Source: Candidatus Cloacimonadales bacterium
Lineage (GTDB): Bacteria > Cloacimonadota > Cloacimonadia > Cloacimonadales > JAFGVF01
NCBI GenBank assembly: GCA_963678315.1
Contig: OY782781.1
Coordinates: 896,001 to 960,000, forward strand
DNA length: 64,000 bases
Reading direction: 5' to 3'
In this document: in pieces, positions 1 to 64,000 of the stretch
How positions within the stretch are numbered: position 1 is the stretch's first letter
Layout: the number at the start of each line of letters is the position of its first letter
Notes under the pieces: model-generated
The model's database searches: none
Told to the model about the DNA's origin: nothing
What the model saw: the letters and a program-made list of their open reading frames with translations, nothing else
Translations under genes and position numbers: made by a program

Positions 1-648
1 AGAAATGAACACCAGCTTATGGACGAACATCTTAAAGATTTAGGAATAAAATTAGATATCAATTCTAAGTATGTTAAAATCTTCAACATGGAAGAAGGTA
101 ACTTTGTAATTAGAAAGGTTGATTCTTGGAAGAATGATAAGCTGATAGTTCTAGTATATAACTTCTTGGATTTAGTTGCTCATCATCGTTCAAGAGATCA
201 GATTCTTCAAGAAGCTATCCCAGATGAAAAAGCTTTGCGTAACTTCACTAAACATTGGTTTGTTCATTCTCCTTTCTATGAAGCATTGAAAGCTATTTCG
301 AAACAGGGCGCAAATGTTGTTATAACTACAGACCATGGGTCTATAAAAGTTAATAGAGCAAGTCAAGTTATTGGAGATAAAGATACAACACTTACTGTTC
401 GTTATAAAGAAGGAAAGAACTTATCCTGTAATGAAAAGCAAGCTTTCTTTATTAAAGAACCTCAAGAATATGGTTTGCCAGCTAAGAATATTGTAGATAA
501 CTATATCTTCGCTAAAGATGATTATTACTTTGTATATCCTAATTCTTACCATACTTACCAGAAAAAATATAATGGAACCTTCCAACATGGTGGAGTCTCT
601 ATGCAAGAAATGATTCTTCCTGTTAGCGTTGGAAGAGCTAAGAAATAA
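1..648 (+). CDS. PglZ/alkaline-phosphatase-like domain protein, C-terminal part of a PorX-like response regulator (5' truncated by window)
   Basis: Motifs VYNFLDLVAH, VVITTDHGS, RYKEGKNL and FQHGGVSMQEMILP are typical of the PorX PglZ domain; it lies upstream of tsaE as in Bacteroidota; the frame is open from base 1. Confidence 0.8.
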   Translation, partial: RNEHQLMDEHLKDLGIKLDINSKYVKIFNMEEGNFVIRKVDSWKNDKLIVLVYNFLDLVAHHRSRDQILQEAIPDEKALRNFTKHWFVHSPFYEALKAISKQGANVVITTDHGSIKVNRASQVIGDKDTTLTVRYKEGKNLSCNEKQAFFIKEPQEYGLPAKNIVDNYIFAKDDYYFVYPNSYHTYQKKYNGTFQHGGVSMQEMILPVSVGRAKK

Positions 649-726
649 TCTAAAGACAATTTAACATATATAAGGAAGTGGTGTGGGCTTCTCTGCACCT
701 CTTCTTAATCAATTAAAGAGATAACA

Positions 727-1158
727 ATGAAGAAAGAGATAATACTGCCTAATGTAGAAGCAAGCATTGCTTTCGCTGAAAAGATGGCTGAAACAGTAAA
801 GAAAGGCGATGTCTTCATGCTTTATGGTGAACTTGGAGCAGGCAAAACCTTCTTTGTGAATAAGCTGTGTAAGAAGATAGGGGTAACTGAGGTCGTTAGT
901 AGTCCTTCTTATGTTCTACTGAATGAATATGATGCTAAAGATTTTCTAGTATATCACTTAGATTTATATAGATTAGGAAGTGAAGAAGAGATCTATGAAC
1001 TAGGCATCTTGGATTTTATAGATACAGGAATTACTTTCGTTGAATGGCCAGAAATAGCTGAAGAAATGTTGCCTGAAGAAAGGGTTGAGTTATATTTTGA
1101 GTATGTAGAAGACTATCGTAAAGTAACTATTATAGACAGGAGAAAGAATGGAGCTTAA
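727..1158 (+). CDS. tsaE: tRNA threonylcarbamoyladenosine biosynthesis ATPase TsaE
   Basis: GELGAGKT P-loop, SPSY, HLDLYRL, VEWPE. Confidence 0.95.
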   Translation: MKKEIILPNVEASIAFAEKMAETVKKGDVFMLYGELGAGKTFFVNKLCKKIGVTEVVSSPSYVLLNEYDAKDFLVYHLDLYRLGSEEEIYELGILDFIDTGITFVEWPEIAEEMLPEERVELYFEYVEDYRKVTIIDRRKNGA

Positions 1159-2995
1159 AAGAGGTCTGAAATTCCCAGAGATATTTAGCATTTCAACAGG
1201 GGCAATGATATCATCAGGTATCTTTATATTGCCAGGCTTAGCATACGCAATGACAGGTCCTGCAGTGTTCTTGTCCTACTTCTTAGCAGGTATACTGGCT
1301 TTTACTGGGGTTCTTAGTGTTGCTGAATTAGCTACCGCAATGCCTAAAGCTGGCGGAGATTACTTCTTTATTAATCGTAGCTTGGGTGCATCAGTAGGGA
1401 CCATATCTGGACTTCTTAGCTGGTTTGCTCTTTCCCTAAAAAGCGCTTTCGGTATAATTGGTATTACTTCTGTATTGAAACTATTCTTTACCATGTATGA
1501 CCCGCTTTGGGCAGGAGTAGCAGTATTGATGACTGCTGGATTTGTTATGCTTAATATTACTGGTGTAAAGGAAGCCGGTAAGTTCCAGGTAATGCTTGTA
1601 GTGGGCTTGATAGCGATTATGCTCTTCTATATCATTAGTGGTCTACCTAAAGTTAATATAGGTAATTTCGAGCCATTTGTTATCGGAGATACCAAGAATA
1701 TTATTCTCACAGCTGGTTTTGTATTTGTTTCTTATGGTGGACTTATCAAAGTAGCATCTATGTCGGAAGAAATATCTAATCCAACTAGGAACATTCCTCT
1801 AGGCTTGATAGCCTCTTTAACTGTTACCATGATATTGTATGTACTAATGCTGATAGTTACTGTAGGTATAGAATCTAAAGATATTCTAGCAGATCCTACT
1901 AACTTAACACCAATTGCTAAAGCAGCTCAAAATGTAACTGGTAATATAGGCTTTTACGCTATATTAATTGCTTCAATGCTGGCTTTTGTTACTACAGCAA
2001 ATGCTGGTATAATGGCAGCTTCAAGATATCCACTGGCTATGAGTAGGGATAATTTGATGCCTAAGTTTCTTGGTTTTGTTTCTAAGAAGTCGCAGACTCC
2101 AGTTACTTCATTATTAATTACTGGAGCATTTATTGCTTTAGCTATACTATTGCCTATTAAGATACTTATTAAATCAGCCTCTACAGTAGTTATTATGAAC
2201 TACATTCTTTCCAGTTTATCAGTTATTATATTGAGGGAAAGTAGAATTCAGAATTATAGACCTACCTTCAAGTCTCCACTATATCCATGGGTACAGATTA
2301 TAGCAATCTTTGCTTTTATATTACTCATATTTGATATGGGCTTCTATCCAATATTAATCAGCTTTGGACTAATCTTAATTGGTTTGATTACTTATCTTTT
2401 CTACGGTAGGAAGAAAGAACACAATGAATATGCTTTCTTGCATTTAGTTGAGAGAGTAATGAACAAGAAGCTAACTTCTTACAACTTAGAAGCAGAACTA
2501 AAAGACATTCTTTATGAAAGAGATGAAATAACCAAAGATAAGTTTGATAAGTTGATTGAAAAGGCTAATGTTATTGATATTAAGGACCACATTGAGGTTG
2601 ATGAACTATTTAGTATTATAGCTAAAGAGTTCGAACAATCACTTGATATTACTAAAAAGCAAATCCTTGATAAACTTAATGATAGAGAAACACAGAGTTC
2701 TACAGCTCTTACTCCATTTGTGGCGATTCCTCACCTTATTATTGAGAAGGAAGATTCTTTTAAGATACTTCTTATTAGAGCCCAAAAAGGTGTTAAGTTT
2801 TCAGAAGACCAAAGTGATGTTAAAGCTATATTTGTTTTAATAGGTTCTATGTCAGAACGTAATATGCATTTAAAATCATTATCTGCCATAGCTCAGATAG
2901 TACAAAACAAAGATTTTGAGCATAAATGGTTAGCTGCTGAAGGTAAAAAGAATATTAAAGATATAGTTTTATTAGGTGAAAGAGCACGATTCTAA
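1148..2995 (+). CDS. APC-family amino acid permease fused to a C-terminal PTS EIIA(Ntr/Fru)-like domain
   Basis: GAMISSGIFILPG, PKAGGDY and ~12 TM segments; C-terminal DRE..SSTAL..VAIPH with conserved phospho-acceptor His. Confidence 0.85.
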   Translation: MELKRGLKFPEIFSISTGAMISSGIFILPGLAYAMTGPAVFLSYFLAGILAFTGVLSVAELATAMPKAGGDYFFINRSLGASVGTISGLLSWFALSLKSAFGIIGITSVLKLFFTMYDPLWAGVAVLMTAGFVMLNITGVKEAGKFQVMLVVGLIAIMLFYIISGLPKVNIGNFEPFVIGDTKNIILTAGFVFVSYGGLIKVASMSEEISNPTRNIPLGLIASLTVTMILYVLMLIVTVGIESKDILADPTNLTPIAKAAQNVTGNIGFYAILIASMLAFVTTANAGIMAASRYPLAMSRDNLMPKFLGFVSKKSQTPVTSLLITGAFIALAILLPIKILIKSASTVVIMNYILSSLSVIILRESRIQNYRPTFKSPLYPWVQIIAIFAFILLIFDMGFYPILISFGLILIGLITYLFYGRKKEHNEYAFLHLVERVMNKKLTSYNLEAELKDILYERDEITKDKFDKLIEKANVIDIKDHIEVDELFSIIAKEFEQSLDITKKQILDKLNDRETQSSTALTPFVAIPHLIIEKEDSFKILLIRAQKGVKFSEDQSDVKAIFVLIGSMSERNMHLKSLSAIAQIVQNKDFEHKWLAAEGKKNIKDIVLLGERARF

Positions 2996-3110
2996 CGGCT
3001 TATAGGCAGAATTGCTTTTGATTACCATTAAAAAAATTAGATAAAGTTCTTGCCAAGAATCGCTCAATAGATTTTTTTGGACTGTAATAGAAAAATTAGG
3101 AAGGTGAATT

Positions 3111-3302
3111 ATGTCACGAGTATGCGATATATGTGGAAAAGGTTCAATCGTTGGTAACAACCGTAGCCACGCTATGAACGCGACCAAAAGAAGATTCTAT
3201 CCAAATCTTCATTCAATAAAGGCAGAAATTAAAGGCGAAGTTAAAAGCGTTAAAATCTGCTCAAGCTGCTTAAAAGCAAATAAAGTTAAAAAAGTTATCT
3301 AA
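3111..3302 (+). CDS. rpmB: 50S ribosomal protein L28
   Basis: [33 protein letters not shown]. Confidence 0.97.
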
Positions 3303-3352
3303 TAGTTTATTATATAATAACAATGACTAGTTACTAGTCGCATATACTTTTT

Positions 3353-3376
3353 AGTCCCATTATGGGACTTTTTTTA
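3353..3376 (+). terminator. Intrinsic terminator between convergent rpmB and radical SAM gene
   Basis: AGTCCCA/TGGGACT stem followed by a T-run. Confidence 0.75.
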
Positions 3377-3379
3377 TGC

Positions 3380-5023
3380 CTAGAAATATATATAATCTTT
3401 GAATACAATTGCTTTGGATTTACCATTAAGAATCTTTGTTGAGAATTCTTTACTTCTAGCTACAAAGAAAGCACACTTTTTTAGTTCCTTTGCTTTGTCT
3501 GCTAATCTATCGATCCATAACTGCTTTGCCTCAGTCTTTAAATCATCAAACACTTGGTTCTTATAAGCAAGGTTCTGAGAGTGATCTAAGCAAGCTGGAG
3601 TATTATTCTTTCTGCTATGGAGTATCCAATCCCAACTCAGGAAATCACTAATCTTATTCTCTTGTGCAGTACCAAGAGTTTCAATGAGGAAGCTATAGAA
3701 TAGCTCGAACTTTTTATTTAGATTATAGCTAGACATCTCTTCAAGGTTGGAGAAGCAATCAGCTAAACCTATAAAGAGGTCAACAGGTCTAGCAAAGCAT
3801 GACTTAAACTCATTTATCGTATTCTTAAACTTCTCAGAATTGTAGAAGGCATCGAATACATCTTCGAATTTATGTAAATATACAATATCTTCGAATGTTA
3901 GCCATTTATTCTTCAGAATCTGGTAAGGTGTTTCAGAATCATAAACTAGCTCATATTCTTCAGCTTTATCATGCATTTCTGTTCCAGAAAGAACCTTAAG
4001 GAAGCCTAATTGAATAACATCTGCATCTAGTTCAAGTAAATCATTAATTGAATTTAAATAACTCGTTTTATCTTCATAAGGAAGGCCTGCAATTAAATCC
4101 AGATGCGTATGTATATTCTTGATGTTCAGGAGTCTTGTGAGTTTATGCTTAAAGCTTGAGAAGGCATAATTTCTGTTGATTGCCTGTAAAGTCTTGTTAT
4201 TGGTAGATTGCACTCCAATCTCAAACTGTATTCTCTCTGGAGGAATCTTTTCTAGAATCTCAAAATCTTGGTCTTCAAGAAGGGCTGGATGAACTTCAAA
4301 ATGGAACTTTGTTTCCTGTTCAAGTTCGCTTATGAATTGCCAAACTTGTCTTGCAAAGACTCTATTAGCGTTGAAGCTTCTGTCAACAAATTTGATAATT
4401 CTAGGATTGCTTTTAAGAATTTCAGTTAATTCCTTTATGACTATATCAATCTGCTTGTATTGTAGCTTTTGGTCTGATCTTGATGATAAACAGAAAGAAC
4501 ACTTAAATGGGCAACCACGAGAAGCTTCATAGTAGATATACTTAAGCTTTATCCTATCTAGGTCTTCTCTGGTGTAAGGCACTGATTTATTTATAAAGTT
4601 ATCATTAGGAATATTAATGATGCTCTCTTCCAAGGCAAAATCAGATTCTGCTAGCCTTCTGAATCCACTTTCTCCAGCTCCCTGAATTATATAGTCTGGA
4701 GGAAAATTCAAGTTTTCCCATTTTTCAAAGTTATAACTTACCTCTGGTCCACCCAAAACTAAGACTTTTTCCGGATAAAGCTTTTTTAAATTTTCAGTTA
4801 AGAACTCTACAACTTGTGCATTCCAAATGTAGGTTGAAATGGCAATTATGTCTGGATTAGTAGCTATTATATTGGCTAGTATTTTAAACTTATCTGTGTT
4901 TATTGTCAGCTCTAAAATACTGATATTGTAGTTCAGACCAGCTAAAATGTCTCTCATATATAAGATAGCTAAGTTCGAGTGAGTATATCTTGCATTTACT
5001 GATAAAAGTGTTATATTTTTCAT
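3380..5023 (-). CDS. B12-binding-domain radical SAM protein (DUF4080-type C-terminus likely)
   Basis: N-terminal NARYTHSNLA/GGPEVS cobalamin-binding region; EASRGCPFKCSFC CxxxCxxC motif. Confidence 0.88.
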   Translation of the reverse strand: MKNITLLSVNARYTHSNLAILYMRDILAGLNYNISILELTINTDKFKILANIIATNPDIIAISTYIWNAQVVEFLTENLKKLYPEKVLVLGGPEVSYNFEKWENLNFPPDYIIQGAGESGFRRLAESDFALEESIINIPNDNFINKSVPYTREDLDRIKLKYIYYEASRGCPFKCSFCLSSRSDQKLQYKQIDIVIKELTEILKSNPRIIKFVDRSFNANRVFARQVWQFISELEQETKFHFEVHPALLEDQDFEILEKIPPERIQFEIGVQSTNNKTLQAINRNYAFSSFKHKLTRLLNIKNIHTHLDLIAGLPYEDKTSYLNSINDLLELDADVIQLGFLKVLSGTEMHDKAEEYELVYDSETPYQILKNKWLTFEDIVYLHKFEDVFDAFYNSEKFKNTINEFKSCFARPVDLFIGLADCFSNLEEMSSYNLNKKFELFYSFLIETLGTAQENKISDFLSWDWILHSRKNNTPACLDHSQNLAYKNQVFDDLKTEAKQLWIDRLADKAKELKKCAFFVARSKEFSTKILNGKSKAIVFKDYIYF

Positions 5024-5156
5024 GATAGCAAAATATTAAATTTCGTTAACTATGTCTATATAAAAAAAGAAATTAATAAAAAAAGTTGACACTTCGAATA
5101 AGTCTTGTTAACTTTGGTCTGATATAATGACTTTTTAGAGAGAAAAGGAGAAAAGA

Positions 5157-5867
5157 ATGAAAAAAATATTATTTGTTGTTTTGTTAGTGATTACTGTAGC
5201 TATGAGTGCTACAACTATTTATGATATCCAGTACACTACAGATGCTGGTAATGATGGAACATACCCTTCACCTATGGCTGGACAAGAGGTAACTGTTGAA
5301 GGTGTTGTTACAGCTATCGGTGCTAATGAGTATCAAGGTAACACAAAATTCTTTATTTCTGACGTTACTGGTGGTGCATGGAATGGTGTTTATGTTTATG
5401 ATTGGGACACTCCTGTTCAAATCGGAGACATGGTTACAGTAACTGGAGAAGTAACAGAATATTATGGTGTTACAGAATTAACTTATTGTGATGTTAATGT
5501 TATGAGCTCAGGAAATGTTACACCTAGTCCTATCATTATTACAACTGGTCAAATGTCTGCTGGCGAATCAGCTGAATCTTATGAAGGCTGTTTAGTTAAA
5601 GTTATGAATGTAGCTGTTACATCAGAAGCTGATGATTATGGCAAATTTTCTATTAACGATAACACAGGCGAATGTAAAGTAAACGACTTATTTGACGTTT
5701 ATCCTGAACCATCAATGGGCGACAACTATTCTTATATCATGGGTATGGGTCATTATGACTACGGCGATTATACAATCGAACCTAGAACTTCTGATGACTG
5801 GGCTTTATCTACTCCTGTAAGTAATAGCTCAAAATCATGGGGTAAAATTAAATCTATCTATAAATAG
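5157..5867 (+). CDS. Secreted protein with two OB-fold-like repeats and a C-terminal SWGKIKSIYK motif
   Basis: Signal peptide; TIYDIQ, GQEVTVEGVVTA, GDMVTVTGEVTEYYG and ESYEGCLVKV are OB-fold motifs of extracellular nuclease-associated domains. Confidence 0.65.
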   Translation: MKKILFVVLLVITVAMSATTIYDIQYTTDAGNDGTYPSPMAGQEVTVEGVVTAIGANEYQGNTKFFISDVTGGAWNGVYVYDWDTPVQIGDMVTVTGEVTEYYGVTELTYCDVNVMSSGNVTPSPIIITTGQMSAGESAESYEGCLVKVMNVAVTSEADDYGKFSINDNTGECKVNDLFDVYPEPSMGDNYSYIMGMGHYDYGDYTIEPRTSDDWALSTPVSNSSKSWGKIKSIYK

Positions 5868-5908
5868 AAATAAATAAGGCAAAATATACTATACTTTAAG
5901 GAGGTAGA

Positions 5909-6400
5909 ATGGCTAAATTTATTAAGAAAGTATTCTGGCTTGGTGTTATATCAGGTGTTGGATTCTTAGCTTTTAAACAGTATAAAAGAATTACTGCTAT
6001 TTCAAAGTTAAGTAAATCTTTACCAGAATTTTTGAACAATGTCTATGGTGAAAAACCAAAGGTGAATATTAACTATGTAATTAACGCAGTTACCATTAGA
6101 GCTGGGTTTACTCAAGAAATCATTGACGAAAATGAAGATATTCAATCAACAATAACTGAATACATCGAAGATTTCTACCCTGCTTTAAGTAGTCTAAAAA
6201 TGACTGTTGACGTTTTTACTACTGAAGTAACTAACACTGAAGATGCTAAAAAAGATCATGACTGTGATTGCGGAAATGAAGATTGTGACTGTGACGGTGA
6301 AGACTGTGATTGTGATGATCCTGACTGCAACTGCCATGACAAAGAGCAGGTTCAAGAGGATACTGAAGAAGAAGAAGAAGAAAAGACAGAAACAGTTTAA
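5909..6400 (+). CDS. Hypothetical membrane-anchored protein with Cys/Asp-rich C-terminal tail
   Basis: Strong SD (AAGGAGG), one N-terminal TM, four CxC repeats then a poly-Glu stretch. Confidence 0.7.
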   Translation: MAKFIKKVFWLGVISGVGFLAFKQYKRITAISKLSKSLPEFLNNVYGEKPKVNINYVINAVTIRAGFTQEIIDENEDIQSTITEYIEDFYPALSSLKMTVDVFTTEVTNTEDAKKDHDCDCGNEDCDCDGEDCDCDDPDCNCHDKEQVQEDTEEEEEEKTETV

Positions 6401-6429
6401 GTTATAATATTAATTAACTTAGATATAGT

Positions 6430-6462
6430 AAGAGTGTTGGATTTCCAACACTCTTTTTTTTT
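6430..6462 (+). terminator. Intrinsic terminator
   Basis: AAGAGTGTTGG/CCAACACTCTT stem plus T-run. Confidence 0.9.
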
Positions 6463-6464
6463 GT

Positions 6465-7000
6465 GTAAGCAACAGTTTTCGACTGTCACAGTCCCTGCTT
6501 GGGATTGAGACGTTTTGCCAAACGTCTCTACAGCATTCCCAGTTTACACAAAAGTTTACTCTTCTGGTTTAACCTGCAAAGTCGGAACGCCATCGTCCCT
6601 GATGGCTAAACCTACGAAAGTAGGTTATATATGAGATTTAAATATATGTTTAGTATATATTTAAATACATAAGCCGGCACGGAGGCCAGCGTTCCCAGTT
6701 TTAAACTGCACGGATAAGTCTTCTCCTGACTCAGTCACTGTTTGCGAAGTGGTTTTGGGTATGCAAGCAACCTTCTTCGACTGCTATTGAGACGTTCTGC
6801 CGAAGGTCTCTACAGTAAAAACACACTCCTTCCTTACTTGCCACCTTGAAAAATCGGACTTTTTTCAAAGAGACCCATAGGCATGAAGGTGATTTGGGTT
6901 AGAAGCTTGCTTACCCTCCATAAAAAATCGTAGGAGCGTATGGTATGTGCCCAAAAGGGTGTGAGCATCACACCTCTACAAGAGAAAAAACATAGCATAA
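6465..7000. repeat. Intergenic mosaic of REP-like palindromic modules (cluster A)
   Basis: 6465-6702 is a near-identical direct copy of 45871-46110; further hairpins are shared with the 28330-28640, 54350-54400 and 58430-59006 clusters. Confidence 0.85.
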
Positions 7001-7204
7001 GGAATAACTAATCCTGTGAGGATAAACTCTGCCTAAGATGGCACTATTGCTCCTATTCTAAAGTAAGAAATAGTAGGGGATTAAAGGAATTCCAAATATA
7101 ATAAATTATAAATGAAAAAAAGTCTTGACGTTTATAAGCCTATAAAAAAACATGATAGCATTTAAAATTGTATAATTATGTTTATTATAGAATAAGGAGT
7201 TAAT

Positions 7205-7495
7205 ATGGTTAAGCTTAGATTGAGAAGAATGGGTGCTAGTAACCGTCCATTCTATCGAATCGTTGCAGTTGATGCTCGTGTGAAAAGAGATGGTAAATAC
7301 ATTGAAAATGTTGGTTACTACAATCCAATGCCAGAAGAGGCAGAAATAAAAGTTGATACAGAAAAAGCTATTAAATGGCTAAGCGTAGGTGCACAACCTA
7401 CAGATACAGTAAGATCTATACTTAGAAAATGTGGTGTGTTAGAATTATGGCACAACCAAAAAATTAAGGCTAGACAAGAGAAAGCTGAAAACTAA
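7205..7495 (+). CDS. rpsP: 30S ribosomal protein S16
   Basis: [36 protein letters not shown]. Confidence 0.98.
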
Positions 7496-7510
7496 GTATA
7501 GGGAGTGATA

Positions 7511-7741
7511 ATGAAAGACCTAATAGAATTCGTAGTAAAAGCTCTTGTAGATGATCCTAGTGAAGTGAAAATCACTGAGATTAATGGAGACAAAATCACT
7601 CTTTTTGAACTAAGAGTTTCAAAAGATGATATTGGTAAAGTTATTGGAAAGAAAGGAAGAACTGCTGGAGCTATTCGTACAATTCTAAATGCTGTAAGTA
7701 CTAAACAAGGGAAAAGAGCAGAACTTGAAATTATCGAATAG
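7511..7741 (+). CDS. khpA: KH-domain RNA-binding protein KhpA
   Basis: MKDLIEFVVKALVD..DIGKVIGKKGRTA; position between rpsP and rimM; ATG 7511 chosen from SD spacing. Confidence 0.93.
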   Translation: MKDLIEFVVKALVDDPSEVKITEINGDKITLFELRVSKDDIGKVIGKKGRTAGAIRTILNAVSTKQGKRAELEIIE

Positions 7742-8266
7742 ATGAACTTTAAAGACTTATTTATAATTGGCAGGTTGGGAAAAATCATAGTAGATGAAAA
7801 TGAATATCATTTCATAGCAAATGATAATTTTCAACTTGCTTTTCTAGAAGAGTCTGCTAAAGTATTTTTGATCTTTACAGAGCATAGAGTGTTTTTTGTG
7901 GAAATAAATGAATTTTGCATGAAGAATTCTAAATATTATATCTCGTTTAAAGACGAGGGTATATTAGAGGAATTCAAGAAAAATAATTCGTGTAAGGTGG
8001 CTGTACCTAAGGATGAATTCTATTCTCAGCAGTTTGAAGAAGATTATTCAGATATACTTGATTTTACTGCTGTAAAGAGTGATAGTTTAGAAACAATAGG
8101 AACAGTTATCGATTTTATTTATAATCCTAAACAGAGAATTATAGTTATAGAAGATTCTTCAGGGAAAGAGATTCTTATACCTGAAGTAGATTATTATATA
8201 GATGACATAGATTCTAAAAAAAGAGTAATCACAATAAAGAATAGCCAAGGTTTACTTGATTTATGA
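7742..8266 (+). CDS. rimM: Ribosome maturation factor RimM (divergent)
   Basis: C-terminal PRC barrel (IGTVIDF..GKEILIP..GLLDL); synteny rpsP-khpA-rimM-trmD. Confidence 0.8.
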   Translation: MNFKDLFIIGRLGKIIVDENEYHFIANDNFQLAFLEESAKVFLIFTEHRVFFVEINEFCMKNSKYYISFKDEGILEEFKKNNSCKVAVPKDEFYSQQFEEDYSDILDFTAVKSDSLETIGTVIDFIYNPKQRIIVIEDSSGKEILIPEVDYYIDDIDSKKRVITIKNSQGLLDL

Positions 8267-8937
8267 TAATAGATGTGCTTTCTTTATTCCCTCAAATGTT
8301 TACTAGCGTTTGTTCAGTCAGTATGATTGCCAAAGCAGTAAAGAAAGATAAATTAGAAATAAACTTACTAGATTTGAGAGATTTTGCTTTTAATAAGCAG
8401 AGACAAGTTGATGATTACCCTTATGGTGGAGAAGCAGGCATGGTTTTAAAGCCGGAGCCTATCTTTGAAGCTGCTAAATTCTTGAATTGGGAACATGTAC
8501 CAGTAATATATTTTACTCCACAAGGTAGAGTATTAACGCAGAGTGTTGTTAAAGAATACTTGAATAAGCCGAGAATTGGGATTATCTGCGGTCACTATAA
8601 AGAGATTGACCAAAGAGTTAGAGACAATATCGTAACAGATGAAATCTCAATAGGCGATTATATTCTATCTGGAGGAGAATTACCAGCAATGGTATTTATT
8701 GATGCTTTAGCTAGGCTACAAGATGGAGTCTTGAACGATATAAGTTCAGCCCTGTCAGATTCATTTGAAGATGGATTGTTGGGTTCTCCTCATTATACAA
8801 GACCAGCTGAGTATTTAGGAATGAAGGTACCCGATGTCCTTACTAATGGAAATCATAAAGATATTCAAGAGTGGCGAAGAGAAAAGTCACTTGAAATAAC
8901 TCGAAAGAATAGACCGGATTTATTAGATGAAGAATAA
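8263..8937 (+). CDS. trmD: tRNA (guanine-N1)-methyltransferase TrmD
   Basis: VDDYPYGGEAGMVL, ISIGDYILSGGELPAM, PHYTRP. Confidence 0.97.
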   Translation: MIIDVLSLFPQMFTSVCSVSMIAKAVKKDKLEINLLDLRDFAFNKQRQVDDYPYGGEAGMVLKPEPIFEAAKFLNWEHVPVIYFTPQGRVLTQSVVKEYLNKPRIGIICGHYKEIDQRVRDNIVTDEISIGDYILSGGELPAMVFIDALARLQDGVLNDISSALSDSFEDGLLGSPHYTRPAEYLGMKVPDVLTNGNHKDIQEWRREKSLEITRKNRPDLLDEE

Positions 8938-9487
8938 AATATATTTAGGACTAGTGCACTACCCAGTCTATAATAAGTTTAATGAAACTGTTAAGACATC
9001 TGTCACAAACTTGGATTTACACGATATAGCAAGATCTTGTTTGACCTATGGTGTTAAGAAGTACTTTGTTATACATCCTCTAGAATCAATGAAAAATGTA
9101 ATTGATAGAGTAATGGGATTCTGGAAATCAGATGTAGCAAAGAAATATAACCAAGATAGAGTTGATGCTTTAAATATACTTCAGCATTCATATTCTATTG
9201 AGGAAACTATAAAACAGATAGAAAGCCAGGAAGGTGTTCTTCCAAAAGTAATAACTACAACTGCGAAGAGATTTGATAAAACAATATTGTTCAAAGAAGT
9301 CTCTTCAGAGATTCCTGCAGATCTACCTGTACTCCTATTATTTGGAACAGGAAACGGACTGCATGAAGGAGTCCTCAAATCTTCTGATTATGTTCTTGAA
9401 CCTATTTCAGGTACAGGAAATTATAATCATTTATCAGTTAGAAGTGCAGTTGCAATTATTCTGGATAGACTAGCTTCCGAAGAATAA
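8927..9487 (+). CDS. SPOUT-class SAM-dependent RNA methyltransferase (TrmD-associated family)
   Basis: [43 protein letters not shown]. Confidence 0.85.
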
Positions 9488-9498
9488 AGGGAGGAATA

Positions 9499-9852
9499 AT
9501 GGATATTATTCAAGTTGCAACAAAAGAGCAAGTTAGAACGGATTTACCAGAGTTCAGAGTTGGTGATACAGTAAAGGTTCACTATAAAATTAAAGAAGGA
9601 AACAAGGAAAGAATCCAAGTTTTCCAAGGTATTGTAATTCAAAGAAGAGGTGCTGGAATCTCTAAAACTTTCACAGTTAGAAAAGTTTCTAATGGTGTTG
9701 GTGTTGAAAGAATTTTCCCAGCTTCATCTCCACTTATAGCTAAACTAGAAGTTGTTCGTTACGGACACGTTAGAAGAGCTAAATTATATTACCTTAGAAC
9801 TGCTAAAGGTAAATCAGCAAGAATTAAAGAAAGAAGAAGATTTAGTAAATAA
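9499..9852 (+). CDS. rplS: 50S ribosomal protein L19
   Basis: [43 protein letters not shown]. Confidence 0.98.
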
Positions 9853-9858
9853 AAAAAT

Positions 9859-9881
9859 GGGAGCATTTAGCTCCCTTTTTT
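9859..9881 (+). terminator. Intrinsic terminator after rplS
   Basis: GGGAGC/GCTCCC stem plus T6. Confidence 0.8.
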
Positions 9882-9896
9882 ATTTTAGGATAAATT

Positions 9897-10274
9897 ATGA
9901 TTTATGGAATAGGAAACGATATAATCGAAGTTGAAAGAATAAAGAAAGCTCTCAGTAAAGATAATGGATTTAAAGAGAAAGTTTTCTCAAAAGCAGAAAT
10001 AGACTGCTGTGAAACTAAATCTAACAAATACCAGTCTTATGCTGCTAGATTTGCGGGTAAAGAAGCATTCATGAAAGCTTTTAAAACTGGCTGGGGTCAA
10101 GGTGTCTCATGGAATGAAATTGAGATTACATCACTTGAATCAGGACAACCAATTCTTAGACTTAGTGGTAATACTAAAGAGATTGTGACTTCTTATAAAA
10201 TTACAAAATTCCACATAACACTTAGCCATCTAAAAGATATTGCTATGGCAACAGTTGTTCTGGAATGTGAATAA
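9897..10274 (+). CDS. acpS: Holo-[acyl-carrier-protein] synthase
   Basis: GIGNDIIEVERI, AARFAGKEAFMKA, TLSH. Confidence 0.95.
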   Translation: MIYGIGNDIIEVERIKKALSKDNGFKEKVFSKAEIDCCETKSNKYQSYAARFAGKEAFMKAFKTGWGQGVSWNEIEITSLESGQPILRLSGNTKEIVTSYKITKFHITLSHLKDIAMATVVLECE

Positions 10275-10341
10275 AGACTAAAATCAGTGAGAGAGTAACT
10301 TTAATAATACATAGAGGTAGTGCTATCTACTTGCTAAAAGG

Positions 10342-11958
10342 TTACTTAATTAATGTTATTTTACGTGTTTCTATTACTAGACCATGAACTAGTAATTTAG
10401 CTATATAGATAGCAGAAGCTTGATTTTGACATCTCCATGTTGTTATATTATTATCGACATTAATTGTTTTTATTTCTTGTCCTCTTAGATTGTAAATTTT
10501 AATTTGGGCATTCTTATCTAAGCCTTTTACTTGAAATGTTACTTCAGGATTGAAGGGATTAGGAAAAGCATTGAAGACAATATTAACAGTTTCAACATCC
10601 TCACTAGCTACATCTGTGTTAATTTCTGGGTCTTGTTCAACTAAATTATCAGAAGAGGTAAACATCCTAATTTTATCGAAATTATTGTAATATTCATTAG
10701 GGTCATGAGAGCCTATAAGGATATCAATATATCCATCATTGTTTATATCCCCACTAGCTATTTCCCAAGCAAAATAGTCATCAAAATGTTCATTGATGTC
10801 GATAGTCCCATTTATACCACCAAGGTATCCTTTATACCAGCCGTGAATATAATTTCTATGTAAAGCTATTACATCAGAGTAACCATCTTGATTTATATCA
10901 GCGTGAATAAAATCAAACAGAATATCATAATATTCAATATGCGAATATTGTTCAAAATCAATATTTATTCCTCCAAGCCATAATCTAAGCCCAGATGTAC
11001 CTGTTGGATTTACTTCATACCCTGATAATAAAAAATCATCATATCCGTCTCCGTCAAAATCTCCACAAGAGTACAATAGAGCTCTACTAGCATGTATCCA
11101 TGTATTAAAATTATAGCTAGGTTGAGTTGAAATTTGGTTAGCTCCATGGAATATTTCATGATGAAAAAGCCATCTTGTATAACCCTCTGAATCTATCATG
11201 CTATCTCTATTAGTAGTTGTAATTGCAAAATCATCATAGCCATCTCCGTTAATATCTCCAAGTCCAGTAATATCATTTGATTCACGGCTATATTCTCCAC
11301 CTTCAAACTGAATAATGTTAAAATCTCCCCCCAGTAATATTTTGAAAGCGATTGGATTTACTTCACTGCCCCAACCAGTATAGAAGGACATATCATCTAT
11401 TCCATCTCCATTGATATCACCCATACCTTTGAAAGAATTTATTAAGTTGTATTCTGTGTAAATATAATCTGGTTCAAAGTTCCACTCTTCATTACCATAG
11501 ATGATGTTTATTTCGTAGCCCCAAACCCAGTTAACCAAATCTATCTCAAAATAACTAGTATATCCTAAATCATGTATACCATCTCCATTTACATCTCCTA
11601 GATCTTCAAAATCTATAAATCCGTTATAGGCATGACGCTCAAGGCTGTCAGGTAGTAATTGTTCATGGCTAAACTCTTGATAGTAGCTATAGCTATCAGA
11701 TAAGCCTGATTCACTTCCTTCAAAACAAAACATAGAACCTCTTATGATAAGAGAATCATTGTCAATTACTTTATATCCTTCATCTCCAACAATTAAATCA
11801 TCGTATCCATCACCGTTAAAGTCTAAGACAGTGAAATTACTACCAAAATCTGTGTTTGCATCTTCAGTTTGGTATTGCCAAACTTGTTCAAGTGTTTGGT
11901 CAGCTTGAATATAAAGATAAAGCTGAATTAAGACAATAAATAGTAGAATTCTTTTCAT
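10342..11958 (-). CDS. Secreted FG-GAP/integrin-like beta-propeller protein with T9SS/FlgD-like C-terminal domain
   Basis: Signal peptide; repeated DxNGDGxDD motifs; C-terminal FPNPFNP..IYNLRGQEIK..RKITLIK. Confidence 0.82.
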   Translation of the reverse strand: MKRILLFIVLIQLYLYIQADQTLEQVWQYQTEDANTDFGSNFTVLDFNGDGYDDLIVGDEGYKVIDNDSLIIRGSMFCFEGSESGLSDSYSYYQEFSHEQLLPDSLERHAYNGFIDFEDLGDVNGDGIHDLGYTSYFEIDLVNWVWGYEINIIYGNEEWNFEPDYIYTEYNLINSFKGMGDINGDGIDDMSFYTGWGSEVNPIAFKILLGGDFNIIQFEGGEYSRESNDITGLGDINGDGYDDFAITTTNRDSMIDSEGYTRWLFHHEIFHGANQISTQPSYNFNTWIHASRALLYSCGDFDGDGYDDFLLSGYEVNPTGTSGLRLWLGGINIDFEQYSHIEYYDILFDFIHADINQDGYSDVIALHRNYIHGWYKGYLGGINGTIDINEHFDDYFAWEIASGDINNDGYIDILIGSHDPNEYYNNFDKIRMFTSSDNLVEQDPEINTDVASEDVETVNIVFNAFPNPFNPEVTFQVKGLDKNAQIKIYNLRGQEIKTINVDNNITTWRCQNQASAIYIAKLLVHGLVIETRKITLIK

Positions 11959-12337
11959 CTTGTTACCTCAATGTATAGTTTTTTTAAGTCATGGATTATC
12001 AGACAGTGATGTTTACAACTTCATTAAGTCCAATATAATACCTATCAAAAACAAATGTCAATAGAAAAGACAAAGAAAGTTAAAATTTCAAAGAAAATTA
12101 TGAAAGTGTGTCTATTATATTAATAGAGGGCTAGATATTTACCAAGGAATTTGGTGTAATGTGGTATATATTTTAAAGAAAATCAGATATATGTTAATAT
12201 TAAATTAGTTTCTTGTTAACTTACTTAATACATACAAATTAGATATAACTTGACTATATTATAAGTATTTTATTAGTGTCTAAAATGGTATTTTCTTTTT
12301 TAAAAATTGATAAAAAAAGTAAATGAGGTATAGATCG

Positions 12338-12973
12338 ATGTTGAATATTGTATTATTCGGTATCCAGGGAAGCGGAAAAGGTACACAAGCTGGACTGCTC
12401 TCTAAAGCACTTAAATTGGAGCACATAAACTTGGGTGAACTCTTTAGGAAAGAGATTAAATCTAAGTCGGAGATTGGTCTGATTGCCAAGAGTTTCATTG
12501 ATAAAGGAAACTTTGTTCCAGATGAACATGTATATCAGATGATTGACGGAGCAGTTCCAAAAGGTGCTAAAGGAATCATTTTTGATGGATTCCCTCGTAA
12601 TAATGCTCAGGCTGATTATTTAGTTGAACACTATCATGTAGATTTTGTTGTTTATCTTGATTTAGCTGATAGGATTGCTAAAGAAAGATTAATGGCTAGA
12701 GCTGTGTGCAGAGAATGTCACACAGGCTATAATCTTCTTTCATCACCGCCACGCGTTGGGAACAAGTGTGATAAATGTGGTGGAATAGTCGGTCCAAGAA
12801 GTGACGATACTCCAGAAGCAATTGATAGAAGAATAGAAAAGTTTCATAACAAAACCAAAACTCTAATTGATTACTTTGAGGAAAAGGGTTTACTTCATAA
12901 AATTGATGCACAGAATCCTGTTGAAGAAGTTAATCAAAAAATCTTAGATATAATCAAGAGAAATGGAAAATAA
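12338..12973 (+). CDS. adk: Adenylate kinase (zinc-lid type)
   Basis: GIQGSGKGTQA, DGFPRN, CREC..CDKC lid, RSDD; start set at ATG 12338 after GAGG. Confidence 0.92.
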   Translation: MLNIVLFGIQGSGKGTQAGLLSKALKLEHINLGELFRKEIKSKSEIGLIAKSFIDKGNFVPDEHVYQMIDGAVPKGAKGIIFDGFPRNNAQADYLVEHYHVDFVVYLDLADRIAKERLMARAVCRECHTGYNLLSSPPRVGNKCDKCGGIVGPRSDDTPEAIDRRIEKFHNKTKTLIDYFEEKGLLHKIDAQNPVEEVNQKILDIIKRNGK

Positions 12974-14657
12974 ATTTATTAGTAAATTAAGCAAAATTTT
13001 GAATAGTACCATCGATGTTTTAGCAATTATAAACTTCGTGGTACTATTCATCGTACCCTACTTTCTAGATTCTAGTTTAGGAAGGGAGATATTAGTTGTT
13101 TATTCAGCTTTTAATATTGGAATTTACTCATTAGCTTTTATTTTCAATAGAATTAGAGAAGGGATAAAGAAGCTAAGGATTCACCATTTATTCCCAGTTC
13201 TAGTAATAGGACTAGCCATCTATGCTCTGAGACTAAAACCTGAGTATTTCTTAATATATGTTGTGATTAAAGAAATAGTTATCTTTCTAAGAAGAATAAT
13301 TCTATATGCCTTCGAAGGGAAACTATGGCATACGATTACTAATAATCCTGCTATTTCCTTGATGATGAGCTTCTTGTTGGTAATAATGATTGGGACATTC
13401 TTATTAATGTTACCATTTTCTACTACATCTAACAAGACAATGCCACTTGTTGACGCTTTCTTTACTTCAACCTCTGCTACCTGTGTGACAGGCTTGATAG
13501 TTGAAGATACTGGTTCTTATTTTACTACATTTGGACAAATAGTAATACTTATTCTAATCCAAATTGGTGGACTGGGTTTAATGACTATCTCTACTGCCTT
13601 TGCACTTTTATTTGGTCAAAAGCTTACAGTGAAGGTTGAAAGTGTGATGCAGAACGTTATGGGTGAGGTTAGCAAACTTAATCTATTTGCCTTATTGAGA
13701 TACATTGTAGGGATTACCTTCTTCTTTGAATCAATAGGAGCAGCGATTCTTTACATGACTTTTAGGAATGAGTTTTCTTCTACTTTGAAAGCTGTATATT
13801 ATTCTGTGTTTCACTCGGTTTCTGCTTTCTGTAATGCGGGATTTGCACTTTATCCAAAGAGCTTTGAAACATTTGTATCTAACTGGAATATCAATATTGT
13901 TATTTCAATGCTGATAATTCTAGGGGGTTTAGGTTTTGTTGTTTATATCGATCTTAGAAAGAGTATTTTCAAGAAAGGTGGATATAAAAAACTAAGTCTA
14001 CATTCTAAGATAGTTCTAACTACTACGGGAGCTCTTATCTTGTTTGGATTAATAGGATTCTATATCTCAGAGTATAATAATACAATGCAGGATATGCCTT
14101 TCGGTAAAAGAATATTAGCTTCCTTCTTCCAGTCTGTTACTTGTAGAACAGCTGGCTTTAATACTATAGATCAAGGAGGGTTGTCATATAGTTCAATTCT
14201 ACTGTCTTTGGTATTGATGTTTATTGGAGCTTCTCCGGGTTCTACTGGTGGTGGTATTAAAACTACTTCATTTGCTATAATGTTTTTAGCAATTGTATCA
14301 ATTTTAACTGGAAAGAATAATGTTTCTGCTTATAAAAGAAAAATATCTATGCAATACATCAAAGAAGCTATAAGTCTGATTGGAATCTCATTAGCCTTCT
14401 TATTCTTATTGCTTACAGCTTTATTTATAGTTACTCCTGGAACTTTCCAAGAGATTACTTTCGAAGCTTTCTCAGCTTTTGGAACAGTAGGCTTATCAAT
14501 GGGACTGACTTCTAGTTTGAACTTAGCAGGGAAAATAATTATAATTTTATTAATGTATTTAGGTCGTATAGGACCATTAACCATTCTCTATGCATTAGCT
14601 TCTAGAGTTAAGAAGAAGAGAATAGAATATTTAGAAGAGAAAATCTCAATAGGATAA
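12963..14657 (+). CDS. Trk/Ktr potassium uptake membrane subunit (KtrB/TrkH) with N-terminal TM extension
   Basis: Four pore motifs: SATCVTGL, SAFCNAGF, CRTAGFN, SAFGTVGLS; STGGGIK. Confidence 0.92.
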   Translation: MENKFISKLSKILNSTIDVLAIINFVVLFIVPYFLDSSLGREILVVYSAFNIGIYSLAFIFNRIREGIKKLRIHHLFPVLVIGLAIYALRLKPEYFLIYVVIKEIVIFLRRIILYAFEGKLWHTITNNPAISLMMSFLLVIMIGTFLLMLPFSTTSNKTMPLVDAFFTSTSATCVTGLIVEDTGSYFTTFGQIVILILIQIGGLGLMTISTAFALLFGQKLTVKVESVMQNVMGEVSKLNLFALLRYIVGITFFFESIGAAILYMTFRNEFSSTLKAVYYSVFHSVSAFCNAGFALYPKSFETFVSNWNINIVISMLIILGGLGFVVYIDLRKSIFKKGGYKKLSLHSKIVLTTTGALILFGLIGFYISEYNNTMQDMPFGKRILASFFQSVTCRTAGFNTIDQGGLSYSSILLSLVLMFIGASPGSTGGGIKTTSFAIMFLAIVSILTGKNNVSAYKRKISMQYIKEAISLIGISLAFLFLLLTALFIVTPGTFQEITFEAFSAFGTVGLSMGLTSSLNLAGKIIIILLMYLGRIGPLTILYALASRVKKKRIEYLEEKISIG

Positions 14658-14661
14658 TATT

Positions 14662-15372
14662 ATGGCAAGATTTGTAATTATAGGAATGGGTAAATTTGGA
14701 ACTGCTGTTGCTACGACGCTTAACTCTCATGAAGCCGAAGTAATAGGTATAGATAAAGATGAATTAGTGCTTGATGAGGTTAAAGATAGAGTAACTTCAG
14801 CTCTCTGTTTTGATGCAACTGATGAAATAGCATTGAAACAGTCAGGTATTGATGATTCTAATGCTGTTATTGTGGCAATTGGTAACAATATTCAAGCAAA
14901 TATAATGACTTGTGCATTACTAAAGAAGATTGGGGTTGGTAAAATATACGCTAAAGTAGAAGATGATTTACATCGTAGAATTCTTACTTCTTTAGGTATA
15001 GAAGAGATCTACTTCCCAGAAGAAATGGTAGGCCAATCATTAGCGAAACAGTTGATTATGGAAGAAATTAATCAGATTGTAGAGCTTTCAAAAGACCATT
15101 TACTTCTTGAACTAACAGCACCTCAACAGTTTGTAGGAAGAACACTTCAAGAGATGGATTTATATCAAAAATATGGACTAAATGTAGTTACTATAAAATC
15201 AAGAGTATTGAAGATTTCAGAATCAGGAGAGAAACTTATTCATGAAGATATTAATTCACTACCAGGTGCAAATGATGTCTTTAATGAAGGTGACAGAATT
15301 GTTTTATTAGGTTCAAAAGCAAATATTGATAATATGATTAACAAGTTCTCCAAAGGAAGTAAAAATGAATAA
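14662..15372 (+). CDS. Trk/Ktr RCK regulatory subunit (KtrA/TrkA)
   Basis: GMGKFG Rossmann motif, RCK-N and RCK-C domains; follows ktrB. Confidence 0.92.
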   Translation: MARFVIIGMGKFGTAVATTLNSHEAEVIGIDKDELVLDEVKDRVTSALCFDATDEIALKQSGIDDSNAVIVAIGNNIQANIMTCALLKKIGVGKIYAKVEDDLHRRILTSLGIEEIYFPEEMVGQSLAKQLIMEEINQIVELSKDHLLLELTAPQQFVGRTLQEMDLYQKYGLNVVTIKSRVLKISESGEKLIHEDINSLPGANDVFNEGDRIVLLGSKANIDNMINKFSKGSKNE

Positions 15373-16138
15373 GAAGTCATTTTACAGGAATATTAACATA
15401 GCTTTAGGAACTATTCTTATTCTTCATGTAATTGAAACTATGGTAATGTATTGGTTGTTTTCAGAAAACAAGCCTCTTGAAGAGATTATTATTAACTCAA
15501 AGAATACCTTGCTCAGTTTCTTGATTGTTATTGTAGTTGTTTACATAGCAATAATTATATACCAAACTGTTAAACTTAATAAGAGTGTTAAAATATTCTC
15601 CCACATTTTCGAAGAGTATCGAGTAGGTAATTATTCTTACAATGTTTTGGAGCAAAAAGATAGACTTGAAAAAGAGTTTCATCCGTTGATTACTAAGCTG
15701 GATAAAGTCTTCTCTAATGTTCAGAAGTTTGATAAGCTAAAAGAAACAAAGATCTTTACTCATCATAGTAGAATCAAAGCAATTCTGAATTTAATCAATG
15801 AGGGTGGGATGATTATTGATAACTCTGGGGATATTATTTATATTAACGATATTATGAAGAGTAACTTCTCTTTTCTAGAAGAAGAAATTAATGTTCTAGA
15901 GAATGTATATGACAAGCATTTTGAAGAGAGTATGAAAAGATATATTAGAGACGTACTATCAGAGCAAATGCGTAAGGATTCATATAGATTCTTCTACAAA
16001 GATTCAGATGAAGAAATTACAATAAAGAGTCACATGTACAAAAACTCAAAGGGTGAGATTGGTGGTGCTGTTTTTGTAGTTTCTGGTCTTACAAACTTAC
16101 CTAGCAAGAAAAAATCACTTATCAAGAAGATTTCTTAG
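15365..16138 (+). CDS. Membrane protein with 2 TM, HAMP-like linker and PAS domain, no kinase domain
   Basis: Two hydrophobic segments; AILNLINEGGMIIDNSGDIIYIN and GEIGGAVFVV are PAS hallmarks. Confidence 0.65.
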   Translation: MNKKSFYRNINIALGTILILHVIETMVMYWLFSENKPLEEIIINSKNTLLSFLIVIVVVYIAIIIYQTVKLNKSVKIFSHIFEEYRVGNYSYNVLEQKDRLEKEFHPLITKLDKVFSNVQKFDKLKETKIFTHHSRIKAILNLINEGGMIIDNSGDIIYINDIMKSNFSFLEEEINVLENVYDKHFEESMKRYIRDVLSEQMRKDSYRFFYKDSDEEITIKSHMYKNSKGEIGGAVFVVSGLTNLPSKKKSLIKKIS

Positions 16139-16146
16139 GAGAAAAC

Positions 16147-17136
16147 TTGCCTTATAAAGAAACAATTTTAACCTACAATGAAAGTAAAGAAGTGCGTATA
16201 GATAAATTCTTAGCTGATGCTAATATTGAAGGTATTTATTCACGCTCTCAGATTGAAAAATTAATAGCTAATGCAAAAGTTACTGTTAATGACAAGATTA
16301 TTAAGAAAAACTATAAACTAGAATTAAACGATCGAGTGAGAATAGAAGTTGAAGAAGCACAATCTTCAGAGCTAGAAGCTGAGAATATACCATTGGACAT
16401 TGTGTATGAAGATGACTACCTTGCTGTTATTAATAAGCCAGTAGGGCTAGTTGTTCATCCAGGGAATGGGAACCATAACGGTACATTAGCTAATGCTCTG
16501 GCATATCACTTCGGAGATAAATTGTCTTCTACTGGTGGAAGTCAAAGACCTGGAATTGTGCACCGTCTGGATAAAGGAACTTCTGGACTAATACTCATTG
16601 CTAAAGACAATGAAACTCACGCTAAACTCTCTGAAATGTTTAAGAATAGAGAGATTGATAAGATTTATCGAACTATAGCAGTTGGTAAGTTGAAGCAAGC
16701 TTCTGGAGTAATTGATACTCTCTACGCTAGAAGCAAGAAAAACCCTATCAAATACACAGTCGCTCAGGAAGGCAAGAGAGCTGTAACTCATTATGATACT
16801 CTTAAGGAATTTCACTACTTCTCCTATTTGGAAATCAAATTAGAGACCGGTAGAACTCATCAAATTAGGGTTCATCTTGCTCATTATAATTGCCCGGTTA
16901 TGGGGGATAGACTTTATAGTTCACTTGATGAAGTTGCTAGTAGAATTCCATTTAATTATAAAAAGAAACTACGACACTTGTATGATAAAATATTATCTAC
17001 ACAAGCTTTACATGCTTATAAATTAGAATTTATTCATCCAATGACTAATAAGCCAGTTTCAGTTACTTCTGAAATGCCAATCTACTTTAAAGATACTCTT
17101 AACTGGCTAGAAAAGAACTTCTCAATGGATGAATAA
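16147..17136 (+). CDS. rluD: RluA-family pseudouridine synthase (RluD-like)
   Basis: S4-like RIDKFL, NKPVGLVVHPG, GIVHRLDKGTSG, TGRTHQIRVH; TTG start. Confidence 0.9.
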   Translation: MPYKETILTYNESKEVRIDKFLADANIEGIYSRSQIEKLIANAKVTVNDKIIKKNYKLELNDRVRIEVEEAQSSELEAENIPLDIVYEDDYLAVINKPVGLVVHPGNGNHNGTLANALAYHFGDKLSSTGGSQRPGIVHRLDKGTSGLILIAKDNETHAKLSEMFKNREIDKIYRTIAVGKLKQASGVIDTLYARSKKNPIKYTVAQEGKRAVTHYDTLKEFHYFSYLEIKLETGRTHQIRVHLAHYNCPVMGDRLYSSLDEVASRIPFNYKKKLRHLYDKILSTQALHAYKLEFIHPMTNKPVSVTSEMPIYFKDTLNWLEKNFSMDE

Positions 17137-17146
17137 GGAGGATAAA

Positions 17147-18355
17147 ATGTCATTTGATTTCGCTAGAATCGATCATGCTATCGAGGATATAAAAAACGGA
17201 AAGATGATAATCGTTGTTGATGACGAGGATCGTGAAAATGAAGGTGATTTAATTTGCGCTGCTGAAAAAGTTACTCCTGAAATGATTAACTTTATGATTT
17301 CAGAAGCTAAAGGTCTTGTTTGTACTCCAATGACAGACAAGCGTCTTCGTCAATTAGATATACCTTTGATGACAGAAAATAACACTGAAAGACAAGGAAC
17401 AAAATTCACTGTTTCTGTTGATGGAGCTCATAATACAACTACAGGTATATCTGCTCAAGATAGAGCAAACACAATTCTTAGCTTGTGTGATGAAAACTCT
17501 AAAGCTGATGATTTTGTTAGACCTGGACATATTTTCCCACTAAGAGCTGAACTTGGGGGAGTACTTCATAGAGCTGGACATACTGAAGCTGCTGTAGACT
17601 TAGCTAGAATGGCTGGCCTTAAACCAATGGGTGTTATCTGTGAAATTATTAATCCAGATGGAACCATGTCGAGACTCAAAGACTTGATTCCTTATGCTGA
17701 AAAACATGGACTAAAGATTATTACTATAGCTGACCTAATTCGTTATAGAAAGGCAAACGATGAATTAGTTGAGCTTATTTCTAAAGCCAAGCTTCCTACT
17801 CATTATGGGGAATGGGATATTTATATCTACCAAAGTAAGATTTCCGATGAGGAACATTTAGCCCTAGTAAAGGGAGATATTGGCGATGGCAAAGACCTTC
17901 TTGTAAGAGTTCATTCTGAATGTTTAACTGGGGATGCTCTTTTCTCTGCAAGATGTGACTGTGGTCAACAGCTAGAGTATGCTTATAAAACTATAGCTGA
18001 AGAAGGTAGAGGAGTCATTCTCTATATGAAACAGGAAGGACGTGGAATCGGTATTGCAAATAAGATTAAGGCTTATCATCTTCAAGATCATGGAAGAGAT
18101 ACTGTTGAAGCAAACATTGAACTAGGATTCCCTGATGATATGAGAGACTATGGTCTCGGAGCTCAAATGCTTGTTCATCTTGGTGTAAAAGAGATGAGGC
18201 TACTAACTAACAACCCAAAGAAGATGGTTGGACTTAGTGGTTATGGCTTAGAGATTAAAGAACGAGTTCCTATTGAAATTGAACCCCTTGAAGAAAACCA
18301 TTTCTATCTGAAAACTAAGAAAGATAAAATGGAACATATTTTAGAGAAAGTTTAG
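17147..18355 (+). CDS. ribBA: Bifunctional DHBP synthase / GTP cyclohydrolase II
   Basis: [40 protein letters not shown]; start after AAGGAGG. Confidence 0.97.
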
Positions 18356-18424
18356 ATTAATTATTATAGTGCTAGTTCATGTTTTATGCGTGAACTAGCA
18401 AATTTTTATATATGGAGTAAAGAA

Positions 18425-19465
18425 ATGAAGAAAGTTCTTTTGTTGTTGTCTTTTATTGCTTGTTGTATGACTGCTAACGCTATTGATTGGGGCTATTATG
18501 CTTCCCTCAGAATGAATAGTTTCTATTTAATCCAAGATGAAGATTTTATGACTAACCAAACCAGTGGATTTGATAATGATACCAGAGTCTCTTTTGATGG
18601 TGGGCTACAAGGAAATTCTAGAATTGGTTTAACAGTCAATGAGAAAGCTTATAGTGGTAAGTTCGAAGCAGGAATTTCAGACTATGGAGTAAGTCTTCGT
18701 CAATTATATGTTACTTATGTTAGAGATGAATATTCATTGTTAATTGGTAAAACATATACAGGCTTCTCTGAACTAACTAGTCAAGTTTATGGCTCAGATA
18801 ACGGACTAATAGGTTCAGGTCTTTTCTATACTGGCAGAGTAGCTCAAGTTAAAGTTAGCAGAGAAGTTGACGGCTATAATGCTTATGCAGCTTTTCTTCA
18901 ACCAAGACATGATGATGGCGATAGACACATCTTTATTCCACGTTTAAATGTAGGTATCAAATTCGATAGAGATAATATTAACTACCACTTTACTTCAGGT
19001 CTTTCTTATGAAAGCTTTGATAAGGATATTTCAGCAAATGAAGGTGATATTCTTAGTTATGTTTTATCAGCAACTGCTAAAACACAAGTTAATGATATAG
19101 GAGTTAAAGCTCAAGTTAACTTCGGACAAAATGTTAAAAACTACGGAATTAGCTGTTTTGGTGAAGAAATTTATCCTAAAACATCAAAAAATGATAATAG
19201 CTTTGAAGATGTTATGACTCTAGCTGGTTACCTAGAACTCTCTAAAAATAACTTCAATGTTGCTCTTGCTTATATGCAAAATGAGAGCGATGCCCTAAAA
19301 GATGCTGATGGAAAACTTACAATCTATGCTAACTTCAAGCATAATCTATGGGAAAACTTATTTATATCTCCTGAAGTTGGAATGATTGACCACATGGAAA
19401 ATGGTAATGGCGTAAAAGAAGGTACTGAGATTTATTTTGGAGCAAAACTTCAAGCAGATATTTAA
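18425..19465 (+). CDS. Putative outer-membrane porin
   Basis: Signal peptide, NSRIG, LRQLY and alternating beta-strand pattern; terminal YFGAKLQADI strand. Confidence 0.7.
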   Translation: MKKVLLLLSFIACCMTANAIDWGYYASLRMNSFYLIQDEDFMTNQTSGFDNDTRVSFDGGLQGNSRIGLTVNEKAYSGKFEAGISDYGVSLRQLYVTYVRDEYSLLIGKTYTGFSELTSQVYGSDNGLIGSGLFYTGRVAQVKVSREVDGYNAYAAFLQPRHDDGDRHIFIPRLNVGIKFDRDNINYHFTSGLSYESFDKDISANEGDILSYVLSATAKTQVNDIGVKAQVNFGQNVKNYGISCFGEEIYPKTSKNDNSFEDVMTLAGYLELSKNNFNVALAYMQNESDALKDADGKLTIYANFKHNLWENLFISPEVGMIDHMENGNGVKEGTEIYFGAKLQADI

Positions 19466-19496
19466 TATATTATAATATATAAAGAATACCTTTATA

Positions 19497-19539
19497 AAAA
19501 TGCAGTTTGCTAGTTATCTTAGCATGCTGCATTTTTTTT
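19497..19539 (+). terminator. Intrinsic terminator after porin gene
   Basis: ATGCAG..TGCTA/TAGCA..CTGCAT stem plus T8. Confidence 0.75.
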
Positions 19540-19554
19540 GTTTTTAAGAAATCA

Positions 19555-19805
19555 TCCCCCTTGGAATTTAGCCCCCAAAGGGAAGATATAATGAATAATA
19601 ACTGGGAACGCACAGCTGCTAGCTGGCCTTTCAAATAAAATAGAACACTGATAACGCAGATTAAACTGATATGATGTTTAGTTGTTTAGTTGTTTAGTTG
19701 TTGAGGAGTTTAGTTGTTGAGGTGTTTAATTGTTTAGATCTGAATTTGTGTAGCTAAGTTTTTTTTGTTGTGTCTTTGTGTTAAAAATGTAATTTGTATT
19801 CTTTA
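19555..19805. repeat. Intergenic repeat mosaic (cluster B), inverted copy of the 46550-46730 unit
   Basis: ATAATGAATAATAACTGGGAACGCACAGCTGCTAGCTGGCCTTTCAAATAAAATAGAACACTGATAACGCAGATTAAAC matches the reverse complement of the units ending at 46729 and 46418; contains GTTGTTTA-type microrepeats. Confidence 0.88.
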
Positions 19806-19996
19806 TCACAATAGAAATTTTTCTGAAACTTACAGGTTGAATTTATTAATATAATCTCGATTTTACAGCAATTTTTATTAATAATCAAAATAATACATAA
19901 AAATATTAAAGACTTTAACTACCTATTTAACAAAAGTATGATAAAGAAGAATGTCTGTATTGATAAAACAAAAAGATAAAAAGATTAAAATAAGTA

Positions 19997-20088
19997 TTGA
20001 CAAGAAAGCAGCTTCTTATAGTTTAACACAACCGATGCACGGGAGCTAAGGAAACGAAGCGACAGAGCAGAGGTAATGATCTTTGAAA
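19997..20088 (+). promoter_or_regulatory. rRNA operon sigma70-type promoter and boxA antitermination element
   Basis: TTGACA at 19997, TAGTTT at 20019, AT-rich UP region; TGATCTTTGAAA at 20077-20088. Confidence 0.7.
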
Positions 20089-20163
20089 GTTAAATTAAAA
20101 GTTTTTATAGAGTGAGAGAATGAATGTGAACTTGCGAGAGACAGAGAAAAACGATTTTTATTA

Positions 20164-21699
<1,536 letters not shown>

Positions 21700-21803
21700 T
21701 AAAGGAGAAATGTTTCTCGACGAGTTCACTTTCATTCTTTCATGAAATAAGATAGATTTTTAAAACAGTAAATAGAGTGTAATATAGAGTGTGTAAGATT
21801 TTT

Positions 21804-24782
<2,979 letters not shown>

Positions 24783-24910
24783 TATTAAATTTTATACACT
24801 CTATAGCTTTATTTTATTATGAATAAGGAGTGTAAGCATCTTGCTTACGCACATATTAATAATAGATAGAGTAAAAAACACTAATATAAATCATTTTTGG
24901 CAAGGGTCAA

Positions 24911-25028
<118 letters not shown>

Positions 25029-25215
25029 TTGACCCTTGTCTTTTTTTACGTTAGTAAATACAAGGGTAAAGAGCAATATAAAATTTATTACAATTAGGAA
25101 ATCAAAAATTACGGATGATATCTTGCAAGTTATGATTGGAAATATCAAAATTCTATTGACAATTAATTAATATCTGCTAAAATTCACAAAATCATAGTTG
25201 TACAAAGGAGTAAAC

Positions 25216-26883
25216 ATGAATTTTATAAGATACAAGGCATTGATTATTGTTTGTCTATTTTTTTATTATCAGTCTTTATGTTGTGAAATTAGAAAAAGTT
25301 ATGAAGATATTAAGTATGAAGCGTTTGGTTTTTTAAAAGGACAAGAACTTACTCTAGAAAAGATACTGGATAGTAATCCTGATCTAAAAGAGGAAGTTTT
25401 TATTGCACAAACTAAATTTGCAGCTGCTTTTGGAAAATCTGAAAAAAAACTCAAAATAGATTTGAGAGAGAACATGCAGGCTAATTTTAAAACTTATGAA
25501 AATGAATTAGATAACAAAATAAATAAACTTTTAAAGACAATAACATTTGATAGAAAATACTCTCTTGAATATATCAATGAAGTTGAGAAAAGAGCTGAAG
25601 GGGAAATACCTGATCAGATACTTGGAGTATTACTTACATTTCAATATTTAGATGCACCTAGACAAGAAATGTCAGCTGGTTACACTAAATCATACTCAAC
25701 AAAAGGTCATCCTAAATCACGTGGTGTTACTATTAATTTGAAAGTACCTTTAAGTTGGAAAGGCGAGGAAGCTGAAAGACCAAATATAACTAGGAAATTT
25801 ACAAGTCAATATGGTAAAGGATTTGAATCTTTTGGTATAATGGTCAAAGATATAGGGTTAGATGATGATTATAGAATAACTGAAGAAGAATTAAATGACT
25901 ATTTTCAAGAGGAAGAGTTTCGAAAATTGATACCCGATAACAGCGAGTATGTTTCTGGTAAAAAAATATATCTCGATGGACTTATAGCAGGTAAAATCGT
26001 ATACATAACTAATGCAAAAAGATTAGATTATTCGTTTTCTGTAAAAAGTGTTATTTATACAACTTTTGTTGAAAACAAATGTGTAACATTGAATTGTGCT
26101 GTGGCAGTTGTTGATGAGGAAGAGTTGGATGCAAGGTTCGAACTTTTTGCAGACCTTTTTAATGAAGTTGCAAACTCTTTAGTGTTTCCTGACCAATATA
26201 CGATAAATAGCACTATAGATAATAATGGTATGGCGGAAAAACATGTTGGACAAAGTTTAACTCGTAAAGATTACTTAGTACAAAATGAACTTGTACAGAA
26301 AAGAATTAATGAAGGTGTAAGTAGAATCGTTAGTTTCATTATTATTATAATTATTTATACTATTTACAAAACTATTCAGTCAATGTTTATAAAAAGGAAA
26401 AAATTATCAGGGAAATATATCCAACGTGCTGTAATTAATATTGTTAGGTTAGGACGATACTCAAGAGTCTGGGCGATTATTCAATTTGTTTCAGCTATAG
26501 TTTTTATATATGATGGTTACTATATAAATTTCTTATTTATGACTCTTTTCAGTGGGGTCGTTTTTTTGGCAGGCAAAAAAATTAAAGTTATCGGTGCTAA
26601 CTCGATAAATTACATTTTAATTGTTCTGTCTGTATCGGCTATTTTTGCATACTTAATTCCTATTTTTTCCCTGATTTACTTAAAACTTAACGGAACTGTA
26701 CTAAACGACATTGGGTTCCTGTGGGTGAGCTTGTTTAGTGAGAATAGATTAATTAGGTTTGGCCCTGCTGTTTTAACACTCTTATTGTCTTTCTCATCTA
26801 TATCTAGTATATTCTCTTTTTATATTTTAAAAAGAGTAAATTGGCAGGACATTATGGAAAAAGAACATTATATATGTAAATGA
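25216..26883 (+). CDS. Hypothetical protein: N-terminal signal/soluble domain plus multi-TM C-terminal domain
   Basis: Long ORF with TTGACA-16-TAAAAT promoter (25156) and AAGGAG SD; no family recognised. Confidence 0.65.
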   Translation: MNFIRYKALIIVCLFFYYQSLCCEIRKSYEDIKYEAFGFLKGQELTLEKILDSNPDLKEEVFIAQTKFAAAFGKSEKKLKIDLRENMQANFKTYENELDNKINKLLKTITFDRKYSLEYINEVEKRAEGEIPDQILGVLLTFQYLDAPRQEMSAGYTKSYSTKGHPKSRGVTINLKVPLSWKGEEAERPNITRKFTSQYGKGFESFGIMVKDIGLDDDYRITEEELNDYFQEEEFRKLIPDNSEYVSGKKIYLDGLIAGKIVYITNAKRLDYSFSVKSVIYTTFVENKCVTLNCAVAVVDEEELDARFELFADLFNEVANSLVFPDQYTINSTIDNNGMAEKHVGQSLTRKDYLVQNELVQKRINEGVSRIVSFIIIIIIYTIYKTIQSMFIKRKKLSGKYIQRAVINIVRLGRYSRVWAIIQFVSAIVFIYDGYYINFLFMTLFSGVVFLAGKKIKVIGANSINYILIVLSVSAIFAYLIPIFSLIYLKLNGTVLNDIGFLWVSLFSENRLIRFGPAVLTLLLSFSSISSIFSFYILKRVNWQDIMEKEHYICK

Positions 26884-26894
26884 GGAGGCACAGC

Positions 26895-28283
26895 ATGTGT
26901 TTAAAGAGAATGTATTTTATATTGGTTAGTGTTCTATTTACTTTGGCATTATATTCACAGGGGCAATTTCCAAGCATTGAAGGTGGAAATCTAACTTTTA
27001 GAAGTGAAGATGGGCATATACTTCTTAGGTCACCAATATCTGCTAATAATAGAGAGACAGTTAGTCTTCTTTCAAGAATTAACTATGGTTCTGAACCTGA
27101 TCCTTTAAATTATGTAACTTATGATTACGATGATTGGGGAAATGTTGCATACATCAGAAGTTATAATTTTCAAGGGGAAGATTATGGAACAATACTTAGC
27201 TATTGGATGAATGATGAATATGATATGTTAGGAAGGGTGATAACACATGAAACAAATAGTCTTGTAGATTTAGATGGAAATGATGAAACAAATTTCACAA
27301 CTTATTATTATCATGCTGATACGACCAATATTGACTCTACAACGACATATATGCAGGTAAGTTCTCCTGGTATGAATATAATGAAAAAGGTAGATTATAA
27401 CTACAATGAAGATTCCTTAGTTTCTGCCAAGTTAGAATATTGGGATCAGGAATGGTATTACGAGGAAGCTCCAATTTATGAATTGCAGTATAAGGATGAA
27501 TTTACATATGCAGAAAACTATTTATGTCAAGAGCATTTTAGTTATGAACAGACTACTGAAGAGTTTAATCCTGAAAGCAAAAATGAAACATTTACTGAAG
27601 GAAGCAATATAACGCAAATATATTCACGAACTGACTTCTCCTCTGATACTTATCAACCTTATCTTAAAAATGAATCTTTATATAATGATGGTGGCCAACT
27701 TACCGAATACAGGAGCTTCTTCTTTAATAATAGTCAAGATTGGGTTCTTAACACTTATATTACTTACGATTATTCCGAAGATGGATTATTGGAAACAAGT
27801 ACTAGCCATAAACTAGATACATTCAGTCTTGAAAGCGAATTTTATATCACTATGATTCAAAACTACTACTACAATAATCTTTCACAAATCGACTATATAA
27901 ATCTTAGATATTTTAATCAAGATGATCAAGAAAATCCATATTCCGAGACTCAATATGATTACATTTATTCTGAATTTACTGAAAATAGTTCGGAATCAAT
28001 TGATAGTCCTAACTTCAATCTAGCTAATTATCCTAATCCATTTAATCCAGAAACTACAATTTCTTTTAATATAATTGAAGATAGTGATGTAAAACTGGAA
28101 GTCTTTAATGTTAAAGGGCAACATGTTAAAACACTAATAAATGATAGATTGTTGTCTGGTAATCATCAAGTTGTATGGAAGGGTAGGGATGAAAACAATA
28201 GCAATGTCGCTTCAGGGATTTATTTTTATAGGATCAAGAATGGGCTAAATTCTACAACAAAGAAGTGTATCTTGATGAAATAA
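26895..28283 (+). CDS. Secreted Tyr-rich repeat protein with T9SS/FlgD-like C-terminal domain
   Basis: Signal peptide; repeated Y-x-Y-D/N beta motifs; NYPNPFNPETTISF..VFNVKGQHVKTL..ASGIYFYRI..KKCILMK. Confidence 0.78.
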   Translation: MCLKRMYFILVSVLFTLALYSQGQFPSIEGGNLTFRSEDGHILLRSPISANNRETVSLLSRINYGSEPDPLNYVTYDYDDWGNVAYIRSYNFQGEDYGTILSYWMNDEYDMLGRVITHETNSLVDLDGNDETNFTTYYYHADTTNIDSTTTYMQVSSPGMNIMKKVDYNYNEDSLVSAKLEYWDQEWYYEEAPIYELQYKDEFTYAENYLCQEHFSYEQTTEEFNPESKNETFTEGSNITQIYSRTDFSSDTYQPYLKNESLYNDGGQLTEYRSFFFNNSQDWVLNTYITYDYSEDGLLETSTSHKLDTFSLESEFYITMIQNYYYNNLSQIDYINLRYFNQDDQENPYSETQYDYIYSEFTENSSESIDSPNFNLANYPNPFNPETTISFNIIEDSDVKLEVFNVKGQHVKTLINDRLLSGNHQVVWKGRDENNSNVASGIYFYRIKNGLNSTTKKCILMK

Positions 28284-28329
28284 CAGAAAGATTTATAGTA
28301 TAAATTAAAAAGTTTTAATGAAATATACC

Positions 28330-28640
28330 TTGTCCCTTACTTGCCACCTTGAAAAAAGTCCAATTTTTCAAGGAGGCAAGTAAGTTAGGAGTTAGAAGTG
28401 AGGACATACTGGGAACGCACAGCTGCTAGCTGGCAAAAAGAAGTTAGTACATACTGGGATCGCTAGCCTCTGTGCTGGCTTCACTTAGAACACAGTGATA
28501 AGTGAATTTGTAGAGACGTTTGGGAAAACGTCTCAATCGCAAGCTGGAAGCTTGCAACCCGATAATATTTCGAAAGCAAGATGCTTGGCAGCAGAAGATG
28601 ATGGAGAGTAAGCAAGCACCGATAGGTGAAGAATTTCAGT
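28330..28640. repeat. Intergenic repeat mosaic (cluster C)
   Basis: CTTACTTGCCACCTTGAAAAA/TTTTTCAAGGAGGCAAGTAAG hairpin; ACTGGGAACGCACAGCTGCTAGCTGGC; TGCTGGCTTCACTTAGAAC..GAATTTGTAG shared with the 140-nt unit; GTAGAGACGTT..AACGTCTC. Confidence 0.85.
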
Positions 28641-28827
28641 CTAATGGCTAGAACATAAGCCCAAAAAAGTTCTAAAAAATAAAAAAACAAGCATTATTTA
28701 CTATTATACCATATCAAATTCCCTGATAAATTTAAATTTTCAGGGAGAAAATAATTCTAATAAAAAAGCATGGAAAAGAAGAGATTAATTACTGAAAAAC
28801 AGTAAGTTAAAAAAAGATAAAAAAGTA

Positions 28828-29146
28828 TTGACAGTTTTGTAAGTGCATAGAAATTGGTTAGAAATGGCACACTCACGTATTAGTGAGGTAGAGCAAAAGC
28901 TTGCTAGGAAAGCTTGTAGATCTTTGCGATAAGCGTCACGAGGTACGCTTTGCAACACATATAGTTGGAGACTATACAACGTGTAAAGTATAGTCGGTGG
29001 ATAATTACATATAAAAAATGATGTAAGAGCCTCGTCGCGCGTAAATGAATATAAATAACGAATTTAACAATTAAATCAAATACAATAATAAATAAAAAAT
29101 AAGCAAACAGATAATATTTATAGCAACGCTATAAATGGAGGAATCC
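28828..29146 (+). promoter_or_regulatory. S10 operon promoter and structured 5' leader
   Basis: TTGACA at 28828; GC-enriched stretch with several hairpins and a long-range ACGAGG/CCTCGT pairing before rpsJ. Confidence 0.6.
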
Positions 29147-29470
29147 GTGAGTAAAGATAATAAAATCAGAATTAAACTCAAAGCTTATGACCATCGTCTG
29201 TTGGACCAATCAGTGCAAGAAATTGTAAATAGCACAAGAAACACAGGTGCAAAAATAGTAGGTCCTATTCCATTACCAACAGACAGATCTTTATATACAA
29301 TATTAAGATCTCCACACGTTAATAAAAAAGCTAGAGACCAATATCAAATGTTGGTACATAAGAGATTAGTGGATATAGTAAATCCAACTCCTCAAACAAC
29401 TGCTGCATTAAAGAAGATGAGCTTACCTGCTGGTGTTCATGTGGAAATTAAGGCAACTGAAAGGAGCTAA
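29147..29470 (+). CDS. rpsJ: 30S ribosomal protein S10
   Basis: [32 protein letters not shown] start after GGAGGA. Confidence 0.98.
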
Positions 29471-29472
29471 GG

Positions 29473-30096
29473 ATGATTGGATTAATAGGAAAAAAGATTG
29501 GTATGACTCAAGTTTTTGACCAAGATGGTAGAGTAACACCTGTTACAATGTTACAGGTTGGACCATGTAAGGTTTTAGAACTTAAGAATGAAGATAAAGA
29601 TGGTTACACTGCAATCAAACTTGGTTATGAAAAATTAGCTGAGAAGAAAGTTAACAAGCCAATGGCTGGTTACTTCAAATCAGTTGGTGTAGAGCCATGT
29701 AGATATATCAAAGAATTCAGAGTTAGAAATATACAAGATACACAGTTAAAAGATGAATTCACTGTTGAGCTATTCCAAGAAAATGAACTTGTTACAATTA
29801 CTGGTACTTCTAAAGGTAGAGGTTTCGCAGGTGTAATGAAAAGGTGGAACTTCCAAGGTTTCATGTCTTCACATGGTGTGCATGAATCATTTAGAGGACC
29901 AGGTTCAATCGGTCAATGTGCTACTCCAGCTCGTGTTTTGAAAGGTAAAAAGATGGCTGGACATTATGGTGTTGATCAAGTTACAGTTAAGAACTTAAAA
30001 GTGATTAAGATCGATGTTGAAAAGAATTTAATCATGGTTAAGGGTGCTGTACCTGGACATCGTAATAGCTTAGTTCTTCTTAAGAAGAGTATGTAA
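29473..30096 (+). CDS. rplC: 50S ribosomal protein L3
   Basis: GKKIGMTQVF, GTSKGRGFAG, GKKMAG, KGAVPG. Confidence 0.98.
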   Translation: MIGLIGKKIGMTQVFDQDGRVTPVTMLQVGPCKVLELKNEDKDGYTAIKLGYEKLAEKKVNKPMAGYFKSVGVEPCRYIKEFRVRNIQDTQLKDEFTVELFQENELVTITGTSKGRGFAGVMKRWNFQGFMSSHGVHESFRGPGSIGQCATPARVLKGKKMAGHYGVDQVTVKNLKVIKIDVEKNLIMVKGAVPGHRNSLVLLKKSM

Positions 30097-30108
30097 CGGA
30101 GGAATTAG

Positions 30109-30744
30109 ATGGCTAATGCAATAAAATATAATATAAATGGTGAAAAAGTTGGGGAAATAGCACTTCCTGCTTCAGTGTTTGAAGCTGATTGCAAAAATCC
30201 TAAAGCTTTATTATATGAAGTTGTTAATATGTATCTTGCAAATCAAAGACAAGGCACTAAGGCAACAAAATCAAGAGGATTAGTTAGTGGTAGTACTAAG
30301 AAGCTTGGAAAGCAAAAAGGTTCTGGTAATGCACGTATGGGTTCAAGAAGATCACCAGTAAGAGTTGGTGGTGGACATGCATTCAGAATTGATCCAAAAT
30401 GTTGGTACAAACACATTCCTGCTAAGAAGAAAAGATTAGCTTTAAAATTAGCTTTAACAGATAGAGCAGCTAATGGAAACATCTTTGTAGTAGAAAACTT
30501 AAATTATGACAAGCCAAGTACAAAAACAGCTCGTAACCTAATCGATAGTATCATTACTGAAAAGGGCAAAGTACTTGTAGTTACAAAAGGTAACAACGTT
30601 CCTGTTGTTAAATCTTTTACTAACTTAGAGCATGTAATGACAGATAGAGCAGATGGTCTTAACGCATACGGTATATTGAAAAGTACTTATGTTGTGATGA
30701 CTGAAGAAGCTTTACAGCAAGTTGAGGAGGTATTTGGTAAATGA
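30109..30744 (+). CDS. rplD: 50S ribosomal protein L4
   Basis: [25 protein letters not shown]. Confidence 0.97.
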
Positions 30745-31028
30745 TACATCCAAGAGAAATTATAATAGCTCCTATGCTTACAGAAAAATCAATGACAGAG
30801 AAAGAGCTTCATAACAGATACACATTTAAAGTTAGTATTAATGCTAACAAGATTGAAATCAAAAAAGCTATTGAAAAAGTTTTTTCTGTGAAAGTTGTTA
30901 AAATAAATACTATTCGCATGAAAGGTAAACCAAAAAGAATGGGAAGATATGAAGGAAGACGTCCAAACTGGAAAAAAGCTATAGTGACTCTTCAAGCAGA
31001 TCATAAGATCCCTGATTTTGAAGTTTAA
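30741..31028 (+). CDS. rplW: 50S ribosomal protein L23
   Basis: [26 protein letters not shown]. Confidence 0.98.
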
Positions 31029-31040
31029 TAGGAGTGAAGA

Positions 31041-31868
31041 ATGGGAATTAAAAAATATAAACCGATTACACCTACCCAACGTTTCAAGACAGGATATACA
31101 TTTGAAGAAATCACAAAAACTACTCCTGAGAAATCACTTTTAGCTAAATTATCTAAAACTGGTGGTAGAAACAATAAAGGTCGTATCACTTGTCGTCACA
31201 AAGGTGGCGGTCACAGAAGACATTATAGAATCATAGATTTTAAGAGAAATAAAATAAATATTCCAGCAAAAGTAGCATCAATTGAATATGATCCAAACCG
31301 TTCAGCTAGAATCGCTCTTCTTTACTATGCAGATGGTGAAAAAAGATATATTGTAGCTCAAGATGGGTTAAAAGTTGGAATGGAAGTCATCTCAGGTGCA
31401 AAAGCTCCTATTAAAGTTGGTAATGCATTACCATTAGAGAATATTCCATTAGGTACAACAATTTCTTGTGTTGAATTGAAGAAAGGTAAAGGTGCTCAAA
31501 TTGCACGTTCAGCTGGTTCAATGGCTCAATTAGTGGCTAAAGAAGGAGATTACGTTCATGTAAAAATGCCTTCTAACGATGTACATTTAATTAGAAAAGA
31601 ATGTATGGCTGTTATTGGTCAAGTTGGTAACATTGAACACAACTTAATAATTATTGGTAAAGCTGGTAGAAGCAGATGGTTAGGTATCAGACCTACAGTC
31701 CGTGGTGTTGTTATGAACCCAGTAGATCACCCACACGGTGGTGGTGAAGGTAAAACTTCAGGTGGACGTCATCCAGTTTCTCCATGGGGTAAATTAGCTA
31801 AGGGTGGAAAAACTCGTAAGACTAAGAAATACTCTAACAAGTATATCATTAAATCTAAAAAGAAGTAA
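31041..31868 (+). CDS. rplB: 50S ribosomal protein L2
   Basis: [35 protein letters not shown]. Confidence 0.99.
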
Positions 31869-31887
31869 GCTGACGTAGGAGAAAAAA

Positions 31888-32157
31888 ATGCCTAGATCAA
31901 TAAAAAAAGGACCTTTCGTCGATGATCATTTGATGAAAAAGGTTGAAGCACAATTAGAAAGTAAAGATAGATCAGTGATTAAGACTTGGTCAAGAAGATC
32001 AACAATCTTACCTGAATTTATCGGACTTACATTTGCTGTACATAACGGACACAAATTTGTACCAGTGTATATTTCTGAGAACGTAGTTGGCCATAAGCTT
32101 GGCGAATTCGCTCCTACTAGAACATACCGTGGTCACAAAGAAAAGAAAAGTAGATAA
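31888..32157 (+). CDS. rpsS: 30S ribosomal protein S19
   Basis: [26 protein letters not shown]. Confidence 0.99.
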
Positions 32158-32169
32158 TAGGAGTTAAGA

Positions 32170-32529
32170 ATGGATGCTAAAGCTAAATTAAGATTCCATC
32201 GTGGATCAGCACGAAAAGCTCGTTTGGTCCTAGATTTAATCAGAGGTAAATCAGTATCAGAAGCACGTAACATTCTTATGTTCTCAGAAAAGCGCGCATC
32301 AGAAGCAATTTTAAAATTATTAAATTCTGCTGCTGCGAATGCTACAAACTTAGAGCCTAGAATAGATGCTGAAGGAATGAAAATTACCTACGCAACAGCT
32401 GATGATGGCCCAATTATGAAAAGAATGAGACCTAGAGCTCAAGGTAGAGCTTTCATAATTAGAAAGAGAACATGTCATATCACCCTTGAAATTTCAGATT
32501 TAGCTGATTCAAGCACTGAACAGGAATAG
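32170..32529 (+). CDS. rplV: 50S ribosomal protein L22
   Basis: SARKARLVLDLIRGK, RPRAQGRA..KRTCHIT. Confidence 0.98.
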   Translation: MDAKAKLRFHRGSARKARLVLDLIRGKSVSEARNILMFSEKRASEAILKLLNSAAANATNLEPRIDAEGMKITYATADDGPIMKRMRPRAQGRAFIIRKRTCHITLEISDLADSSTEQE

Positions 32530-32538
32530 GAGGAAAAT

Positions 32539-33204
32539 TTGGGACAAAAGATTAATCCGATTATATATCGTATAGGTGTTAATAAAGAATCAGACTCAAA
32601 GTGGTTTGCAACAGGTCAACAATATATCAAAAATTTCCATGAAGATTTAAAAATCAGAAATTATATTGAAAAGAGACTTAGCCACAAGATGATTTCAAGA
32701 GTTGATATTGCAAGAAAGACAAGTTCAATATATATAGATATTCATACTGCAAGACCTGGCCAAGTAATTGGACAAAAGGGTAAAGAAATTGAAATTCTTA
32801 GAAACGAAATCAATCGTTTAGTTAACAAGCACAAAAACAGAAACATCAATGTTTTCATTAATATTAAAGAAATCAACAAGATGTGGTTAGATGCTAAGTT
32901 AGTTGGAAATGAAATTGCTAAGCAGTTAGAACAAAGGGTATCTTTCAGAAGAGCTATGAAAATGGCTATGAGAAACACATTAAGAGACGGAGCATTAGGA
33001 ATCAAGGTTCAATGTGCTGGTCGTTTAGGTGGAGCAGAAATTGCTAGAACTGAGAGATATAAGAAAGGTAGAACACCTCTTCACACACTTAGAGCAGACA
33101 TTGATTATGCATTAATAGAAGCTCATACAACATACGGTGTTATTGGTATTAAAGTGTGGATTTATAAGGGTGATATTCTTAATAATAGTGTTGCTGAAGG
33201 GTAA
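32539..33204 (+). CDS. rpsC: 30S ribosomal protein S3
   Basis: MGQKINP (TTG start), TARPGQVIG, GRLGGAEIARTE, PLHTLRADID. Confidence 0.99.
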   Translation: MGQKINPIIYRIGVNKESDSKWFATGQQYIKNFHEDLKIRNYIEKRLSHKMISRVDIARKTSSIYIDIHTARPGQVIGQKGKEIEILRNEINRLVNKHKNRNINVFINIKEINKMWLDAKLVGNEIAKQLEQRVSFRRAMKMAMRNTLRDGALGIKVQCAGRLGGAEIARTERYKKGRTPLHTLRADIDYALIEAHTTYGVIGIKVWIYKGDILNNSVAEG

Positions 33205-33225
33205 CATTAAGAAGAGGAGAAGATA

Positions 33226-33645
33226 ATGTTAGCACCAAAGAAAGTAAAATATAGAAAAAAGATGCGTGGCAGGAGAACAGGTTTAGCCTATCGTGGTTCA
33301 ACTGTTTCTTTTGGTGATTACGCATTAATGGCTGTGCAAGACGGATGGATAACAAGCCGTCAAATCGAGGCTACTCGTGTGGCTATAACTCGTACAATGA
33401 AACGTCAAGGTAAAGTTTGGATTAGAATTTTCCCTGACAAACCAATTACAAATAAACCTGCTGAAACTCGTATGGGTAAAGGTAAAGGTGCTCCAGAGTA
33501 CTGGGTAGCAGTTGTAAAACCTGGAAGAATAATGTTTGAAATTGATGGCGTAGACTTACCGATTGCTAAAGAAGCATTCAGATTAGCAGGCCACAAGCTT
33601 CCAATCAAGACAAAAATGATTGCACGTGAAGGAGTGGAACTATGA
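33226..33645 (+). CDS. rplP: 50S ribosomal protein L16
   Basis: [26 protein letters not shown]. Confidence 0.99.
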
Positions 33646-33836
33646 TAGCAAAAGAATTAAGAGAGTTATCAGTAGAAGAGTTAAATCAAAAGCTTCAAGA
33701 AAACAAAGAAGAGTTGTTTAATCTTCGTTTCCAACAAGTAAGAAATATGCTTGAAAATCCAGGAAGATTCAAACAGTTAAAAAGAGAAAATGCCCGAATC
33801 CATACTATCTTAACAGAAATGGCAAAAGGTAATTAA
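33642..33836 (+). CDS. rpmC: 50S ribosomal protein L29
   Basis: [15 protein letters not shown]; operon position. Confidence 0.96.
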
Positions 33837-33845
33837 GAGGTCAAA

Positions 33846-34100
33846 ATGCAGGAAAATAGAAAACTAACCAAAACTGGTGTGGTTGTAAGTGATAAGATGG
33901 ACAAAACAATCGTCGTTCGTGTAGAAAGACAGTTTACCCATCCTCTATACAAAAAGACTGTAAGAGTTCATAAGAAATTTATGGCTCATGACGAAAAAAA
34001 TGATGCTAAAATCGGTGATAAAGTTGTTATTGAAGAATTCAGACCTTTGAGTAGAAAGAAGAGATGGAATCTTAAGCTTATTACCGAGAGAGCTAAATAA
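33846..34100 (+). CDS. rpsQ: 30S ribosomal protein S17
   Basis: [28 protein letters not shown]. Confidence 0.98.
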
Positions 34101-34113
34101 GGAGTAGGAACAG

Positions 34114-34482
34114 ATGATTCAAGCACAAACAATATTAAACGTTGCTGACAACTCTGGTGCAAAGAAAGCTATGTGTATCAAGGTTCTTGGCGGTAGTAAA
34201 AGAAAATATGCTACAGTTGGTGATATTATTGTGGTAGCAATTAAATCAGCTACTCCTAATGGTAAAGTTAAGAAGGGAACAGTTGAAAAAGCAGTTATCG
34301 TTAGAACTGCTAAAGAGATCCGTCGTAAAGATGGTTCTTATATTCGTTTCCAAGATAATGCAGCTGTTATTCTTGACGCTAAAATGGAACCTAAAGGAAC
34401 TCGTATTTTTGGACCAGTGGCACGTGAATTACGTGAACATGAATTCATGAAGATTGTTTCTTTAGCACCTGAAGTGTTATAG
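34114..34482 (+). CDS. rplN: 50S ribosomal protein L14
   Basis: [28 protein letters not shown]. Confidence 0.99.
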
Positions 34483-34491
34483 GAGATTGAA

Positions 34492-34812
34492 ATGCAAAAT
34501 AAAATGAGAATTAAAAAAGGCGATACAGTTATCGTTGTTAGTGGAGCGGATAAAGGAACTAAAGGAAGAGTTTTAGTTGCTTTCCCAAAAAAACAAAGAG
34601 TAATTATTGAAAAAGTAAATATGATTAAAAAGCATGTTAAACCAAATCAATCAAATCCACAAGGTGGAATTATTGAGATGGAAGCTCCAATACACGTTTC
34701 AAATGTAATGCTTTATAATGAAAAAATAAAAGATGTAACTAGAGCTGTTTATAAGACTACTGCTGATGGTAAAAGAATCAGAGTATGTAAAAAAACAGGT
34801 GATGAGATCTAA
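34492..34812 (+). CDS. rplX: 50S ribosomal protein L24
   Basis: [25 protein letters not shown]. Confidence 0.98.
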
Positions 34813-34822
34813 AGGAGAAGGG

Positions 34823-35377
34823 ATGAACAGAAAGCAAGAATTATATATTAACGAAGTGATTCCCGCACTGAAGAATAAATTCGAATATAAGAATATTCAT
34901 CAGGTACCTAAATTAGATAAAATAGTTGTTAGTATGGGTGTTGGACAAGCAACTCAAAACAAAGCTATTTTAGATAATGCTATAAAAGATATGGAGCTTA
35001 TTACTGGTCGTAAACCATTAGTAACTAAAGCTTCAAAATCAATCTCTAACTTCAAACTTCGTGCAGGAATGCCTATCGGATGTAAAGTTACATTACGTGG
35101 CGAAATCATGTATGAATTTTTAGATAGATTAGTATCAATCGTTATTCCTAGAATCAGAGACTTTAAAGGTGTTCCTACTAAGAATTTCGATGGTAGAGGT
35201 AACTACTCATTAGGTTTAACCGAACAAACAGTTTTCCCTGAAATTGAGTTCGATAAAATCGATATGATTAGAGGTCTAAATATTGCTATGGTAACAACAG
35301 CTAACACTGATGAGGAAGCTAGAGAGTTACTTAGATTAATTGGCGTACCTTTTAAGAAAACTGCGACAAAGGAGTAA
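34823..35377 (+). CDS. rplE: 50S ribosomal protein L5
   Basis: [37 protein letters not shown]; start moved to ATG 34823 after AAGGAG. Confidence 0.98.
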
Positions 35378-35380
35378 GTT

Positions 35381-35566
35381 TTGGCAAAGAAAGCGTTAGT
35401 TGTAAAACAACAAAAGAAAGCTAGGTTCTCTGTTCGTGAATATAATCGTTGTATGATTTGTGGCAGACCTAGAGCTTATATGAGAGATTTCGGCATATGC
35501 CGTCTCTGTTTCAGAAAATTAGCTGACCATGGTAAAATCCCTGGAATCACAAGAGCTAGTTGGTAA
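35381..35566 (+). CDS. rpsN: 30S ribosomal protein S14, zinc-binding type
   Basis: 61 aa, CMICGR..CRLC; TTG start. Confidence 0.97.
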
Positions 35567-35581
35567 ATTACCGGAGGAAAA

Positions 35582-35992
35582 ATGATTACAGATCCGATAG
35601 CTGATGCAATAACAAAAGTAAGAAATGCATATCGTGCCGGACACACAAGAGTTGTGTTGAACCACAATAAAATTATTGAAGCGATTGTTACTCTTTTAGC
35701 TAAAGAGAACTTCATCAATAGTTTTCATGTATTAGAAAAAGATCCTGAAAGAGGTTTAAACTTCAAACAAATTAGTTTAAATCTTAGATATACAAATAAC
35801 GGAAAACCTGTTTTAACAGGAATCCAAAGAGTTTCAAGACCAGGTAGAAGAGTTTATGTAAAAGCTTCTGCAGTACCTAGAGTATTCAACAACACAGGTT
35901 GTGCAATCATTTCTACAAGCCATGGCGTAATGGTAGATAGAGATGCTCGTAACACTAATGTTGGTGGCGAATACGTATGCAAAGTGTGGTAG
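35582..35992 (+). CDS. rpsH: 30S ribosomal protein S8
   Basis: TDPIAD..RNA, SRPGRRVY, IISTSHG, GGE. Confidence 0.98.
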   Translation: MITDPIADAITKVRNAYRAGHTRVVLNHNKIIEAIVTLLAKENFINSFHVLEKDPERGLNFKQISLNLRYTNNGKPVLTGIQRVSRPGRRVYVKASAVPRVFNNTGCAIISTSHGVMVDRDARNTNVGGEYVCKVW

Positions 35993-36001
35993 GAGGAAAG
36001 A

Positions 36002-36571
36002 ATGTCTAGAATAGGTAAAAAACCAATTGTTCTTCCTGAAGGTGTAAAAGTTACTATTAACGGAAGCCACATTGAAGTAGAAGGTAAACTTGGAAAGCTC
36101 AGTCATGATTTAGTTGGTGGAATCACTATTTCTGAAGAAGAAGGTAAACTTGTTTTATTAAGACAAGATGATACTAGAGATCAGAAAGCATTTCACGGAC
36201 TTGGTAGAGCCTTAGTTAACAACTTAGTAGAAGGTGTATCTGAAGGTTATCAAAAACAATTACATGTAATTGGTACTGGTTATTCAGCTGAAGTAGTTGG
36301 CCCATGGTTAAAACTTAGTGTTGGATACTCACACGATATTCTTTTAGAAATCCCAGAAGGACTTGAAGTAAAAGCTGAATCTATCCCACGTGGTAAAGGT
36401 ATGCATGCAGAGCACCAAGCAAATGTATTCGTATCTGGTATCCATAAAGAAGATGTTGGCAAATTTGCTGCAGAAGTTAGAGCTTGCCGTAAACCTGAAA
36501 ACTATAAAGGTAAAGGTATACGCTACAGCACAGAACATGTTACTATCAAAGCTGGTAAAGCTGGAGCTTAA
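36002..36571 (+). CDS. rplF: 50S ribosomal protein L6
   Basis: MSRIGKKP, GVSEGY, PENYKGKGIRY. Confidence 0.98.
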   Translation: MSRIGKKPIVLPEGVKVTINGSHIEVEGKLGKLSHDLVGGITISEEEGKLVLLRQDDTRDQKAFHGLGRALVNNLVEGVSEGYQKQLHVIGTGYSAEVVGPWLKLSVGYSHDILLEIPEGLEVKAESIPRGKGMHAEHQANVFVSGIHKEDVGKFAAEVRACRKPENYKGKGIRYSTEHVTIKAGKAGA

Positions 36572-36583
36572 GCGAGGTAAATT

Positions 36584-36955
36584 ATGGTTAAACCAAGTAA
36601 TATAATTAGAAATCAAAAAAGAGCTAGACGTAGAAAAGCAATACGTAAGAACTTACATGGAACAGCTGCTAGACCTAGATTAGTTGTTTTCAGAAGTTTA
36701 AAGAATATATATGGTCAGATTATTGATGATAATGCTGGTAAAACATTAGTTTCATTATCAACAAAATCTAAAGATGCTCAAATAGAAGATGGAACAAAGA
36801 AAGTTGATGCTAGCTTCAAGATTGGACAACAATTGGCAGAGAGAGCTTTAAAAGCTGGTATTAAAAAAGTTTGCTTCGACAGAGCCGGTTACAAATATCA
36901 TGGCAGAGTAAAAGCACTAGCTGATGGTGCTAGAAAAGCTGGATTGGAACTATAA
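36584..36955 (+). CDS. rplR: 50S ribosomal protein L18
   Basis: RPRLVVFRS, FDRAGYKYHGRVKALADGAR. Confidence 0.98.
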   Translation: MVKPSNIIRNQKRARRRKAIRKNLHGTAARPRLVVFRSLKNIYGQIIDDNAGKTLVSLSTKSKDAQIEDGTKKVDASFKIGQQLAERALKAGIKKVCFDRAGYKYHGRVKALADGARKAGLEL

Positions 36956-36964
36956 CGGGAGGAT

Positions 36965-37495
36965 ATGTTGAAACAGATTAATAATCAAGAAAACGAAAGC
37001 CAATTAGTTGAAAAAATCGTTGCAACAAATCGTGTAGCAAAAGTTACTAAGGGTGGTAAAAACTTTAGTTTCAGTGCTATTGTAGTTGTTGGTGACAAGC
37101 AAGGTAACGTTGGTGTTGGCAAAGGTAAAGCTATCGAGATTGTTGATGCAATCAGAAAAGCTAAAGAAAGAGCTAATAAATCAATGTTTAAAGTGCCAAT
37201 TATCAACGGTACAATTCCTCATGAAATGTTAGGAAGATACGGAGCTAGTAAAGTTCTTATGCGTCCTGCATCTCCTGGTACTGGTGTTATCGCTGGTGGT
37301 ACTACACGTGCTATTTTTGAAGCAGCTGGAATAGAAAACATTTTGTGTAAATCATTAGGTTCTAACACACCTACTAACGTTGTGAAAGCAACTGTTACTG
37401 GTCTTAAACAACTTAGAACAATCAATGACATTGCAAGACTTAGAAATAAGACTTTTGCTGAATTGACTGGTCAGGAGGTTAAAGATGAAAATTAA
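36965..37495 (+). CDS. rpsE: 30S ribosomal protein S5
   Basis: [27 protein letters not shown]. Confidence 0.98.
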
Positions 37496-37670
37496 GGTTA
37501 GTCAAGTTAGATCTGCTAATGGTAGAAAAGAACATCACAAGAGAATCTTAGCTTCACTTGGATTAGGTAGAATCGGCAAATCAAGAATTCATGATGACAA
37601 TCCTGTTATCAGAGGAATGATTAAAAAAGTTGACTACTTATTAAAAGTTGAATCTGTTGAAGAGAACTAA
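37485..37670 (+). CDS. rpmD: 50S ribosomal protein L30
   Basis: [17 protein letters not shown]. Confidence 0.96.
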
Positions 37671-37680
37671 GGAGTAAGAG

Positions 37681-38151
37681 ATGTTAACTTTACATAATCT
37701 TAGCAAACCAAGCATTAAGAAAAACAAGAAAAGACTTGGTAAAGGTCAGGCTACTGGTACTGGTCAAACTGCTGGTAAAGGTCACAAAGGTCAAAAAGCA
37801 AGATCTGGTGGAAAAGTGCCAATCTGGTTTGAAGGTGGTCAAATGCCTATTCAAAGAAGACTTCCAAAAAGAGGCTTCAAGAATATCTTTAGAATACCTT
37901 TCAGAGTTGTTAATTTAAGAGATTTAGCAAAATTAGATGTAACTGATTTTGATATTAAAAATATGGAAGAATTAGGTTTATTACCGACTCGTGGTGCAAA
38001 ATCTAAATATCCAGTTAAAGTTCTAGCAGAACTTGGTGATGTTGAATTTTCAAAAGCAATTAATATAAAAGCCAACGCTTTTTCCAAAAAAGCAATCGAA
38101 CTGATTGAAAATAACGGTGGTAAAGCGGAGGTAATGAAAGTTGTTCGATAA
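37681..38151 (+). CDS. rplO: 50S ribosomal protein L15
   Basis: GKGHKGQKARSG, FEGGQMP..RRLPKRGF. Confidence 0.98.
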   Translation: MLTLHNLSKPSIKKNKKRLGKGQATGTGQTAGKGHKGQKARSGGKVPIWFEGGQMPIQRRLPKRGFKNIFRIPFRVVNLRDLAKLDVTDFDIKNMEELGLLPTRGAKSKYPVKVLAELGDVEFSKAINIKANAFSKKAIELIENNGGKAEVMKVVR

Positions 38152-39445
38152 AATAGCAAATATATTTAGAGTTCCTGATTTAAAGAAGAAAGTATTATTT
38201 ACTGCCTTTATTCTTGTTTTATACAGATTAGGTAGTTTTATCCCAGTTCCTGGTGTTAATACTTCTGCTTTAGCTGACATGTTCAGTAGAAATTCTGATG
38301 GACTCTTAGGTTTGGTTGATTTGTTCGCTGGTGGTAATATGTCAAAGGCATCAGTATTTGCTTTAGGTATAATGCCGTATATTACAGCTTCAATTGTGGT
38401 CCAACTTCTTGGTAGTGTAGTTCCTTATTTCGAAAAATTAAGAAAAGAAGGTGCTGACGGCCAGAAGAAGATTACTCAAATCACCAGATATGGTACAGTC
38501 TTAGTTGCTGCCGTGAATTCAATAGGTATTTGTGCTATGCTTGTAGCACAAAATAATATAGTAACAATTAACCATTCATTCTTCTTTGTTTCTACAATTA
38601 TTACTTTAATTACAGGTGTTATGATCATCATGTGGTTAGGTGAACAGATTACAGAGAGAGGAATTGGTAACGGAATTTCATTAATCATCTTCGCAGGTAT
38701 TATTGCAAGATTACCTAATGAATTCTTTAATTTATTTAGCCAGACATTTGCTTCTGGTACAATAACAGATATCATTAAATTAGTATTTGTTTTAGCTGCT
38801 ATCATTGGTGTTACTGCTTCAGTTATCTTAGTAACAGAAGCTATCCGTAAGGTTCCTGTTCAATACGCAAAACGTGTTATTGGCAGAAAAGTATATGGTG
38901 GTCAATCAACATATATTCCTTTACGTGTTAACACTGCTGGTGTTATTCCAATTATCTTTGCACAATCTGTGTTAATGTTCCCATTAACAATTATCAGAAT
39001 GTTCAATGCTGATTCACAAATCGTGAATAATTGGTTTGCTCCTGGTACTGCAGTACACACAATATTATCAATGATTTTAATCATATTCTTTGCATATTTC
39101 TATACAGCTATGGTTATGAACCCTGTTGATATGGCAGACAATATGAAAAAATATGGCGGATTCATTCCTGGTGTTAAACAAGGAAAGAAAACTGCTGAAT
39201 ACATTAATCGAATTTTAGTAAGAATCACTCTTCCAGGTGCTATCTTCTACGCATTTATTGCAGTGCTTCCAAATATCCTATTCAGAACAATGAATGTTTC
39301 ATTATCTGTTTTAGGTGGAACTAGTATTATCATCGTTGTTGGTGTTGCTTTAGACACATTGCAACAAATTGAATCTCATCTAGTGGCAAGACATTATGAT
39401 GGCTTCATGAAACGTGGTAAGTTAAGAGGACGTAGCGGAAGATGA
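38141..39445 (+). CDS. secY: Preprotein translocase subunit SecY
   Basis: SVFALGIMPYITASI, WLGEQITERGIGNGISL, GVIPIIFA, GGFIPG; TTG start. Confidence 0.99.
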   Translation: MFDKIANIFRVPDLKKKVLFTAFILVLYRLGSFIPVPGVNTSALADMFSRNSDGLLGLVDLFAGGNMSKASVFALGIMPYITASIVVQLLGSVVPYFEKLRKEGADGQKKITQITRYGTVLVAAVNSIGICAMLVAQNNIVTINHSFFFVSTIITLITGVMIIMWLGEQITERGIGNGISLIIFAGIIARLPNEFFNLFSQTFASGTITDIIKLVFVLAAIIGVTASVILVTEAIRKVPVQYAKRVIGRKVYGGQSTYIPLRVNTAGVIPIIFAQSVLMFPLTIIRMFNADSQIVNNWFAPGTAVHTILSMILIIFFAYFYTAMVMNPVDMADNMKKYGGFIPGVKQGKKTAEYINRILVRITLPGAIFYAFIAVLPNILFRTMNVSLSVLGGTSIIIVVGVALDTLQQIESHLVARHYDGFMKRGKLRGRSGR

Positions 39446-40215
39446 TAAAGATTAAAAAGCAGCATGAGATTGAAAAAATGCGTTCAGCAGGTAAAATAAT
39501 AGGTCTTCTCTGGGAAGAAATGGGGAAGATTGTTAAGCCAGGTGTAAGTACTTGGGAATTAGATAAATTTGCTGATGATTTTATTCGCTCTCATGGTGCT
39601 TATCCTGCATTTAAGGGTTATTCAGTTCCTGGATTACCTCCATTCCCTGGAGCTATATGTGCTTCAGTTAATTCAACTATCGTTCATGGTATTCCTTCTA
39701 AGAATGTTATTCTTAAAGAAGGTGATATTATTGGAGTAGATGTTGGAACACGTAAGAATGGATACCATGGAGATTCAGCTTATACTTTTACAGTTGGAGA
39801 AATATCCAAAGAGACTCAGAAGTTACTTGATGTAACTAAAGAAGCTCTTGAAATTGGAATTTCAATGGCTGTTGAAGGTAACAGATTTGGAGATATCTCT
39901 CATGCTATTGGTACTTTTGTTAAAAAGTCTGGCTATTATTGTGCAGACGATTTAACAGGCCATGGTATTGGAAGGGATCTACATGAGGATCCTATGATTC
40001 CAAATATTGGAAAGGCTGGAACTGGAAAACTAATTAAAGAAGGAATGACCATAGCAATTGAGCCAATGGTCAACATTGGAACTAATAGAGTATCAGAAAG
40101 AGGCTGGGAATTCTTCGTTAAAGATGGTTCTTTATCAGCCCATTTCGAGCATACAATATTGGTGACTAAAAATAAACCAGAAATTTTAACCAAGGTAGGA
40201 AATAAGAATGGCTAA
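39442..40215 (+). CDS. map: Type I methionine aminopeptidase
   Basis: VHGIP, GYHGDSA, GHGIG..HEDP, AIEPM, SAHFEHT. Confidence 0.98.
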
Positions 40216-40426
40216 ATCAGGTGTTATTGAGGTAGAAGGAGTAGTTAAAGAATCCTTGCCAAATACGCAGTTTAAGGTAGAATTAGAGAATGGACATGTT
40301 ATTCATGCACATAGTTCTGGTAAGATGAGAATGCATTTCATCAGAATTTTACCAGGCGATAAAGTCAAAGTAGAACTGTCACCGTACGATTTAACAAAAG
40401 GAAGAATTACCTACCGCTATAAATAG
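40208..40426 (+). CDS. infA: Translation initiation factor IF-1
   Basis: [32 protein letters not shown]. Confidence 0.99.
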
Positions 40427-40450
40427 CGTTACAGATGTTAGGAGATAAAA

Positions 40451-40564
40451 ATGAAAGTAAGAGCTTCTGTTAAGAAAATCTGTAAAGATTGTAGAATCAT
40501 TAAAAGAAATGGTGTTGTACGTGTGATTTGTAAAAATCCAAAACACAAACAACGTCAAGGATAG
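40451..40564 (+). CDS. rpmJ: 50S ribosomal protein L36 (not in ORF track)
   Basis: Manual translation: [44 protein letters not shown] upstream. Confidence 0.98.
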
Positions 40565-40599
40565 TAATTTTATATATATAAAACCTAAGGGAGGAAAGC

Positions 40600-40971
40600 T
40601 TGGCACATATAGCAGGTGTTGAGATTCCTAATAACAAAAGAGTTGTTATAGGATTAACTTATATTTATGGTATTGGAAGATCTATGTCTTCAGAAATCCT
40701 CAAGAAGGCAAACGTTGATGAAAGCATCAAGGTAAAAGATCTTTCTGTTGAACAAGAAAGACTTATTCGTGACATTATTCAGAATGAATACACTGTTGAA
40801 GGTACATTAAGAACTAAGATAGCATTAGATATCAAACGTCTTATGGAAATTAATTGTTATCGTGGACTCCGTCATAAGAGAGGACTTCCAGTACATGGAC
40901 AAAATACTCAAAACAACGCTAGAACTAGAAAAGGTCCAAAACCTGGTTCTATCAAGAAGAAGAAGAAATAG
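40600..40971 (+). CDS. rpsM: 30S ribosomal protein S13
   Basis: [28 protein letters not shown] start. Confidence 0.98.
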
Positions 40972-40977
40972 GAGTAG

Positions 40978-41373
40978 ATGATGGCAAAAAAGAACGTAAG
41001 AACTAAGAAGAAAAGAGTTCGTTTAGCTTTCGACGAAGGTGTAATGCACGTTCATTCAAGTTTTAATAATACTATTATTACTTTAGCTGATAAAGCTGGC
41101 AATGTACTTGCATGGTCTTCAGGTGGTAAAATTGGTAATAAAGGTTCAAGAAAATCAACTCCATACGCTGCTCAGATGGCAGCTAGTGAAGTTTCTAAAA
41201 CTGCATTAGATATGGGTATTACCAAAATTAGCGTTATAGTTCGTGGACCAGGTGGTGGAAGAGAAGCTTCTATTCGTTCAATGAATGCTGCTGGTTTAAG
41301 AGTATTATCTATTACTGATGCTACTCCAATTCCTCACAATGGTTGCCGTCCACCAAAAACAAGAAGAATTTAA
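40978..41373 (+). CDS. rpsK: 30S ribosomal protein S11
   Basis: SFNNTI, GSRKSTPYAA, TPIPHNGCRP. Confidence 0.98.
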   Translation: MMAKKNVRTKKKRVRLAFDEGVMHVHSSFNNTIITLADKAGNVLAWSSGGKIGNKGSRKSTPYAAQMAASEVSKTALDMGITKISVIVRGPGGGREASIRSMNAAGLRVLSITDATPIPHNGCRPPKTRRI

Positions 41374-41382
41374 GGGGGAATA

Positions 41383-41997
41383 ATGGCACGATATACAGGA
41401 CCTAAAGCAAAATTAGTACGTAAATTTGGTGAAAACATCTTTGGAACACCAAAATACGATAGAATATTAGAAAAAAGAAACTATCCTGCAGGTGATCATG
41501 GCAAAAGATTCCGCAAGAAGATGAGTGACTACGGTACTCACTTGATGGAAAAACAAAAGCTAAGACACACTTATTGCTTATTAGAAAAACAGTTCTACAA
41601 CTATTTCTTAAAAGCATCTAAGAAGGATGGTGTTACTGGTGATAACTTCTTACAACTTCTTGAAAGAAGATTAGATAACGTTGTTTATAGATTAGGTTTT
41701 GCTGTAACTAGAATGCAAGCACGCCAATTTGTAAATCACGGTCATATCTTTGTAAATGGAAGAAGAGTAAATATTGCTTCATTCCTTTGCAAACCAGGTG
41801 ATATTATTGAGATTAATGATAAAAGTAAAAGAGGTGCTATCACTGATGCTCTAGAAGTTACAAGTGCTACATCAAACTACTCATGGTTATCAGTTGATAA
41901 ACAAAACTTCAAAGGTGAATTTTTAGCTATACCTAATGCTGAAGAGATACCTACTAACGTAGATGTCCGTTTAATTGTTGAGTTCTATTCTAAATAA
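41383..41997 (+). CDS. rpsD: 30S ribosomal protein S4
   Basis: MARYTGP, EKQKLR, LERRLDNVVYRLG, IVEFYSK. Confidence 0.98.
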   Translation: MARYTGPKAKLVRKFGENIFGTPKYDRILEKRNYPAGDHGKRFRKKMSDYGTHLMEKQKLRHTYCLLEKQFYNYFLKASKKDGVTGDNFLQLLERRLDNVVYRLGFAVTRMQARQFVNHGHIFVNGRRVNIASFLCKPGDIIEINDKSKRGAITDALEVTSATSNYSWLSVDKQNFKGEFLAIPNAEEIPTNVDVRLIVEFYSK

Positions 41998-42012
41998 ACT
42001 TTGGAGAAACAA

Positions 42013-43020
42013 ATGATGTTCTTAGAACCGTTGCAGATGCCTGATAAGGTAGATACTATTGAATTAAGTGATACTTTTGGAAAGTTTGAAATTGGTCCAT
42101 TAGAGCCAGGATTCGGAACTACTATTGGTAATACAATTAGAAGAGTATTACTATCATCTATTCAAGGTGCTGCAATCAAATATGTGAGAATTGAAGGCCT
42201 TCATCATGAGTTTAGTGCTATTCCTGGTGCTGATTCTGATTATGTTGACTTGATTCTTAAATTGAAAGAGTTGGTTCTTAAAATTGACGATATTAACGAA
42301 GTTGAGTTAGTTTTAGAACACAAAGGAAAAGGTGTAGTAACTGCAGCTGAAATCCAAACTCCAGGAAATGTTGAAATTCTTAATCCTGAATTAGAACTTC
42401 TTAACATGACTGAAGAATCTGAAATAAGAATTGAACTTTGGGCTGCTAATGGAAGAGGTTTTACCCCTTCTGATAAACAGGACATGGAAGATAAATCTAT
42501 TGGAGTTATTCCGATTGATTCTATCTATTCACCAATTAGAAAAGTAAATTTCTTTGTCTCTAACCAACGTGTTAAAGAAAAGATGAACTATGATAAACTT
42601 ACTGTTGAAGTTGAATCTGATGGTTCTATCAACCCTAAGAATGCACTTTTCTTATCAGCTAAGATACTTAAAGATTTATACTCAGGCATCTCTCAATTCG
42701 AGGTTGAACCTGAATATATTGAAGAAGTTCAAATGGACCCAGAATTAGAACGCTACGAAAAGCTATTTAACATGAATGTTAAAGAACTTGAATTAACTGT
42801 TCGTTCTGCTAACTGTCTTACTGCTGCTAAAATTGAAAAAATAGGTGAATTAGTTGGAAAGAGTGAAAGCGAAATGCTTAAATACCGTAACTTCGGTAAA
42901 AAATCACTTGATGAAATTAATGGATTACTCGAAAACTATGGCTTGTCTCTCGGTATGGACGTTGATTCATATATGAAACAAATCGAAGAGGCAAAAAATA
43001 GAGTAAAAATTAAAGAATAA
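42013..43020 (+). CDS. rpoA: RNA polymerase subunit alpha
   Basis: PLEPGFGTTIGNTIRRVLLSS, IDSIYSP, LELTVRSANCL, NFGKKSL; start probably ATG 42013 (GGAG upstream). Confidence 0.98.
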   Translation: MMFLEPLQMPDKVDTIELSDTFGKFEIGPLEPGFGTTIGNTIRRVLLSSIQGAAIKYVRIEGLHHEFSAIPGADSDYVDLILKLKELVLKIDDINEVELVLEHKGKGVVTAAEIQTPGNVEILNPELELLNMTEESEIRIELWAANGRGFTPSDKQDMEDKSIGVIPIDSIYSPIRKVNFFVSNQRVKEKMNYDKLTVEVESDGSINPKNALFLSAKILKDLYSGISQFEVEPEYIEEVQMDPELERYEKLFNMNVKELELTVRSANCLTAAKIEKIGELVGKSESEMLKYRNFGKKSLDEINGLLENYGLSLGMDVDSYMKQIEEAKNRVKIKE

Positions 43021-43032
43021 GGAATTATAACC

Positions 43033-43416
43033 ATGAGACATAAAGTAAAAGGTAGAAAATTTGGCTTAGAAAGTGCTCATAGAAAAGCTATGCTTAACAA
43101 CTTAGTTAAATCTTTGATTGAGCACGGACGTATCAACACTACTCTTGCTAGAGCTAAAGAAATGCGCTCTCTCGCTGAAAGATGCGTTACTTATGGCAAG
43201 AAGAATGATGTGCATAATCGTCGCTTAGCTTATAAAGTTCTTCAAAATAGAGACCTTGTTAAAAGACTCTTCGAAGATATAGCTCCAAATTTCACTGATA
43301 GAAACGGTGGTTACACTCGTATCTATAAAGCTGGTAACCGTAGAGGTGATAACGCTCCTATGGCTATCATTGAATTTGTTGACTATGAACTTCCAAAAGA
43401 AGCTGACGCTGAATAA
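43033..43416 (+). CDS. rplQ: 50S ribosomal protein L17
   Basis: MRH..HRKAML, TTLARAKE, RNGGYTRI, RRGDNAPMA. Confidence 0.99.
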   Translation: MRHKVKGRKFGLESAHRKAMLNNLVKSLIEHGRINTTLARAKEMRSLAERCVTYGKKNDVHNRRLAYKVLQNRDLVKRLFEDIAPNFTDRNGGYTRIYKAGNRRGDNAPMAIIEFVDYELPKEADAE

Positions 43417-43440
43417 GTTAATAAATAGATTATATAAATT

Positions 43441-43469
43441 AAGGCTACCCTTGGGTAGCCTTTTTTTTT
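43441..43469 (+). terminator. Intrinsic terminator ending the alpha operon
   Basis: AAGGCTACC/GGTAGCCTT stem plus T-run. Confidence 0.93.
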
Positions 43470-43611
43470 GCTGTTAAGAAAATTTAATTAAGCTTGTAGA
43501 ATAGCTTAAAATAGTAGCTTATAGAACTTTAACAATAATTAATAAGAAAAACATTTGACAATTGTTCACTAGCTTCAATAATTCTATCATATATATAATT
43601 ATGGAGGAATA

Positions 43612-45789
43612 ATGAGAAAAACACTTTTCTTTTTTTTGTTAGTTTTTTTGACGTTTAGTTGTAATAATTTATTTGCTGATTCGTGGACTGAAGATTTTGA
43701 AGATACTCCTAGTACTTCATATTCTGCAACATCAATAATCATCAATGGTAGGACTTGGACAAAAAAAGAAGCAGGTAACTTTAGTTATGCTAATTCTAGT
43801 GCTGGTTCTTATGGCTTTACTATCAATGATGATAAAACTGGAGCACATATAACAACGCCTGCATTAAATACAATCGGAACCGTAAGTTTTAAATATGCAT
43901 ATATTTATGGAAGCTCTTCTAATGTTTTTGTCCTACAAAAATCTTATGATGGCACTGCATTTACTGACCTAGATACTCATACCTTAGGTTCTGAATCTAA
44001 CTCAACTTATGTTGATTACTCATTTGAAGTTAACGATTCAGCTTCAGCTGTATATATCAGAATCTTAAGTGATGATCAAAGTGGTCACTTATTTATAGAT
44101 GATTTTTCTGTTACAGATGCTACTGGTTCCTCAACAGTTGCAACACCAGTAATAACACCTGCGACTGGAACCTACTATAACACTCAATCAGTTACCATAT
44201 CATGTTCTACACCTGCTGCAAATATCTATTATACTTTGGATGGAAGTGCTCCAACAAGTAATTCTACTTCTTATACAGGAGAATTTAATGTTACTGCAAC
44301 AACAACAGTTAATGCAATTGCATATAAAACAGGTATGGATAGTAGTAGTGTAGTTACAGAAAATATTGAAATTCTACTAGCTACACCCGTGATAACACCT
44401 GTGACTGGAACTTATTATGAAGATCAAACAGTTACCATATCATGTGAGACAAGTGGTGCTACTATTCGTTACACTACAAATGGAGAAGACCCTGATGAAA
44501 ATTCTACAGAATATTCATCTGGAATTAGTATTTCAGAAACAACTACTGTTAAGGCAATTGCTTTTAAAGAGGGATTTATTAATAACGAAATAGTTACATC
44601 TGTAATTACTATTGAAGAAGCTCCTACAGGAGCTACAGATTTATTCTTCTCTGAATATATTGAAGGTAGCTCAAACAACAAAGCTATCGAAATCTATAAT
44701 GGTACTGGAAGTGATGTTAATTTAGCTAATTACGTTATCAAAATTGCGTTTAACGGTAGTAGTGAATGGAGTACTTCAACTTTAGATTTAACGGGTTCAT
44801 TAGCTAGTAACGCTGTTTATGTAGTAGCTAATAATAATGCAGCAGTTGATCTTAAAACTATTGCTAATATTACAAATGGAACTGTTTGCAATTTCAATGG
44901 TAATGATGTTATAGGACTTTTCAAAAGTGGAAATTTAATAGATGTTATTGGTGAGTTGGGTGTGGATACAGAGTGGACAGTTTCGGGTGTTGAAAATGCT
45001 GGTGCAGAACACTCACTTATTAGAAAGTCTAATATATTCCAAGGAAATACAAACTGGAGTCAATCTTCTGGTGCATCTAAAGCTGAATCTGAGTGGACAG
45101 TTACAGAATACTCTAGTGGAACTAATAATCTTGGAAACCACACATTTGCTGGACAAACCCTTCCAGTTGAACTTACAGGCTTCAATGCAACATACACAAA
45201 TGTAGCAGATGGTGCTTCTTTTGTATCAATCGAATGGACAACAGGATCTGAATCAAATATTCTTGGATACTATGTTTTAAGAAACGAATTTGAAGACCTT
45301 GAAACAGCATACAGAGTTAACTCTGGTGTTGAAACAGCTACTAACTCAGTAACTGGTTCAAGTTATTCATACATTGATGATGAAATAGATACAAACACAA
45401 CATATTATTATTGGTTAGAATCAGTTGAATTAAGTAATACAAATGAATTCTTTGGACCAGTAATGGTTAAAGTTGAAGATCATCATGATGTTGAGGACAT
45501 TGTTATTCCTCAGTTTACTTCTTTAAGAAGTGTTTATCCAAACCCATTCAATCCTTCTACATCTGTAAGATTCTATGTTAAAGAAGCTCAGAATGTTAAA
45601 ATTAATGTTTATAATGTTAAAGGACAATTGATTTCAGAACTTGCAAATGATAATTATGGTCAAGGTTTCCATGACCTTGTTTGGAATGGTAAAGATAATT
45701 CTGGTGCTGATTGTGCTTCTGGAATGTATTTCTTCAAGATGGAAGCAGCAGAAAAAACACAAATTAAAAAGGCTTTACTCGTAAAATAA
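43612..45789 (+). CDS. Secreted multidomain protein: two chitobiase/Fn3-associated repeats, lamin-tail domain, T9SS/FlgD-like CTD
   Basis: Signal peptide; ATPVITP..IYYTLDGSAP and IRYTTNGEDP repeats; LFFSEYIEGSSNNKAIEIYNG; LPVELTGF; YPNPFNP..KKALLVK. Confidence 0.82.
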   Translation: MRKTLFFFLLVFLTFSCNNLFADSWTEDFEDTPSTSYSATSIIINGRTWTKKEAGNFSYANSSAGSYGFTINDDKTGAHITTPALNTIGTVSFKYAYIYGSSSNVFVLQKSYDGTAFTDLDTHTLGSESNSTYVDYSFEVNDSASAVYIRILSDDQSGHLFIDDFSVTDATGSSTVATPVITPATGTYYNTQSVTISCSTPAANIYYTLDGSAPTSNSTSYTGEFNVTATTTVNAIAYKTGMDSSSVVTENIEILLATPVITPVTGTYYEDQTVTISCETSGATIRYTTNGEDPDENSTEYSSGISISETTTVKAIAFKEGFINNEIVTSVITIEEAPTGATDLFFSEYIEGSSNNKAIEIYNGTGSDVNLANYVIKIAFNGSSEWSTSTLDLTGSLASNAVYVVANNNAAVDLKTIANITNGTVCNFNGNDVIGLFKSGNLIDVIGELGVDTEWTVSGVENAGAEHSLIRKSNIFQGNTNWSQSSGASKAESEWTVTEYSSGTNNLGNHTFAGQTLPVELTGFNATYTNVADGASFVSIEWTTGSESNILGYYVLRNEFEDLETAYRVNSGVETATNSVTGSSYSYIDDEIDTNTTYYYWLESVELSNTNEFFGPVMVKVEDHHDVEDIVIPQFTSLRSVYPNPFNPSTSVRFYVKEAQNVKINVYNVKGQLISELANDNYGQGFHDLVWNGKDNSGADCASGMYFFKMEAAEKTQIKKALLVK

Positions 45790-45820
45790 ACTAACTAATA
45801 TCGAAAAGTAAAATATATAC

Positions 45821-45851
45821 AGCGTGTAGATTTATTCTACACGCTTTTTTT
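45821..45851 (+). terminator. Intrinsic terminator
   Basis: AGCGTGTAGA/TCTACACGCT stem plus T-run. Confidence 0.9.
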
Positions 45852-45859
45852 GTTGAATT

Positions 45860-46790
45860 TGTATTGGGTTGTAAGCAATAGTCTTCGCCTGTTTCAGTCC
45901 TTGCTTGCAGTTGAGACGTTTTTCCAAACATCTCTACAGCATTCCCAGTTTTACACAAAAATTTTCTTCTATAGGTTTATTCAGCAAAGTCGGAACGCCA
46001 TCGTCCCTGATGGCCAAACCTACGAAAGTAGGTTGTATATGAGATTTAAATATATGTTTAGTATATATTTAAATACAAAAGCCGGCACGGAGGCCAGCGT
46101 TCCCAGTTTTAGATGTCTAGTAGCCAACTCCTCACTCCTAACTCCTTCCTTAAGGGTCTCATTGAAAAATCAACCTTTTTTCAAGGGGACCAGTAAGGAT
46201 GGCCTAATATATAAGAAAAGAACCCCTTTGGGACTAAATAACAAATAAGACATCAACCACGAATAACACAAATAATCACAAATCTAGACCCAAAACAATT
46301 AAACCTCTCAACAACTAAACATCTAAACATTTTTAATCTGTTTAATCTGCGTTATCTGTGTTCTATTTTATTTGAAAAGCCAGCTAGCAGCTGTGCGTTC
46401 CCAGTTATTATTCATTATGTCGTCCCTTCAGGACTCTATTCGTTTATATCATTGAACATGGGGTGCAAGACCCCATGCTAATACATGACGTCCTTTCAGG
46501 ACTAAAAACAAAATAAGATAACTATCCACGAATAGCAGAAATAAACGCGAATAAAAGAATACAAAATAACACTAAGCTACACAAATCCAGCCCCTCAACA
46601 ACTAAACTCCTCAACAACTCAACAACTAAACATCTAAACATTTTTAATCTGTTTAATCTGCGTTATCAGTGTTCTATTTTATTTGAAAGGCCAGCTAGCA
46701 GCTGTGCGTTCCCAGTTATTATTCATTATGTTGTCCATACAGGATTAATACCTTGTAAGGGTGTGTAAATCTGTATTTTAGTCGGTGATA
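45860..46790. repeat. Intergenic repeat mosaic (cluster D)
   Basis: 45871-46110 matches cluster A; a ~115-nt unit occurs twice, 311 nt apart (ending 46418 and 46729); GTCCCTTCAGGACT / GTCCTTTCAGGACT direct repeats flank a CATGGGG/CCCCATG hairpin. Confidence 0.88.
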
Positions 46791-46868
46791 AATGTATTTT
46801 GTAGAGTAACATTGAGATACAAATAGAAAGGATTTGACAAAAAAATACTTCAATCAAATATATTATTT

Positions 46869-47573
46869 ATGAAATTAGAGAAAACAAAGAATAAGCATGT
46901 CTTTTACTGTTTTGGTAACAAAGAAAGTAGTTTAGCAAAGATTAAAAGACAGGAAGAAAGTATTTTCATTGGAGAAAACCCAATAGCTTTATCAGATATG
47001 GTGATGGCAGAACAAACGCATTCAAAATTAGTGTATGCAGTTACAGCTTCCGACAAGGGTCATGGATTTACTTATATTGATGATAGCATTAATCAGGTTG
47101 ATGGCTTTGTTACTTCTGAGCAAGGTATTCTATTAGTTATTAAGACGGCTGACTGTAGTCCAATTCTTTGTTATGATAAGAGGAAAAATGTTATCGGGGC
47201 ACTTCATTCAGGTAGAGAAGGGACTAGAAAAGGGATAATAAAGGTTCTGATTGAAAAAATGGTAAAGCAGTATAATTGTGAATTAGCAGACTTATATGTT
47301 ATGCTAGGTCCTGCAATCTCAGGTAAGCATTACCAAGTTGATATAGAGACTTATAATGATTTTATTGAATCCACGCACATAGAGCAAGAATACAGGCATA
47401 TTGACATGAGAAAAGTCTTGATGTCTGATTTGAAAGATATGGGCTTAAAAAGAGACCAAATTGAGGATATAAGAGAATGCACTTACTCATCGCAAGAGTA
47501 CTTTTCTTATAGAAGAGATAAAACAGCCGAGAGACAGCTTTCAGTAATAGGAATATTTAAAAATGAAGATTAG
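46869..47573 (+). CDS. pgeF: YfiH/PgeF family protein (peptidoglycan editing / purine nucleoside phosphorylase, laccase-like)
   Basis: QTHS, DGFVT, TADCSPIL, HSGR, GPAIS, FSYRR. Confidence 0.9.
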   Translation: MKLEKTKNKHVFYCFGNKESSLAKIKRQEESIFIGENPIALSDMVMAEQTHSKLVYAVTASDKGHGFTYIDDSINQVDGFVTSEQGILLVIKTADCSPILCYDKRKNVIGALHSGREGTRKGIIKVLIEKMVKQYNCELADLYVMLGPAISGKHYQVDIETYNDFIESTHIEQEYRHIDMRKVLMSDLKDMGLKRDQIEDIRECTYSSQEYFSYRRDKTAERQLSVIGIFKNED

Positions 47574-48831
47574 CAATGAAAGAAATGATATTTGGATAGA
47601 TATAGCTGATGATAAGCTATTAGCTACCATGACTATCAAGCGAGAGCAAGGTGTTATTGCTCAAGAAGAAATCTTAGAACTCATTAAAACATCTGGTATT
47701 AAAAGAGGATTTATAAGTAGCATAGATGATTCTCACAAAAAAGAGATTGGGGTAGCCTTTCCTATTGCTCAGATAGATAATGAGATAAGTGAACCTAAGT
47801 TCGAGCTATATTTCAATGATGATGAAGTCTATTATAGTAAATTAGTATTAAGTGAAGCGAATGTTTGCAAGCTAGTCTATTTGCATAAAGGTTCTGCCTT
47901 AGGGAAATTAAATATATCTGAAGATAATTTAGTTTTAAAGAATGTTCTTGGTGAATATATCTATAATATAGAGGGCGATGATAGCATTGTCGAAAAATTC
48001 AAAGGGACAAATGTTTCTTTCAATTATGAAAGCAAAGAATACATAGCAGATGTTAATGGCTATCTTTATCAAGATAAAAATGGTAGATTTGGAATACTAA
48101 CTAAGATTATTCTTGAACAGAACATAACCGAGAAATATGGGAATATCTATTTACTAGGTGATTTAGTAATCAAGGGTAGTATTGAGAATGTTAAGCATAT
48201 TCGAGTGATTGGAGAGCTAATTGTTGAAGGGAATATCATAAATAGTAATGTCTATGCAGAAAAATCCATATTTGTTACTGGTGAGATAAGGTCATGTAAT
48301 AATGGTGGAGTTTCCTGTAATGGAGATATTTCTTGTCATGATATAAGTAAATCGAAAGTCTTTTCAGGTAAGAAACTTGAAGTTTTTGGAAAAGTAACTT
48401 ATTCAAAGCTAGTTGGAGAGGATAAAGTTCTTGTAGCTCCAGAAAATGAAGTTATAGCTTCTGATCTTTATAGTGCTAAACAAATAGTAGTTCATGATGT
48501 AAAAAATGAAGGTGGAACTATCTCCAATTTAGATATAACTGTTAGCCCTTACACTAAAGAACAATTGCTCTTGCTTACAAGGGAATTAGTCTATTTAACA
48601 GAGAATAAGCCTGGAAATGAGAAGATAGCTTTAGTTGAAGATGAGATTAAAGAACTTGAGAGAAGGCTATCACAGAAAGTAGAAGAGACTATAGAACTTG
48701 AATACAATGAGGGGGCTTCTTTAGAGACTACTGGACAAATCTATCCAAAAGTATCTATTAGAATACTCAAGCATTCTACGATAGTTCGTGATAATGATTT
48801 TAAAAATAAAAGAATAAATAAACTTAATTGA
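47563..48831 (+). CDS. FapA/DUF342-like protein
   Basis: DDKLLATM..GIKRG N-domain, GNIYLLGDLVIKGSI beta-helix, coiled coil, GQIYPKVSI. Confidence 0.65.
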   Translation: MKISNERNDIWIDIADDKLLATMTIKREQGVIAQEEILELIKTSGIKRGFISSIDDSHKKEIGVAFPIAQIDNEISEPKFELYFNDDEVYYSKLVLSEANVCKLVYLHKGSALGKLNISEDNLVLKNVLGEYIYNIEGDDSIVEKFKGTNVSFNYESKEYIADVNGYLYQDKNGRFGILTKIILEQNITEKYGNIYLLGDLVIKGSIENVKHIRVIGELIVEGNIINSNVYAEKSIFVTGEIRSCNNGGVSCNGDISCHDISKSKVFSGKKLEVFGKVTYSKLVGEDKVLVAPENEVIASDLYSAKQIVVHDVKNEGGTISNLDITVSPYTKEQLLLLTRELVYLTENKPGNEKIALVEDEIKELERRLSQKVEETIELEYNEGASLETTGQIYPKVSIRILKHSTIVRDNDFKNKRINKLN

Positions 48832-48838
48832 GGAAAAG

Positions 48839-51800
48839 ATGTTAAAGAAACTTCTATTAGTAATGATGCTTTGTGCATTAATGGCAACTATGTGGGCATT
48901 TGAACCACACTTTATGAAAGATCCAGATATTTCTCCGGATGGAAGTCAAGTGTGTTTTGTGTATAATGGTGATTTATGGACTGTTCCATTTGAAGGCGGT
49001 CAAGCGACAAGATTAACTGATACTTACTATAACGAATATGAACCAAAATATTCACCTGATGGTAAGAAGATAGTCTTTCTCGGAAATGGAGAAGGAGTTT
49101 CTCAGATATACTCAATTGATGTTCAAGGTGGTGTTCCAGAGAAAATCTCAACTTCTGGATATGGATTATATGACTGGTTTCCAGATGGAAAATCACTTCT
49201 TGGTGGTAAATATAATCCACGCTTAGGATTAAGTTTTTCTGAAATCCCACTAAATGAAAACAGACCTAAAGATATTACTTTAAAAGGTGATTCTTTTGCT
49301 ACTGTGTCAAATGATGGTAAAAGAATTGTTTATTGTGACAGAGGAGACCCATTTAGAGAAGCTTATAGAGGTTCTACTAATGGAGAACTTTGGGAATACA
49401 ATATTAAGAAGGACAAATATACAAAGCTTACTAATAGTGATGTAACTGAACGTTATCCTGTGTTCTCTAAACAACACGATAACCGATTATATTATGCTAA
49501 ATCAGATGGAGAAATTCTTCAGCTGTTTGTAACTGAAAACTATGATTTTACTAATGAACAAAAGTTAACTAGCTTTAAGACTTGGTCAGTTCGTGACCTT
49601 TCTATTGCTAGAGAAAATGATAGATTAGTATTTGAGAAGTTTGATGAAATCTGGGCTTATGATGGTCAAGAAGCTAAGAAAATTAACATCGATATTAACG
49701 AACTTATTGTTCCTGTAACAGTTGAAAGAGAAAATGTTAAAAATGGCTTCGAAGATATTGAGATAACTTCTAATGATAAAGTGCTTGTTTTTACTTATAT
49801 GTATGACTTATTCATGATGCCAAAAGATGGTGGTCCTGTAAAACAAATAACTTTTGACCATGTTCCTATCTCAAAGATTCAAACTTTAGAAGATGACGAT
49901 ACGATTGTAATTTTAAGAAGAGACAGAGGTTATGGCCAATTATATAAGATTAAGATTAGTGAGCCTCAAGAATTAATCAAGATTGCTTGGTCTGAAGATA
50001 GAGATATTAATGATTTCGAAAAAACTGGTGCAGGTAACTTCTTAATTCATTATACAGTTAATAACAAAGAAATTAAAGCTGCATTGACTGATAAAACATT
50101 CTCGAATTTCGATAGACTTACCTTCGCTGATAAAAGAATCTATTCTTATGTAGAAAGAATTGATTCTGACTATGTAGCAATTACAGAGATTGACTTTGTG
50201 AAAAGCATTTATTATTTAAGTTTATACAATTCTAGATCTGGTCAAATATTCCCAATCTATAACTCATATAAGGGTATCTATGGATTAGTTTGGGGTAAAG
50301 ATGATAGAACTTTATTCTTCACTGAATCTGGCAATGTTAAGAGAGTTGATTTACATGCAGTTGATAAATTAGCAAAATACCAAGATCCATGGGATAAAAT
50401 CCTTAAAGAAGAGGACAAACTTTCAGAAGAAGACTCAGAAGAAACTGAAGTTGTAGATTACCCTGAGTTAAATATCGACTTTACTGAAATAGACAAAAGA
50501 ATCTATACTGTGTTTGAGAAACCTGGTTTCTGTAGAGTACTTTCAGTTATAAATGATACTACTATGGTTATTGAAAAGAATGATTCAGGAACTGTTTTCT
50601 ATAAAACTAACTACTATGGAGAACATGAAGAAGAGATAACTAAAATAGAAGAAAAAACTTATTACACATATAATGATAAGAGTAAGAATTATTACTATAA
50701 TGATGAAAATATGATTCGCTTTGTTAACCTTGAAAGCAGTGCGACAGGTAAGATAGAGAATAGCTTCTTCTATGAATACGATAAATCTAAAATAAGAAGA
50801 CAGCTTTTTAAAGAGGTATGGGGAAGGTTTGGAACAGAGTTTTATGACCCTCAAATGCATGGTGTAGACTGGAATAAGCTTTATGATAAGTATTTACCTT
50901 ATGTAGACTACTGCAAAAGTAACAATGATATCGCTTCTATTGTTGAAGAAATGATCGGGGAAGTAAATGCTTCACATACAGGATTCTATCCAAAGTCTGA
51001 TAAGTATATTTACTCTTACATAAAAGCAACTATTGGAGCAAGCCTAGATTATTCTGAAAGATTATCAAAAGGTATTAAATTCAGAACAGTTTATGATAAT
51101 ACTTCTCTAAAGGATGTTTATAATGTTCAAGCAGGAGATTTACTTCTTGCGGTTGATGGAGTTAAAATAGATAAAGAAACTGATATCCCTATGTTGTTTG
51201 CTAATAAAGTATTTAAGAATATTAAATTAGAGATTAAACGTCAAGGTGAAGATAAACAAGAAATCTGGGTTAAAGGAATTACTGGCTATGAACTATATGA
51301 CCTTGAATATAGAGATTGGGTGAATAAGAGAAGCGAAATAGTTAAACGTAACTCTGATGATAGAATCGCTTACCTTCATATAAAAGGGATGAACCAAACT
51401 GCCTTGAAGAAATTCATGGAAGACTTCTGGAATGATAACCTCAATAAAGAAGGATTTATTATTGATGTGCGTGGTAACGGTGGTGGTAATATATCTGATG
51501 AACTTATTGATATTATTGAAAGAGATTACCGTTCTGTAACTTCTAGTAGATATTATGGCGACATGAAGATTAAGCGTGATAGAAAGACTTTTGACAAGCC
51601 TATTGTTGTGCTTATTGATGAAGATTCTTTCTCAGATGCTGAAGTATTCCCTCATTTAATGAAGCAAGAAGAACTCGCTACCCTTATTGGTATGCCAACT
51701 AGTGGTTCAGTTATCGGTACTTATAATATAGACCTTTTTGAAGGTTCTAGCATGAGAATACCATCTAGTGGTTGGTGGACTCTTGACGGTACTAACATGG

Positions 51801-51910
51801 AAGGAAATGGGGCTCAACCAGACATTAAAGTTGAGATGACTCCTGAAGATTATATCAATGATAATGATGTTCAATTAGAAACAGCTATTGATTTCTTATT
51901 GAATAGATAA
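48839..51910 (+). CDS. Tricorn-like S41 family peptidase (PD40 propellers, PDZ)
   Basis: ISPDG repeats, GEVNASHTG, IIDVRGNGGG, SFSDAE catalytic Ser region, EGNGAQPDI. Confidence 0.92.
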   Translation: MLKKLLLVMMLCALMATMWAFEPHFMKDPDISPDGSQVCFVYNGDLWTVPFEGGQATRLTDTYYNEYEPKYSPDGKKIVFLGNGEGVSQIYSIDVQGGVPEKISTSGYGLYDWFPDGKSLLGGKYNPRLGLSFSEIPLNENRPKDITLKGDSFATVSNDGKRIVYCDRGDPFREAYRGSTNGELWEYNIKKDKYTKLTNSDVTERYPVFSKQHDNRLYYAKSDGEILQLFVTENYDFTNEQKLTSFKTWSVRDLSIARENDRLVFEKFDEIWAYDGQEAKKINIDINELIVPVTVERENVKNGFEDIEITSNDKVLVFTYMYDLFMMPKDGGPVKQITFDHVPISKIQTLEDDDTIVILRRDRGYGQLYKIKISEPQELIKIAWSEDRDINDFEKTGAGNFLIHYTVNNKEIKAALTDKTFSNFDRLTFADKRIYSYVERIDSDYVAITEIDFVKSIYYLSLYNSRSGQIFPIYNSYKGIYGLVWGKDDRTLFFTESGNVKRVDLHAVDKLAKYQDPWDKILKEEDKLSEEDSEETEVVDYPELNIDFTEIDKRIYTVFEKPGFCRVLSVINDTTMVIEKNDSGTVFYKTNYYGEHEEEITKIEEKTYYTYNDKSKNYYYNDENMIRFVNLESSATGKIENSFFYEYDKSKIRRQLFKEVWGRFGTEFYDPQMHGVDWNKLYDKYLPYVDYCKSNNDIASIVEEMIGEVNASHTGFYPKSDKYIYSYIKATIGASLDYSERLSKGIKFRTVYDNTSLKDVYNVQAGDLLLAVDGVKIDKETDIPMLFANKVFKNIKLEIKRQGEDKQEIWVKGITGYELYDLEYRDWVNKRSEIVKRNSDDRIAYLHIKGMNQTALKKFMEDFWNDNLNKEGFIIDVRGNGGGNISDELIDIIERDYRSVTSSRYYGDMKIKRDRKTFDKPIVVLIDEDSFSDAEVFPHLMKQEELATLIGMPTSGSVIGTYNIDLFEGSSMRIPSSGWWTLDGTNMEGNGAQPDIKVEMTPEDYINDNDVQLETAIDFLLNR

Positions 51911-51932
51911 AACAGATAAGTTAAGAAAAGTC

Positions 51933-51960
51933 TTGACAGTTAGTTTTCTTACTATACTGT
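51933..51960 (+). promoter_or_regulatory. Sigma70-type promoter of the hflX leader
   Basis: TTGACA-16nt-TACTGT. Confidence 0.6.
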
Positions 51961-51996
51961 TGGTTTAATAATAAAATAAACAAAAGGAGATGCGGA

Positions 51997-52026
51997 ATGA
52001 TTAATGTATTATATCTTAATAATTAA
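51997..52026 (+). CDS. Putative hflX leader peptide MINVLYLNN
   Basis: AAGGAG SD 7 nt upstream of ATG; 9 codons; stop codon abuts the first attenuator segment. Confidence 0.65.
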   Translation: MINVLYLNN

Positions 52027-52028
52027 TT

Positions 52029-52157
52029 CTGCACTGACCCTTTAAATATAAACATTTAAGAGATGGGATCAGTGTGTAGTTAACATTGCTGATCCTATCG
52101 TTGCGTCTATTTTCCCGGATTGCAGTCCTTATAGGATTAGCAATCCGGTTCTTTTTT
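52029..52157 (+). promoter_or_regulatory. Transcription attenuator (alternative helices plus intrinsic terminator) upstream of hflX
   Basis: Mutually exclusive pairings 52030-40/52065-76, 52062-74/52087-99 and 52085-98/52131-44; terminator CCGGATTGC/GCAATCCGG plus TTCTTTTTT. Confidence 0.8.
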
Positions 52158-52188
52158 AGGGGAAAAATAAGAATAATAAGGAGTTCAA

Positions 52189-53517
52189 ATGAATTTAGTA
52201 GGAAATGAAAGCAGTGATAGTATTATTCTTGACCCAAACAAAGTAGTTTTGGTAGGTATCTGTCTTCCTGACGAAAATATTGGTGATAAGGAAAAATCAC
52301 TTGATGAACTAGAGCTTCTTGCCAAGACAGCAGGGCTCAAAAGTGTTGATAAAATGATACAAAAGAGAAGCAGAATAAATGGTGCAACTTATGTTGGAAG
52401 TGGCTTCTTAGAAGAGATTAACTATGTTGCTAAGATAAATGGAGCTAGCCAAGTTATCTTCGATAATGAGCTTTCTCCAACGCAAGGAAAGAATGTCTCT
52501 GACCTGTTAGAAGTTGATGTTATAGATAGAACAGAAGTTATATTAAATATATTCCATCATCATGCTCAAACTAATGAAGCTCGTTTGCAGGTTCAGTTAG
52601 CAGAACTGCAATATCAACTTCCAAGACTTAAGAAACTTTGGTCTCACTTCGAAGGCGAAAGAGTTGCTGCTGGGGGAGCTAAAGGTTCTGGAACTGCTTC
52701 TAGAGGTATGGGTGAAACTCAGCTTGAAGTAGATAAAAGACTCATTAGGGAAGAGATATATAAGGTGCAGAGAAAGTTAAGCAATATTCTCAAACAGAAA
52801 GAGACTCAAAGTAAGCGCAGAGCAGGTATGAAGCGTATCTGTCTTGTCGGCTACACTAATGCCGGCAAGTCAACCCTCTTTAATCAGATTACAGACGCTG
52901 GAGTTTTGGCTGAGGATAAGCTATTTGCTACTCTTGGTAATACTGTCAGAATGGTGAAGCTAAATAGAGGAAGAGAGATGGTAATATCAGATACAGTGGG
53001 ATTTATATCTCAATTACCTCACCATTTAGTTGCATCATTTAGAGCAACTTTGAAAGAGGTTACAGAAGCTGATTTATTGCTTCATGTTATCGATGTTTCA
53101 GATGAAAGGTATGATTTTTATATAGATGAAGTGAATAAGGTTCTTGAATCAATCGGAGCTTCAGATGTTAATGTTCAGCTTGTTTTCAACAAGATAGACA
53201 GGCTTGATAAACAGCAGCTATTATTCTTGGAATCACGATTCCCAGGAGCTGTTTTTATCTCAGCTAAGAAGAATATTAATATTGATCTTTTGAAAGATAA
53301 AGTTGATAGAAGTCTTCATTCTCACGCTACATACAGGTTATTTATTCCTTTTACTGAACAAAAATCTGCTTCTAAATTAGAGAAACTAGGTGAAGTTGTT
53401 AATAAGGATTACCAGAATCAAGGAACAGAGTTTGTGGCAATTCTCAATGATGAGGATGTTAGATTCTTCCAAAGGTTCTTACGATTCACAATTGATGACT
53501 TTTATCCAAATATATAG
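52189..53517 (+). CDS. hflX: Ribosome-splitting GTPase HflX (possibly HflXr-like)
   Basis: ELSPTQ, DRTEVILNIF, LQVQLAEL, GYTNAGKSTL, DTVGF, NKID, SAK. Confidence 0.96.
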   Translation: MNLVGNESSDSIILDPNKVVLVGICLPDENIGDKEKSLDELELLAKTAGLKSVDKMIQKRSRINGATYVGSGFLEEINYVAKINGASQVIFDNELSPTQGKNVSDLLEVDVIDRTEVILNIFHHHAQTNEARLQVQLAELQYQLPRLKKLWSHFEGERVAAGGAKGSGTASRGMGETQLEVDKRLIREEIYKVQRKLSNILKQKETQSKRRAGMKRICLVGYTNAGKSTLFNQITDAGVLAEDKLFATLGNTVRMVKLNRGREMVISDTVGFISQLPHHLVASFRATLKEVTEADLLLHVIDVSDERYDFYIDEVNKVLESIGASDVNVQLVFNKIDRLDKQQLLFLESRFPGAVFISAKKNINIDLLKDKVDRSLHSHATYRLFIPFTEQKSASKLEKLGEVVNKDYQNQGTEFVAILNDEDVRFFQRFLRFTIDDFYPNI

Positions 53518-53548
53518 TTTTTTATAACGTCGAAATCAATCTACATTT

Positions 53549-53588
53549 AACTTCTTATGACTAATGTTTCTTAGTTATAAGAAGTTTT
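53549..53588. terminator. Hairpin terminator between convergent hflX and hypothetical gene
   Basis: AACTTCTTATGACTAA/TTAGTTATAAGAAGTT inverted repeat followed by T-rich tract. Confidence 0.7.
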
Positions 53589-53736
53589 ATTTATTTATAG
53601 ATAGACTACTAATCATAAAATTCTTAGCTAGGAGATGATTCTGGTGACTTATATTTCCTTGCTCTGTTGTGTCTTGTACTTGTCTTGCTGTCATTCTACT
53701 ATTTTAATCAATTTCAATATCTTTTAGCTTGTTCTC

Positions 53737-54123
53737 CTACAAAGTTATAGGCTTTGACATTCTCTGTTTCATAGTGATAGTCTGCCAGTTAGATATAACT
53801 TGATCAAATGTAATAGTAGATAAATCAATGCCTGAATTTTGTTTTGAGAAGGCAAACATAAGCTTATAGAAAACTATATATAGACTTCGTAACTTTAACT
53901 TCTTATTTATTTTAGTTAAATCATATTTTTGATTTGGAGATAGTAAATTATACAATTTAGCAATGTTTTTGGCATATCCTCCCATCTTTTTGTTTTGCTC
54001 GGATGTTTTAGGCTTAACATACTTCCTAGCCAATAAATAGGGTAAGTTTTTTACTTGATACACCACTAAATCTTTGTCAGAATGATGTTTTGAATAATAC
54101 TTCATGTCTAAATATAGTTTCAT
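53737..54123 (-). CDS. Hypothetical small basic protein
   Basis: 128-aa ORF with AGGAG SD on the minus strand; no family confidently recognised. Confidence 0.6.
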   Translation of the reverse strand: MKLYLDMKYYSKHHSDKDLVVYQVKNLPYLLARKYVKPKTSEQNKKMGGYAKNIAKLYNLLSPNQKYDLTKINKKLKLRSLYIVFYKLMFAFSKQNSGIDLSTITFDQVISNWQTITMKQRMSKPITL

Positions 54124-54346
54124 TTTTTACTCCTATTCTCATAAATATTTTAGTTAATAAGACTAGCCTTCATAAATACTATGGGCACACTTTTGTTGAA
54201 AAAGGCACACTTACAGAAAAAAACTCACTGTTTTTTGAATGCAGTATGCTAGATTGCTAAGTTTTGGGAATTGAAAGACAGCAAAAACATGTAATTTTAG
54301 TGAATTTGTAGATATTTAATTCTCTACAAAAAGATTTTTAATATGC

Positions 54347-54405
54347 TCCTTGGTCACTTGCCACCCGCATTAAAAGGCAATTTAATGCAGGTGGCAAGCA
54401 AGGAT
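54347..54405. repeat. Solitary REP-like hairpin (CTTGCCACC...GGTGGCAAG family)
   Basis: Same stem family as 28337-28384 and 6833-6870. Confidence 0.65.
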
Positions 54406-54458
54406 AGCTAGAAAAACAATAAAAACAATTGACAAGCTGAATTATTAAATTAAAAATG

Positions 54459-54475
54459 ACTTTGTATTTCAAAGT
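54459..54475. promoter_or_regulatory. Palindromic operator ACTTTG-N5-CAAAGT
   Basis: Perfect inverted repeat downstream of TTGACA (54429) and upstream of an operon encoding a wHTH regulator. Confidence 0.6.
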
Positions 54476-54500
54476 ACTATTTATTTGATAAGGAGATATT

Positions 54501-55106
54501 ATGAATGATGCAAAAGAAAGTTTAGATTTTATAAAGTCATTGATTAATGATAACAGAAAGATGGCTTTATCAAGTGGTATGCCGTCGATTATCTGGGGAA
54601 TAGTTGTAATAACAGCTTTATTATTAACTTATTACGGTTCTGTTAAGGGGATTGGAAATGGTTGGTATTACATGGGAGTTTGGGGTGGAATCTGTTTTTT
54701 CGGCTGGCTAATAACTATTTTAGTGGAAAGCAAGAGAGAGAAGTTTCAGGTTTCAACATATTCTCAAAGAGTTCTGGGAATGATGTGGTTAGGTCATGGA
54801 ATAGTAATGATGCTTCTTTCTTTCGTAGGTACAGTATCTGGAACTATTCCACCTTGGGCTGTTGCACCAATGATGGGAACAATTCTTGGTTCTGCATATC
54901 TGTTAAATGGCTTCATGAACAAGTATAAATGGTTAATGTGGATTGGAATATTATGGTGGATTACTTCTGGTGTCCTATTTTTTCTTGTTCCAATGCAAGG
55001 AATTGGTGGAGCTAAAACTTTATTGTACTTTTGTGGAATGATGTTTTTCCTTCAGATTGTTCCTGGAATCAAGCTAGAAATGCTGTGGAGAAAGGAGAAT
55101 AAGTAG
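54501..55106 (+). CDS. Hypothetical multi-TM membrane protein
   Basis: About six hydrophobic segments; commonly seen architecture upstream of a small wHTH regulator. Confidence 0.7.
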   Translation: MNDAKESLDFIKSLINDNRKMALSSGMPSIIWGIVVITALLLTYYGSVKGIGNGWYYMGVWGGICFFGWLITILVESKREKFQVSTYSQRVLGMMWLGHGIVMMLLSFVGTVSGTIPPWAVAPMMGTILGSAYLLNGFMNKYKWLMWIGILWWITSGVLFFLVPMQGIGGAKTLLYFCGMMFFLQIVPGIKLEMLWRKENK

Positions 55107-55107
55107 T

Positions 55108-55419
55108 ATGTCTGATAATGTAGAGGCCAGTTTTGATTATAAAGAAATTGATGATATTATCCACGCTAGAATAAGATTGGCGATTATGACAATCCTGATT
55201 ACTAGGGGGAAAAGTGACTTTAAAAAGTTAAAGAGATTAACTAATACCACTGATGGAAATTTATCTACCCATCTCAGGAAGTTAGAGAATGCTGAATATA
55301 TCCTAGTTGAAAAATGCTTTATTGATAGGAAACCAGTAACTTCTTATGAAGTTAGTGAAAAAGGAAAAAAATCATACTTAGAATACTTAAAAAAGTTAGA
55401 AGACTTAGTTAAACTATAA
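55108..55419 (+). CDS. Winged-helix transcriptional regulator (ArsR/MarR-like, HTH_34 type)
   Basis: IHARIRLAIM..TDGNLSTHLRKLE..YI. Confidence 0.88.
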   Translation: MSDNVEASFDYKEIDDIIHARIRLAIMTILITRGKSDFKKLKRLTNTTDGNLSTHLRKLENAEYILVEKCFIDRKPVTSYEVSEKGKKSYLEYLKKLEDLVKL

Positions 55420-55429
55420 GGAGTAAAAG

Positions 55430-56971
55430 ATGAAAAAGATGTTAATGTTGCTAGTGTTCATACTGCTGACTAGCATGGTTCTTGGCGATAATGTTAATGA
55501 TAAAATCAAGCAAGCAAAGCAAATAGAGAATGAAGATATATTTAAAGCTATTGATATGATGGAGGATTTATATGAATCTAATCCTAAGAATATTGCGCTT
55601 TTAAGTTATTATGGTTTAATACTTAGTAAGGGAGCTGGTCAAGCTAATATGATGAAAGCGGCTAGTTTGGCATCTAAAGCAGAAAAAGTTTTAGACCAAG
55701 CTCTAGAAATTGATCCAGAATATGTAGATGCACGTTTAAATAGAGGAATACTCAAGGTTAATATGCCTAAATTCTTAGGCAAACTAGATGCTGGAATTGA
55801 AGACTTGCAAAAGGTTATTTCAACAAAATCTATTCCCAATGAAGTATTTGTAGCAGGGTGTTACTTTTTAGCAATGGGATATGAAAAGAATGATGAAAAT
55901 TCCAAAGCAATTGAGATGTATAAGAATGTTGTTAGATATGGTTCAGAAACACAATTTATTAAAACTGCTAAGAATAAATTAAAAGAATTAGAAGGTCCTG
56001 CAAAAGATGTTAAAAATAACATAGATTTTGAAAAGAAGGGAGATAAGTATTTCTTTGAGAAGGATTATGTTGGAGCTTATAAAGCTTATATTGAGGCAGT
56101 CGCAAATGATACAACTTCTGTGGAACTTTATCTAAAATATCTGAAGGCAATGGAATATATTTCTAGTGGAGGTTACCCTGAAGAAGTAAACAAAGATGTA
56201 GCTTTCATGACAGATCTTGCCTTCAATGTTGCTGATGCACTTAGACATATTGTACGACTTCAACCACAGGTTGAAGAGTACAGGATTATAAAGGCTGAGG
56301 TTCTTGTTCAATTGCCATTCTTTGTTCAATCTGTTGAAGAGGGAGTAAAGGAAGCACTTTGGATAAGCAAAAATAGTAAGGATAGATCTATTGTTACACG
56401 AGCTAACGATGTGATTAAGCATGGAAAAGCTAAAGCAGAAAGAAAAATACTTACTGACAAGTATGTGGCTAGCGAGAGTGAGGAAGAAAAGACTCAAATT
56501 ATAGCTTCGATGCAGACTTCTGAGACTAGTCAAGCACAAGAATTAGGCTATTCTACAAAGATTATCATGTCACTCGGTTTTGGCGATTACATAGCTCCAC
56601 AAAGTGCAGTTTGGATTGAAGATACTAAAGGAAACTATGTAGCAACTGTCTATATATCAGGATTCAGTGCTAAAGCTAAGGATAAGCAAGTTCATCTACC
56701 TAAATGGGCTAAAAGCTCAAAGTTTGAGGACAGTATTGTGCAAGTTACAGGTGCAAGTATAGATAGTGGGGTACATACATTTTATTGGAATAACAAAGAT
56801 TCTAAAGGTAAAGAATTAAGAAGTGGAGACTATTTTGTTTGCACTGAAGTGGCTCATTGGCCTCATGTTGGTTATTCAATGCAGAAAATAAAGCTTAGTT
56901 TAGGTGGTAAAAGCTACTATCAAAAAGTTAAAGGAGATAATATTATAACAGGTCTTACTGTTGCTTATTAA
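55430..56971 (+). CDS. Secreted TPR protein with C-terminal DUF2271-like domain
   Basis: Signal peptide; TPR-like helices (ALEIDPEYVDA); PQSAVWIED..VTGAS..WNNKD..GDY. Confidence 0.72.
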   Translation: MKKMLMLLVFILLTSMVLGDNVNDKIKQAKQIENEDIFKAIDMMEDLYESNPKNIALLSYYGLILSKGAGQANMMKAASLASKAEKVLDQALEIDPEYVDARLNRGILKVNMPKFLGKLDAGIEDLQKVISTKSIPNEVFVAGCYFLAMGYEKNDENSKAIEMYKNVVRYGSETQFIKTAKNKLKELEGPAKDVKNNIDFEKKGDKYFFEKDYVGAYKAYIEAVANDTTSVELYLKYLKAMEYISSGGYPEEVNKDVAFMTDLAFNVADALRHIVRLQPQVEEYRIIKAEVLVQLPFFVQSVEEGVKEALWISKNSKDRSIVTRANDVIKHGKAKAERKILTDKYVASESEEEKTQIIASMQTSETSQAQELGYSTKIIMSLGFGDYIAPQSAVWIEDTKGNYVATVYISGFSAKAKDKQVHLPKWAKSSKFEDSIVQVTGASIDSGVHTFYWNNKDSKGKELRSGDYFVCTEVAHWPHVGYSMQKIKLSLGGKSYYQKVKGDNIITGLTVAY

Positions 56972-57181
56972 TTAAATCCCAATACTGCACTTAGAATTAA
57001 GGATAAGCAAAAGAGTTGCTTTTCTATCACTTACGATGTTTTGTATAGGTCGCTACATTAATACTTCATGCCTTCTTTAACCTTTAAGAATATTGATCTT
57101 TTCTTAAAGCTTGCAGTAAGGAGGAACTTAGAACCACTATTAGTAGGCTTCCATAGATTTTGTTCTAATTATTTAATAAAA

Positions 57182-57201
57182 TGGGCGTATTTCTACGCCC
57201 A
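57182..57201 (-). terminator. Intrinsic terminator for the minus-strand gene ending at 57223
   Basis: TGGGCGTA/TACGCCCA stem with flanking A/T runs. Confidence 0.7.
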
Positions 57202-57222
57202 CAAAATTAAGCCTTAACTATA

Positions 57223-57702
57223 CTAATCAAAATCCCAATTAATAAAAGGCATTATCGGTAAAACTCCTCCTTCGCTGATAAAGTTCAACAATCCAAGTTG
57301 AACTCCATGAATTGAATCTGAGAAGTTAATAAGTCCAAACTGTAAGCCTTCCATATCATTAGAAATATTAATAGCACTAATTTGTGCTCCAGATAAAGAA
57401 CTGCTTGAATAATTAAATAAATCAGCATACTGAACGCCTTCAAAGTCACCTTCAACAATGTTTCCTAGCCAGCCAATTTGCAATGCTTTTGATGAACCCG
57501 TTCCAAGATGATTAACTATTCCAAAATCAAATCCTGTAAGAGACTTATTTTTACCGTAGATGTTTAATCTTGCTCCTTTAATAGAAACTTCTTCAGAGTG
57601 AATCTGAACAGGATTAAAGAGAGCCAACTGGAATTTAAAAGTTTCAGATGCCAATGAGCTAGCCATGGCAAGAACTAAAATTACTAGTATCTTAAATTTC
57701 AT
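57223..57702 (-). CDS. Secreted GxQxGxxN-repeat protein (LA_2272/VC2662-like)
   Basis: Signal peptide; GLQFGLIN, GVQLGLLN repeats; terminal PFINWDF. Confidence 0.75.
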   Translation of the reverse strand: MKFKILVILVLAMASSLASETFKFQLALFNPVQIHSEEVSIKGARLNIYGKNKSLTGFDFGIVNHLGTGSSKALQIGWLGNIVEGDFEGVQYADLFNYSSSSLSGAQISAINISNDMEGLQFGLINFSDSIHGVQLGLLNFISEGGVLPIMPFINWDFD

Positions 57703-57822
57703 TATTCCTCCATATTATTTAATTTATCTTTATTTTACTAAATAATAAATAGAATATTGTATAAAGCAAGAAGTAGCTAGCTAAAGTAATCTTATATTAA
57801 GTAATAATTAAGTAGTGGACTG

Positions 57823-58296
57823 CTATTTTATAGGAATATAGATATCAATTTCAGAATTAGACTCATCTTGAGGATTGAATCTATCATCATATAATTCAAA
57901 TTCTTCGTGGTCTTTTCTTACTTCATATTTACTATTAGGTAACCATTCTTTGTAGATATAATCAAAGCTATTGCTAAGTGTCATAACTGACCCTTTATGA
58001 GTGAATACAGCATACTTAGAAGGACTTATAGTAATAGCGTCAAAGCCTTGATTGTCTGCAAATTCTTCTTTAGATGCATAACCGGCCATATAGATGAATG
58101 TTGACGAATCTGAACACCCTTCTGGCATAGAACAGATACCTAGGCAGGCTAAATCTTCATTTTCGTCGAAGTGTTTAGCTTTTTGCATAAATTTACCCCA
58201 CAAAGCAGGGCACTTTTCATTTGTTTCTTCAATGCTCATAGTCTCTTTAAAACCAAGTACATACAAGGTTGGTAGTTCAACAAATTTTGCTTCCAT
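57823..58296 (-). CDS. GyrI-like small-molecule-binding domain protein
   Basis: PALW, YAVFTHKG, YIYKEWLPNS, FELYDDRF, IYIPI. Confidence 0.88.
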   Translation of the reverse strand: MEAKFVELPTLYVLGFKETMSIEETNEKCPALWGKFMQKAKHFDENEDLACLGICSMPEGCSDSSTFIYMAGYASKEEFADNQGFDAITISPSKYAVFTHKGSVMTLSNSFDYIYKEWLPNSKYEVRKDHEEFELYDDRFNPQDESNSEIDIYIPIK

Positions 58297-58434
58297 AATA
58301 TACTCCTCTTTATTAGGTATAAAGCAATAAATATCAGAGATTTTAAAAGTGTCAAGAAAAAATTAAGCAATACTTAAAAAATAGTAGGGTTAGTATGGTT
58401 CTCACATGATTTCTGCTTGCGAAAGTATGTATTG

Positions 58435-58552
58435 GGATTGTAGCCATCCCTGGCTACGAAAAAGCAAACTGGATTGTAGCCATCCCTGGCTACGAAAAAG
58501 CAAACTGGATTGTAGCCATCCCTGGCTACGAAAAAGCAAACTGGATTGTAGC
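58435..58552. repeat. 36-nt perfect tandem repeat (3.3 copies) with internal hairpin
   Basis: Unit GGATTGTAGCCATCCCTGGCTACGAAAAAGCAAACT at 58435, 58471, 58507, partial at 58543. Confidence 0.95.
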
Positions 58553-58605
58553 AATCAGTCTTCGCCTGAAACGGTCCCTAGCTACTAAGCTATCTTTGGA
58601 TTACA

Positions 58606-59006
58606 AGCATCTTGCTGGCTTCACTTAGAACATAGTGATATTTGAATTTGTAGGGGTGTATGGCATACGCCCATTTTGCGTAAGCATGAACAAGTTCAAC
58701 CTTTGGTGGATGCTTACACTCCAGAGTAAAATTAGTCGGAACGCCAGCATCTTGCTGGCTTCACTTAGAACATAGTGATATTTGAATTTGTAGGGGTGTA
58801 TGGCATACGCCCATTTTGCGTAAGCATGAACAAGTTCAACCTTTGGTGGATGCTTACACTCCAGAGTAAAATTAGTCGGAACGCCAGCAGCTTGCTGGCT
58901 TCACTTAGAAAATAGTGATATTTGAATTTGTAGGGGCGTATGGCATACGCCCATTTTACATAAGCATGAACAAGTTCAACCTTTGGTGGATGCTTATATT
59001 CCAGAG
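58606..59006. repeat. 140-nt tandem repeat (~2.9 copies) built of REP-like hairpins
   Basis: Units start at 58606, 58746, 58886; contain GTAGGGGYGTATGGCATACGCCC, GCCAGCATCTTGCTGGC and TAAGCAT..ATGCTTA stems. Confidence 0.95.
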
Positions 59007-59097
59007 CTTTATCCTTAATTTTATAAAAGAATTTGACAGGCCTTTAGAGATAAATAAAATCACATTAGAAAAAATTAAATTAGAATAAGGATCGATA

Positions 59098-62000
59098 ATG
59101 TCTTTTGTACATCTTCACAATCATACACAGTATAGTCTTTTAGATGGCGCTTGCCGAATAGATAGAATGATAGCTAAGGCTAAAGAATTGAACATGAATG
59201 CAGTAGCGATGACTGATCATGGAAATATGTTTGGAACAATTGAGTTTTACAACAAGGCAAAGGATGCAGGGATAAAGCCATTAGTTGGCACCGAAGCCTA
59301 TGTAATCAATGGGACTTACGATGACCCAAACAATAAATCACAAAGAAGATATCACTTAGTATTACTAGCAAAGAACCTAAATGGTTACAAGAACTTAATG
59401 AAGCTATCATCGAGGTCATTCACTGAGGGATATTACTACAAGCCAAGAATGATTAAAGACGACTTAAGGAAATATAGCAGTGATTTAATTGCTTTGTCGG
59501 CATGTATTCAAGGTGAGATTCCCAGAAAACTATTAGATGATGACAAGCAAGGTGCTATTGATGCCCTCAATGAATATAAAGAGATTTTTGGAGATGATTT
59601 CTATATAGAATTACAAGACCATGGCTTATCTTTAGAACATGAGGTAATGCCTCAACTTATCCAACTTGCCAAAGAAACTAATACCCCAATGGTAGTAACA
59701 AATGACTGCCATTATCTTAACAAAGAAGATGCTGTCGCTCATGATGTTTTGCTATGCATTCAAACAGGTAAGAAATACGATGATACAGAAAGAATGCGTT
59801 ATGAAACAAGTGATTTATATTTCAAGAGTGAAGAAGAGATGCGTAAGCTCTTTCCAGACGTCCCTGAAGCTTATGAAAATACACAGAAGATTGCAGATGA
59901 AATTGATTTAGAACTTGATTATAATAACTTCCTTTTCCCAAAGGTTGATGTGCCTGAGAAATATAAGGATATGGAAGATTATCTTCGAGGTCTTTGTGAG
60001 GACGGTGCTAAACGTAAATATGGTGAGATTACCGCTGAGGTCAAAGATAGGATGGATTTTGAGCTAGGAGTTATTCATAAAATGGGTTATGATGGATATT
60101 TCCTAATAGTGAAAGACTTTATGGATGCAGCAAGAGAAATGGATATTCCTGTTGGACCTGGTCGTGGTTCAGCTGCTGGATCTATTGTTGCTTACACGCT
60201 TGATATTACCCAGTTAGACCCACTCAAATATGGACTACTGTTTGAAAGATTCTTGGATTTAAAACGTGTAGGAATGCCTGATATTGATATTGACTTCTGT
60301 GGTAAAGGTAGAAGTAAGGTTATTGACTATGTGGTTGAAAAGTATGGTAGAGAAAGTGTAACACAGATTATCACTTATGGTAAGTTAGGAGCTAAGTCAA
60401 TCATAAAAGATGTAGCTAGGGTTATGGACGTCTCTCCTCAAGATGCTAATAAAATGACTAAGTTAATTCCATCTTCTCCTAAGATGAATTTGGAGAAAGC
60501 TCAAAAAGAATCTGATGATTTTAGAATGTTGATGCAGTCAAACGATACATACAAGAAGATTCTAGAAATATCAACAGTTCTAGAAGGACTTATAAGACAG
60601 ACAGGTATTCACGCTGCTGGTGTGGTTATTGGTCCTGGAGATCTAAGTGATTATGTTCCTTTGGCTACTACTCCCCAGAAGAATGGAGAAAATGCTGTAT
60701 TAGTTCAATATGAGGGTAAATGGTTAGATGATTTGAAGCTTCTTAAGATGGACTTCTTGGGATTAAAAACACTTACTATAATAAAACAAGCTATAGATTA
60801 TATTAAGCAGTCACACGGGGTTGATGTAGATATAGAAAATGTAGATTTAACAGACAAGAAGACTTTTGAGCTTCTTTCTGAAGGGCTGACAGATGGTGTC
60901 TTCCAGTTTGAATCTGCTGGTATGAAGAAGTATCTTTCTAAGTTAAAACCTAACCAATTTGAAGATTTAATTGCTATGGTAGCACTCTATAGACCAGGTC
61001 CAATGCAATTTATTGATACTTATATCAATAGAAAGCATGGACGAGAAGAGATTGTCTATGATCATGAACTTACCAAAAGTTCTTTAGCTGAGACTTATGG
61101 TGTTACTGTTTATCAAGAACAGGTCATGCAGATATCCAAGGTAATGGGTAAGTTTTCTAGTGCTGATGCTGGTGTTTTGAGAAAGGCAATCAGTAAGAAA
61201 AAGCTAGATATGATGGAAAAGATGTTTGTTAAGTTTGAGCAAGGTTCTATGGAGAATGGAGTTCCTAAAGATACAGTTAAGAAGATATGGGATAACTGGC
61301 TTGAGTTCGCGAACTATGCTTTTAACAAGAGTCATGCTGCTTGTTATGCATTTATATCATTCCAAACAGCCTATTTAAAAGCTCACTACCCTGTTGAATT
61401 TATGGCTTCAATTCTGTCAGTTGAAGAAGATCCAGCTAAGATACCCTATTTTATTGAAGAGTGTAAGGCCATGAATATTGAGGTTCTTCCTCCAGATATT
61501 AACCATTCGGAAAAAGAATTTACTGTTCATGATTGCAAGATTCAGTTTGGCATGCGAGGAATCAAGAATGTAGGCGATGCAGCTATTGATGAGATTCTCA
61601 CAGAAAGAAGTAAGGGTGGACATTATAATTCTATCTTTGATTTAAGCAAAAGATTGAATAGTACAGCTGTAAATAAGACAACCTTGGAAAGTCTTATTAT
61701 GTCAGGAACTCTTGACCATCTAGAAGGAAACAGGGCACAGAAGTGGGAAGCTATACCGGATGCCATTAACCTGTCTTCTAGTCAAAGAGATAGCAATCAA
61801 ATGACTTTATTTGATTTAATGGGCGATGAAGAGGATGAAGCTGAATATTACCCTGATTTAAAGGATGTAGAAGACTGGAGTGATAGCCTTAAGCTAGAAA
61901 ATGAGAAGGCTGTGCTAGGTTTTTATGTTTCAGGTCATCCTTTAATGGAGTATCGTTCTATAATAGAGGGAATTTCAACTGTTGATTCTCAGTTCCCAAG

Positions 62001-62526
62001 TGTTGGGATTGGAGTCCCTAAGAATGCTTCAATTGTGGGCATAGTTGCTGGATCTTCAAAGAAGAAAAATAAACGTGGTGAATACTATGGGGTTGTTCAA
62101 ATGGAAGATATGAAAGGTAAGTTTGAATTGACTCTTTATAAAGATAAGTTTGAAAAATATTTTCCTTTATTAACTATTGGCGATATATTCTATATAAAGG
62201 GCAATCAAAATAGCTTCAATAATGATGATAGTCTATTGAGAATGAGCCCAATGCTTGTGAAGAGTTTTGATGAGTTCTTAGAAGAAATGAGTGGAGAAGT
62301 AACACTTAGGTTCAATGAAGAACAGATCGAAAAGTTTATGGAGAATGATTATCTCGGTTTGATAAGTAGTTCAAAAGGCAAGCATGATTTAAAACTTATA
62401 GTAGAAACTAAGGACTTCGGAATTCTAACCTTGCAGGCTCAGACCCTGAAAGTTGAGCCTAACAATAAGTTCCTGAAGTTCTGGGATGATTTAGGTGTAT
62501 CTTACCATATAGAAGGGAGAATATGA
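59098..62526 (+). CDS. dnaE: DNA polymerase III alpha subunit
   Basis: HLHNHTQYSLLDG PHP domain, GPGRGSAAGS, MPDIDIDF, YAFNKSHA; TTGACA-16-TAAAAT promoter at 59033. Confidence 0.99.
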   Translation: MSFVHLHNHTQYSLLDGACRIDRMIAKAKELNMNAVAMTDHGNMFGTIEFYNKAKDAGIKPLVGTEAYVINGTYDDPNNKSQRRYHLVLLAKNLNGYKNLMKLSSRSFTEGYYYKPRMIKDDLRKYSSDLIALSACIQGEIPRKLLDDDKQGAIDALNEYKEIFGDDFYIELQDHGLSLEHEVMPQLIQLAKETNTPMVVTNDCHYLNKEDAVAHDVLLCIQTGKKYDDTERMRYETSDLYFKSEEEMRKLFPDVPEAYENTQKIADEIDLELDYNNFLFPKVDVPEKYKDMEDYLRGLCEDGAKRKYGEITAEVKDRMDFELGVIHKMGYDGYFLIVKDFMDAAREMDIPVGPGRGSAAGSIVAYTLDITQLDPLKYGLLFERFLDLKRVGMPDIDIDFCGKGRSKVIDYVVEKYGRESVTQIITYGKLGAKSIIKDVARVMDVSPQDANKMTKLIPSSPKMNLEKAQKESDDFRMLMQSNDTYKKILEISTVLEGLIRQTGIHAAGVVIGPGDLSDYVPLATTPQKNGENAVLVQYEGKWLDDLKLLKMDFLGLKTLTIIKQAIDYIKQSHGVDVDIENVDLTDKKTFELLSEGLTDGVFQFESAGMKKYLSKLKPNQFEDLIAMVALYRPGPMQFIDTYINRKHGREEIVYDHELTKSSLAETYGVTVYQEQVMQISKVMGKFSSADAGVLRKAISKKKLDMMEKMFVKFEQGSMENGVPKDTVKKIWDNWLEFANYAFNKSHAACYAFISFQTAYLKAHYPVEFMASILSVEEDPAKIPYFIEECKAMNIEVLPPDINHSEKEFTVHDCKIQFGMRGIKNVGDAAIDEILTERSKGGHYNSIFDLSKRLNSTAVNKTTLESLIMSGTLDHLEGNRAQKWEAIPDAINLSSSQRDSNQMTLFDLMGDEEDEAEYYPDLKDVEDWSDSLKLENEKAVLGFYVSGHPLMEYRSIIEGISTVDSQFPSVGIGVPKNASIVGIVAGSSKKKNKRGEYYGVVQMEDMKGKFELTLYKDKFEKYFPLLTIGDIFYIKGNQNSFNNDDSLLRMSPMLVKSFDEFLEEMSGEVTLRFNEEQIEKFMENDYLGLISSSKGKHDLKLIVETKDFGILTLQAQTLKVEPNNKFLKFWDDLGVSYHIEGRI

Positions 62527-63632
62527 AGAAACTTTTAATTTTACTTGTCTTTTTGTTTAGTATGAATCTAATATTAGGAGCGAACTTAACTTCTGAAAAG
62601 ATAGGAGCTGACAGCTTTCTTTCTTTTAGGTTAGATTCCAGAAGACTACAAGAAAAGAAAGGTAAGATTGATTATGTTGTTATCCTAGAAGTTCTAGATT
62701 CTGAGGACAAAATATCTTATTTCGGAAGAAAAGAGATAGTCTATAAAACTGAGGAAGTAGCAGAAGATAGTCAGTTACTAATGATATTCAAGACTGATTT
62801 AGAACTTGGAGATTATACTGCTTATCTGAAAGTTAAGAGTAGATCTAGAGGGGATAAGATAGAAGAGAAGTTTGATTTTGAACTTAAGGAAGAACATAGT
62901 GCTTCAAATGTACTCTTAGTAAAAGAAAAAGGAGATGTCTATATAGAACCTAATTCTATCTCCGACATAGACCAAGATTTCTATCTATTGCAATACTTTA
63001 AACTTCCTCCAAGTGAGATTAAGATAATTACTTCTGACAAGAAAAAGCAATTGGAAAGTAGTCTACCGATAGATTCAACTATGTATGTCAAACTTAAAGA
63101 TATTGAATATATCCCTAAATTCACTAATCTTTTCACAGAATTTAAGATTGATGGTAAGGTCTATCAATATCAGCTACGTAAGATTGATAATCTACACAAA
63201 TTCCAGAGACTATACAGCTGGAAGGACCAGTTAAGGCAGATTAGGTACATTGTTGACGAGAATGAATGGCGGAAGGTGCAAGATGATAGATACGAAAGCG
63301 ATAAAGCAAGAGTATTAGATTTTTGGGCTAGGAATGGTCTGGATAAAACTAGCAGTGGAAATTCTCTGCAAGATATTTTCTATGATAGAATAATTGAAGT
63401 TGACAGGAAATTCTCTGTTAATAAGTATAAAAGTGGTTGGGAAACTGACCGTGGAAGAATATATATCAAATTTGGCGAGCCAGACGAAATAGATGTGAAT
63501 AATTATCCAATTGGACGTTATCCAACTCAAACATGGACATATTATTACAGGCAGAAAACATTCTATTTCTACGATAGGTCTCGTACCGAAGATTATAAAT
63601 TATATAACAAAGAAGAAGAGTATGATTATTAA
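62523..63632 (+). CDS. GWxTD domain-containing protein
   Basis: Signal peptide; FW..FYDRI..SGWETDRGRIYIKFGEPD..W.YY. Confidence 0.88.
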   Translation: MKKLLILLVFLFSMNLILGANLTSEKIGADSFLSFRLDSRRLQEKKGKIDYVVILEVLDSEDKISYFGRKEIVYKTEEVAEDSQLLMIFKTDLELGDYTAYLKVKSRSRGDKIEEKFDFELKEEHSASNVLLVKEKGDVYIEPNSISDIDQDFYLLQYFKLPPSEIKIITSDKKKQLESSLPIDSTMYVKLKDIEYIPKFTNLFTEFKIDGKVYQYQLRKIDNLHKFQRLYSWKDQLRQIRYIVDENEWRKVQDDRYESDKARVLDFWARNGLDKTSSGNSLQDIFYDRIIEVDRKFSVNKYKSGWETDRGRIYIKFGEPDEIDVNNYPIGRYPTQTWTYYYRQKTFYFYDRSRTEDYKLYNKEEEYDY

Positions 63633-64000
63633 ACGTTTATTTCTATTGTTTGTAGCCTTGGCTACAACACTTGTTGCATGGGCTGATGATTTGAGAATTA
63701 GTGTGGAAGGGCTGAATTTCTTTGAAAAAAGCGGTAGAACTATTATTGATGTTAATTATTCTATAAAATACAAGAATTTAGGCTTTAAATTCAATGAGAA
63801 GAATAAGATTGCAGTGGCTAATTTAAAAGTTGAATGCGCTGTATATAACAAATCAGGAGTCCTATTAAGAGAAGATTTTTCAGACAAGATAGTTGTTACT
63901 AATGAAAAAGATATCAAATCTGATAGCAAAGTGCATAACAGTCGTTATAGTTTCGATTATGAAGGTGGAGGAAACAATATTCTTCTTAGGTTTACTGATC
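63622..64000 (+). CDS. Secreted protein, 3' truncated (possibly a second GWxTD protein)
   Basis: Manual translation MIIKRLFLLFVALATTLVAWADDLRISVEG...; frame open to window end; overlaps the previous stop. Confidence 0.6.
   Translation, partial: MIIKRLFLLFVALATTLVAWADDLRISVEGLNFFEKSGRTIIDVNYSIKYKNLGFKFNEKNKIAVANLKVECAVYNKSGVLLREDFSDKIVVTNEKDIKSDSKVHNSRYSFDYEGGGNNILLRFTD

Follow-up and report, generated by a model that had tools for sequence, protein, structure and literature searches.

On the forward strand of the window, a 64,000-nucleotide stretch of DNA from a Candidatus Cloacimonadales bacterium, an hflX gene is preceded by a leader with a promoter-like hexamer, a short upstream open reading frame (uORF), a series of complementary segments and a predicted intrinsic terminator (Table 1). 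A first-pass annotation had described most of these features by eye, and each of them was present where it had been placed or no more than one base away. The identification of the downstream gene as hflX is borne out by its match to TIGR03156 (404.6 bits). Because a terminator-like hairpin follows the gene, hflX is probably monocistronic.

Table 1 Features of the hflX leader and gene in the window
Feature	Coordinates	Strand	Sequence and remarks
-35-like hexamer of the leader promoter	51933..51938	+	TTGACA, read from sequence; unchanged in 7/7 aligned leaders
-10 candidates	51953..51960	+	TATACT (51953-58, 14-nt spacer) or TACTGT (51955-60, 16-nt spacer)
uORF Shine-Dalgarno (SD) and outer 5′ strand of helix P1	51984..51989	+	AAGGAG; unchanged in 7/7 leaders
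uORF, 9 codons and TAA	51997..52026	+	MINVLYLNN (ATG ATT AAT GTA TTA TAT CTT AAT AAT TAA)
Helix P1, 3′ strand	52026..52042	+	AUUCUGCA, CU, CCUU; overlaps segment A; RNAfold and RNAalifold consensus
Segment A (segment 1)	52029..52040	+	CUGCACUGACCC; partner of B; anti-anti-antiterminator when free
Segment B (segment 2)	52062..52077	+	GAUGGGAUCAGUGUGU; partner of A or C; core UGGGAUCAGUG unchanged in 7/7 leaders
Segment C (segment 3)	52085..52098	+	AUUGCUGAUCCUAU; partner of B or of the terminator 3′ arm
Element D	52100..52107	+	GUUGCGUC; putative role; ON-fold partner is the terminator 5′ arm (GGA.UUGCAG.C), fold of 52083-52150
Intrinsic terminator, 5′ arm	52115..52129	+	CCGGAUUGCAGUCCU; from fold
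Intrinsic terminator, 3′ arm	52133..52148	+	AGGAUUAGCAAUCCGG; common to the antiterminator
T-run	52149..52157	+	TTCTTTTTT; predicted premature termination site; kept in 7/7 leaders
hflX Shine-Dalgarno	52178..52183	+	AAGGAG; AATAATAAGGAG kept in relatives
hflX, type A paralog, 442 aa	52189..53517	+	TIGR03156 GTP_HflX, 404.6 bits, cut-off 216.75
Terminator-like hairpin 3′ of hflX	53549..53586	+	consensus scan; 16-bp stem, then TTATTTATTT

The promoter had been read as TTGACA and TACTGT separated by 16 nt. The first hexamer stands, and analogous leaders in other families are mostly headed by TTGACA as well; the second is not conserved, relatives having AACTAT at this place. The conserved hexamer of the -10 region in the leader alignment is TAnACT, represented in the window by TATACT, 14 nt after TTGACA. 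A consensus promoter and terminator scan called neither the leader promoter, because its rule passes no hexamer at 16-18 nt, nor the leader terminator, because the stem is bulged.

Direct reading recovered both the SD and the nine-codon uORF as annotated (MINVLYLNN, 51997-52026), with 7 nt between AAGGAG and ATG. The leader ORF thus has a ribosome-binding site of its own, its SD, start and stop position are kept in all seven leaders, and its translation is predicted. Between this ORF and the gene lies the predicted terminator, likewise kept in 7/7 leaders, with 15 bp, one bulged A and a 3-nt loop (-22.1 kcal/mol, z = -6.13). The distance from the T-run to the hflX ATG (52189) is 31 nt, matching the earlier estimate of about 30 nt. 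Two wastewater metagenome runs with a small share (0.07-0.08) and two RNA runs selected by species label gave no matching read or contig across 51700-52600 (0 in 4/4 runs), which speaks neither for nor against the predicted 3′ end.

Alternative helices and ribosome position

Segment 1, previously placed at 52030-40, starts one base earlier (CTGCACTGACCC, 52029-52040), and its proposed pairing with segment 2 holds. Segment 2 (GGGATCAGTGTG, 52065-52076), read directly, pairs with either segment 1 or segment 3, and segment 3 (ATTGCTGATCCTAT, 52085-52098) forms the 14 bp ascribed to it, one of them G-U, with ATAGGATTAGCAAT (52131-52144). Below we call these segments A, B and C, with the limits given in Table 1. 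The energy of A:B is -15.2 kcal/mol as a hairpin and -15.8 kcal/mol as a duplex, with 90% of cells paired over the seven leaders; that of the anti-antiterminator B:C is -20.3 kcal/mol as a helix and -21.6 kcal/mol as a duplex, and that of the 14-bp antiterminator duplex between C and the terminator 3′ arm -19.2 kcal/mol.

One further helix, P1, had been overlooked. Its 5′ strand draws on the SD, the AUG and the first uORF codons, its 3′ strand on the stop codon and segment A; in the consensus fold the SD pairs with CU and CCUU at 52034-42, and the region 51984-52045 folds at -12.4 kcal/mol (RNAfold). Element D contains UUGCGU, unchanged in 7/7 leaders, and shows complementarity to GAUGCGG, within the P1 5′ strand, as well. 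The modeled ON fold suggests that the antiterminator may use element D against the terminator 5′ arm too.

For each downstream arm, the best pairing it can form with the leader upstream was compared with those of 1000 dinucleotide shuffles. The observed energies were matched by 2 shuffles for the terminator 3′ arm (-19.7 kcal/mol), by none for segment 3 (-20.1 kcal/mol), by 6 for segment 2 (-15.8 kcal/mol), and by 5 for the stop codon with segment 1 (-14.4 kcal/mol). The leader as a whole (51965-52190) folds at -59.7 kcal/mol, compared with -40.4 ± 3.6 kcal/mol for 200 shuffles, none of which was as good (RNAfold, z = -5.43). The four structural elements of the first-pass annotation and their mutual exclusivity therefore hold in folds, duplex energies and shuffle tests alike; for the antiterminator and anti-antiterminator in particular, the exclusive pairs are also kept in relatives, with covariation absent.

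Ribosome footprints were imposed on the folds of all seven leaders, with the last 6-8 nt of the terminator treated as inside the polymerase. Without a ribosome, six of the seven leaders were OFF and one was already ON. Placing the P site on AUG or codon 3 gave A:B and the antiterminator (ON) in 7/7 leaders, and placing the stop codon in the A site gave B:C and the terminator (OFF) in 7/7; with the P site on the x of the R/K-x-R/K motif (+x+) described below, four of six leaders were ON. In the window the model is ON at codons 1-4 or 1-5, a set that moves with the assumed footprint. The proposed logic, ON for an early stall and OFF for a ribosome at the stop, is thus reproduced in 7/7 folds with 6-8 nt hidden, but the ON state of the window is absent when 0 nt or 10 nt of the 3′ arm are hidden. 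When the full leader is folded, the terminator state is the minimum-energy fold under every ribosome footprint and the ON state never is, which is why we examined the ON state as a co-transcriptional snapshot. Once C is free, antiterminator (-22.9 kcal/mol) and terminator (-22.1 kcal/mol) are nearly isoenergetic in the window. Antiterminators usually capture the 5′ arm of a terminator; capture of the 3′ arm, as predicted here, is kinetically less favorable, and we count this against the attenuator reading. Further points against it are the narrow conditions under which the ON state appears, the consensus scan that called neither promoter nor terminator, and, as set out below, the absent covariation, the window uORF without an arrest motif and the few genomes in which the RNA occurs.

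Conservation of the leader and distribution of HflX paralogs

Loss of the uORF and helices in relatives had been named beforehand as evidence against a switch; instead, the whole leader is found upstream of the orthologous hflX in 6/6 species of the sister genus, all of them Cloacimonadales metagenome-assembled genomes, with TTGACA, SD, in-frame uORF, segments A, B and C, and terminator. The sister-genus uORFs have 15 codons, start with ATGATT and end with AAT TAA as in the window, so that the 18-nt difference in length is in frame, and the stop codon lies 1-2 nt ahead of segment 1 in the window and relatives. Codon 11 of these uORFs is K or R, codon 12 is L, N or V, and codon 13 is always R. 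The consensus fold of the seven leaders consists of three hairpins, P1, B:C and the terminator (RNAalifold). Pairs of the ON state are kept in 87% of cells, compared with 19-50% when the partners are slid (7 leaders). Covariation, for which the first-pass annotation had suggested looking in related leaders, was absent: between 210 and 253 of 500 shuffles reached the observed measures for the ON structure of the seven leaders, and RNAalifold found compensatory pairs at 1 of 51 for their OFF structure. Since the paired segments are nearly invariant among the seven leaders, covariation is uninformative here.

A covariance-model search of the phylum found the leader RNA in only 7 of 151 genomes. 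Rfam models (cmscan of 51000-53000, permissive filters) returned no family, the best hit having E = 0.64 and 16.1 bits against gathering thresholds of 40-60. We also ran the leader covariance model, R1, with filters off on 22 loci with leaders of other families. The best matches in the right place and strand were L044 (E = 5e-4), L049 (E = 3e-3), L059 (E = 0.07) and L038 (E = 0.76), and those in L058 and L053 were in wrong places. The leaders of other families scored 14.5-30 bits and the reverse strands of true leaders 26-31 bits. L044 and L049 thus do no better than reverse strands of true leaders, so homology among leader families is not established and we dropped it. The loose and partly palindromic metagenome pattern GGATCAGTG-N(8,22)-GCTGATCC occurred in at least 120 stretches, and 0 of the 80 fetched loci matched R1, again with filters off, at E ≤ 0.01.

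The window genome has two hflX copies that are 40% identical (TIGR03156: 404.6 and 403.8 bits). In a tree of HflX built from BLAST-chosen ORFs and four outgroup loci, clades A and B each occupy one side of a branch with an SH-aLRT support of 99, and the window gene falls in A. The clade B gene is always fused to a conserved upstream ORF of 95 aa (the copy of the window genome and 11/11 other loci); the window gene is accordingly a second HflX-family GTPase in a genome whose other copy has conserved synteny. Of the 35 evaluable clade-A genes in the order, 24 have a short-uORF leader ahead of them: 22/25 where the genome also has clade B and 2/10 where A is the sole copy.

Among the 24 uORF leaders of clade A, 16 encode R/K-x-R/K, 8 encode RLR and 12 encode [KR]LR. 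The R/K-x-R/K motif is present in 6/6 sister-genus uORFs and in 10/17 uORFs of other genera, and uORFs with RLR or +x+ lie ahead of the same HflX clade in seven families of the order. The uORFs of genus g2 (MFINTIY, MFNINTI, MFIYFL) and some others have no arrest motif. The window peptide MINVLYLNN has neither R/K-x-R/K nor any other nameable arrest motif, and because it is without R/K-x-R/K we have not filed its leader as encoding an RLR-type peptide. A script detected a terminator 3′ of the uORF in 14 of the 24 leaders; in two Cloacimonadales relatives (L041 and L042), an anti-SD lies within the uORF, an arrangement resembling translational attenuation.

Against solved structures, the window HflX scores 246 bits with Listeria HflXr (8a57), 262 bits with E. 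coli HflX (5ady), and 275 bits with mycobacterial HflX (8vkw). These scores do not place it in the Firmicutes HflXr clade, and by the same measure clade A shows no particular affinity to Listeria HflXr over the E. coli and mycobacterial proteins. Recruitment was therefore probably independent.

Proposed mechanism and alternative readings

We consider it probable that the element is a leader-peptide (ribosome-dependent) transcription attenuator controlling one of the two Cloacimonadales hflX paralogs. It most likely turns hflX on when ribosomes stall, much like the antibiotic-resistance switch of Listeria. OFF would be the default: an untranslated leader is expected to terminate because P1 holds the SD, the start and the early codons of the uORF paired with its stop codon and with segment A, so that B would pair with C, the terminator would form, and transcription would stop in the T-run (52149-57). 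A ribosome running to the uORF stop would cover A and likewise give OFF. Were a ribosome held on the first uORF codons, the 5′ strand of P1 would stay covered and the freed A could pair with B as B emerges; C, left free, would then capture the terminator 3′ arm and, together with GUUGCGUC, part of the 5′ arm, allowing read-through into hflX. As with Listeria hflXr, antibiotics that act on the ribosome are the likely natural stalling agents. The macrolide-type R/K-x-R/K motif three codons ahead of the stop would be the stall site in the relatives; the window peptide has lost it.

That loss bears on two other readings. The same RNA switch might respond to general translation stress instead of antibiotics, serving as feedback for the ribosome-rescue factor HflX, with shortage of charged tRNA at the early Ile, Asn, Val or Leu codons, heat, or damaged ribosomes as possible signals. 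HflX has been described as a rescue factor for stalled and heat-damaged ribosomes (PMC8632094, citing Dey 2018), the ON positions of the model are codons 1-4 or 1-5, and every RNA element is intact in the window although the uORF has no drug-arrest motif, which leaders of genus g2 and some others likewise lack. We nevertheless think this reading unlikely, since the uORF has no single-codon run of the kind found in classical amino-acid attenuators, its two Asn codons at the end are where a stall is predicted to give OFF, and 16 of 24 related leaders carry +x+, which is described as a macrolide/ketolide arrest signature (PMC8298421).

Slightly less likely again is that the leader is a relic in which an 18-nt deletion removed the arrest motif, leaving a fixed leaky terminator and a low basal expression of hflX. 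A decaying leader would be expected to gather disruptive changes, yet all RNA segments remain complementary, the uORF retains its SD, its start and the place of its stop, the 18 nt were lost in frame, and A:B is even improved in the window, where G-U replaces the G-G mismatch of the relatives and a shifted register preserves three C-G pairs. The K/R-x-R codons of 6/6 sister-genus leaders are indeed gone and at equilibrium the terminator forms whatever the footprint, both as a relic would predict; drugs that stall ribosomes at the start codon need no peptide motif, however, and lincomycin is reported to induce the Listeria switch (PMC6310831). A ribosome-independent riboswitch or protein-binding leader, with the conserved segments as ligand or protein site and the uORF incidental, is very improbable. 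Such a site would explain why the segments are kept as sequence and not through covariation, and why no partner is firmly assigned to the invariant UUGCGUC; against this, the alternative pairings account for every conserved segment, no Rfam family matches (best E = 0.64), the SD, frame and stop position of the uORF are kept across the change in length, and leaders of the same gene clade that are not homologous have just a short uORF and its motif in common.

Relation to known attenuators

In the trp, his and leu attenuators (Yanofsky 1981, cited in PMC6310831), as proposed for the window leader, the position of the ribosome on a leader ORF picks between exclusive hairpins leading to a terminator, and reaching the stop codon favors termination. 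Unlike these, the window leader has no tandem regulatory codons and its gene is not biosynthetic; it also has one more layer of pairing (P1, A:B, B:C, antiterminator, terminator), and its predicted antiterminator takes the 3′ arm.

The closest comparison is rli80 of Listeria monocytogenes, located ahead of hflXr (lmo0762), which is described as having a 14-aa ORF with RLR together with an anti-anti-terminator, an anti-terminator and a terminator, and which has been tested with mutants of its start codon and structure (Duval et al. 2018, PMC6310831). The window leader shares with it a short leader ORF and the predicted anti-anti-terminator, anti-terminator and intrinsic terminator, a downstream gene encoding the second of two HflX paralogs, the other copy having the more conserved surroundings, an R/K-x-R arrest motif (RLR included) in the window leader's relatives, and, as proposed here, a logic in which the stalled ribosome prevents the terminator. 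The two differ in that rli80 is from Firmicutes and the window leader from Cloacimonadota, with no detectable relation in RNA sequence (no Rfam match), and in that the window uORF has 9 codons without RLR. It also lies upstream of A, the partner in the anti-anti-terminator, and is enclosed by the extra helix P1, whereas the rli80 ORF is described as encompassing the anti-anti-terminator.

The uORFC-6-1 motif (Breaker laboratory, 2021; PMC8632094) is reported with 51 representatives, predominantly from Bacillales and for the most part located ahead of hflX, and has covariation support. According to the same report it too has a candidate uORF ahead of hflX, structure 3′ of the start codon and a stalled-ribosome proposal, and it keeps Arg-Leu-Arg. 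The Cloacimonadales RNA is known from seven close copies without covariation and is matched by no Rfam model, though Rfam 15 may not include uORFC-6-1. In the erm leaders, as described for ErmDL (PMC8298421), R/K-x-R/K stands near the end of a short ORF, as it does in relatives of the window leader, and the ribosome stalls with x in the P site and R/K in the A site (Leu and Arg, respectively, in the +X+ arrest described there), which remodels the downstream RNA. Most erm leaders are described as acting by translational attenuation, in which the SD of the resistance gene becomes accessible, whereas the main output here is a predicted intrinsic terminator; they regulate a methyltransferase, and the window leader precedes a ribosome-splitting GTPase.

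The mechanism is thus already known from Listeria rli80-hflXr and Bacillales uORFC-6-1, and what is new is the phylum and the RNA family. The first-pass annotation knew of no such switch in this lineage, and our literature search found none in Cloacimonadales, with the proviso that supplementary lists of PMC6310831 (Table S3/trees) may name hflX duplications in further phyla. A broader proposal, which we put forward tentatively and hold to be somewhat short of an even chance, is that one of the two Cloacimonadales HflX clades has old, order-wide arrest-peptide leaders, mostly of the macrolide/ketolide R/K-x-R/K type, some transcriptional and some translational, recruited independently of Firmicutes hflXr/rli80, and that the window lineage swapped +x+ for a 9-codon peptide while the RNA switch was kept. 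If so, drug-inducible ribosome rescue through HflX would be a resistance strategy that is both widespread and convergent, reaching uncultured anaerobic-digester bacteria, and the peptide swap in the window would mean that the leader answers to a new inducer or senses stalls independently of drugs. The RNA shows no detectable relation to that of the Firmicutes, and uORFs with RLR or +x+ lie before the same gene clade in seven families of the order, which points to more than one origin for the coupling of a stall-sensing leader to a ribosome-splitting GTPase. The leaders would mark a likely inducible macrolide/lincosamide response in abundant uncultured bacteria of digesters and wastewater, where such drugs occur. 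Together they offer a ready-made series in which to ask what part of an arrest-peptide attenuator determines drug specificity, ranging from a 15-codon K/R-x-R peptide to a 9-codon peptide without a motif, and from terminator to SD-masking outputs.

Leader anatomy and alternative folds

The leader preceding hflX is likely a real, well-formed, ribosome-dependent transcription attenuator of the rli80-hflXr kind, lying in front of the second hflX paralog of this genome. Its segments A, B, and C (segments 1, 2, and 3 of the first-pass annotation, whose coordinates are all right to within one base) lie between a short upstream ORF (uORF) and a terminator, and the downstream gene is hflX, as had been proposed (TIGR03156: 404.6-405.2 bits; cut-off 216.75).

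Features of the hflX leader and of the clade-B upstream region (window positions unless a locus is named)
Feature	Position	Strand	Basis
TTGACA	51933-51938	+	read in sequence
uORF SD AAGGAG	51984-51989	+	read in sequence
uORF, 9 codons MINVLYLNN + TAA	51997-52026	+	read in sequence
Segment A, CTGCACTGACCC	52029-52040	+	read in sequence
Segment B, GATGGGATCAGTGTGT	52062-52077	+	read in sequence
Segment C, ATTGCTGATCCTAT	52085-52098	+	read in sequence
Element D, invariant GTTGCGTC	52100-52107	+	read in sequence
Terminator arms, 3-nt loop	52115-52129 and 52133-52148	+	read in sequence
T-run after terminator stem, TTCTTTTTT	52149-52157	+	read in sequence
Second SD AAGGAG	52178-52183	+	read in sequence
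hflX, 442-aa ORF, ATG	starts 52189	+	TIGR03156
95-aa ORF before clade-B hflX	L002 2582-2869; L189-L199	- (L002)	loci inspected

The promoter had been read as TTGACA with a −10 element at a 16-nt spacing; TTGACA is kept in six relatives, but the conserved −10 candidate is TAnACT, just 14 nt downstream (51933-51960 in the window, and the aligned leaders), whereas spacers of 16-17 nt are seen at the window's other TTGACA sites. A simple consensus scan called neither promoter nor terminator, the former because no hexamer at 16-18 nt meets the scan rule and the latter because of a bulge in the stem. The upstream neighbor (48839-51910, +) encodes a 1023-aa protein of tricorn-like architecture, in which the N-terminus is a TolB-like beta-propeller and a C-terminal-processing-peptidase domain of the S41 type is present; it ends 23 nt before the leader TTGACA. 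The terminator scan also returned a repeated element, three near-identical 19-nt hairpins at 140-nt spacing (58654-58672, 58794-58812, and 58934-58952, +) that read GGG(T/C)GTATGGCATACGCCC followed by ATTTT.

For the 226-nt leader the folding energy is −59.7 kcal/mol, where 200 dinucleotide-shuffled versions give −40.4 ± 3.6 (z = −5.43); the terminator by itself reaches −22.1 kcal/mol (z = −6.13). We also took the best duplex of each arm with the leader upstream of it and repeated this after shuffling that upstream sequence 1000 times with dinucleotides preserved: shuffles did as well or better in 2/1000 cases for the 3′ terminator arm (−19.7 kcal/mol), 0/1000 for segment C (−20.1 kcal/mol), 6/1000 for segment B (−15.8 kcal/mol), and 5/1000 for the stop codon plus segment A (−14.4 kcal/mol). 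The leader has no Rfam match (best E-value 0.64, every score far under gathering). Minimum-energy and consensus folds contain three hairpins, P1, B:C, and the terminator; the first-pass annotation had the last two as its OFF state and overlooked P1, in which the last codon, the stop codon, and segment A form the partner strand of the uORF SD, start, and first codons (AAGG/CCUU, AG/CU, and UGCGGAAU/AUUCUGCA). P1 fills a gap in the proposed logic, because without it an untranslated leader would leave A free and be read through.

When 52083-52150 is folded with C free, C pairs with the 3′ arm over 14 bp and D pairs with GGA.UUGCAG.C of the 5′ arm (−23.4 kcal/mol), so that the antiterminator is as stable as the terminator. 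In the six relatives this helix continues from C across AUUAUUG as far as the terminator loop and the end of the 5′ arm. The antiterminator is thus one long hairpin occupying the inner half of each terminator arm; once it has formed, the outer CCGG stem would close only as a pseudoknot. Seizing the 3′ arm, an unusual arrangement, has poorer kinetics than capturing the 5′ arm, a disadvantage that might be offset if D pairs with the 5′ arm ahead of 3′ arm synthesis. The invariant UUGCGUC (52100-52107) has two complementary partners, the terminator 5′ arm and the GAUGC(A/G)G of the uORF start; the latter duplex (−10.7 kcal/mol) is seen when folds place the ribosome toward the end of the uORF, and such pairing might block re-initiation.

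Ribosome position and conservation

The first-pass annotation held that a ribosome at the uORF stop lets B:C form and transcription terminate (OFF), while one stalled early frees A, so that A:B forms and C disrupts the terminator (ON). At equilibrium B:C and the terminator were favored in the full leader under every imposed footprint, so the switch can only be kinetic. Snapshot folds, in which the polymerase still covered the final 8 nt of the 3′ arm and the footprint spanned −12 to +14 around the P-site codon, agree with the proposed logic: they were OFF in 6/7 leaders without a ribosome, ON (A:B plus C:3′ arm) in 7/7 with the P site on AUG or codon 3, OFF in 7/7 with the A site on the stop codon, and ON in 4/6 sister-genus leaders with the P site on x of R/K-x-R/K (+x+). 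This predicted agreement is parameter-sensitive, however. For the window leader, covering 6 or 8 nt and letting footprints reach +12 to +16 gave ON at codons 1-4 or 1-5 and, irregularly, at codons 6-8; covering 10 nt gave no predicted ON state.

Conservation of uORF and helices in relatives had been suggested as a check. Scanning species genomes with the protein as guide gave 14 loci, of which six lie in Candidatus Cloacimonadales/Cloacimonadota MAGs (66-70% protein identity), and the leader, with uORF and helix segments, is kept in 6/6 of these (mean column identity 87%). The kept elements are TTGACA, AAGGAGATGC(A/G)GAATGATT, CTGCACTGA 1-2 nt after the stop codon, TGGGATCAGTG, TGCTGATCCTAT, TTGCGT, and the terminator. 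A covariance model built from the seven leaders matches 7/151 Cloacimonadota genomes, namely the window genome and 6/6 species of one sister genus; under strict filters it matched 0/2 genomes of the family's third genus and none in 14 other families. Among the seven leaders, ON-state pairs are retained in 87% of cells vs. 19-50% for slid partners. Covariation is uninformative since the helices are almost invariant: for the ON structure its measures were reached by 210-253 of 500 shuffles (seven leaders), and the OFF consensus has one compensatory pair among 51. Locus L012 of one sister-genus species (~1248-1500; same genome as G045/L032) carries an insert of ~250 nt, with inverted-repeat-like sequence inside, between an intact leader's terminator and the hflX SD.

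uORF peptides and known systems

The sister-genus uORFs have 15 codons (MINLSIKATVKLRSN, MIILNTIAILRNRSN, MINLIITVIVKNRNN, MINLSITAIVKVRSN, MINLSIKNNVKLRSN, and MINLSLTATVKVRSN) and are constant at the M-I start, codon 11 (K/R), codon 13 (R), and the S/N-N-stop end, with a variable middle and L, N, or V at codon 12. This K/R-x-R is the +X+ pattern of macrolide/ketolide arrest peptides, in which x occupies the P site and R/K the A site of the stalled ribosome (PMC8298421). The window uORF is 18 nt shorter through an in-frame deletion that retains the start and the N-N-stop end; the window leader itself falls outside the RLR-peptide class, since the motif present in its relatives is missing from its uORF. 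Outside the window's family the uORFs include MIRTERLRK (twice), MMITIRLRNN, MMTVMIRLRNI, MKINRLRF, MKKYIRLRK, MKNTRLRLY, MINKLRLRW, MKILKLRF, and MMIYKLRIN. Across 24 leaders of the window's HflX class (clade A), +x+ occurs in 16, RLR in 8, and [KR]LR in 12.

The Listeria precedent invoked by the first-pass annotation is borne out by Duval et al. (2018; PMC6310831): rli80, which controls hflXr, combines a 14-aa RLR ORF with anti-anti-terminator, anti-terminator, and terminator elements; mutating the start codon or the structures had the expected effects; the second copy, lmo1296, has no role in resistance; and hflX was duplicated independently in several phyla. The window leader probably shares this mode of action. 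The uORFC-6-1 motif is represented 51 times, mostly in Bacillales (PMC8632094). Neither the window protein nor the clade-B copy shows a particular closeness to Listeria HflXr (the window protein scores 246 bits against it, vs. 262 against the E. coli and 275 against the mycobacterial HflX), and recruitment was probably independent of Listeria rli80-hflXr. A full-text literature search found nothing joining Cloacimon- names and hflX, in line with the earlier statement that no such switch was described in this lineage, and for hflX with RLR returned Duval et al. as the only relevant match. The kind of element is therefore known; what the searched literature lacks is this lineage, this RNA family, and the distribution across the order. 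The value of the element lies in phylogenetic reach and a natural series of leader variants rather than in a new principle.

Two HflX clades across the order

The genome has two HflX genes over the family cut-off (the second at 403.8 bits), 40% identical. HflX was matched in 59/61 genomes of the order, in two score classes: A, the window's (39 loci, ≥348 bits), and B (48 loci, ≤306 bits). A quick IQ-TREE phylogeny (LG+G4; 38 A, 25 B, and 4 outgroup sequences, the last being three Gammaproteobacteria loci and one Acidimicrobiia locus from the protein-guided scan) put A and B each on one side of a branch with SH-aLRT of 99, 99, and 97, albeit with program warnings of long branches and odd outgroup composition. 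Clade B has no space for a leader: a conserved 95-aa ORF (MKIKFRDVSQG...) precedes and overlaps its start in the window's own genome and in 11/11 other loci examined. This ORF matched no Pfam family at E ≤ 0.001, and may encode a small protein that partners the housekeeping HflX.

Of 39 clade-A upstream regions inspected, 35 were evaluable (two contig ends and two unlocated gene starts were excluded); in 24/35 a promoter-like TTGACA is accompanied by an SD and a uORF of 5-15 codons, and 11/35 have none. Leaders stand at 22/25 evaluable loci in genomes that also have clade B and at 2/10 where A is the sole hflX, a split that is descriptive only, as the genomes are kin. A hairpin with a T-run follows the uORF in 14/24 by script and in four more by eye (L012, L058, L181, and L184). 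On the clade-A tree, leader presence requires at least four changes, as does +x+ presence among leaders.

Other loci depart from this design. At L041 and L042 (genus g6, family f3) the uORFs (MININSRF and MMIYKLRIN) each carry AAACUCC, the complement of the hflX SD GGAGUUU, and have no terminator after them, a layout that resembles erm- or cat-type translational attenuation. At L053, L056, and L186 (genus g2, in the window's family) uORFs without R/K-x-R/K (MFINTIY, MFNINTI, and MFIYFL) are followed by (G)CCCCAA, with no terminator detected. Genome G025 has an in-frame TGA within its hflX match. Family f5 represents an alternative wiring of clade A, possibly to an exporter operon: its leaderless hflX (L043, L048, and L057) directly follows an ABC-transporter-like gene with Walker motifs, and at L057 GATGGAC(G/A) repeats make up the spacer between the two.
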